DNA of 64,000 nucleotides from Mytilus californianus (GCF_021869535.1 NW_026262679.1:96286001-96350000); one strand, 5' to 3'. Positions 1 through 64,000 are shown, numbered from the stretch's first letter. Program-made: numbers and translations. Notes: generated by a model from the sequence alone, not told the origin.

Positions 1-104
1 ATACACAAGCGATGAATGTCTTTCTGCAATTACAACATGGAACCAAAACACATAGATAATAGTTTCATGAGGACATTGTTTTTATCCGAGCTTAAGGATA
101 TATC

Positions 105-2360
105 ACATGTAGTTGAATAATAAAAATACTTAATGTTGCGTTTTGAATTCAAAATTTGAAACCAAACGGAAATCTCAAGTATCTGTTGTTTTTAGAATAA
201 CCTTTATATGATAGAAGTTACTTAGTTCATTAATATTTTCTGCCACAGTGTCCGGTTTCGTTTGTTTTAACATTAAAAGAAATAGTAGGCCCCTCTTGAT
301 AATTTTCTTATCAGGAAGAGACATTATTCAACACTAAAAAGTGTTGCATGTACTGATTCACATATAATATGAAAAGGGAATCCTATTTTCCATCTTTTTT
401 TAAGGAAATGTATGTTATAAAATTAGAATATATGCAAAATAAAAGTAAATTTCAAAATTTAGAGGAGATAAAAACATGTATTTCTTAGACATGTGTTAGA
501 GGGAATTTACTTTATTTTGAGGTTTCAAAACATTCTTGCGGTTATTGCAATATGTGATCAAATTATGAATTCATAAAAAGTACCAAAAACGATTATAAAT
601 TTTAGCAACTTTTGTATTAACAGAAAATGAAAAAGACGAACATTCTAAACAAAAACAATAATTCTTTGAGAAGTTAAGTTATGTAATTATTTTCGCTAGA
701 ATTTTATTTGTTTCAATCAAAGATGTCCTTGTTTGCATTTGTTCACAAAAACATCGTTAATATTGTGTCTCTTTACAGAATGATCTTTACTTGTCAGATA
801 TTTAGTTATCTAGTACATTTTTGTCTTAGTTTTTGGTTTGGTATGTTTAAAAATTAAAAGAAATAGTAGTACCCTTTTTATAATTTTCTCTACAGGAAGA
901 GCTGTAGTTATTTTTGAAAAAAAAATACATCTACTGATTATGAATTCTAAGAGAAAGGAATCATGTTTTCTATCTTTTAAATAATTCTGATAATTAACTC
1001 AAATGTATGCAAAGTATAGATTTTTAAAGAGTTAAGTGGTGACAAAAATAATTAATTGCTTAAAAGGAATTCATCCCAACTTCATTTTCGAGGTTCCAAA
1101 ACATTTTGGCATTTTTCTGAACTTATTACCAATTAATAATGTCTGAAAAGTTCTCAAAACGGCAATTCAAATCGAGTACAGAAATTTTAATTTTAAAAAA
1201 ACCAGACGGACGTACTTAGCAAAGCCAACATTATGTGAGAAGTAAAGCTGTTTATTATTTTTTCGGTACAATTTTATTCGTTTTATTAAAGAATATCCTT
1301 CTATGGATTTTGTTTCAAAACATGGCAGTGTTGTTTTCAAATTGTCATTGACAGTAATGCATATGCAGCGCCCAAAGCAGCTTTATTAAAAAGACATATT
1401 TTGAATATCTAAATCCATGTGGGTTGAAAGAAACTTTTTTCCCTTGTCTTACTTCTTTATAAACTCATCACGCGTAGGTAAGGAAATTTCTGTACGTTCT
1501 TTATATGTTTATTTTACTTTGAGTGCCAAAATCTTTGGGACTTTGCGTTACTTAGGGTTGCACATTCGTTATAAATTCTATTAATGAAATATAGTAATTT
1601 AAAATGGAGGTTGTTTTCAGTTTTTATCCAACAATCAGGCCATATAAGTTGAATAATAAAGATACTTAATGCTGCTATTTTAAATCAAAATTTGAATACA
1701 TCAGGAAATCTCAAGTATCTGTTGTTATTTAATTTTGTCTGTTTAAAGGTTATTTATTTGAGTTCATAAAGTTTTAGAGTTCATTGAGTCCGTAAATATT
1801 GTCACATTTTCCGGTTTCATTTGTTTGTTTAAACATTACAATAAATCGTACATTGTAGTTCCCTTTTAATAAATTTTCTCAGCAGGAAGAATACTAGTCC
1901 TGATTACTTTTGTCGGCATGAATATTACATCTTCTGAGTTATGTTTTCTAAGAGAATGGAAGTCTTTTCCCATCTTTTTAAATTATGATAAGTCAAAATA
2001 AATACAAAGTACAAAGAAATTTGGGAATTTGATGTGATAAAAATAAACAATTACTGAGAAGAATTTAACACGACTTTATTTGCTGGTTACAAAACAATGT
2101 GGCATTGCATTAAAAGTACCCAGAAATGCAATTTTACGTCGATTTTAGAAAATGAATCAAAACAAAAACCAAAACGCTGTGAGAAGTAAAGGAGATGTTT
2201 ATTTTGTTTTTTTCGGTAAAATTTCGTTTTAATTTTGGATATCTTTCTTTATTAAATTAAGAAGATGTGGTGTGATTGTCAATGAGACAACTCTCCACAA
2301 GAGACTATTGCACTTTTTTCACAAAAACACGGCAGTGTTATACCAAAATTGTATCCAATA
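105..2360. repeat. Three diverged tandem copies of a ~0.6-0.7 kb non-coding unit (~105-760, ~830-1340, ~1645-2360)
   Basis: Recurrent blocks: agttgaataataaa..tacttaatg (~110, ~1650); aattttct..caggaaga (~300, ~880, ~1875); gagaagt(t/a)aa (~670, ~1238, ~2180); caaaaaca(t/c)(c/g)g (~745, ~1317, ~2325). No shared open frame. Confidence 0.7.
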
Positions 2361-3660
2361 GTAATGCTAAAAGTCAGTTATATTTAATTGACATATATGA
2401 GTATAATAATTTAAACTCTCTATAATATTCAAAGTGGATTCAAGATCTTTCCGATTTTTTTCGTTGCCATACTGCTTTATAAATTCATAACGCGTTCGTA
2501 CAGCTTTTTTTTTTAAATTCATTATGTTTTTGTCCTGTCCTGCTTTGGCTGACAACAACTTGATGCGTCTGAGATAGCTTCGAGACACAACTTAAGAGTG
2601 TCCTAAGATGATCCTAAGTCCATCTTAAAATTGGTCTTATATTGTGTCTTAGGACGAATCTTAGGATACCCTCGAGAACACCACCCCAGGAATATAACAG
2701 TTCTAAATGACGTTTTTAGAGCAGCTCTCTTATTGTGATTTGGGAAAGGGGCAATTAGCTTGACTTCCCTTAATTTTGATAGTCATATTTTAGATTAAAA
2801 AGATAGCATAGTAAAAATCATCTCAGCTTTTGGTGTGTAATGCTGCTTAAGCAGTGAAGAAATATACTTCCAATATTTTCTTAATAATAATAAAAAATAA
2901 GTTATATACTTTCTTTAGAAAGACAACTATACAAGTTGATGATCACTTTGGGTGTGGAAATAATAGTCTTTTATTAAAAAGCAATACAGCTTATAAATTT
3001 ACAGCGTTAGTGATTAATTAAATAGTGTGCTTTACCATTAAAAATACATTTTAATCATTGAATCATCGCTAATTACATGTAAAATATTTGGATTACACAG
3101 TGATAATGCTTTTCTCGAAGATTTTTTTTACCCGATTTCAATTGACATTATACGATCTTATATGTTATGTTACATATGAAGTTTGATATTGGTATGTAAA
3201 TTTTGGCACGCACTAAATAAATATTAACACAGTTCATAAAGGTAAAAAACAAAAACAAATAATAATTACAATTTACATAACATCCAATACTAAAAAATAA
3301 TCACGATTAGTGATACCAGAATCTTTTGTTTGAAATAATATAGACACAATAAAAATAAAAATAGATAAATAAATAATGACAGAAAAAATGACAGAAAAAA
3401 TTAACAAAAAAAAATTAACAAATACATAGATAAATAGATAAACAATTAAATATGAAATTAATAAATAAAAAATAAAAGTAATAAGACAAATAAAATTGAT
3501 AATTAAAGTAAAATAAATTAATTGAATTAATAACTATATAGATATTAAAATACAACTGTCAATGACTACTAACAATAGCAACTATCCAAAATATTCCTGG
3601 TCAGAACTGTCAGAATCTGTTCTAGGTTAGAACTATTCAAACATGTTCTAAATTAGAACA

Positions 3661-4135
3661 TATTCTGTCAGGTCACAGAAATATAGATTCCATCACTGCA
3701 TCAAGTGTATTACGATATTTCTTCACTCGAGACAGTTTAATTTTACAAATTGAAACGCGAGGCTTGCCGAGATTTTTAAATATTTAAAATTTAACTAAAG
3801 TAGAACATAATTATTCTGTCAGGTCACAGAAATATAGATTCCACCACTGCATCAAGTGTATTACGATATTTCTCCACTCGAGACAGTTTAATTTTACAAA
3901 TTGAAACGCGAGCCTTGCCGAGATTTTTAAATATTTAAAATTTAACTGTTGAGGTATAAAGTCGTCTTTTTCATGACGTCATAGGGGGAACTTCAAAAGA
4001 AATTAAAAAAAATTAGCGTCATATTATAATTGAATTCCTACCAATTATTTGCAGAGAACAAAGTTTTCTCTAGAGATGAGAAATATTTTTCTCACACCGA
4101 TCGAGAAATGTGAAAAAAGCATGAAAATTAGAGAA
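3661..4135 (+). mobile_element. Unclassified non-autonomous DNA element whose first 136 bp are tandemly duplicated
   Basis: 3661-3796 and 3812-3947 are near identical (period 151). The sequence continues into a cactcgagacag..gaaacgcgag..ttttctcacaccg-type repeat recognised from memory; ends not resolved. Confidence 0.5.
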
Positions 4136-4232
4136 GAACAGTTCTACCGCCTGTTTTAAAAAAGTTTTCTTGACAGTTTCTGATGCTTTTATAGAGGTAA
4201 AAACTGATCTAATCTGTAAACATTCTTTAGAT

Positions 4233-4483
4233 TTGCACGTGTCTAAGGTCTGTACGTTTCTTAGAATTGTACGTTTCTGAGGTTTGTATGTTCTTTAGGT
4301 TTGTAAGTTCCTGAGGTCAGCACGTTCATTAGGTAAGTGCGTTCTATAGGTAGGAAGTATTTGAGGTCTGTCTGTTCCTTAGTTTTGTACGTTTGTGAGA
4401 TATGAACTTTTCATTGGATTGTAAGTGTCTGAGGTCGGTATGTTCATTCGGGTTTTACCATACTGAGATCTGCACATTCCTTA
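4233..4483. repeat. Degenerate ~17-bp minisatellite (~15 units, consensus ~ t(g/t)aggtytgtacgttyc)
   Basis: Successive units tgaggtttgtatgttct, ttaggtttgtaagttcc, tgaggtcagcacgttca, ttaggtaagtgcgttct etc. Confidence 0.8.
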
Positions 4484-4689
4484 TAAATGCTACTTTGGAA
4501 ATTACTATCGAACAAAAACTATAAAAGTCTTTCTGCATTTAGACCATGGAACAAAACTAGGTGGATAATAATTAAATGTGACGTTCTTTTCCGTTTTTAT
4601 CTTGGAATAAGGCGAAAATCCGGCTGCGTTGAAGATTATTTGTGGCCTGTTTTTGTTTATATGTCTTTTTGATCGAATGAAGCCATTTC

Positions 4690-5075
4690 AATTGATATTT
4701 TATAGTGGATCTTTTTATGTTGTTATGTTACACTACTGTTTCAGGTTAGGGTGAAGGTTGGCGATGGTTTAAACGTTTAAACCCGCTGCATTTGTATGCA
4801 CCTGTCCTAAGTCAGGAACCTGTTGTTCAGTGGTTATCGTTTGTTGATGTGGTTCATAAGTGTTTTTCGTTTCTCCTTTTTTATATAGATTAGACCGTTG
4901 GTTTTCCTGTTTGAATTGTTTTACACTAGTTATTTTGGGGCCCTTTATAGCTTGCTGTAACACTATAGCCAAGGCTCCGCGTTAAAGGCCGTACTTTGAC
5001 TTATAATTGATTACTGTTTACATATTGTGACTTGGATGGAGAGTTGTCTCATTGGCACTCATACTACATCTTCTT
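4690..5075 (+). mobile_element. Dispersed retroelement 3'-tail repeat (Penelope-like/SINE-like family)
   Basis: Near-identical blocks (cctgtcctaagtcag..ggggccctttatagcttgctg..ggatggagagttgtctcattggc..cataccacatcttc) also at 8398-8662 and 9990-10410; related reverse copies at 18175-18530, 20060-20125 and 2255-2300. Confidence 0.75.
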
Positions 5076-5692
5076 GTTTATATTTTGTGCTGTTTCCTGC
5101 TCTTTGGTCGGGTTGTTGTCTCTTTGACCCATTCCCCGTTTCCATTGTCTATTCTATTAAATTAATGCTACTATTTTAGATCAAATTCGAATCCAAACAG
5201 AAATTTGACTTTGTCTAATTTTATACTTTTTAAGAACTAAGCAGAAGACTCATTTAAAGTAACATCATGAAATATCTGGTTTTAAATGGAAAGCAATCAA
5301 GCAATAATCCAAACATTTAGATGAGAATTATAGAGAAAAAGGCGAAAGGCTTACAGTCCGCCGTTGTTTTTATTTCCAATAAAAACAATATTTTATGGGA
5401 GATATCTTTTCCATTAATTGTTTAAAAGAATATAAATTTCAACATTTTACTTTAATAGTCTGTCTTAATTCAAAGAATGAACTTTATATGAAAGATGCTA
5501 ATTGAGTAATTTGTATGTGCAGGAATAATATATAAGACAACCATTCAACAGTGTACAATTTTATATCGACCGAGTTTTGTTTTTCAGGTTAGGAATCCTG
5601 TTATCACCCTTTTTTAAAAACAAAATAATGATATAAGCAAAATAGAAACAAATTAACGAATACTCAGTTGCTCTTGTAACTCCCTCTAGTTT

Positions 5693-5808
5693 GAGATACG
5701 TATCCTCTGTGGTTTATTAATGAGATACGTATCCTCTGTGGTTTATTAATGAAATACGTATCCTCTGTCTTTTATAAATGAGATACGTATCCTCTGTGGC
5801 TTATTAAT
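5693..5808. repeat. 29-bp tandem repeat x4 (gagatacgtatcctctgtggtttattaat)
   Basis: Four consecutive units read directly; units 1 and 2 are identical. Confidence 0.95.
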
Positions 5809-6236
5809 ATCTCTTCGTGTATATATCGAAGTTTGCATCGAATGGCGAGTGTTGCATGTTCTCCAGTTGGAGGATCATTCGATATCCTCTGGTGGTTTAA
5901 CTTCTCTCGGTTGGTATGTACGAAATTTAAAGCACCGATAAAATTATTTTCCTCTATTATTATTCTACCCTAGGAGTGTGAGTGTTACTTATGAAAATTC
6001 AATTTAGATAGGTGCACCAAATCTTTGAAATACTCCTATAAATGAAATCATTTAGTAGTTATGTTATATGTAGATTTGTTGCCGGTTTATCTTAAAAAAC
6101 GAAATTTAAGTTAAATTATGTTATGTCTCCATACGGCTGTTTTAACGAAAAATGGCGGTTCGTCTACTTAGATTGAATCAGCCGTACTTATTATTTTAAT
6201 TACTGTGACTTGACTGTTAGTGTTGCTCTCCACCTA

Positions 6237-6563
6237 AGCTTTCATACAATTTTTCCTTTCGAAAAGTCTTTTATATTCATAAGAATCAGATATCATTTGA
6301 ATTTAGACATCTTATATTCTGTAAAATATATGTGAATTACAATACGTTTTTAGTAAGTTTCCATGGGAGATAATCAATTTTGTTTTCGAAAAGTCTTCTA
6401 TATTCATAAGAATAAAGATTTTAGATTATCACCCATGGAAACTTATTAACATCGTATTGTAATTTCACATATATTTCACTGAATATAAGATGTTTTAATT
6501 CAAATGATGTCTGATTCTTATGAATAAAGAAGACTTTTTCGAAAGAAAAATTGTATGAAAGCT
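6237..6563. mobile_element. Fold-back MITE with ~140-bp inverted arms, flanked by TA
   Basis: The left arm agctttcatacaatttt..ccatgggagataatc is the reverse complement of the right arm gattatcacccatgg..aaaattgtatgaaagct. TA on both sides (6235-36, 6564-65) is the Tc1/mariner-type target. Confidence 0.75.
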
Positions 6564-8397
6564 TAGTTTGGACATTTCTATAGCAATTTAAAATTACTAC
6601 CTATCACCTTTAGCGTGACAATTACAATAAACTTTGTATAGAAATTGTTAGACTGATTTTTCATAATATCATTGAAGTGGAATTAAAGTCTTAAAGGATT
6701 GTAAGTATGCGTTATTTTATCACCTTGCACTTTCACCACTTGACTGTTTTCTACAGCAGTTTTTTAAAATTTCTGACCAGTTGAACAGTTTGGTTTTATA
6801 AAACAAATTGCAATTTGGTCAGAATTTTAAATAAACTGCAATAGGTGGAGAGCAACACTTGCAGTCAAGTTACACTAACAGTTTATCTTCCATACACTTC
6901 AAAAAATAAGATTGGAGATAACATTTTTATTAATTTTGTAGAAATAATCTTAAACTTTGGAAGAGGTAGAGCTTATTCACCATGCATGTATATCACAATG
7001 GGACTATTTTGAATCACTTTCCAATCTTTAGTAAAATTTACAATACCACAGCTTCATATTTGTGTTATGTGTTTTTAACAAAATTAAGTTTTATTTTTTA
7101 AATATAGCCAATTAAATGGGTAAAAATAATAAGAATATGACATTTTAAAACAAATAAACAAATATTGTAACCATATATACATGTACATATGCCATACATC
7201 ATACAATTTTTTTTACACGAATTATAGTATCCTCTTCAAGGGACCAGCTGTTGCTTATTCATTGCAATTCGAATCAACTTAGTAATGAAGATAACAAACT
7301 ATATACTAATTTATATAATAATATGTTGTGTACAAGTAATTATGTTTTCCGAATTTGTGTACAAATGCGCAGTATTTACGAATTGAATAGAACAAGCACA
7401 TTGTCTTTTATTTAGCTTTTTATTGTCATATTGCATGTCTATATGCTATAGCGATGAACAAACACTCAAATATTTTTATAAGACATTTCGGACATTGATA
7501 TATCTAGCGGCCATTTGGAGAAGAACTGACAATTGATACACAAAACAAATATAAAAGGATCACACCACATACGATTACAAGCACTAATGTATATTATCAA
7601 ATATTGTTGTACTAAAAAGATGATATTGAAAATATTCTCTAAGACTTCCGTTTTTACTCATTGATGATCTAGAATGCCTTTACAAATACTAATTTCCCTA
7701 ATAATCTACAAAACTGGTGTCAACATGAATGAAGATATTACGTTTTACTATCGTGACAGAATAAAGTGGTATGATTTTCTTAGTGATCTCCTTATAGGGA
7801 ATTAAAAACCATTGATAAAACTTTATTTGTTTAAACTGATAATGCACGATTGATCCCTAAACGTTTAAAATAAGTTATTTCCTTGTGATGGAATGAGAAA
7901 ATCTTGTCCGTTTCGTGTGTTTGAACAATGATTTGGTCGATCACGTTCAGTGTTAATACCTGTGGAACAGTTTGAACAATTATAACATCGATAAGATATT
8001 GATTAATTCAAAAGTTTTATGATAAAGCTTAAAATATAACAACGCTTGTATCCATTCACAATTGAAACATTGATAATTTACCTTAAAATTCTAAATTCTG
8101 TGATTATAACATCTCTTGTACGTTTTCCACGGTTTGTCATGGTAAAATAATTAAATATCTTGGAAATGGTTTTATAGCCGAAAGTCTGAATTCGGCTTTA
8201 TATAGCTTGACATATTGAAAAAACTACATGTAAACCTCTATATTTTAACAGGGAATGTGTGTCATAGTGTTGCTGTCCTATTTACATATACCCAACATCT
8301 CTTCATAATAAAGTTAATATCACACGTTATTCTCTTAATGCGGATTGAGACAATGTGTTCGTTGCTTGCCCTATCCGTCATTCTTTGCACAAAAATG

Positions 8398-8662
8398 AAC
8401 AAGGAACCTGTTGTTCAGTGGTTGTCGTTTGTTGATGTGGTTCATAGGTGTTTCTCGTTTTTCGTTTTTATATAGATTAAACCGTTGGTTTTCCTGTTTA
8501 AATTGTTTTACACTAGTCATTTTGGGGCCCTTTATAGCTTGCTGTTCGGTGTGAGCCAAGACTCCGTGTTGAAGGCCGTACTTTGACCTATAATTGTTAA
8601 CTTTTATTACATTGTGACTTGGATGGAGAGTTGTTTCAATGGCACTCATACCACGTCTTCTT
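8398..8662 (+). mobile_element. Dispersed retroelement 3'-tail repeat (same family as 4690-5075)
   Basis: Direct similarity to 4810-5075 and 10140-10410; explains the similar spurious ORFs 4769-4972 and 8371-8649. Confidence 0.75.
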
Positions 8663-9129
8663 ATTTGTATTTACATGCATTTTTATATATACATGTAATC
8701 ACGTCATGATAATTGGACATTATTCTATTCAGAGTGGACGTTAGCAAACAAAAAATTTCTTCTTATGACACTACTTTTATACTGCAGCAGATTGTTCGAT
8801 ACCGTTGCTGGTGGTCAACATATCCGAGAGGCTACCATTCGAACTGTTGACAGTGGTTTGGCATTCAAAATCACAACAATTTTACTGTTAACTTAAATCT
8901 GACGAATTGTATACCTTTACTGGAACCAAGTATGCAAGTTCATAAGTCAGTCTTATGTTGTTCTATTTCGGCTTATTCAGTTCTGATCCTCTTAGATTGT
9001 TCATGTATTTGTTGTTTTCAAGCATTTGGTCTCGAGTGTATCTAATAAAGAATATTCAATGAACACGTGTCGGTCACACATATTTTTTTAAAATATTTTT
9101 TTAAAAGACAATGAAACTTTACTTTGAAT

Positions 9130-9600
9130 CTGTAAATATTGTACTTAAAGCGCGGAAATCACTATGTGATCTGTGTAAACTCACCGAACCTTTAAACAAA
9201 CTTATTAGTAAAGGTTATCTTATCAATGTTGTAATTAGATCTTTGAATATAGTTTACATTGGCACTAATATCGATTTTGTCATCAGCAAATTAAAACATA
9301 ACTAAATTTGTATTCTTTTCAAACGGGATGTATAAAGACACACCCACGTTCATATTGATCTATAAAGAGGTTAAACTCCTAACTTTCCTACTGCCTGACG
9401 ATATATTTATTTTTGGCATTGCACAAGTCATGTCTTCTTTGACTGTCCATGCCGTTAAAATACTAAATCCCTGGGATGTGTTTTAGTTGATTTTAGTCTC
9501 TGATGCATGATTTTTTATTATTAATTGTTTTTGGTTTTTAACTAGCTGTCAGTAACTGCGAGTACTCTTTAATCGTACTTTCTTGTTTATTTGACCTTTT
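9130..9600 (+). mobile_element. 5'-truncated Penelope-like retroelement: RT C-terminus plus 3' UTR
   Basis: KLTEPLNKLISKGY..VVIRSLNIVYIGTNIDFVISKLKHN* aligns with the end of the RT ORF at 28351 (KLTKPLNRLIKKGYSYDTVVRSLKIAYFGFNIDSLIGSLRRN*). Confidence 0.8.
9428..9510 (+). promoter_or_regulatory. SECIS-like hairpin (form 2) in PLE 3' UTR, 5' core mutated to AUGC
   Basis: ATG[C]c at 9449-53; 10-bp helix II (9454-63/9478-87); AAA 9465-67; mini-stem tcc/gga; tGAt 9488-91; outer pairings gact/agtc and tcatg/catga. Confidence 0.6.
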
Positions 9601-9989
9601 GATACTAATTGTAATGCTTTTTTGTTATCTAATGTTATTCAGGGTTATATCTGGTCTATATACCAGCTTTGATAAGTGTTTGGTATTACTATAAATTTTC
9701 ACTTCGTACTATGAACATCAAAATTATTTATTTTGTAAAAATATTTCCTTTCTCTATTTGAACTGTACACGTATACCCAGCAACAAAATTATTTTCATTT
9801 ACCTGTGTTTAAAGTTATTGCAAATGGCTGATATTTTTGTTCCAGCATATTGTTTTTCTAAAATTGTTTAACATTTCATAGCGGTATAATATGTTACTTT
9901 TATTATTCTTCCCTTAGTTTATTTATTTTGTTTTTACATTGTATCATAGGTCAAATTTATTTGTTCAGTGTATGTTCACTGGTGTTAAT

Positions 9990-10410
9990 ATGTCCTTTGA
10001 TTGACTCTGAGTTAAGCTATTTCAGTTGATATTTTATGGTGTGTCTTTCTATGTTGTGATGTTACACTATTGTTTCAGAAAAAGGGTGAAGGTTTGGTAC
10101 CATTAAAACGTTTAAACCCGCTGCAATTGTTTGCGCCTGTCCTAAGTCAGAAATCTGATGTTCAGTAGTTGTCATTTGTTGATGTGGTTCATAAGTGTTT
10201 CTCGTTTTTATATAGATTAGACCGTTGGTTTTCCCGTTTGAACGGTTTTATACTAGTAATTTTTGGGGCCCTTTATAGCTTGCTGTTCGGTGTGAGCCAA
10301 GGCTCCGTGTTGAAGACCGTACTTTAACCTATAATGGTTTACTTTTATAGATTTTGACTTGGATGGAGAGTTGTCTCATTGGTACTCATACCACATCTTC
10401 TTATATCTAT
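9990..10410 (+). mobile_element. Dispersed retroelement 3'-tail repeat (same family as 4690-5075)
   Basis: Direct similarity over ~400 bp to 4690-5075. Confidence 0.75.
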
Positions 10411-11084
10411 GCAAGTAAAAGCTAGTGAAGCAGGCTCAAGCAGCATTCACATATCATTAACAATACATATCCAGAGTGAACGGGAAGACTATGCATGAAG
10501 TATAAAACCACGTGCCAGCGACCAAAGCAGTTTCATTATAATAATATTGAGTATTTCATAGTAATAATGTAATGATTTTCCCGGGCTGACAGACTCAGAA
10601 AATGAGAACCAATGTACTTATTAATGTGAGATGATCCCAAGGGGCTATCAAATACCATAAGTCAGCTGACAACACCATAACCATGTAGGAAAAAGCCAAT
10701 TTTAACTGAACGAGGAAATGTGACGCTGCAGCCTTATCTCAAATGTCAGTAAACTGGAGGAGCTAAACACACACTCAATCTGTAAGTCACCATTATATAT
10801 ACGTATACCATATCAGATTCTGTTCTGCAGGCATATACAAAAAAGGCAGAATAAGTATAATTTTCTAAAGAGTTTCTTAGTCCGAGGGAGACAATTTCAC
10901 GAAAATACGGCAACCAGAACGGACCGCATTTAACTCGATATGTAAGACATCATTATTCACTAATATACTAACGTGTCAAATCAATATCTACAGGAATAAC
11001 GAAAAAATATAAATCTGGACAACTGTTTTCAAAAGGACAGATGAACGGAAACCAAACTAATATTATTGTTATATATATACATAT

Positions 11085-11650
11085 GCACATTCATGGTTCT
11101 ACAATCTGTCGATATCCGATTACCTGTATTTTTGGCATTGCACAATGTCATGTTTTTCTCTGGCACCTTTACTAAATCCATTGGATGTTGGATGTGTACT
11201 GATTGATATTTTAGTCTTAGATACATGATTTTTTTATTAGTTGTTATTGGCTTTGAACTAGCCGTCAGTAACTGTGAGAACTCTCAGGTCTGTACTTAGT
11301 GTCATTTTTGTTGTAGGGATGTATAAATACCCTGCCACTTCCGGTCTGTGTTTTTACTACTTGTTTTTCTGCTTTGTATCGATCTGATGAGTTAAGTCCT
11401 TTTCAACTGATTTTTATAGTTAGTTCATATGTTGTACTGTTACACCACGTTCCCAGGTTAGGGGGAGGGTTGGGCGCCCGCTAACATGTTTAACCCCGTC
11501 ACATTCTGTATCTGCCTGTTCCAAGTAACGAGCCTGTAATTCAGTGGTTGTCGTTTGTTGCTGTATATCATATTTGTATTTCTTTATTGTTTTTTTTTAC
11601 ATAAATCATGCCTTTAGTTTCTCGTTTGAATCGTTTTACATTTGTCATAA
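11085..11650 (+). mobile_element. Penelope-like 3' UTR fragment (related to 9400-9600)
   Basis: Shares tttttggcattgcacaa..tcatg..actaaatcc..ttttagtc..catgattttt..aactag.gtcagtaactg with 9410-9570; the AUGA side of the SECIS-like stem is deleted here. Confidence 0.7.
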
Positions 11651-13412
11651 TATTGGTACCGTTTAATGTTTTTAATTCCATTTTTCTTTTAAGGTACATT
11701 CACTGTATACCGCCATCTTGGATTGTACAATAGCAATACACAATTGGTCTAGTTCTTAGCCTTAATCTGAAAATTTTGAGACAGATTTGCAATTCATGTG
11801 TAAGATTGTTTATTTGTATAAAGAAAAATAAGTGATTTATTGCATTATCTAAAATGTTTAAACAAATATCAAATAATTGTGTTTTTTAGAATCAATTTTT
11901 CAACTTGGCCATTTAAGGGGAGATAACTCTTATAGTAAATTTTTTATACTGGAATGATAGTGAAATTTTCATTTTTTTATATGTAGAAAGTAAACAAGTT
12001 CGGTGACACCATTTTTTTCCTTTTATTTTCTTAAAGCATATTATAAAACCTATCTTCTCATATTTTATTTCAAAATTCTATCTCATAGATTTCATTTAAT
12101 TCACAAAAATGTGTTTTTTCGTGAACAAACTATGCAAATTTGAGCAATTTTGCACAACTTGTAGCTTGAAAAATAGCACGGCGACCCATACTTTTTATTA
12201 TCTTTTTAAAAAAAGCATAGTAAAATCTTCATTTTGGCAAAGTATAAGAAAATTCTATCTGAGGAAATATATACCGATGATCCACCCTAAGAAGCCTTTG
12301 TTAAATAGCTTCTTTGTTACAGCTAAATAAGTATCAAGTTACAAATGTCTGAGAATACTGCATTAACTAGGAAATGTATATTCAACATGCATTGCTGATA
12401 GTTTGACGTTTCATAAAAATGGAAAGTTGAAAATAAGAAATATTCCATTGAATGTAGTTCTCAGTCAATCAGAACTGTTTATTTCCATATGAAGAGATGA
12501 AATGGACCTTGTTGTATCTGTTTCATCCGTTACCGTATTATCAATGGGATAGATACGATTATTCTAGTTAATTTTCTTTGAATTTTAAAATAATGGAATA
12601 TATCTACAAAGCAAAGCGATATAGTTTTGTGCTTTGTACATTGGGACAACATCATATGCGTCATGACTGGCAGGTGTCTAGTTTAATAAATGAATATTAA
12701 ACAGCAAATATTTCAACATTGGTATGATACATTTGTTTTTTATTCTGCTATTGTCTAATATGCATCACTTGTAGTACAGTTTGTGCTCTTTCTTTTTCAA
12801 TTGTATATAATGAACGGCAATTTCCTATTTCAAGCTTTGTGCAATATTATTTTGTGGTAATATTTTAGTGATATGTAAGGTAAAGAACATTAAACTAAAC
12901 AGTAGCTCACAAAAATCTGTTTCCATTATGTATTTGCAGAATTATTGAAAGATTAACACATCAGAAGAACTTTATGAAATGATACATTAAAAAAAAGATA
13001 ACAGGAATCACCAAAAATATTAAACAGTACAGCAAACATCACAAACTACAAACATCTGATTCCTCAGAAAAATTATATACAAAAACGTACGTATAACACA
13101 TGCTTCATGTAGCTGGACACAGGCACAACATTAAAGAACAAAATTTGAAATGAGTAAAAACGACAAGTCAAATTAATGGAGTTGTGTATTGGCATATGAG
13201 ATTACCAGGGAGGCCTAATTGGAAACGCATGGGATATACAATCTGTAGATTCATTTTCTTTTAAGGAAAAATAAAAAAAAAACGATATCAAAGAAAATAA
13301 TCAAACCATATTAATCGGAAAAAAGGATAACACCATGAACAAAATACAGAGGCAAAAAGATATTCAACAGAAAAACTGAAGATTGAGCAAGACAAACCTT
13401 TTCAAAATTCAG

Positions 13413-13617
13413 AAATTCAGAAATTATTGCGTGCATTTATTATTGCGATTTTTGAAGAATGAACAAAAATGCAAGATTGATTATTACGATTTCAGGAAAA
13501 GTTTCATGCATATATATGTGTCAGATATCAGAATGTGAGTTCTAAGAATTGCGATATTCACCCAGTCGCATTATTCGCAGTAATAAAAACCTCTCAATAA
13601 TTTCTGAGTTTACAGTA
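13413..13617. mobile_element. Short MITE with TIRs (aaattcagaaattattg / caataatttctgagtttacagta)
   Basis: Imperfect terminal inverted repeats; the right end reads ..ctgagtttacagTA and the left outermost bases are missing. Confidence 0.6.
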
Positions 13618-14399
13618 AATGAAAGTGAAATTATTTAAGGATTTTTCTATATGACTTCTTTCTTGTCTTTAATGAAGTATTGTATAGCTTCGGTTTGATT
13701 GAAACCTGAGGTTTTCTTGTTGAAAAAGGACTAAGAATTTTGCTGCAATTTTATTTCCAAAAAAAGAGGCCCCCCCCCCCCCCCCCCCCCCACAAAAAAA
13801 TAAGCGATGAAAACACAACAAATATAATGTATACATAATACAAACATAATAAGCAGTACATGTCTTCTGCAAGTCTGCAACATTATTTTGCAGATTTTCA
13901 ACCAAGGAAGCCTCTTTTGTTGTCAGTGGCGATCTGGAAAATATTTACCTTAAAGACTGCTGCCTCACGTTTTATTTGTTTTTTTTTTACTTTGAATTAA
14001 TTACTTTTATTTGTCCTAGAACTGATTTTTCCTTCAATACAATATATTCTTTATCTAAGTTATTTCTATTTTTGATTGCCTTCCATTGAAAAGATTTTAA
14101 ACTCAATATATTTTACTAGAGAGATATCGAATACATTTCAATCATTCGTGTTAAAATATCCATTGATAAAAAATCAAACTCTTATTGATGAAACTCATCA
14201 GAGACTGACCGAAGAATTTCTTATGAGTTTAAACTATATATTTTATGGATTTTAATAAAAATTTGACCTCGAGTATCCGATAGAGAGTGTCTGTCATAAA
14301 GTTGTCACATGTTTAGACGTGTATCATAAAATTAAAATTTGATGTGGCAGCATGATAATTAACATTATCATCCTTTACGACATACAAAATAGGTGATCT

Positions 14400-14780
14400 G
14401 TATGGTACACCATCTACTTGCCACTATGCATCATGTACAGTGTTACAACCCTAGATAAAACCAACGAGGAAAGGTATTACATCGACCACCGAAAGCTATA
14501 TTTTAGTGTAGCCTAGGTGGTCAAGTAGTCTAGAGCGCTGGATACGGTGCAGGCGGTGTTGCCACGATGTCACAGAAGCAAGGGTTTGAATCCAACTGAG
14601 GGAAGAACAAACATTTGCTAACGCAAATTTGCAGATTTAACATTGTTGTACTGATATTTAGAGTAGTTATGAATATAATATCTGTTTTCAGCAGTGTATC
14701 ACCATCACTGGTGATCCAATATATGGATCTGTCGTAGAGTTGTCACTTGTTTAGACGTACTTATATATATATATATATCT
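14400..14780 (+). mobile_element. Repeat with tRNA-derived head (one unit of the ~440-bp family at 38505-39046)
   Basis: cctaggtggtcaagtagtctag (A-box-like), ggtttgaatcc (B-box-like), gagggaagaac and agagttgtcact..gacgtacttata all match the reverse complement of 38505-39046. Confidence 0.7.
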
Positions 14781-14850
14781 TTCAAAATTCAAGAATCTAT
14801 CCTAAATTGAGGTAAATTATATGGCCTTCCAAATACCGTTTCGATTTCTA

Positions 14851-14894
14851 ACATCACTGAAGAGACATTAAGTGTCGAAATCCGGATATGGTGT
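14851..14894 (+). ncRNA. Minimal type I hammerhead ribozyme motif
   Basis: Stem I acatca/tggtgt; core CTGAAGA; stem II GACA/TGTC; GAAA; stem III A-U, U-A with palindromic loop CCGG; AUA cleavage triplet. Confidence 0.75.
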
Positions 14895-15320
14895 ACAAAT
14901 TTGTGCACCTCATGTTTGCGGTATACCATCTTCTCCGCAGGTTTATTGTTTTCTGTTTGGTAATAAATTAATGATAAGATCTATTTTGTTACATCTTGTA
15001 GTCCGTTTATTTGGCAATCGCCAATGGCAGTCAGCAGGGTTTAAGAACATCGGTTGTTCGACCTGCTAGTCAAATGCGTTTTGTTAAAATATACTTTTTC
15101 ACTCATTTGGTTTTGGAAAATGTTGTTTGTGCTGTATTTAGATACCTCTACCAAGAAATTTGTTTTGCATGCACGCGTATAAAAATTGCGGTTTTTATCC
15201 AACGCAATCATAGGTGTGAACGTTGTTTTCAATTTAGACTTGTATATATATATATATGTATACACCATACATGAAAACGAATGTTAATAAAATGTAGAGT
15301 CGATAAGGTTAGTTCACTTA

Positions 15321-15618
15321 GGGAGCTACCATTTGATTTTTATAGGGGGGGGGCTAGGATGAAAAATTTTGTCCTGCCTTTTTATTTTTCCCTCTTTTCG
15401 GTCCTGCTTTTTTATTTTTCACTCTATTCAGTCCTGCCTTTTTTTTTTTAGTTTATCCTGACTTTTTTTTACATAAATTGTCATCCTGCCTTTTTTTTTG
15501 CAAATAATCTCATCCTGCCTTTTTTTTTTACTCAAAACTCCTGTCCTGCCTATTTTTTTCAAATTTCATCCTAGCTCCCCCCCCCCCCCCCCCCCATAAT
15601 AATCAAATGGTAGCTCCC
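15321..15618. mobile_element. PIF/Harbinger-type MITE with internal tcctgcc-polyT repeats
   Basis: TIRs gggagctaccatttgatt / aatcaaatggtagctccc; identical 3-bp TSD tta at 15318-20 and 15619-21. Confidence 0.85.
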
Positions 15619-16200
15619 TTATATAGGACGATATGGTATACGAAGAAGGACAATATTCCTATGTTTAATAGCAATAGCTCTTTTCTTAGATAGTACCAAC
15701 AATGTCAGCAGCATTGAAGATACTTTGTCTCTGAATTCCTGCAGCTCTTGTACCTGATAAAAGGACACAATGTTCATTTCCACTTCCATTTTTTTCTCGC
15801 TTAAGTACAAATATCTCAAGTGTATACCAAACTTAAAAGAGAAAGTTTAGAATGTAGTATTTTATCTCATCAGAGATGCAAATGTTGCATTTTCATTTTA
15901 CAAAGAATTCTATATGATATATTTGAAACTAGATTATAAAAAACAAATACCAAACTGTCCAGTGCGTCGTCTGTTAGAAATTATTTATAAAATAAATGAC
16001 GTTTACAAATTTTAAGGTATATAAATAAGATGCACCAGTAGTATCTGATGTTAAAAACTGGGGAAAAAATCACTCAATACAGGCTCCTAACCAGGTACAG
16101 TGGTATAACAGCACAATATTAGAACAAACTATAAAAACGAGCTGTAAAAATCTTGAATCATCAGATCGACACAAAGCCCACAAAAAACAACTAACAAAAC

Positions 16201-16462
16201 GGACGTCGGTGGCCGAGGGGTCTAAGTAGTCCGTCTTCGGTATCACTAGACTATCAATACAGAGGGTATGAGTTCGAACCATCCACGTAGCAGTTGCGTT
16301 CAACTCCAATCTTTATTGACAAAAATTGTCAGTTTTCCCGCCGAAGTTCGATGGTTCATTCCAGGCACTCCGGCTTCTTCTTATAATTCAAACTGACCGC
16401 TGAGATACTGTCAATGGTACTGAAAGTGGCGTTAAACACCAACAAGCAATCAATCAATCAAA
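16201..16462 (+). mobile_element. tRNA-derived SINE (older copy of the 23688-23954 family)
   Basis: ggtggccgag..gg A-box, gagttcgaacc B-box, central ttgtcagttttcc..ggcactccgg domain, (caat)n tail. Confidence 0.8.
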
Positions 16463-18174
16463 ACCAATATTTTTTTAATTAAAAAATCCTATTTCCTAGA
16501 CTAAAATATTGTTCAGTATACGTATCTGTTTTATTAAGTTAAAGATGTCATAAACAGAAAGAGATGATAAATGTAAGAAAATAGAACAACAATTTAGTAA
16601 AATGCTCCACGACAAGCACAAATCCATAAATATGCATGTTGTACTCTCTATACAAATCCAGACTGATTCAAAATGTCAAAATCCCAATCAAAAATAGAAT
16701 GCAATCTGTTAATAGACATATAGGATTATTCGTATGTCTGAAAATTTTAACCGTGGCACGGGTTTCTATTGAACTGACAGACCCATTCGTGCTGGTGACC
16801 GTAAAACTGTCGTAGTGTCGGTTTCAGTTGTTCTTCCACATAAAACTGAATGAGATTTTGTCTTCGGGGCACACCTGTAAATTCTATAGATATGAGATCA
16901 TACAGTCAATGAGAACGAATCACCAAGTGAAAGATCATCATCTGTGTCAATCAAAACGTGTTGCTAATAAATAAAGATTCTACCACAGCATCGTGCATGA
17001 TACGCTATTTTTCCAGTCGAAATAGTCAAATTTGAATATTTACAATTTAACTGTCAAGAGTTGAGAACTATCGTATTGTACGAGATTCAGTGATGCAGTG
17101 ATGCATATGTTCCTCTACTGATTCTAAGACAGAATGTATGCACACTTTAGCTCTTTTTTTAATGATCTGGAAAAAAGATATGTTCTTTTTATGCGACGTC
17201 ACCAGTCATGCTCGCCTTTTTCGTGTCGTCATATTATAACAAATCATTTGCAACTTTGACGTAATAATTGAATTGTGACCAAACAAGAACTGGAATTTTA
17301 AAAAAACGACCACACGTTGATTATATATAAAAAATATCAACCGATCGAGGAAAGTAAAAGATATATTACATGTAAACTTGCATATTTGCATCACATGTGT
17401 AATTACTTTTTGGGGGAAAATCCACTCATTTTAACTCGGTTTCAAATGAAATATATACCACACAATAAATCAGGAGATGTATCAAAATATAGAATTTAAC
17501 ATTCGTTCTATGTTTGCCACAATAGGCTGACAAAAATCACTATTTGCAACGTAATATTTCTTTTCATAAATCGGCACGTCGTGAAACTGACTTAGTATTA
17601 TCACTGCAAATTTGATATTTTGAGATCTAATATTTCTCTCACAGTATTGTATTAAATAGTAGAAAAGTACTCTCTCAAGTTATCATTTACAATCTATACT
17701 CAATCCTCAATTTTTACACAGATGGGTATTAATAGCACTAACAGGATAAGAGTCAGAGAAACACGTCATTTCCTTTAATATACTAGCTGATATAATTTAG
17801 CAGACCGGTGCTTGATTAAAACCTACATGTACACCGGATAAGGTTTGAATAAACAATGGCCGAAACTGAATAGATTAAGAAAGAATTGGAAAACGTGTCT
17901 TTCAATTAATCAATACGCCTTTCCGTTGAATATAGATATATTTTTAGTTTGTTTCATATTAATAAATTCCTTGAAATGTCACGAACTCAATAATTACGGC
18001 GAAAATCAGTAAGATATTTATACTTTTATGAAGCTATTTTCATTTTGATCTTGTTATGGCCCAAGTTCTGTGTTGATATAACTTACATATACTAAAACAT
18101 ATAGTATGACAATGTGAAATATAACACATTTATAAGCACAAAAACTAAGTAATCGTTTACAATTAAGCTTAAAA

Positions 18175-18530
18175 ATTAAAGGATGTGGCATGATTGCAAT
18201 TGAGACAGCTATCCAACAGAGTTAAAATGAAGTGGTAGTAATTATAGGCCACCATACGGCCTTCAACAGTGAGAAAAATCCATACTGTATAATCTGCTAT
18301 AAAAGAACCCGACATAAAAAATGTCAAACAATTCAAACGAGAAAACTATCGGGCTAATTTATAACAAAACAATTTATGAAAAACAAAAATGACCGACATG
18401 AACCAACGACAACCATTGTACTACAGGCTCCTGACCTCGGATAAGCACATGAAGAATGTGGCGGGGTCAAACCTGTTTGTTAGCTCTCTCAATTCTCTTC
18501 GTACCTTGGACAGTGGTGTAACAGCACTAT
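18175..18530 (-). mobile_element. Dispersed retroelement 3'-tail repeat, reverse orientation
   Basis: Reverse complement similar to 11440-11650 and 4690-5075 (gatgtggcatgattgc, aggccaccatacggccttcaac, caggctcctgac). Confidence 0.65.
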
Positions 18531-20194
18531 ATAAGAACAAAATGTTGCAATTGGCTAAACTCAAAAGATCGGTAAGACATAAAAACAACTAACATAAAAA
18601 CAATAGACACAAAGCACCGAAATAAGACTAATCGTAGTTAATGGAAGACCAGTTGATATTATGGGGGAGGGAGGAGAATTTTTTCCGGATTGATCATTTA
18701 TCTTCATCTGATGCTACGCATGCTTATATTTCACTTTGTACACATTTGTATCTCAACTATCCAGCATTTCATGATGCAGAATATTCATTTTCATCCTGTC
18801 AAATGCAAAATCATTCATTTACAGTTCTTACCAGGCCAAGTTATATAACAACTGTATATGTAAAGCGATAAGTTGACTTGTAATGTAGCAGTCACGGAAC
18901 TAAATCGATATCAGATTATATCAAAAAGGCAAACAATGTATATAAAAATAATTTCGTCAAACGCACAAAGAAATATTTTAAATAGCCTTAAATTTAGTAT
19001 CCTTAAAAATAGTAGAAAAGTCTTGAATTTAGAATTTAATTATCTTTATGAACATCTTTATTAAGAACTATACAGATTTATTACTAGTATGTTGTAATAT
19101 TCCTTAATATTTTTTAATACTTTTATTAAGGGTTGATTGAGATTAGGAATATGGTCGCCTGGACATCTCCCATCAACGATAAAACCCATGCTAAGAAGGG
19201 CGTCCTTTTGGCTGTACGGGATGTATAAATTCGTGCAATTTTATATGTATTTTAGGGAAACTTTTGAACAACCCTTAGAGAGGAATGCAGGTAAACTGTT
19301 GCAATGCACAATGTCTGCCCATGTCCAATAAATTACCCAAATTACCGAAATACATATAGAGGAAAACCTACATGTGCAGTTTTTAACAATGACAAGTGCG
19401 GTATACATTACATCATGCTATAAATCATCCAGTGTCCAACCAAGTGAATAAAAACCCGGGAAATTGGTGTGACAGCAAAACATTATAAGAAACTGTAAAA
19501 AATAGTTAAGAAGATTTAACTTAGAAATCGACATAAAGCTCAAAATCAGCAACAAAGTGACAAAACACACAAAGAACAGATCTAAAGCAAAAAAAAAAAA
19601 AAAAAAAAAATCCACATAACATAAATTACTTCATTACGGTTTATACGTTTACCCAGAGACGAATAATTATGTGGTCTATATCAAAAATATTCATGATATC
19701 GATGGAAGAAGTTTAAACCATATATTTCTCTGATCCATGATATAGTCATCCAGACTCAAATAACATGATTACTGACGTCATTTAATCTATGACAACAGGT
19801 AAATTCTATGGAAATACTCAAATTGTTCATGTGATTTTATGTTCTCGCAAGCTCGTTCAATATAAAAAATATACACGAGACAGTATTCGCTAATATTCAT
19901 GCAATACGCCTATATTATGATATCAATTATTGCTTTTTCTTTGTCTTTTAATGAAAATCATTGTAAAGGTTATCAATCTCTCTTTGTAATAAGGTTTTTT
20001 AATATTGTCTGCATTGATACTAGCGTAAAATTAATAGTGTTAAGCCCAATGTATATCATTCCCTTTATAAAAATAAGAAGATGTGGTATGATTTTAATTA
20101 GACAACTCTCCATCGGATGCCAAATGACGTAGAAGGTTAATATGCATATTTTATATTAAAAAGGAAGACGCTTTTTATTATTATATCAATAAAA

Positions 20195-20725
20195 TTGAAA
20201 TAATGGAAACGGGGAATGTGTCAAAGAGACAACAACCCGACCAAAGAACAAAAAGCAGCCCAAGGCCACCAATGGGTCTTCAATACAGCGAGAAAATCCC
20301 GCACCCGGAGGCGGGCTTCAGCTGGCCCCTAAACAATAATGTATACTACTTCAGCGAAAATGGACGTCACACTAAACTCCGAAACATATAAATGAAACAA
20401 AATTTAAAACATATACAAGACTAGCAAAGGCCAGACGTTCCTTACTTGGGATAGGCGCAAAAATTCGGCGGGGTTAAACGTATTTTGAGAGATCTCAACC
20501 CTTTCCTTATACATGTACCTCTAGCCGATGTGGAATAAACAAATACATAGCAATACGCACAGTTTAAAAGAAGTCCGAGTCCGATGTTAGAAAAGATAAC
20601 AGAAGAAACTAAGCAAAATGACAATGATACATAAATTAACAAAGGACTACTAGCAGTTACTGATATGCCAGCTTTAGACCTCAGTTAAACTGGTTTAAAG
20701 ATTATGTCTTCATCATATGAAAATC
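20195..20725 (-). mobile_element. 5'-truncated copy of the Penelope-like 3' UTR at 27718-28245
   Basis: Colinear similarity with 27725-28245, from ggaaa..ggggaatgtgtcaaagagacaacaacccgacc to gattatgtcttcatcatatg. Confidence 0.85.
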
Positions 20726-21489
20726 AATCATTAGTTTACAGATGTTCAAAACTGATGCTTTTGTAAACGTGGTTTGGCGTTTTGGCCACAATCATACCTG
20801 TTTCAAGTGCAATAGAAAAGTTCTACGAATACAGCATCTATTGTTTTTTATTACAATTATAATTGTGTACGCAATTTTGTACGTCTATAAAAGATTCATC
20901 AGTGACGCTCGAATCAAAATTGTAGCTATAAAATCAACTGGACTATGTACAATTTTACATCAAACTTTTTCCAATCCAAACATAAACAAGAAACTTAAAT
21001 AAATATATGTTTTGTTAGGGGTTAAATAAAACAAAATTGATAACTTAAATGTGGAGGCGAACCACTTTGTTTTAAAAGATTCCCACGATCCTATCATCTC
21101 GGACATTTCCTAATACTAAGTGGAAACAGTATATCTTTGACATCCGGCCGCCCATTCACAATTGATCAATGTTATACATATTACCATAATATATTTCAAA
21201 GATAATATACACTTATAGTCTCTAAATGAAAAAATCGTGTTTATAAACAGAAGATGTTTTTACTCCGGAAACGGTAACACTCACGAATACAATTTTGGAA
21301 ATTTTAGAGGCAAATGAAATTAACTTGAAGGAAAACAATTACTGACCAGATATAAAAGCGTTGTTATGTAGGCGCGTTCTTGAAAGAGTTGTTATTTTTT
21401 TCGTAAAATTTACATGAGAATTCCAGCAAACTGGTGTGTGTTATGTGTTGATAATCCCTAAAATTTCATGTCCAGAATGTAGACTTTTG

Positions 21490-21497
21490 TATAAATA
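21490..21497 (+). promoter_or_regulatory. TATA box of CK1 (TATAAATA)
   Basis: 69 bp upstream of the exon-1 ATG; equivalent TATAAAA boxes lie 82 bp upstream of the distal ATGs of CK2 and CK3. Confidence 0.6.
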
Positions 21498-21558
21498 CTG
21501 TTCCATAAACCTTCACCTGAATCAATTGTATAAGTCAGTCGATAGAATAGTTCTAACA

Positions 21559-21567
21559 ATGAAGCCA
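21559..21567 (+). CDS. CK1 exon 1 (M-K-P micro-exon) of putative secreted four-helix cytokine-like protein
   Basis: ATG AAG CCA|gtaagtgtcg; the same 3-codon exon and donor context occur at 40713, 41426, 61789 and 61156; phase 0 into exon 2 completes a signal peptide. Confidence 0.75.
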
Positions 21568-23687
21568 GTAAGTGTCGTTTATATGTTTATCCATATTAAT
21601 TCATTTTTTTTTTTAAATACTATATTCCGATCAGAAACTGAACTACATATTATTTGATTTTATTTATTTGGCACCTTACCTTCATATTTCCTTATGGAAA
21701 AGAAATATTTAAAATCCATGAATAACGATTAAGTAGTAACCAAAATTTGTCACAGTAGCAACCAAAGTATGTTTTGTCCTTTAATTCATTGCATACTATA
21801 TTTACAATATCACGGAAGAAAGATATGGATCGCTAACACATTGAAATATACAAATTATTTGTTTGATGCCACATTTTCAAGAACTACGAAGATGAATAGT
21901 CTATAAATGTGTTCTCTTTTTTATGCAACACAAGAAGCAATATCGGTATAATTGATCATTCTGTCAATCGGAAGGTTGGTTTAGATAGTTGTATATCTCC
22001 AAAATCTAGTTATCTAACTACTTAAATTAAGCATGTTGCTTTAATGAAATTTTAGTCCGTTCTCTCTGTTAAACTGATATTAAGTTTAACTAAGACGACA
22101 ATATATTACCGATGTTCAAATCGCATAAACTGCAAAAGGAGCGGGTGCGTCGACATGCTAAACATGCATCACCTGCCATGCGTACATAATGTGTGGATTG
22201 CTTTTGATTTCATTTCCATATGTATTTTTTCTTGTAACGCTCAAAACCAAACGTCGGAATTATTAAATATTTGGAGCTGTACCATATACGGTACAGCCGG
22301 GAGGGGCGTAAACACAAAATCCCTCAATTTCCATAAAGGAGTTTTAGTCTCAGTTTTAATATTTACAAAGACATTGCGATTGTTTGATAATATTGTTCGT
22401 CTTTAAGGAAACAACCATTCAGCCTTGCGATAAGTATTTCTATGGGGACAAACTGTACTATAATTGCAGTGACCATTCCAGATTTCTTTGTTAATTCATC
22501 GACCACAACTCATTTTTGCTAAATTAAACATTGGTAAAGACCAGGGTCCTTCAGGCCTCTATACAAGATTTTTACATCGCAATATTCATTTAACATATGT
22601 GAAAACCATGACGAATTTTCTCATATCTTAAAGATACGTAATACTTTTTTATCATTACTATAAAACTTTTAAAGCAGGGATATATGTATCTGTGCAGCAT
22701 TGCTCAATATTCTCTTTAATTGTACCACAGTTATATGTGTACATATTTACCACTGGAGCATGGTTCCACCTTCAGGAATTAAATACAAATGTGGTTTTTT
22801 TTTTACATCAGAATTTTATGGTTATATTATTTATAGAAATAACAAAATTGTGATTGTTTTTACTTCTTAATTTTCAGCTCAATAGAATTATTGATAAAGA
22901 TTATAAGCCACTGTCTAACGCTGCGTCTTGTATTTTTGGAATAAACATCAAGCCTCTATTTTACGGTTTGAAACCATACTGAAATGTTTTAATTTTTGTT
23001 TTTTTGAATTGACATTTTGTACAGTTATTTCAAAGCATTGCACAATGTTCTCTTTAAATATTTCTATTTAACAAGGAAACTCGGTACAAAAATTAACAAT
23101 AGATGTTTCCATTTTTTAAATTCTGACATTAGGGTAATGATGTTCTTATGTCCGTTTTACGTTGTGTACATTTTCGAACTATAGTTCTCTATATACCCAT
23201 TCCTATACTGACGTCTTTTGTATATATTTGAATACATAATTAAAATTTTACAAAGTTCTTTCATATGTTCAAATATTTACTATTACTGTAGATCTTTATT
23301 CTTACAGTTATTCCATCTATAATAACAATATGTATAATATCGTAAATTTAATACGTTTAGTACAAAACTTTTCTCGTGAATATTCTTACATTTTATCAAT
23401 TAAATAGCGTAATAAGTTCGTTGAGTTATTGTCTTTATCGATACTATGTATCTTTGAAAAAAATGTATAGGTCTTTGTGCTTTTAGATTAAAATTGATGC
23501 TTTAGAATATATGAAGATTATTTATTAAGCACATCAAAATTTGAATGACATTTTTTTCCATATTGGAATTTTGTGCAACCTACGTAAAAAAAAGAAGAAG
23601 AAGACACCAAAAGGATTATGAGAAATCATCAAGTCTGTTAAGATTAAAATGATAATTCACAAGGAAGATTCTAACATATAATGTTTA

Positions 23688-23954
23688 ATTTGATTTGATT
23701 TGATTTTTGGTGTTTTAACGCCACTTTTAAGCCCCGCTTTTTGGGCTATTTCGTGGCGGCCAGTTTGTATTAGTGGAGGAAACCGGAGTGCCCGGAGAAA
23801 ACCACCGACCTTCGAAAGGAAAACTGACAATCCTAGTCAATTAAGATTGGAGTCAAGTGCACCCGCACGAGCGGGGTTCGAACTCACAACCTCAGTGTTG
23901 ACTGGCTTGTGCTTACAGTAGTAACTACTTAGACCACTCGGCCACCGAGGCCCC
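23688..23954 (-). mobile_element. tRNA-derived SINE (V/Meta-type central domain) in CK1 intron 1
   Basis: Minus strand: GGGGCCTCGGTGGCCGAGTGG (A-box), GAGTTCGAACCCC (B-box), GGTTTTCTCCGGGCACTCCGGTTTCCTCC, (AAATC)n tail. Confidence 0.9.
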
Positions 23955-24245
23955 TATAATGTATAACCATTAATATTTATTCATGTACCAACAGTGTGTC
24001 TTATCTTCTGTTTTGTGTATCGACAATGAAATTACCCAGAATTATTGCTAAAAAAGGCAAATTTTCTACTAACTTTATTGTTTCCTACTCCATTGAAGCA
24101 TGGGGTTATGGAAATCTTTTTGATTTGGAAGAAACGAGCGATGTTTATTGCTATTAATTTATTTTGATCATTTTTACGATTGTCTCATATTCAAATTAAT
24201 TGATAAATTACACCCTTTTTATCACATATATCTTTTATTTTCCAG

Positions 24246-24413
24246 ACCTTCCTTATTTCGATTTTGTTTTTTGGATATTATATACGGACATCATGCGCAC
24301 TGCCTATTCCGTGCAGTAATTATAATTCGCCTGAAAACTACGTGAGATTACTGATACTTGAAAGGATATATTCCAATGTACAGCATTTAACAGAATCTTT
24401 AAAAGTAAAAACA
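24246..24413 (+). CDS. CK1 exon 2 (signal peptide + predicted helix A)
   Basis: ttttattttccag| TFLISILFFGYYIRTSCALPIPCSNYNSPENYVRLLILERIYSNVQHLTESLKVKT |gtaagt; 168 nt, the same length as in CK2/CK3; SPENY-RL-ILER and ESLK conserved. Not in the ORF track. Confidence 0.9.
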
Positions 24414-25196
24414 GTAAGTAAATAAAATGGCATTGATGAATTGTGGCATTCAAACTGCTGAATGTAATGCATAGAAACAAAACATGCATGTGTTAAAGTT
24501 TTCAAGACGTATGAAAATTTAAAAAAAAATCAATAAAAGAGAGCAAATATTACACAAATCGATTAATAACCTATCAAATGAGTTGCGATTAGTTTCCTCC
24601 CTTTCGCTATGGAATCAAAAGTTAGTCTAGCTTTACTAATCTAGCAATTATCCTTGTGACCATTGTTTTTGAATCTGTTTGAATATTGCTATGATACGTT
24701 CAGACACCTTATTAACAAGGAAACAGAGTAAAACTTACACAACAATTTTATCTAGTAAAATCTATTTTACCCTTCCCCTAAATGAAACTATAAAAAGAAA
24801 CACATGTTAACTATGTCTTGCAATTTAATGAACCAAATATAAGCTCTTATCATACATCTTTCTTTAAAGGGTCAGAATCAAGTTACTGAGCAATTGTATT
24901 ACTGTAACATTTGAGTACATTTCAATCGACTCAGTGTTATGAATTGAGTGTATTGAAATTTGTTCATAACTGAAAAATGGTTAACGTCAACGTTTTTGGT
25001 TATTTTTTTTTAAATCTCAAGTTTTAAACCTGAGTTAGAAAATGCAACAGTAGTTTTGTGCTAACATTAGTATAAACATTTTAAGATTTAAAAACACTGC
25101 GATCGTATTTAGTAAATATAAGTAATATCTCTATTGATTTTTATTTAATTTTCAGTTTTTAAGTTAAATAAAATCGTTATGAAAAATATTTTTCAG

Positions 25197-25301
25197 GGTG
25201 CATTAATTTCAGCCGAGCGTAAACAACAATTTGACGCTGCACTTCATGTAACTGGATTCCCTAACATATCATCTAGTGCAAACTGCTCTGTCTGTAATCA
25301 G
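25197..25301 (+). CDS. CK1 exon 3 (predicted A-B loop)
   Basis: tttttcag| GALISAERKQQFDAALHVTGFPNISSSANCSVCNQ |gtatgt; 105 nt, 21/35 identical to CK2 exon 3. Confidence 0.9.
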
Positions 25302-25400
25302 GTATGTAATTAATTATATTAAGAGTCATTTGTAGCATTTAGTATGAAATAATAACGGAGTTATGTATTCTTTTCAAGAACAGATATTTCGGTATATAAC

Positions 25401-25546
25401 CCTATTTCTGACACATGAGAGTGCAAATGCGATGACGGTTATTGATAATCTTATTTGTGACACATGAGAGTACAAATACTATGACGGTTATTGATAACCT
25501 CATTTCTGACACATGAGAGCAAATGGGGGATGTCGGTTATTGATAA
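25401..25546. repeat. ~48-bp tandem repeat x3 in CK1 intron 3
   Basis: Unit ctatttctgacacatgagagtgcaaatgcgatgacggttattgataat, repeated with substitutions. Confidence 0.9.
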
Positions 25547-26704
25547 ATATAAAAAATAACTTGAGCTTTTGTTATTTGATTGTCGTTGCTTGATTAACGT
25601 CAAGCGATCAATGTCATGTATATTCAAGACGAGATCAAGGAAACAAAAAAAAAACAATAGATAGGTTATTAGATGTAGGTCGACTAAGATGAGAGGCGTG
25701 AAATTTATTTCTGTCATGGCAAAATAAGAATATTGGATAGCTGTTATGTGCATATTGGATTTTACTCGAAATAAGTGGTTGGTATGGCGAACAAATATTT
25801 TTGTTAATTAAATCCGCGTCATTCCGGTTGAAAGCGACTGTTTCAAATCGGGATGACAAGTCATTTGTGATTTATGCCAACTGTTTATCTTTTAGGTAAT
25901 TTCAAGATTATCAATTATAATTGTGGCCAGCAGTGTTTATATATATGTTACTGCCATGTGAATTGAACTTCACCGCGTTTTATATTCCAGTTCACAAATC
26001 ATTTGAATGATGTATAAATAAAATAAATAAGTCGTGTGTTAAGTAATGTTTGAAATTTCGAATAAAAAGCAGCGCGACTTCCAAACTATTTCTTATTTGA
26101 AAAAAATTAACAAAGAATTGTGAAAACGTAAAATCATAATTTAGATGAAAATTTAACCATGTTTTTAAAACACATTATGCAATTTTTGTATGATTTTGCT
26201 TTAGTGTGTTATATCGATAATATGAACAGCCTCTTCTATATTTTGTACGAAGTAACATGTCAGGCATTCTTTAATTTTCTATATTACTGTTTCCAACTCA
26301 GTTCCTCCTCTTTCCTTGAACTAATTCTACTACCAATCTGCTATCTACTGGCAATTCACATAGTTTTTTCAAGCAATATTTCAATATGCTATCTCTTGGT
26401 TATTTCCTACAGAAAATAAAACGTTATTCTGTCAGAAACGTTCAAGTACATTGAAATGCATCAAAACGATATTTATATTTGGTTTAGATTAACAAATATA
26501 TCAAGCCCAACTCATTTTCAAACATAACATAAAATTTCTTGAAAACTGTCTTGTTAACCATGAATTGATTATTTAGAAATAGTATGCAAACTATATAACA
26601 GAGTAAAACAAATGTTTAATACTTAGTTCAACTATTTATAAACGATGCTGTTAAAATTTTCCTTATTTCTATTTCATGCAATTCAAATTTTCTTATTATT
26701 GCAG

Positions 26705-26974
26705 ACAAAATGTTTTGAAGAGGACCGTAAACCACTAGAAAATTTGATGAGGTTTATAAACAGATATATGTCTTCAAGTTATTCTACAGAAATTGTGAGC
26801 ATTACAGCCGAGTTATCTGTAATTCGGGGACTTATGGGTGGCGATGTACTAAATCTATTAGATATATTTCAAATAAAGGATTTCAAGCAGAACAAGGATA
26901 CCGATTACCTTATTGCAAAGGATACTGTTGAATTTATCAATAAAGTTAAAAAGCGCTACGAAACACGTGTTTAA
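26705..26974 (+). CDS. CK1 exon 4 (predicted helices B, C, D); full protein 183 aa
   Basis: ttattattgcag| TKCFEEDRKPLENLMRFINRYMSSSYSTEIVSITAELSVIRGLMGGDVLNLLDIFQIKDFKQNKDTDYLIAKDTVEFINKVKKRYETRV*; clear paralogue of 43432-43695. Confidence 0.9.
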   Translation, partial: TKCFEEDRKPLENLMRFINRYMSSSYSTEIVSITAELSVIRGLMGGDVLNLLDIFQIKDFKQNKDTDYLIAKDTVEFINKVKKRYETRV

Positions 26975-26991
26975 AGTATCACGAGTTTTTT

Positions 26992-27034
26992 CCTATAAGT
27001 ATTATGGGTAACTAAACATGTTCAGTATCTGAAC
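26992..27034 (+). promoter_or_regulatory. Twin 3' UTR triloop hairpins of CK1 (CDE-like)
   Basis: cctataa-gta-ttatggg (26992-27008) and gttcag-tat-ctgaac (27020-27034), conserved at 43706-43748; AATAAA at 27148-27153. Confidence 0.7.
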
Positions 27035-28223
27035 TTCAAGTATTATCTAATATTTTGGTAAATATTGTATAAAGATATATTTATATTTAACTTTATTGTA
27101 ATTTTTAAAAATTGTATGTACTGTAGAATATAAATGAATAACTGTGTAATAAAATATAATCTATATATGAATACATTTTTTTCACTTCTCATTGGTCTTT
27201 TTTTCCTTGTTTACGAATAAATGGTTCAATAAGCAGAGATACAGTTTGTCTAATTCACATAATGTTTTCCTTTGCCAAAAATATATGAATTAAAAAAAAA
27301 ATCGTAATAATGAAATGGACAATTGCCTTGTTGCGTTTTTAAATTACTAATATTTATCAATCAAGAAGCAAACTATCATTTTTCTTTTGGTCTGAACGAT
27401 CTCGACCTTATATATAGAAATTCTATTTTTATAAGCTACTGTTAACCATGTGTTTAATCGTTTTAATTAAATACAATATATGATTGTTTGCCAAACTTAA
27501 TGTATATCATTATCGTACCACATTAGGACATTTTGTGCAGATAAGGATATGATAAATATAAAGGCATATACATTATTGTATTTTTTCTTCTTAAAATAAT
27601 TCAAATTTTACATATTTGATGTAAAATAGACTTTTAAAAACTTGCATTTCATTGTTTATATTTATTAATATTATGTCTTTTGAGGGCATTGAAAATTTAT
27701 ACTTTTTATTACATGAATTTGTTGAGAATGGAAATGGGGAATGTGTCAAAGAGACAACAACCCGACCATAGAGCTGACAACAGCCGAAGGCCACCAATTG
27801 GTCTTCAATGCAGCGAGAAACTCCCGCACCCGGAGGCGTCCTTCAGCTGGCCCCTAAACAAATATGTATACTAGTTCAGTGATAATGGACGTCATACTAA
27901 ACTCCAAATTATACACAAGAAACTAAAATTATTAATGATACAAGACTAACAAAGGCCAGAGGCTCCTGACTTGGGACAGGCGCAAAAATGCGGCGGGGTT
28001 AAACATTTTTTTTGAGATCTCAACCCTCCCCCTATACCTCTAGTCAATGTAGAATAAAAAAAAGGTACAACAGTAAGCACAGTAAACCTCAGTTTAAGAG
28101 AAGTCCGAGTCCGATGTCAGAATAGGAAACAAAAGAAAATAAACACATAATACATAAATACAACAGACTACTAGCAGTTACTGACATGCCAGCTCCAGAC
28201 CTCAATTAAACTGATTGAAAGAT

Positions 28224-28310
28224 TATGTCTTCATCATATGAATATCAGGCACAATCCCTCCTGTTAGGGGTTTAGTATTATACCATCAAAAAATATATGA
28301 GAAGAACATA
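28224..28310 (-). promoter_or_regulatory. SECIS-like hairpin (form 2) 41 nt after the RT stop
   Basis: Minus strand: tatgttcttctcatat / atatgatgaagacata (helix I), TGAT..TGAT core, ggtataat/attgtgcc helix II, AAA, cct/agg mini-stem; the base before UGA is U rather than A. Confidence 0.65.
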
Positions 28311-28350
28311 ACCCGTGTCATGCCAACAACTGGTTTTAGAATAAATATGT

Positions 28351-29250
28351 TTAATTCCGACGCAAAGACCCTATAAGTGAATCAATATTAAAGCCAAAAT
28401 ATGCAATCTTTAATGACCTGACAACAGTATCGTAACTATATCCCTTCTTAATAAGTCTGTTTAAAGGTTTTGTTAGCTTTTGAGGTGAATACTGACATTT
28501 TTGTGCTTTGTAAAGAATATTACCATAAAATATTGGATGTGAAATACCCGAACGTATAAGATGTCTGCATGTTGAGTTATATTTACGAATGATGTCCTTA
28601 TACCGATGATAAAATTTAGTAAATGTTTTGACTAGTTTATGATATCGAAAACCCTGGTGTAATAATTTTTCAGTAATACATAAATTTCTTTCGCTAAAAT
28701 CTAATACGTTGTTACATACACGAGCGAATCGTACAAGTTGAGATATATAAACACCATAAGATGGTGACAAGGGAACGTCACCATCTAAAAATGGATAATT
28801 AACGATAGGAAATGAAAAATCATCTCTTTTATCATAATTTTTTGTATTAAGCTTCCCGTTAATGATATAGATATCAAGATCGAGGAAAGGACAGTGGTCA
28901 TTGTAAGTATTAGCTTTATTTAAAGTAAGTTCAACAGGATAAATTTCTTTAGTATACATACTGAAGTCGTCATTATTGAGAGCCAATATATCATCCAAAT
29001 ATCTAAAAGTATTGTTAAATTTTGTATCAGATGTTGTTTCGATGGATCTTTGCTGATTTTAGTCATAAATTGTAACTCATACCAATACAAAAACAGGTCC
29101 GCAATTAGTGGTGCACAGTTAGTCCCCATTGGAATTCCGATAACTTGACGATATACGGAATCTCCAAAGCGAACAAAAATGTTATCAAGTAAAAATTCAA
29201 AGGCAGATATAGTATCAAAGCATGTCCAATTGACATAGCTCTTTTGTTTG
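28351..29250 (-). pseudogene. Frameshifted reverse transcriptase fragment of the Penelope-like element
   Basis: ORFs 28920-29129 and 28351-28998 join by restoring one A at ~29020 (..HLIQKFNNTFRYLDD..); the 5' part of RT is missing. Confidence 0.85.
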
Positions 29251-29809
29251 TTGCTACTAAAAAATATATCTTATGTTTATGTCACTTAAAAGAAGAAAGA
29301 AAAAAACACTCAGAAATCAATTATCTGAACAAAACACACAAAACAAAAATAACATGGTCATAATTAGTTAGGCATCGTACAAGATCATTCCATCAATCAT
29401 TGTTGACCTCATTGTTTCAGTCTACGTCTTTGAGCTCGATTAAGCGGGAATTATGCTACAAAACATCTGTACATTACACATCTTCTTATATCTAATTACA
29501 GGCAATTTTGGTAAGCGTGGTGCATTCACATGATCGTGCAAGCTAATGCGTCCTTTTTTTTCTGCAATTGAATTGTACCTCCTTTGTGGGGGTATAATGG
29601 TAGACCTTTATCTACAAAAAAGGTTTTGTCACAAAATGTGTCATGTGACTTTAGAATGTCTATTTAGCAACATTCTTACAGAGCCTGCATACGGAGTATA
29701 TATATTTGCCATTTAATACGATATCCAAGAGCTTGTTTTTCCTATCATGATGTCCTTGATAGAGAATTGCTGTTAACAAAGAAGCTATTGAACCAATGGT
29801 TCCTAGTGG

Positions 29810-30000
29810 TAAAAAATATACCAAAAATACCGAACTCCAAGGTAAATTCAAAAAGGGAGGAGTCCATAAAAACTGACAAAATCACATGTTATCAACCAAA
29901 ACAAATGTCATATTCCTGACTTGATACAGACATTTTCAGAAGAAAATGGTGGTTTAAAACATGGTTTTACATCTAGCTAACCTCCCACTTGTATAACATT
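29810..30000 (-). mobile_element. Fragment of dispersed non-autonomous repeat (family of 34270-34610)
   Basis: aaaaataccgaactccaag..gtcatattcctgacttg..tacag is the reverse complement of blocks in 34400-34600. Confidence 0.6.
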
Positions 30001-30029
30001 TACATTTACAAAATTGGGTGAGCAACCCA

Positions 30030-30440
30030 AACAGACATGATAGATTAATGTAACAATGATTGGGAATCAGCAAACAAAACTGTGTAAACATACATCACAG
30101 ACATACAACACAACTGGCTAAAAAATTAAACAAACATATAAATAAATCTAACAAAGACGTCAAATAAAAACTTTATGTTGTTGATAGTATAATAACAAAG
30201 ACGCCGATAAAAACATTCTGTAGTTGATAGGACATACCATTTATAGTATACACTTTCTCGATAAAGCATTAGTTAAGTAGGTAAACAAAATTTAAACAAC
30301 ACCATAAAACCCTCTTGCGTTCGAATCGCACCCAAATCCACCAGGAACGCTTAAAGTAAACAAATGATAGCGGGATGCATATGTAACCTGTCACGTCAAA
30401 AGTCATACGACAAAAAAAACATTATAGCACGAAGACAAAT
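30030..30440 (-). mobile_element. Penelope-like 3' tail, inverted copy of 31855-32260
   Basis: Reverse-complement matches: gtcacgtcaaaagtcatacgac / gtcgtatgactttgacgtgac, and aatctaacaaagacg / cgtctttgttagatt. Confidence 0.65.
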
Positions 30441-30804
30441 AAAAGTAAAGTTGAAGTCATTACTGCGAATGTATTGAGGGCGCCACCATGATATGATTGG
30501 TCTTTATTGAATTTATATGTCACAGATGGCCCCGGATATGTTCCAATATTCGTAGCCATTCTCCTGTCCTCTTTTTCTCGATTGTATTATAATAGAATTA
30601 TCTCGAATTTGTACTTACTATTAGCAACAGGACGAAAGCCACATGTAGAGCGGGATCTGTCTCGGATTCATTAGAGAGTGGTCTAATTGCAAATAATCAG
30701 AATATTCAAGTGCAGTCATTGAACAGCTGTACCCGGATGTCAAGATACAACCGTCGTTTGCCTATTCAAATTGTTGAAATAACATTGATGGTACCAATTG
30801 TACT

Positions 30805-30848
30805 GCACCAGATGCACCTTTCGACAAATGTTGTCTCTTCAGTGATAC
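30805..30848 (-). ncRNA. Slightly degenerate type I hammerhead motif
   Basis: Minus strand: gtatca CTGAAGA gacaa-cat-ttgtc GAAA g gtgc a TC tggtgc; stems I and II pair, the second pair of stem III is G-A. Confidence 0.55.
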
Positions 30849-31554
30849 TCGAAGCTAAAATATTACTACTTTTAAATGTTAAACAATTGAACATCTATTG
30901 TTTTTAGTAGATTCTGATAGCCGAGTTCATCACACCATTTAAAAAGATTATCATTCCCTGTTCTTTTCAAAGATAGAAGTATAAACTGATGAAGAAGTCA
31001 TCAAAGCAAATAATTTGAATACACTGAAATCAACATTAATGTAGTGTACTATAGATTTCCAATAAAATGACATACGTACGTAACTCGACGAACGTACTTA
31101 ATGGGAACGGTTAATGTCAACCTTTTCATTTTGTTAAGTATGTCGCGCAAGTTTAAACAAAGGATTCCAAGACTTTTAAAATCAGACACTGGAATTTTCG
31201 CCCATATTAAATACTTTAATTAAGCTGTTTAATCATTAATCTTGAAATTTTTGTTGTTGAATGAAGTTTGATACCAATCAACATGATATTCTCCTCTAAA
31301 TAAAGGATGTTTGTCACATATGTATTAATTTTGAACCTAGTGTAGCCTTTCAGAGTATTGTTTGATATGTTTGTTTGGTGGTTTATATACAAATACAACT
31401 GTAGAATGATCGCTGGTGTCCGGATAGCTGATATTTTCAATTCCATTGAAAGATGCATTGAAAAGAAAGTCTAGACAAAATTCCTTTTTTTTTATATCAT
31501 GCTATGAGGCGGTCTTCTTTACTCATCGAACACAGAGTAGTGTGTTGATTGGTA

Positions 31555-32260
31555 GAAATATATCAACTAATACGATATTCAAGTGCTTGCAGCTGCTACT
31601 CAGGCTTTGTGAAACGTCATCGGTGTCTGAGCAAAAAATCAATGAGCCAGAATTTTGTGAAAGAACGTCTCGTCTTTTTTCTCAAAAAGTTAATCGGAAA
31701 GTACCAGGACCTTACAGATTAATTTTTAGTGTCTACTTCACAAATGATACAACATGGTCTTGAGTTATAGATTATGGATCCTCCTGAAATAATGTATCTT
31801 TTTATTTACTTTACAGTTTCCCTTTTATTTGTTTTCATGCTATGCTGCTTCTTTTGGTCGTATGACTTTGACGTGACTCGGTATTTATGCATCCCGCTAT
31901 CATATTTTTGACTTTGTGCGTTCCTGGTGCAGTTGGGTCCTGAGGTGCAATTCAGATGCAAGAGGTTGTTAGTGTTGTTTCCATTTTGTTTACCTTTGTT
32001 CTTATATTTTACTTATTTGAACTTTATCGAGAAAGTGTATACTATATAGGGTTTGTACGATCAACTTCATAAACTTTTTTATCGGCGTCTTTGTCTATTA
32101 ACCATCAGCTACAAAATGTCTTGTTGGCGTCTTTGTTAGATTTGTTTGTTTGGATTTTTTAGTCAGTTGTGTTGTATGTCTATGATGTATGTTTATACAG
32201 TTTTTGCTGCTGGATCCAGATTATTGTCACATTAACCTATTTTGTCTGTTTGGCTGAAGC
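31555..32260 (+). mobile_element. Degenerate Penelope-like RT C-terminus plus 3' tail
   Basis: An alternative frame gives QLIRYSSACSCYSGFVKRHRCLSKKSMSQNFVKERLVFFLKKLIGKYQDLTD, matching the RT thumb motif SQL(I/V)R(Y/F)ARxC. Confidence 0.7.
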
Positions 32261-34089
32261 AGATATACACATGACGGGTGAATTCCTTTGAGGCAGTGAA
32301 GATGAAGATACTCATATATTTTTTCATCATAACCAAATACCGCCTTGTATGGAAAAACCCATTATAAAGAGGGAAATCCGTTTAGCTATGAAGGATGTAT
32401 AAATTCGCATTCTTTCTGAAAGGAAGCATTCATGTAGATATGATGCTGCATGTAAGGAAAATGTAATACACACTCTCTGACCGTTCTGTATATGGCCTGT
32501 TGGAAGGCATTTTTTGTCTCTATCCAACAAATCCTAATTCCAAGCGACAGTCGAAATTTCTGTCCTTTTTTCGGATCAATCCATTGCAGAACTTACCTAT
32601 TTTGGTTATTATCAATATGTTCTCGTCTTAAATATACATGAAATATTTACTACTGAATTCAAGCAATCAGCGATCATGCAACCAATAAAAAACATTCATG
32701 TTTTTTCTCTGCTTCATATTACACATTATGTTTTGAATATAGATTTTCAAAAAAACATATTTGTAAATTGTAGGTTGCACAATTCTGTAACTATAGACAA
32801 TTCAAGGTCCCATGGGAACTTCTTTAACGGCATAAACTATGCCACTGGTACTATGACGTTTCGTAAAAAAATAAATTATCAAATGGAAAGATCACATGCA
32901 CTACTTTTTTTACAAAGGTCAAAATAAAGGGTTGTGCGGCATATTTTCAACATTTATATGCCTCAGACTTGTAAGAGTTTAAACCTACACTTAAGTTCTG
33001 TACTACCCATCCCCCTACTTTGAGTCTTCCTGTGAATTCAACATAATCACTATCAAATTGCATTTATACTGGTAAAATTCCCAAGTTGTGTATATGAAAT
33101 ATGGAGATCATATCTGATAGCCGGTAAATAAACAAAACAAAGTATCTATGAACATCAAATATCTCCCCGAAAGATGAGTTCTTTGTGAATCAGCAACACA
33201 GCGCAACATGTAATAACAATTAGTCGTTCTGCTATCATGACAAGGAGAATCATAAAATTGTTATCTGAAATACAGAGTGAGGACAAACTGAACGTAGTTT
33301 CACTAAACAGAACCGATTATAGACATACAGACTTTTCAAGTTGGTTTTTGAAGAAAAAACTTTATTTTACCGATTAATTAGTTATTTCCTTTGCAACATA
33401 TTGTGTTTTTTTGTCTTATGTGTCACAATTATATAATGATTTTTCTTTACAAATTACCTGAAACTGAACAGGTAGTTTGTTGAATTCTTTTATTTATAAT
33501 TTTAGTCATTTTACAAATGACTAGGTATTTTTAGTCATTTTATATAATGCCCTTCAATGTTAGGCATTTTATAAATTGCCTAAATTTTGAAAATGCCTCC
33601 TGTAAAATATTAATTTGAATTGTTTTTGTTTATATGGTGTGAACATAGCCTACTAATTTCATATTGACATATGTATGATTTTTTATTTGTTCTCGTAAAT
33701 GAGCAAGCTAGTGTAGGCTAATCGAAAAAATAATGTATTAAATTTACATGGTGATTTATAAATAGGTCTACATCGGCTTTACCCAAGGTGTCTTACTTCC
33801 AAAGAAAAATAGTCTTAGCTTGGCAGATCACAATATGAATTGACAGGTGTGAATTTGCGGTTATCTTCCCTACCCGTTATAATAGCTTTTTGATATAGAT
33901 CCCAATTGTGTACAATCTTTTTGTGATTGCTTGTTCTCTCTATGTAGCTGATTAGTAATGTTTGGTTTATCAAGTTAAACCACGGTAAACTACTAGAATT
34001 CTAAGATAAGAATGGTAGTTTTACTTTTATAGTCCTTAATGCTCTTCAACTTCGTACTTTTTTTGGCCTTTTGACAATAAGGATTCGAT

Positions 34090-34132
34090 CGTCACTGATG
34101 GGTCTTTTGTAGACGAAACGCGCTTCTGGCGT
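34090..34132 (+). ncRNA. Degenerate type I hammerhead motif (family of 58499-58542)
   Basis: cgtca CTGATGG gtct-tttgt-agac GAAA cgcgct TC tggcgt; core A9 and one stem III pair are mutated; flanks share aatgctcttcaactt.gtactt with 58450. Confidence 0.6.
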
Positions 34133-34269
34133 ACTAGGTATTTATACATTCCACCTTTGTGTTATTGTGCTATGGTCATTTTTGTATTCTTATCTTTCAT
34201 TTTTGTTTATGTACTTTGTCTATAGAGTGTCTATATACCATTTTGTTTTTCTTTGTTTAAATAGTTATT

Positions 34270-34610
34270 TGTATTAAAGTGATTAAGATTATAACACAAT
34301 GTTGACTGCTGTACCCTAACTTTTGACATTTTTACCTTTTATGTCTGTTTGTTTTGCTCACTCATTGTTGTCAATATAATGGAATGCTATATGACTGTGA
34401 TACAAGTGAGAGGTTTAGGTAGCTATTAAACCATGTTTTATGCACCATTTTCTATATAAGGAAATGCCTGTACCAAGTCAGGAATATGACAGTTGTTTTC
34501 CATTCGTTTGATGTGTTTGAGCTTTTGATTTTGCCATTTGATAAGGGACATTCCGTTTTTAATTTTACTTGGAGTTCGGTATTTTTGTTGTTTTACTTTT
34601 TGCAAACATT
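34270..34610 (+). mobile_element. Dispersed non-autonomous repeat (Helentron/HINE-like, class uncertain)
   Basis: cctgtaccaagtcaggaatatgacagttg..gccatttgataagggac..ggagttcggtattttt; related copies at 29810-30000 (-), 49440-49800 (+), 50255-50360 (-). Confidence 0.5.
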
Positions 34611-35675
34611 TGGACTTAAAGCAAAACATTTGAAATATTTTCCAAAAAGATGGCACTGTCCTTTTTAACAGAACATTCTTAAGATATATGGCAAGATGGC
34701 ATACATGCCCTTCCGTTTTCCCCATATACTCAAGTTTTATGCGGCCCAATCTACCTGATACAACACTAACTTTTTTAACAAACCTGATTTTAGATATTAA
34801 AGAACTAATATATTTACAGATAGTTCTTAAAAGTGCCATTTGTCCATGGTCATTACTAAATAACGTCTTTTGGTATTCCAGTCATGCATTGTAGCTCTTG
34901 ACATGCTGCCCCTGACATATTATTGTGACGACTGAATCAGATAAAGTATGCTATTAAAAGTATTAGAGCATGTGTTATCAACGAAAGAAGAAAAAAGGAG
35001 GTCAATAAGCTACAAGAAAGGATCCTTCATTGGAGGTTAACTTATCTACGAATTCAAACAGCCCGAATAATGTTTCCGTTATGTCGTAAGTGGAATGAGC
35101 TTCAACTGCATCGATAATAATCGTGTACAGAATCATTTCCTGAATGCTGAGATATTTGTAAATCGTTTTCGGGGTTTGGTAATGTAGTAACAAATGCATT
35201 GTGAGAACTTTGTTGATAAATGTAAGGTAAAACGCACATCTGGTGTACAAAGTTATATGCCCAGTATCTTTGATGAGTTTTTACATCTAAACATTATAAT
35301 CAGGGTTGTAAAATCAGAATGTTAAATAACACATAACGATATTCAACATGCTACGAATCAAAATACGCTTTCACACATTCAGGGTTACATAACCTTGTTT
35401 CCGATTTAGATACCTCTTACACATCGTACAGACCTATATATTGATATCATTTATATTTTTAAACATCTGTTTAAGGCGAATTTGGCGACTAAATCATAAA
35501 CGATATCTACTTCATACAAAAACTTTTCCCAACGTCAAGGAAAAAAACATGCATGATATTGATATTAGATCGTGTCACTCGTGACCACTAAATAAAACAA
35601 AAAAGAAAAAAAGAAAAGAGGCATTAACTATCAAACCATGAAAGATATTCAGTTTTATTTATTGCCGAGCTGAAA

Positions 35676-35706
<31 letters not shown>

Positions 35707-38504
35707 CTTTTCATTTATTTCAAAGCTTATTTTTAAACGTCCTTAAGAATCGGTGGTGGACAACTACTTCCATGTCCTGTTATTATGTAAATTGCACCAA
35801 ACAAACACTTCCTATTATTTTTACACAATGTCAGGTAAAAATTTATAAAGGTGTGATTTTTAATACGTAATAAGATATGTGGCTTGATTTCCTAGTTATA
35901 TGCAAAATATTTTAGAATATAAACCAATAAGGACTTCTTGTTTATTCAAATTTGAATGAATAAAGTCCAAGATAATTTACTCAGCAAGCGGGATTATACC
36001 TTTATCCTCTACGACTTTTCATTAAATGTCATATACTCCTTCAAGTACATATCCTATAGACCATTTACCCATTTATATCAATAACGGTCCAATGTGTGTG
36101 AAATAGTAGAAATGAAGGGATTCTTTTCCCTTTTGCAAAACAGGCTGATTGAATGACACTAACATTAAAACAAAATGACAGGAACCACTTTATAGAACCA
36201 GGAGTGCTCCTGAATGTGATAGACATTTCTAAATTCATCAATGGCATCCTGTGTATGCTTCATAACAATTACAAATCGGCTGCAAATCTCTGTCTACTCT
36301 TTTTGGAATCATATTGGTTAAGTAAATTATCCTGCAGTATAGTTGTTTACAAATAGTAAACGAAACATATTCAAAAGAACAAAATACATCCACAATTTAT
36401 TTCTTCGATGGCTTTTCTATGAAAAGGGAAATAGCTCTACGGAATAACATAACTCTTTTTAAAGAAACATATATCCCAAGAGAAAGAGCTTTAACCAATT
36501 TTCCAAAAAAATGATATAGATTTTAAGGGAAAATGAAAATTCCACCCTACCTAAAGAGGCCATTCAAAACATTCATATAAACAACTTGGGTTTTACTGTA
36601 CAATTTTCCATCTTTCACATACTTTAACGGTTAATGCCAGAAACAATCCTTACTTCTATTTCTTCGATTAAAATACTATAGTACCGGAAAATGTCTTTAA
36701 CGAACAGTTTAACTTTCGACATAATGATAATGTGACGTTTTGTTATCGCTACAATGAAGAAACTTTATGTGAGATAAAAGTAATAAAACTTTTCCTAAGA
36801 CTTTTAAAACAAGCCAAATTTATCACATTCATTTGAAGGATTATTTATAAACAAAAGTAAAAATACTTATTGATTGACACCGTATTGGAAGTTTCGCTTT
36901 AAATTGTTGAAAGAATAATCTGCTTTTCCACGGTAAAAATGTCATGAAACCTTAGAAAAAACACATCATCCTCCTTATATAACGTTGATATAATAAGTGA
37001 CTTGTATTTTTCATACTACTAGTATTATAAAACTATCCCAAGCTTTCATTTGTTTCTTGGTTCATGCAAATACAATAGTTTTTTTACTGGAAAATTCAGT
37101 ATTGTCGGTAAAGTGGGATACAATTACCTTGAACATTTTGCTGAAAATGATATTTGTTGACGGTATATGAATCAGATAATTCATATTTTAAGATGTTTCT
37201 TGTCGTATAACATATTTTTGGATGTCAATACTGCCCAATGAAAGACCCTACGGTCGGTCTATCATTTGATCAATCCTGACACCTTTCGGTATGTTATATG
37301 ACAAGAAAAACCTTAAAATATGCATTATTTTTAACTTGACATGTTGGATATAAAACAGTATATCAAGACATTAAAAATATAATGGAAAAGAAGTTGTTTG
37401 AAATTTATTATATTTATGATAAATAACGAATTTTATAAGGAAAGTTAAATCACATAAATAGCTTCACGTAGTTCGACAACATGAATTACAAACTTCAGCA
37501 GAATTGTTTTATGCTTAGACAGAACTCAAATTTAAAGTGAAATAAAAATTTAAACCGAACAAAAAAACATTTTTAAAATACAATCGCAAAAACTGAAAAT
37601 TCATTTGAAAATACAGAATGCATAATCTAGATGCACACAAAAACCATTAAAAAAAGAATTTCTTATTCTTAACAGGTTGCATAACTATGCTGAACAACAA
37701 AACCTAAATAATTGTAATGTTATCAACAATAATAAATTCCCGACACCTCATAGTAAGTTTTGATCTTTTCGTTCCATTTCAGGCTACGTTCTATTTCAAT
37801 AATTATAAAATAAAGTAATAAAGAGCATGCATTATTATTGATATTAGACCGTGTCAACCGCGAACAACTACATGCACAAATACAAATAAATAAAAGATGC
37901 ATGATCAAACTCAAATTGAGAGATAATCACTTTTATTGATGTGCGTGCTAAAGTACATTTTCACTATTAAATCTGATTTATAAAAGTCCTCAAGAATCGG
38001 ATGCAGAGCATTTATATTGAAACTACTTCAATACCCACATACTATGTAAATCATTACAAACAAATAGTTCCTCTTATTCATTCACAAATTGAGGTCAAAA
38101 TTTATAAAGATGTGATGTTTAACTTAATCGAAAGAAATGCTATGTAAATCATTACATACAAATATTTCCTCTTATTCATCCACAATGTCAGGTCAAAATT
38201 TATAAGGTGTGATGTTTCACTACGCCAAAAGAAATGTGGTTTGATTTCTTAGATATTTGCAAAATGTATTATAGGGTAAAAAAGAAAATCTTTTTTTATC
38301 TTGAAATAGCAAGGTTATTATTTTGAAATATTTTCTAAAGTAATGAATTAAATATAAAGTTTTATTTGAAAATTCATGAACAAATATTTCAGTATCTAGT
38401 TAAAAAATTGAAGAACGAAAAACAAATAAATAAACAAACAACAACAAAAAACCATAAAAAAAAAAGCAAAGAAGACAAAATTCTACATAGAAGTGGAGGT
38501 CTAT

Positions 38505-39046
38505 ATATATATATGTATATATACAACTCGTCTAAACATCAGCCCAACAATGTTAGATCTGTAAATTTGCTGTCGCAAATTCTATGTTCTTCCCTCGCCG
38601 GGATTCGAACTCATGATACTGAGATATCGTGACACCAAATCGCCTGCACTGTATCCGACGCGCTAGACCACACGACCACCTAGGCTTCACAAAATAAAGC
38701 TTTCGGTGGCCGGGTGTTACCTTTTCTCGTCAGTTTTAACCTAGCGTCGTAATACAGTACATGATATATAAGACATGAAGATGGAATTGTTACAGATCAG
38801 CTGAAATATCTATTGTAAAGGATCCTACAAATTAATGCAAGATACAGTCACAGAAATAATTATATTTATAAGTACGTCTGAACCAGTGACAACTCTACAA
38901 CAGATTTATCCATCGGATCACCAGCAGTGATGGTGATACATGGCTGTGTACATTCTGTATATACAACTCGTCTAAACATCAGCCCAACAATGTAAGATCT
39001 GTAAATTTGCTTTCGCAAATTTTTTGTTCTTCCCTCGCCAGGATTC
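38505..39046 (-). mobile_element. ~1.25 tandem units (period 440 bp) of a repeat with tRNA-derived head, inserted upstream of CK2
   Basis: atacaactcgtctaaacatcagcccaacaatg at 38521 and 38961; minus-strand A-box/B-box (ggtggtcgtgtgg..gagttcgaatccc); absent from the paralogous segments near 55140 and 62750. Confidence 0.75.
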
Positions 39047-39653
39047 AATACATATATAAGTTAATTACAAACATACATTTAAACTTATATGCAAAACTCA
39101 CAACCAAGCAACCAGTTAATCATCAATGACCTTCCAAAACAACTGAAAATTGTGAGTTTCTTTATTTTCGAATAAAAATTTCAAATCAGTTTCAATTCTT
39201 TTCTGCTGATTATTCAGCCTGACAAGTTTGTGGCGAACACGTGTTGAAGTGATACATACTTTAAATCATCTAACAGTTACTTTCCAAAACTTTAATTGAG
39301 TAATAACACAGTAATGTTCGTGAATAGGAGTTTCTTGCATGTTTTGGTGACGATATAATGACATGGAAGAATCAACATATTATGTTTTAAACGTATCTTC
39401 AATTACAAGAACCTTTATTTACATATAATATTTAGTAACTGCTGACGTGCAATTGTTGTTTTTAAAAGTGACAAGCTGTATCGGCTCTTTTACCAATTTA
39501 ACTTTTAGTTGGGTAGATTATTAAGATCAAACAGTAGTTCACTTATTTCTAATCTCATTAATGCATTCAGAAATATAAATCAAGGTAAAAACAAAACGTA
39601 AATGAATCGTATGCATTCCTTAAGGAGTGAGATTGGACAGTCCCTGAATAGTA

Positions 39654-40075
39654 TTGATTGTTGATTGTTGGTTGCTTAACGTCCAGTGGCAAATATTTCA
39701 TGAATATTCAGGACGCGAACAAAATTAACAATAAATACAATAGGTAGGTTCTGTAATAGAGGCGTCCGGGATTAAGGTCGGAGAAATTTAGACTGCCAAA
39801 GGAAATGAGGGTATATTGGATAGGGACCGAAATTTAGCCTTGCAACAGGTCACCTACGGACCCCTCAAATAGTTGTTGCAAGGGTTCTTAACGTGCAAAG
39901 AGCGTGGCACTCTCTTTACACAAGGCATCGGATTTAACGTCCCCATTCTGACCGGACGTGGCTGCAAATTTGTACATCCCGCACAGCCAAACGGACGCCC
40001 CACTTTAGCAAGGGTTTTACTGCCGGTCGGAGGAAGACCAATGGTGACCATAGTTCTATTCCCCAGTCACCCTTG
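39654..40075 (-). mobile_element. SINE-like element with (AATC)n tail
   Basis: GC-rich body with ggggacgttaaatcc and ggcagtaaaaccc..gggcgtccgtttggctgtgcgggatgta (related fragment at ~19150-19230 +); tail ttgattgttgattg; no clear tRNA head. Confidence 0.65.
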
Positions 40076-40630
40076 GGGGTCACTGAATAGTAAGTTCATC
40101 GTAAACTGTTGGTTAAATGCCAAGAATTAAACTAATGCTATGTATTATTCATTGAGAACAAGAACACATTTTGCTCTTTTTTTCATTAGAATGATTATAA
40201 TTGATTTTTTTTTAATTTTTCTTACTTTTAATACGTTTAGCTACAAACTTGTAAATTGTATTTTAATTCCTATGATGAATACATTATATAGTGTGACAAT
40301 GTGCGATATTCATTTAATTTTTTTTTTCTATATTAAAGTACAGTTTTGGTTGTTAAATTCAAGTGGAAATTTATGTTTTCGAAGTTCATTCTGCACATTA
40401 AATTTTTTTATGTAAAGCGGAAAAAGAGATGAAGCATTGGTTGGTTTTATGAAGCCATAACCCAGTTTACATGTAAATATCTCGCTCCTTATTCATGTCA
40501 AATTGTAACACTTCAGGTATGAGGAAATTTGCGGGAACTTTACAGAGGCATAGCTTAGTAATATTATAAAATATTTAGTAAAGATATTTCCCAGATATTT
40601 TAATATTACCTATATTGGAAATAAATTTGG

Positions 40631-40637
40631 TATAAAA
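40631..40637 (+). promoter_or_regulatory. TATA box of CK2 distal promoter
   Basis: TATAAAA followed by tgcttta..cacact..tatatcagttgt; same context at 56028 (+) and 61871 (-). Confidence 0.65.
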
Positions 40638-40712
40638 TGCTTTACATTGCTTCACACACTTCTATATCAGTTGTGTCTTGTTACGAGTTAGTCGACATAT
40701 TTAAAAGATACT

Positions 40713-40721
40713 ATGAGATCA
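40713..40721 (+). CDS. CK2 distal exon 1 (M-R-S)
   Basis: ATG AGA TCA|gtaagtgtcg, 82 bp after TATA; phase 0 to exon 2 gives MRSSFVFVSVLCVLYNVLPLFA-MP signal peptide. Confidence 0.75.
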
Positions 40722-41425
40722 GTAAGTGTCGTGTATACTCCTAGCTCTCTGCTGTTCGCCATAATTAGTTTAATACCTACTTTTAGTGAACACGCTCGTT
40801 TCAATTGCAATTTTATTTTGCTTCATATTTGTACGAAATAGGTATATACGTGTATCCTTATATTCGTTTTCAGTATTAAGGAAAATAATAAATCATTCTT
40901 TTTTTAAGATCAACACACAAGTTTTAACGGAAGAGATACATTTTTCTATATTGAGGAAGTTGATAGATGATTTGATCATTTCTAAGAAATTACATTTAAC
41001 AAATAACACCTACCATTTTTTTTAATATCGCGTTCATGTCCGTCATTTGTTATTAACAAATTAAAATGTTCCAAATGTATAAAGAAATAAAAAAAAGGGT
41101 GTCATAATTGTACGTTGTCTGTTGATCAATCTTTATTTACTACATAAATACATGTAGAATTGGCTAAATGAATATAGTATACATTTTGGACACACTACTA
41201 GGAACGAAAATTATTAGCTTATGGGAATTTTACAAATGGATATTGAAAAGACTAAAAAAGAGTAAATATAGAACCTAATGTTTCGTGAGTAAGCACATAC
41301 TTTTTTTTTATTTATTAAAGACATTCCCCATTTATTTTCGCTACAGGTGATATTTACAAAAAATATAATTTTGTATTTAAAACGTTTTACAGTAATTTAA
41401 ATTCGTCAACATATTTTTGGTTACA

Positions 41426-41434
41426 ATGAAATCC
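41426..41434 (+). CDS. CK2 proximal alternative exon 1 (M-K-S), donor disturbed by an extra gt
   Basis: ATG AAA TCC gt gtaagtgtcg; homologous to CK3 61156-61148 (ATG AAA TCC|gtgagtgtcg). Confidence 0.45.
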
Positions 41435-42420
41435 GTGTAAGTGTCGTTCATTTACTTATCCCTCTACCCTTAAACAGAAAAAGTGTCAAAACCTACAATA
41501 AGTGGAGCAGATATTTCTCATCTATTTCATATGTCACTGTCCTTATTCATTCAATTTAACCAAATTTCTCAAACACAACAAAATTAAGTGTCTTTTTTTA
41601 AGCAAGTTTGGTTATTAATAACAGTTTCTTATATGTATGAAATATGTCCATATTTTTGTCTGTTTTTTGTATATTCTAATCTTACAATTATTTTAAAATC
41701 TTATTAAAACTATCCACAAATTATTTTTTCTATTCTGTAACGAATACAATATTTACTTCCTTTAAGAGAGGGGAATGATAAATGAAATGATATTTTTAAA
41801 ATGACACGAATTGTTTAAATTTATATATTAAGTGGTGATAACAATCACTAAGTTCTTTCCTATCGAAATTAAAGTTTAAGTAGCTTACAATAATAATGTA
41901 TCTGAAGGAGACTCAAATGATGAACTTGTCAAAATGAAAATGAAAACCTATAAAAGCGCTGAACCTTTAATATATTTGTTCTGGTCTATTTTATGTTATT
42001 TAAACCTAAGATATCAAGATAATGATTAAAAAGAAGCTTGAATATTTAATGAAAATAATTGACATAAGTGTTTTTTAAAGATTATGTCACTTTAATAAGG
42101 TCTACAACCCTAAATTGTATCAGGTACTGATTTTGTAGTAACCATTTCACTTATCATTTATAATTTCGCATTGAAAAAGATTTTGATTAATGTCTCTGTC
42201 ACAGCATTGTGTATTAAAATATGTGTCATATCTAACAATCTTCACATACACTTACACATATATTTAGCGCATTCTATTAAAATTACCGCATTTGACTTTG
42301 ACATTGTATACAAAATTATCTCAATGATAGTTCTTTAATGTACGCAATAATTTGAGCTTTATATTACAATTTGTGTAGATTTTTCTTTTAATACATTATG
42401 TGTAACATATATCTTTTCAG

Positions 42421-42588
42421 TCATTCGTATTCGTCTCCGTTTTGTGTGTTCTGTACAATGTACTGCCATTATTTGCAATGCCAATTTCCTGCAGTACTGA
42501 GTCGCCTGAAAATTATATGAGATTACAGATACTGGAAAGAGTCCATATCCGTATAAAACCATCAGCCGAATCTTTGAAACAAAAAATT
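42421..42588 (+). CDS. CK2 exon 2 (signal peptide + predicted helix A)
   Basis: atcttttcag| SFVFVSVLCVLYNVLPLFAMPISCSTESPENYMRLQILERVHIRIKPSAESLKQKI |gtaagt; 168 nt. Confidence 0.9.
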
Positions 42589-42873
42589 GTAAGTTTAATA
42601 ATATATTTTATCTTGATCATGTGTACTAGAAAATTAACAGATTGATATTCGGTTAGCAATCCGATTTTGAATTGATGCGAAAAGAAAAATATTGTAGCAT
42701 TTAATTTACCCGAATTATCTGTTTCCTACATCAGATAAGATAGTTCTTTCAAATTTTAACAATTGTTTTGTGTGTGTGGTAAAAAACGTATCTAAGATTT
42801 AAACCCACTGAGATCTTATAAGGTAGATATATTACTTTTTGATTTATAGTTATATAAGAAAATATTTATTCAG

Positions 42874-42978
42874 GGTTCAGTCATCCCAGACTGGGTTAAA
42901 CCATACTTAGACGCTGCACCTCCGGTAACTGGATTCCCTAGCATATCTACAAGTGGAAACTGCTCAGTTTGTAATCAG
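42874..42978 (+). CDS. CK2 exon 3
   Basis: tttattcag| GSVIPDWVKPYLDAAPPVTGFPSISTSGNCSVCNQ |gtatgt; 105 nt. Confidence 0.9.
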
Positions 42979-43431
42979 GTATGTTGGTATCATAAAATAC
43001 CTTTGATAAAACAAAACATTTAGTAGACTTTGAAAAATCTTTATCAATAGTAATATTTAAAGCAAATGTTATGTTATTTCAATAAGGGTAAGCAATGAAT
43101 TGTAAAAGATAAATTATTACAGTTTTTAAATGCCATTATATCTTAAGAAAATAGCACCGATTGAAAATTATGTATGGAGACCGCAAAAGGTGATTCAAGA
43201 GTATGCAAAATGACAATATCAATTAGTTTATTCTCCCCGGTAACTATTGACCAATATACGTATGCATAACACATCGCCAAGAAAGAAAATTATCGGATTA
43301 TAAAGAAAACGAAAAATTAATCAACGATCAAACTCATAATGATGATCATCCTATACGGTTTATGTTTATAAAACTAATCATTGCCTTTTACCGGTATTGT
43401 TTTGCTGACAATTGTCTACTTTTTTTGATAG

Positions 43432-43695
43432 ATAAGTGGCTGTTTTAATAACGACTGTGAACCACTTGAAATATTAATGAGGTTCGTTCACAGCGAGATG
43501 TCTTCTCATTATACTACAGACATAATGACTTTAACAGCAGATTTATCTGTAGTTCGTGAACAAATGGGTTGTGTAGCAATACACATAACACCGCCAGTAG
43601 ATATATTTCAAGAAAAAGATACGGATTATAGAGTTGCAAAAGATACCGTTGAATTTATTGATACACTGGAACAACGTTACGCTACAGTATACTAA
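43432..43695 (+). CDS. CK2 exon 4; full protein 181 aa, putative secreted four-helix cytokine-like
   Basis: ctttttttgatag| ISGCFNNDCEPLEILMRFVHSEMSSHYTTDIMTLTADLSVVREQMGCVAIHITPPVDIFQEKDTDYRVAKDTVEFIDTLEQRYATVY*. Confidence 0.9.
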   Translation: MSGCFNNDCEPLEILMRFVHSEMSSHYTTDIMTLTADLSVVREQMGCVAIHITPPVDIFQEKDTDYRVAKDTVEFIDTLEQRYATVY

Positions 43696-43705
43696 AGAAG
43701 GTTGT

Positions 43706-43748
43706 CCTATAAGTGTTATAGGTAAACAAACATGTTCAGTATCTGAAC
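43706..43748 (+). promoter_or_regulatory. Twin 3' UTR triloop hairpins of CK2 (CDE-like)
   Basis: cctataa-gtg-ttatagg (43706-43722) and gttcag-tat-ctgaac (43734-43748); candidate poly(A) signals ATTAAA 43940-45 and AATAAA 43986-91. Confidence 0.7.
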
Positions 43749-46511
43749 CTTAGAAGTGGTATCTAATATTTAGATTCATATCTTTTTGTTGCCGCATGTA
43801 CAACATTTGCTGTACTGTAGATAAATTGTTTCAATAGAGTTTATAACAGGCATTATATTTATCGTAAGAAATGTTGTAAGATATCTGATTCTATATATTT
43901 TCATTACTGTGATAATTATTATAAAATTGTATTATTACTATTAAATCAAAAATTGAATGTTTACATAGCAGGTACCAAACACAAAAATAAAGTCATTACC
44001 ACATCTACAGATAAACATATAGTTTTCGATGACACGGGTTTGTTAAATATGCCAAGTTTAAATTTGATAATTTAAATTCATTTCAATAAACAATTATACA
44101 ACCAATGAAACAAACAATTTACTATGCTATGGATTATCAATTCTAATATGACGTTCCCCTTTCGCTTTGGTAACAAAGCCATGTTCTAATTCAAACAAAA
44201 ACATGGACTGCAGGTGATTGACGTCACAATTGAAATTGCAACGTCAGTTGGTGGTGCTCGCTATAAGATTTAAATAAATTCATTTTAAAAGTAAGTTTAC
44301 ATGTATCTGTTCATGTTTTATCTTGAAACGGGTAATTTTATACAACTTTTTTGCTTCATCAAAACAAAATGGCTGCCTTTCGAACATCTTTTATAGGTCC
44401 GCTTCGAAGTACAAAAGGTCTTAATTTTCCTATTAGGCATTATATTTTTCAACATTTTGCACCTCGCTTACAGTCGGTAAAAAGATATTTTCAAATACAA
44501 TGCCTACCCATGTTATTAAATTAAGCATTTATTTATTTCTTAAATATGATTAAATGATAAATAATAGGTTATCAAGAATGCTTATTGTTGTTCAAGGTAC
44601 TTAACATTCAATAATAAAATTATTCACTACTACCTCCATATATGTTTTACCATTCTTTACTGAAATATATCAGTTGTCTGGTGTTTGATGTATATTATAT
44701 TACGCATTATCATTTTGTATTTTTTTGTTTTGTGTTTTATAATTATTTTTTTTTACCTAACATAGTATTTGCATGTGAAACGGATTTTGGATTTTATTTA
44801 TGTTCTATGTACGAGTTGTGTTCTCTATTAGGTCAATATTAATCTTTACCTCTTTGAATAACTGCATATGAATGTGTCGTGTGTTATACTTTATTAATTT
44901 AACTAATAATTTTAATAAGTATCTTAACATGATATATCTCAAATTGAATTGTGCAAAAATTCGGACTCCTATATTATCAGAGGAAATGGAGTAACCAAGC
45001 AATATAAATATTACCTTTTGTAGTAAAATTTATTGTATGTTATATACATCAACATTTGCCAACGACCCAGTTTTGCACTTGTGTTAAACGTTCTAGAATC
45101 AACAGTGTCACTAGTAATATGATTTATTAGTGTACACAATTTTCATATTTGCCCTTTTCTTCATTCTTCAATGCAATCTAGTAATTGATTTTTTTTTGTA
45201 TATAACTAAATGTTTTAAACCTGTATTTTATGTGATACATTTCATATTATTTGTTTTACTTACATGGTGTTTTATAATTTATTTTTTAATAAACATATCA
45301 TATTTGCATATTACTTATGTATTGTGTAAATTATTTCTGAACCAGGAATTTTCTTTTTATCTTATTAAGGTATCCTCTTTTTCCAAGCCATATTACATGT
45401 AGACAGCGCTTATCGTCGTGGTAAATGTAGCAAAACATATTATATTTTTGGCTGAAATTTAACAATAAAAATGCTCAGTTATTCATAACAAAACAGTGCT
45501 GTAATTTCATCTTTTTAAAATTAGAAAATAATAACATAGTAAAAATATCGTTCCTTATTGATAGGATGAAGATAACAATAGAAAGATAATCATGATAAAT
45601 TCTAATGCAATTATTTTGTACCAATAGTTCTGATTGGATGACAATAAGCGTAAAATTCTCTATCTCCCTGTCTGTAACTAAGGAAGCCGACATTTTGAAT
45701 TCCGGAATGTATTGACATGTAATTTCTTCAATAATAAACAAAAAACTCACATTTTGCACCTAGAAATCTTCTTTTAATCATATTTCATTACATTCTGAAG
45801 CGGACAAGAAGCCGGAAAACGCCCTGTGTTTACGTTTGATGCCGGAAGAATACCTATGACGTCACCTAGTTAAGGCGACAAAGAAGATAACATCATTTCG
45901 CGTAATTTTTGTTTAAAAACGCGTCGCCAGGTAAACTAAATTTGCGACAGTAAAACTACCGATGGACGTCCGCAAAGCTTTAAATACAATACAGTTATCT
46001 CTAAAATAAAGCCGACAGTGGTTTACCGATGTTCAAATATCCTAAATCAATTAAGAAGGGCAAAATCTAGGTAACAAATAAAAACTGAGGGAATCGCATG
46101 AAAACCAAAAGGAACGAGACCAGGTGCGTCGACAGGGTAAGCATCTTTTGCTATCCATGCATCCATCGCCATCTGAATAAACACTCTGTCAAAATGTCAC
46201 AATCGGGAATAATACAAACAAAATTACGAGTCAGACGACTATACTGGTATATAAGACCGCACAAAAGTCACAAGTGATTTGAGACACCGACACACCTTAT
46301 CGGTCAACCAATTCGTAATGGTTACCATAAACTTGTGAAGTGTCGATTTCAGTCGCTTTTCTCATAACTCCAATAAGGACCACACACCTGTTAAAGTAGT
46401 CCGTAAAGTGATAATGCACGAGCGGAACGTATTAACTGAGATATGTTAACGCCATACGATAAGGCAGAGGGTATATTACTGCTGAGAAATGGGAATTTGA
46501 CAATTTGATAG

Positions 46512-46890
46512 TTTTACGGACGCCATCACGAGTTGGTTTACCGTTATGGAATATCTGTTTCACAGATGACGACGGGTATGTTCTTATCGTCGTAATCACA
46601 ATCCCGTTCTCCTTTTCACCGTATGTGACCTACTGAATTAGACTTATCACAAGGTTTGTATATACATGAGCAACACTACGGGGGCCATATGTGGAGCAGG
46701 CTACCCTTCCTGAGAACCTGAGATCACCCCGGTTTTTGGTGGGGGTTCCTGTTGCTCAGTCTTTTGTTTTCCATATAGCGTTTTGTATACTGTTGTTGGT
46801 CTGTTGGTCTTCTTTATTTTGCCGTGGCGTTGTCAATTAATTTTTGACTTATGAGTTTGAATGTCTCTTTGATATCTTTCGCCTTTCTTT
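46512..46890 (+). mobile_element. Penelope-like RT extreme C-terminus plus 3' tail (third family)
   Basis: FYGRHHELVYRYGISVSQMTT motif followed by a tail; decayed relatives at ~30475-30660 (+) and 48755-48930 (-). Confidence 0.7.
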
Positions 46891-49439
46891 TGAAATTTTG
46901 ACGTCTGTCATACATTTCAGGTTTATTTATGTTTTTGTTACCCGCCTTTGATGCCATTATAAGATAAAATCAAAATGTTAATAAATTACCTCCGTCTGGA
47001 GTGCTTTACTGTCTGTACCTTCACCGGAACACTCAAACCCTTATATTGGAATGCCAGAAATGCGTAAATACGATACACCTGGAGCTATATGACCAAAGAG
47101 GATCTAAACATAATAGCCAAATTCATCTATATATTTAGGTCAACTTTTCCTGAGGGAGTTGAAATCTTGATTATATATATATATATAATAATGATTGAAT
47201 GGGTTTAGATCGGCATCGAAAAGATTACCGTTTATGAAGATGTATCAATTTTAATCATATGTATAAGTCATAAAGGTTCCTTTATCCTTGGTGTGAATAA
47301 TTTGACCAAAGGATGTACTTAGGCATAGAAGTAGACATTTTGTTTACGCCTACCCTTCATAAATTTGCTGTATTTACCATTTAAACTTATTAATATGCTG
47401 ATTGCATTTACAGTATGTAGTATTAATTTATTAGTTTAGATAACCAGAATAATTGCTATTCATGCTGATTTAATGGAGATAAATTAAGGTGACACATAAT
47501 CTAGGTGAATATTCCAAAAACTGATAACTTCATACAAAACGTACAGATCTATGGATATCCCTTTTTTTTTTAAATATCTTCAAATATCTTTTTCCCGACA
47601 AATTTTGCAGCCACACTGCCAAATCATATACTATATCTACTTCATACTAAACGTTTCCCCCAAATAAAGGACAAGAAAGTTACTACATGTCCAGTCTTGT
47701 TGCAATTAACAGTATGGCATGTTATTTAGACCTTTCTTTTACTAAACACGCTAGACTATTATTTTTAGGTAGGGTTGCTGTATAATTGTTATATACCCCG
47801 TTTCCATTCTATTTATATACAAACTAGAAAATACTAAGCACAAGCGCAGGAACAGATAACACTTTAAATAGATATATGTATGAATTTATAAATACAGCCA
47901 AGTTATTTTTTATCTTTTTAAAATTTCAGTTTAAATGAGTTTACCAGCATATGAAATATTCTAGTGATTCAAGCAATCATCGTTGGTGTCTATCAAAGAC
48001 AATTATTATATTCTACCATGGAAATTGAATGGTCTCGGCAATTTGTAATCTCTATTACAATTATGTATCGGTAAAAAATTGAATTTGTTAATTGTCAGAA
48101 ATTATTGATTAAAAGCGGTATACAAAATGATCAGGATGCATGGATGAAATATGTAGACTAAATATATAAACAATGGTAAAATGCAGCTAGATACGTCTTC
48201 ACATCTAAATATCTAGCATTGTGACGTCCATTTCTAGAATTTGCTAGTGCTGGGAAAATTTTATTTTCAAAAGTGCACTCAGTCTAATGTAAATTAACGT
48301 AAAAAATGCAAATACAAGAACAGCCTGAACAATATAAATTATATCTCTTACAGTTTGAAATTCGCGTGTACCTGTTAATTTAGCAAATTTTTCCCTTTAG
48401 TATTATACAATAGCATACGGGATGGTGAATTAATGTGTCTGTTTCTAATGATATAACAAATTGACTAATATCAATCTTTACACACACCTATAAAATTTCA
48501 TGCAGGTATACTTTATGTTGCTATATAAATAAAGAAACCGTCGTACACGGAAATCAATAAATAAAACATTCCATGCATCCCGCTTAGTCTACTAAAAAGA
48601 ATATGAATATTCGAGGATTTTTCTGCATTTGAATATATGTAAAGCACTTTCTTGATAATACATGTCCCTACTATTGGTTTACACAATTGAAATTCATTAT
48701 CATAATCAGTACTTGATAAATGTAAACAACAATATTGAAGCTTGTCTTGTTTTAAAGAGTTGGAAGACACCGAAGGGACAGTCGAAACTTATAAAATCGG
48801 AGAGAGTCCGACAAAAAAATGGCAACAAACGAAAAACGATAAAACGACAAACAACAGTCTACAAAACACTACATAAAAACATGAAGACCGTGCAGCAAGA
48901 ACCCTACCAAAATTCTGAGTGATCTCAGGTCAGTCTCAATCGGTGATTTCATAATCGAATTTTGATTGGTGCTACGATAAATCCAAAATATCTATTGTCA
49001 TCTGTAACTCAAAACTTTAATTACGGTCAACCAATTAGTCAACTCAACTAATGATAACCGGGAAGATAATATCACTTGATTGTAATCTTTTTAATTGTAT
49101 CTCGCATGCATCTTTTTGTCGTATCTTTAAATGTTGGCATGTTTAGTAGTCGTCTTATTTTTCTCTTTGGCGTTATTAATGGAATTACTATATAATTTTT
49201 CTGTCTATGGAGAAATAACATGAAAAATGTGGTGAACACTGAATAACCCGCGTAGCGGCTTATTTAAAAGTGGGCACCACATTTTTGAGGTTGTGACGTT
49301 AATCCATTCATGTGACGCGCAGTTTATATTTCGTTTGTGGTGTCCTGGTGTGCTGTCATAAATTCATGAGAGGTGTCCGTTGTTATTCTGCGGGTTACAT
49401 GTTATAATGTACTATTATATTAATTATTTGTGTATTTCT

Positions 49440-49800
49440 CTGTGCTGAGTGTTCTTGCGTTTGTTTGCACTGTATCCCTTTAACGTAGTGATGTCATTTT
49501 AGCTGTATTTTTAAAATTGCCATATAAGCGGGATGTTTGGTTAGCCAAAAAACCAGGTTCAACCAACCTTTTTTTCTTAAAATGTCCTGTACCACGTCAG
49601 GAACATGGTAGTTGTTATCACACAGTCCGTTTCTATGTATGTTGGCGTTTTCTTTTGTTGTAGTTCAGTGTTTCTGTTGTTTCGTTGTTTTCCTCTTATA
49701 GTTGATGTGTTTCCCTCGGTTTTAGTTTGTTACCCGGATTTGTTTTTGCTTAATCGAATTATGACTATTGAACAGCAGTTTACTACTGTTGCCTTTATTT
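49440..49800 (+). mobile_element. Dispersed non-autonomous repeat related to 34270-34610
   Basis: Shared aaaaccaggttcaac..cctgtacca.gtcagga.atg.agttg core; ends actactgttgcctttattt. Confidence 0.5.
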
Positions 49801-51472
49801 ATGTCAAATAGACAGAAAAATTTTACAGACATTCCTTATAATTTAATTCTTATTTCCATTTTTAAGAAGTAAATCATGAAAATTTGTTGATGACGTCACG
49901 GTCATATGGCAAAAAATTGTCTATGAGCTGATAGACAAAAATATCTCAGCCAGTCAGAAGACGTTTTACATCCAAAATCAAATTATAGACTCATTACTAA
50001 AATTTATAAGTGCAATGTTACTTTTCAATCACTGTGTCTGATATTTTTAACATTAACACCTGTTCACTAATTTATAGTTTGCAGCGTTTTTGTTTGTTTG
50101 TTTGTTCTGCACTATGATCATGTACAATGTGTTCTTGCTGTTGTGCAATATCATGTGTTTTCTGTAATGTGGATAACATTGATGTATTGAATTACTGATT
50201 TTTAATCATCTATAGATTTTCTGTAACGCCCCCTTCTTATTCCAGTATTTGAGATAAAAAAGGTAAAATACCAAAACGGAAAGTCCTTTATCAAATGGCA
50301 AACTTAAAAGCTCAAACACATTCAAACGAATGGAAAACAACTGTCATATTCCTGACTTAAAAGGGTTGTTATTGACAAACTAATTTAAACCTGCTGTCTA
50401 TTCATGTGACTGTCTTTACAAATTGTCGTGTGTATCATTTTTATGTTTTTATTACTCCGTTGAATTTTTTTTAAAACAAAGAACATTAGTACAGTAGTAT
50501 TAATCATTCACTATATAAGCATGTAAATTCAGCGTTGATAGGTTATCCTTTTAAAAAAATGTTTGCAAATTTTATTTACGATATTCCCATTTTGACATTT
50601 TTTATTAGCTCGACTTCATTTCTTAAATTTTCTTCAGTGTTGACACAAAAGGTTAAGACATGCTAACAACTCTTTTGTATAGTATCGTTTCCAACTTAAG
50701 GGAGGATACTATTTGGCAAGGTTTTAGTCTTAGTTCTAATTATTCTTTCTGTAATTAAGCATTCTATGTTGCTTGCGCTTTACTTTTCAAATATAATTTT
50801 TTCTTTTGATCAAAAGGAAATCATATGGTAACTTACAGTTGATCAAAATTATTGCATTGCTTTAGAAGCTACGTACGACATGATCACCCTTATTTAGATA
50901 ACAAGTAATAAAAGTTATATTATATGCAAAACAGGAATTGGAGAATATAACCAAAAATGGATGACATTGAGATCAGTGCATATAGCATTTCAACAAGAGT
51001 GGACAGAATTTTGCAGCCAATATGTAATTGTTATGAATTAAACACAGTTTGCCATTGATGAATTGTAGCACTCCTGGTTGTGTAAAGGGGTTCTTGTTTT
51101 CGTTTTACACTGGTGTGTCAGCTAGTTTGTTTTGTTAGAAAGATAAGCAATTCAAAAATATATTATTTCACACGAAGTGAACCATACTGAAATATATAGG
51201 TAAATGTTCTATAGGATATCTTATTACCTTAAAGGAGTATACACAATTTATTGGATTAAGGTATAAACTATTTGGTTGATTAACATATCCTGTAGTATAT
51301 TTCGACCAAATTTAAACAAATGATACATGAAAAATATTAAAAAATACATGAGATCAATACATATCCTACACATTTTTTTCTGTTTGGTGGAATTTTTATG
51401 TGAAAAGAAAAAGTCCTTTTGAAGACGTATAATAAAATAAGAGAAATAGTTTTTACAAATTTTCCTATAAAT

Positions 51473-64000: not shown

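Follow-up and report, generated by a model that had tools for sequence, protein, structure and literature searches.

Short RNA hairpins in the 3' UTR mark messages of vertebrate cytokine genes for rapid destruction, and the question raised by a locus of the mussel Mytilus californianus is whether an invertebrate gene family carries an element of the same build. The window analysed is a stretch of 64,000 nucleotides (GCF_021869535.1 NW_026262679.1:96286001-96350000), in which two genes, CK1 and CK2, encode proteins predicted to fold like interleukin-6-type signals. A preliminary description had pointed to a block of about 43 nt kept just after the stop codon of both genes, had read it as two tandem triloop hairpins under Roquin/Regnase-type control, and had taken this as independent support for calling the proteins cytokines. 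The block is indeed there and is conserved as described, whereas the interpretation placed on it is supported only in part: a CDE-like decay element (CDE, constitutive decay element) is our best reading, held tentatively, and neither the transcription of the element nor its reader protein has been shown.

The two genes and the block behind their stop codons

All features described here lie on the + strand. In CK1, exon 2 (24246-24413, 56 codons) encodes the signal-peptide core and helix A, and is followed by exon 3 (25197-25301, 35 codons) and by the coding part of the last exon (26705-26974, stop codon at 26972-26974); an upstream exon with the ATG was not found. In CK2 the corresponding parts are exon 2 (42421-42588, 56 codons), exon 3 (42874-42978, 35 codons) and the coding part of the last exon (43432-43695, stop codon at 43693-43695). 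These exons were delimited by reading splice sites and by tblastx and tblastn similarity between the two genes and to the M. edulis gene. The last-exon proteins of CK1 and CK2 are 53% identical to each other, and that of CK2 is 86% identical to the M. edulis and M. galloprovincialis proteins. A word-index protein search with the last exon alone gave no hit, because of its length window, whereas an exhaustive profile search with the CK1 last exon found 12 homologues; a Pfam search of all exons returned nothing above threshold.

The shared 43-nt block occupies 26992-27034 in CK1 and 43706-43748 in CK2 and differs at 4 positions. Its hairpin-2 half and its hairpin-1 half each occur exactly twice in the window even with 3 mismatches allowed, against 0.02 and 0.00 in shuffled sequence, and DNA-read depth over the block is only about twice that of the flanks, so that it is not a dispersed repeat. 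The conserved stretch runs further than first described, to 27059 in CK1 and 43775 in CK2, and the block is therefore part of a roughly 70-nt element that starts 10-17 nt after the stop. Between CK1 and CK2, nucleotide identity is 62% for the last 186 coding nt, 83% for the element and 54% for the next 80 nt of UTR.

Both copies fold as two hairpins. Hairpin 1 (HP1) is CCUAUAA-GUA-UUAUGGG in CK1 (26992-27008; 7 bp with one U.G) and CCUAUAA-GUG-UUAUAGG in CK2 (43706-43722), with folding probabilities of 0.54 and 0.50, respectively. Hairpin 2 (HP2), the core of the element, is GUUCAG-UAU-CUGAAC in both genes (27020-27034 in CK1 and 43734-43748 in CK2), with folding probabilities of 0.93 and 0.89. 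A third hairpin (HP3), missed in the preliminary description, is a perfect 6-bp stem with a UAU triloop in CK2 (43761-43775; AUCUAA-UAU-UUAGAU, folding probability 0.38) and is the true tandem partner of HP2. In CK1 the same region (27045-27059) has a weak form, CUAA-UAUU-UUGG, of 4 bp with a tetraloop, and in the triloop register it has a U.U mismatch.

A second shared block, TGTACTGTAGA, had also been described, and it is present at 27117-27127 in CK1 and 43811-43821 in CK2; however, an 11-mer with one mismatch allowed is expected about once by chance in the window. It reads as two UGUA motifs (UGUA-C-UGUA) about 20-30 nt before a poly(A) signal: in CK1 it lies about 20 nt before AATAAA at 27146, while for CK2 the orthologues have AATAAA about 25 nt downstream, at a site that reads AATAGA in this genome. 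From the role of UGUA motifs we infer a likely polyadenylation upstream element rather than a part of the decay element.

Pairing and covariation in homologous 3' ends

Homologous 3' ends were retrieved from seven further gene lineages or species, comprising M. edulis, M. galloprovincialis, other mussel runs and hydrothermal-vent metagenomes. In total, nine distinct 3' ends from five paralogue groups, and at least two identified species besides M. californianus, carry the element at the same place after the stop (the retrieved members of the family are designated below by L numbers). Conservation above coding level holds in many paralogue and orthologue pairs: between L013 and L014, for example, identity is 72% for the coding sequence, 93% for the element and 54% for the distal UTR.

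Covariation across orthologous UTRs had been named in advance as a test of the hairpins, and broken pairing in orthologues as grounds for abandoning them. On an alignment that was not fitted to structure HP2 pairs in 54 of 54 cells, 4 of its 6 pairs show changes on both sides, and G.U pairs, in two sequences, fit only the sense strand; 0 of 500 shuffles reached the observed percentage paired or the covariation score, and slid registers pair at 55% or less. The loop is UAU in 8 sequences and CAU in 1 while the stem changes around it. RNAalifold predicts HP2 and HP3 on its own. In a 260-nt context the folding probability is 0.42-0.94 for HP2, 0.35-0.54 for HP1 and 0.00-0.39 for HP3, although thermodynamic z-scores of the whole element are modest, from -0.7 to -1.9.

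The stem of HP2 has 6 bp in CK1, CK2, L001, L013 and L017 and 7 bp in L006 and L007; L014 and L007 have one basal G.U, and L018 has 6 bp, extendable to 9 with a U.G. HP3 has 6 bp in CK2, L013, L014 and L018 (the last with a G.U), 5 in L017, and 4-5 with a tetraloop in CK1, L006 and L007, in which it is degenerate, and its folding probability is low in L017 and L018. The pairing of HP1 fared less well: its loop becomes GUAA or a 10-nt loop in distant homologues, one orthologue has a U.U mismatch, and only the basal CCUA/UAGG pairs are kept. Realignment with a covariance model did not improve the register of HP1 and HP3 in the distant sequences, and these hairpins are therefore described sequence by sequence.

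The element is not present throughout the family. A covariance model of the element (R1) found no further copy in the window, including near a partial third gene, CK3, nor in the family members L003, L005, L011, L012 and L021, and a relaxed hairpin scan confirmed that these five have no Y-R-N triloop hairpin near the stop; a tree of the last exon is a polytomy and does not tell whether they lost it. An Rfam scan of 24000-45000 at E up to 10 gave nothing on the block. A search for related loci with a narrow alignment found no relative in JGI metagenomes or, with P0002 as query, in viral contigs. An exact DNA pattern (HP2 plus the HP3 core) gave two hits in metagenome contigs, L015 and L016, but both lie in unrelated sequence with no CK protein nearby and are chance matches.

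Comparison with Roquin and Regnase targets

The relaxed consensus of the Roquin CDE (Braun et al., 2018, PMC6294493) is a stem of 6-8 bp with a YRN loop; U at loop position 3, conservation with compensatory changes and a folding probability above 5% define the high-confidence set of those authors, and tandem CDEs act more strongly. HP2 satisfies each of these sequence-level criteria in stem length, Y-A-U loop, covarying pairing and folding probability, and HP3 has the UAU loop in CK2-type genes, but HP1, with its GUA or GUG loop (purine-pyrimidine-purine), does not fit. Perfect hairpins of this consensus are rare in this genome, 8 being found on the + strand of the 64 kb, and three of them are these. 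Two features of single copies weaken the fit: a basal G.U pair, present in two HP2 copies, lowered activity in tests of the UCP3 CDE, and the 9 bp to which HP2 of L018 can extend is a length reported as inactive for the TNF CDE. The strict TNF-type consensus (Leppek et al., 2013, as summarised in PMC6294493), with three Y-R pairs in the apical stem forming a 3' purine stack, is not fulfilled, since the apical pairs of HP2 are G-C, A-U and C-G and its 3' arm reads CUGAAC; what is shared with the TNF CDE is a triloop hairpin with a Y-R-Y loop in a cytokine 3' UTR. For Regnase-1 targets, the Y-R-Y loop rule is obeyed by HP2 and by CK2-type HP3, but translation-dependent cleavage was not measured, and on the loop alone the assignment goes neither way.

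Among the closest counterparts is the CDE of human CSF3 (G-CSF), formerly called the stem-loop destabilising element, a 6-bp stem with a UAU triloop (GUUUAA-UAU-UUAAAC) in the 3' UTR of a long-chain helical cytokine mRNA, likewise conserved across species and with a high folding probability. The closing pair is A-U in CSF3 and G-C in HP2 (U-A in L018), and CSF3 has a single CDE, listed at position 351 of its transcript NM_000759 in the supplementary table of Braun et al., whereas the mussel genes have two or three hairpins within 100 nt of the stop. Roquin binding and decay are shown for CSF3 and not here, and we do not claim that the elements are homologous. In the tandem CDEs of UCP3 and TM2D3 and in the multi-stem-loop element of Nfkbid, several small triloop hairpins similarly lie close together and are reported to cooperate, with AU-rich stems whose sequence is free as long as it pairs; those are mammalian genes, mostly not cytokines, and the mussel cluster includes a hairpin, HP1, outside the YRN rule. 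Outside vertebrates, Drosophila Roquin represses a TNF CDE reporter in a CDE-dependent way (PMC5303829), and in Caenorhabditis elegans RLE-1 (Roquin) binds an ADE-like stem-loop in the ets-4 3' UTR through its ROQ domain and works with REGE-1 (Regnase), for which an RCE stem-loop is needed (PMC9371910). The latter is an invertebrate 3' UTR with two conserved stem-loops serving the Roquin/Regnase pair and is the precedent that the system works outside vertebrates, although its loop is a hexaloop of ADE type and its target is a transcription factor rather than a secreted signal.

The cytokine call itself holds at fold level. An AlphaFold model of the M. edulis orthologue (pLDDT 87.5, pTM 0.84) has as Foldseek top hits IL-11, G-CSF, IL-6, LIF and growth hormone, and all 50 Foldseek hits listed, as well as the first 32 hits of a VIA-wide search, are helical cytokines or hormones of the long-chain four-helix up-up-down-down fold, with Z of 10-11.8 for IL-23p19, IL-27p28, IL-11, CLCF1, IL-6, OSM and LIF. 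These Z values are below the caution line of 13 used for helical bundles, there is no sequence-level match in Pfam, and receptor binding was not examined. The presence of a CDE, in contrast with what had been proposed, does not by itself support a cytokine call (Braun et al., 2018, PMC6294493).

Possible readers and alternative explanations

In our preferred view, which we hold with somewhat less than even confidence, the block is the core of a structured cis-element at the start of the 3' UTR of a mytilid gene family encoding secreted proteins predicted to fold like IL-6-family long-chain helical cytokines. HP2, helped by HP3, would be read by shape by the ROQ domain of the single invertebrate Roquin and/or by the Regnase (ZC3H12) orthologue, and this would recruit CCR4-NOT deadenylation or endonucleolytic cleavage, keeping the cytokine mRNA short-lived and its expression transient. 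The sequence, its conservation, its RNA pairing on the sense strand, the fit of HP2 to the relaxed CDE consensus and the predicted cytokine fold come directly from the analysis, whereas the presence of the block in the mature mRNA, the identity of the protein that reads it and decay as the outcome are inferences; no mussel Roquin or Regnase was examined, and neither binding nor Roquin-dependent decay was assayed. Two other readings of the sequence were discarded. A STAT-type TTC...GAA DNA site in HP2 has a spacing of N7, not N3-4, and L006 and L007 lose the motif while keeping the pairing; an AU-rich element is suggested only by an AUUUA in the 3' arm of CK2 HP3, which is not conserved in CK1 or L018.

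Among the alternatives, the one that survives best, although we consider it less likely, is that the structured element is real but is read by a different, so far unknown RNA-binding protein, and would then control translation, localisation or stabilisation. Covariation and loop conservation show only that some reader sees a small hairpin, and the conserved base of HP1 beneath its non-CDE loops suggests a composite element with parts outside the CDE definition. On the other hand, the Y-A-U loop preference of HP2 is the one reported for conserved CDEs, and the loops do not fit three other well-known small stem-loop sites, the iron-responsive element (CAGUGN), Smaug (CNGG) and the histone stem-loop.

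A role in 3' end formation, in which the hairpins and the UGUA block together would set poly(A) site choice or termination for a very short 3' UTR, is very unlikely. The element does sit 60-120 nt before UGUA motifs and AATAAA in CK1 and in the Mytilus CK2 orthologues, but poly(A) upstream elements are linear motifs, not covarying triloop hairpins, and the distance to the first AATAAA or ATTAAA varies widely among homologues, from 66 nt in L007 to 127 in L018 and 262 in L014, with none within 600 nt in L006.

It is about as unlikely that the block belongs to no mature mRNA, because the genes are silent or pseudogenes or the transcript ends before it. Absence from the mature mRNA had been named beforehand as an observation that would overturn the proposal, and on this point the data settle nothing: the one RNA run mapped, from the same study and with about 6% of it read, gave no read on CK2 exons or UTR, no run on record as RNA contains the stretch, five runs of other organisms that share 5-24% of its words are only presumed to be RNA and were not mapped, and all retrieved contigs are genomic. 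However, the reading frames are intact, the orthologues are annotated in M. edulis and M. galloprovincialis, purifying selection on a structure points to an RNA, no poly(A) signal lies between the stop and the block, which falls 10-60 nt after the stop, and inducible cytokine genes are commonly silent in bulk tissue.

Conservation without RNA function, through gene conversion in the cluster of CK1, CK2 and the partial CK3 or through a DNA palindrome bound by a dimeric protein (each hairpin being a palindrome at DNA level), is already close to refuted, because the element is kept in orthologues and in paralogue groups with about 30% protein identity from other mussel lineages, stems change by compensatory pairs while the loops stay, G.U pairs would be A.C mismatches on the other strand, and the flanking UTR is at noise level.

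Natural RNA targets of invertebrate Roquin are almost unknown: Sgromo et al. (2017) stated that they were unknown, and the one we found since then is C. elegans ets-4. Molluscs were also not known, in the literature that could be searched, to have IL-6-type helical cytokines. The element also provides a compact RNA motif (model R1, or HP2 alone) with which mussel and other lophotrochozoan genomes could be scanned for further short-lived immune transcripts. A bolder possibility, which we regard as unlikely but not excluded, is that the link between IL-6-family-type helical cytokines and triloop-hairpin (Roquin/Regnase) mRNA decay is ancient and was present already in the common ancestor of molluscs and vertebrates rather than invented in vertebrates, in which case the mussel CK genes would be the first invertebrate cytokine mRNAs under this control and the first natural triloop CDE targets known for an invertebrate Roquin. 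A covarying CDE-like hairpin in such a gene gives a concrete, testable case for asking whether rapid-decay control of cytokine messages predates vertebrates, and whether it is inherited or convergent.

The conserved block, its genes and their homologues

The two blocks lie exactly where the preliminary description placed them, at 26992-27034 behind CK1 and 43706-43748 behind CK2, and its observation was therefore confirmed. Over 43 nt they differ at four positions, one in the loop of hairpin 1, one turning U-A into U.G, and two in the spacer, and each copy folds into the two hairpins described. Each half of the block occurs twice and only twice in the 64-kb window, even with three mismatches allowed, whereas shuffled sequence gives 0.02 and 0.00 matches. 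In DNA sequencing runs, depth over the block is about twice that of its flanks, while neighboring transposon-like stretches reach thousands, so this is not a dispersed repeat. In particular, 44043-44436 and 45422-46012 are high-copy repeats, in which summed contig depth in the DNA runs reaches thousands to 100,000, against about 80 in the flanks; they are the only parts of 40300-46200 with RNA reads and are likely transposable elements. The conserved stretch is longer than had been described, running from 26992 to about 27059 in CK1 and from 43706 to 43775 in CK2. Between CK1 and CK2, identity is 62% over the last 186 coding nt, 83% over the element and 54% over the next 80 nt, the last figure being noise level for this AT-rich DNA. 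The same pattern holds for other pairs; for example, the M. edulis gene compared with the homologous locus L014 gives 72%, 93% and 54%.

Comparison of the two regions reveals three shared coding exons per gene, at 24246-24413, 25197-25301 and 26705-26974 in CK1 and at 42421-42588, 42874-42978 and 43432-43695 in CK2. Exon 2 starts inside a signal peptide, so that a short first exon with the ATG lies further upstream, although it was not found. The last-exon peptides are 53% identical, and intron 3 of CK1 contains a 49-bp tandem repeat of 3.1 copies (25396-25546). A third, partial copy lies on the minus strand (59709-59542 and 59230-59126), with an exon 2 that is 88% identical to that of CK2 and an exon 3 that is 71% identical. 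The splice donor after its exon 3 is destroyed (CAT/TA instead of CAG/GT) and no last exon or hairpin element follows within 1.5 kb, so it is probably a truncated pseudogene. Elsewhere in the window, a weak match to the type I hammerhead ribozyme was detected at 34089-34132 on the plus strand (20.9 bits against a gathering score of 34, E 0.79).

Searches of Pfam and a word-index protein search found nothing. However, an exhaustive profile search with the two last exons found 12 relatives, and a second search found 14, among them unnamed proteins of Mytilus edulis and M. galloprovincialis; the DNA around ten of them was retrieved. Nine distinct 3′ ends carry the element at the same place after the stop: CK1 and its orthologue (L001/L002); CK2 and its orthologues in M. 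edulis (L013) and M. galloprovincialis (L017); L014; L006 and L007-L010; and L018-L020, which come from hydrothermal-vent metagenomes and so are probably from deep-sea mussels. The proteins of the last three groups are only about 30-45% identical to CK1. A tree of the short last exon is unresolved, and five family members (L005, L011, L012, L021 and L003) lack the element. Among these, L003 (2956-3477 of ENA ERZ6864376 contig c_000003828886, 41 kb; also L004 from Logan SRR29182338) encodes a CK homologue of 158 aa (P0002, E 7e-20) that lacks introns 2 and 3 and has no hairpin element after its stop. It sits in a gene-dense stretch of orphan ORFs of 127-360 aa on both strands, with short gaps and no Pfam match, and one neighbor gave only weak zona-pellucida-like leads in the ESM Atlas (score 0.84). 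The nature of this contig was not settled, but it looks like a large DNA virus, a giant mobile element or another compact genome that carries a captured cytokine gene.

Structure of the three hairpins

Covariation across orthologous UTRs had been put forward beforehand as a check on the proposed structure, together with the condition that orthologues should not break the pairing. We counted pairs on a MAFFT alignment that was not fitted to any structure. In hairpin 2, all 54 cells pair and four of the six pairs show changes on both sides (G-C to A-U, U-A to C-G, C-G to U-A, and G-C to U-A), while two sequences have a basal G.U. None of 500 column shuffles reaches the observed percentage paired or covariation score, and sliding the partner by one to three columns drops pairing to 55% or less. 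RNAalifold predicts the same helix without being told. Furthermore, G.U pairs would be A.C mismatches on the other strand, so the structure belongs to the sense RNA. In 260-nt context the hairpin has a folding probability of 0.42-0.94. While the stem changes, the loop stays UAU (8 sequences) or CAU (1), which points to a reader that needs both the shape and the loop.

A third hairpin was missed in the preliminary description. In CK2, M. edulis and L014 it is a perfect 6-bp stem with a UAU triloop, AUCUAA-UAU-UUAGAU, whereas L018 has AUCCAG-UAU-UUGGAU, with U-A changed to C-G and A-U changed to G.U, and M. galloprovincialis (L017) keeps 5 bp. Its folding probability, 0-0.39, is lower than that of hairpin 2, and in CK1, L006 and L007 there is one extra U and the region forms 4-5 bp with a UAUU loop.

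Hairpin 1 is the weakest part. Its loop is GUA or GUG, which is purine-pyrimidine-purine and not Y-R-Y. In L006 and L007 it becomes CCUAG-GUAA-UUAGG or ACUAG-GUAA-UUAGU, in L018 it has a 10-nt top, and in M. galloprovincialis it has a U.U mismatch; only the basal CCUA/UAGG pairs persist, with one C-G to A-U swap and one U.G. The distant homologues L006 and L007 also have an extra small hairpin between hairpins 1 and 2 (AGUGG-AAAA-UCACU at 2042-2057 in L006 and GGUGU-CAA-ACACU at 608-620 in L007), where the Mytilus-type genes have an unstructured A-rich spacer.

The second shared block, TGTACTGTAGA, reads as two UGUA motifs and lies about 20 nt before AATAAA in CK1 and about 25 nt before AATAAA in the Mytilus CK2 orthologues. 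UGUA motifs act as upstream elements of poly(A) sites, and we infer that the block is part of the polyadenylation signal; UGUA is kept, in varied form, in the orthologues.

Comparison with Roquin and Regnase decay elements

The relaxed CDE is defined as a 6-8 bp stem with a Y-R-N triloop, to which a high-confidence set adds conservation (compensatory and G.U changes allowed), a folding probability above 5% and U at loop position 3; tandem CDEs have also been shown to repress more strongly than single ones (Braun et al., 2018; PMC6294493). Hairpin 2 satisfies all of these requirements and CK2-type hairpin 3 most of them, whereas the strict TNF consensus, with three apical Y-R pairs, is not fulfilled. 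Such hairpins are rare here, with eight on the plus strand of the whole window, three of them in these two UTRs. The human G-CSF CDE listed by the same authors, GUUUAA-UAU-UUAAAC, has the same build as hairpins 2 and 3, and a 2026 review gives Y-R-Y triloop stem-loops as the shared target class of Regnase-1 and Roquin (PMC13732794).

Invertebrates have one Roquin gene and generally one ZC3H12 gene (PMC11172303). Drosophila Roquin represses a TNF CDE reporter and a CDE mutation abolishes this effect, although the authors noted that natural invertebrate targets were unknown (PMC5303829). No paper on the pair in molluscs was found, and no mussel Roquin was examined here. In C. elegans, RLE-1 binds an ADE-type stem-loop in ets-4 through its ROQ domain and works with REGE-1 (PMC9371910).

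Predicted cytokine fold and reading of the element

The M. edulis CK2 orthologue was modeled with AlphaFold using a 20-row family alignment, and the model has pLDDT 87.5 and pTM 0.84, with long helices at 15-43, 78-121 (kinked) and 139-162. Every one of the 50 Foldseek matches listed against the PDB is a long-chain helical cytokine or hormone, namely IL-11, G-CSF, IL-6, LIF, growth hormone, leptin, CNTF and IL-23p19, with TM-scores reaching 0.63 but E-values of only 0.01-0.9. An exhaustive search that does not use Foldseek puts 32 cytokines first among 48,161 chains, with IL-23p19, IL-27p28, IL-11, CLCF1, IL-6, OSM, IL-12p35 and LIF scoring Z 10.5-11.8; this is under the caution line of 13 for helical bundles, but the ranking is very clean. 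The cytokine call therefore stands at the level of the predicted fold and does not depend on the hairpins. The reverse argument made in the preliminary description, that the hairpins support the cytokine call, is weak.

The interpretation of the hairpins as Roquin/Regnase-type decay elements is only partly supported. Presence of the block in the mature mRNA had been named in advance as a point on which this interpretation could fail, and the RNA run of the same study gave no read on CK2 exons or UTR; however, only about 6% of that run was read, the two runs that contain the stretch are DNA, no run on record as RNA contains either 3′ end, and every retrieved contig has intron sequence before the last exon and is therefore genomic, which leaves the point undecided. 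Accordingly, whereas the conserved structure itself rests on the sequences analyzed, transcription of the block, its reader and its effect are all inferred. A different reader of the same hairpins is the main rival to the decay reading. Nevertheless, a conserved, sense-strand RNA structure after the stop of these genes is close to certain, and that it is a Roquin/Regnase-type decay element is, although tentative, the best single reading.
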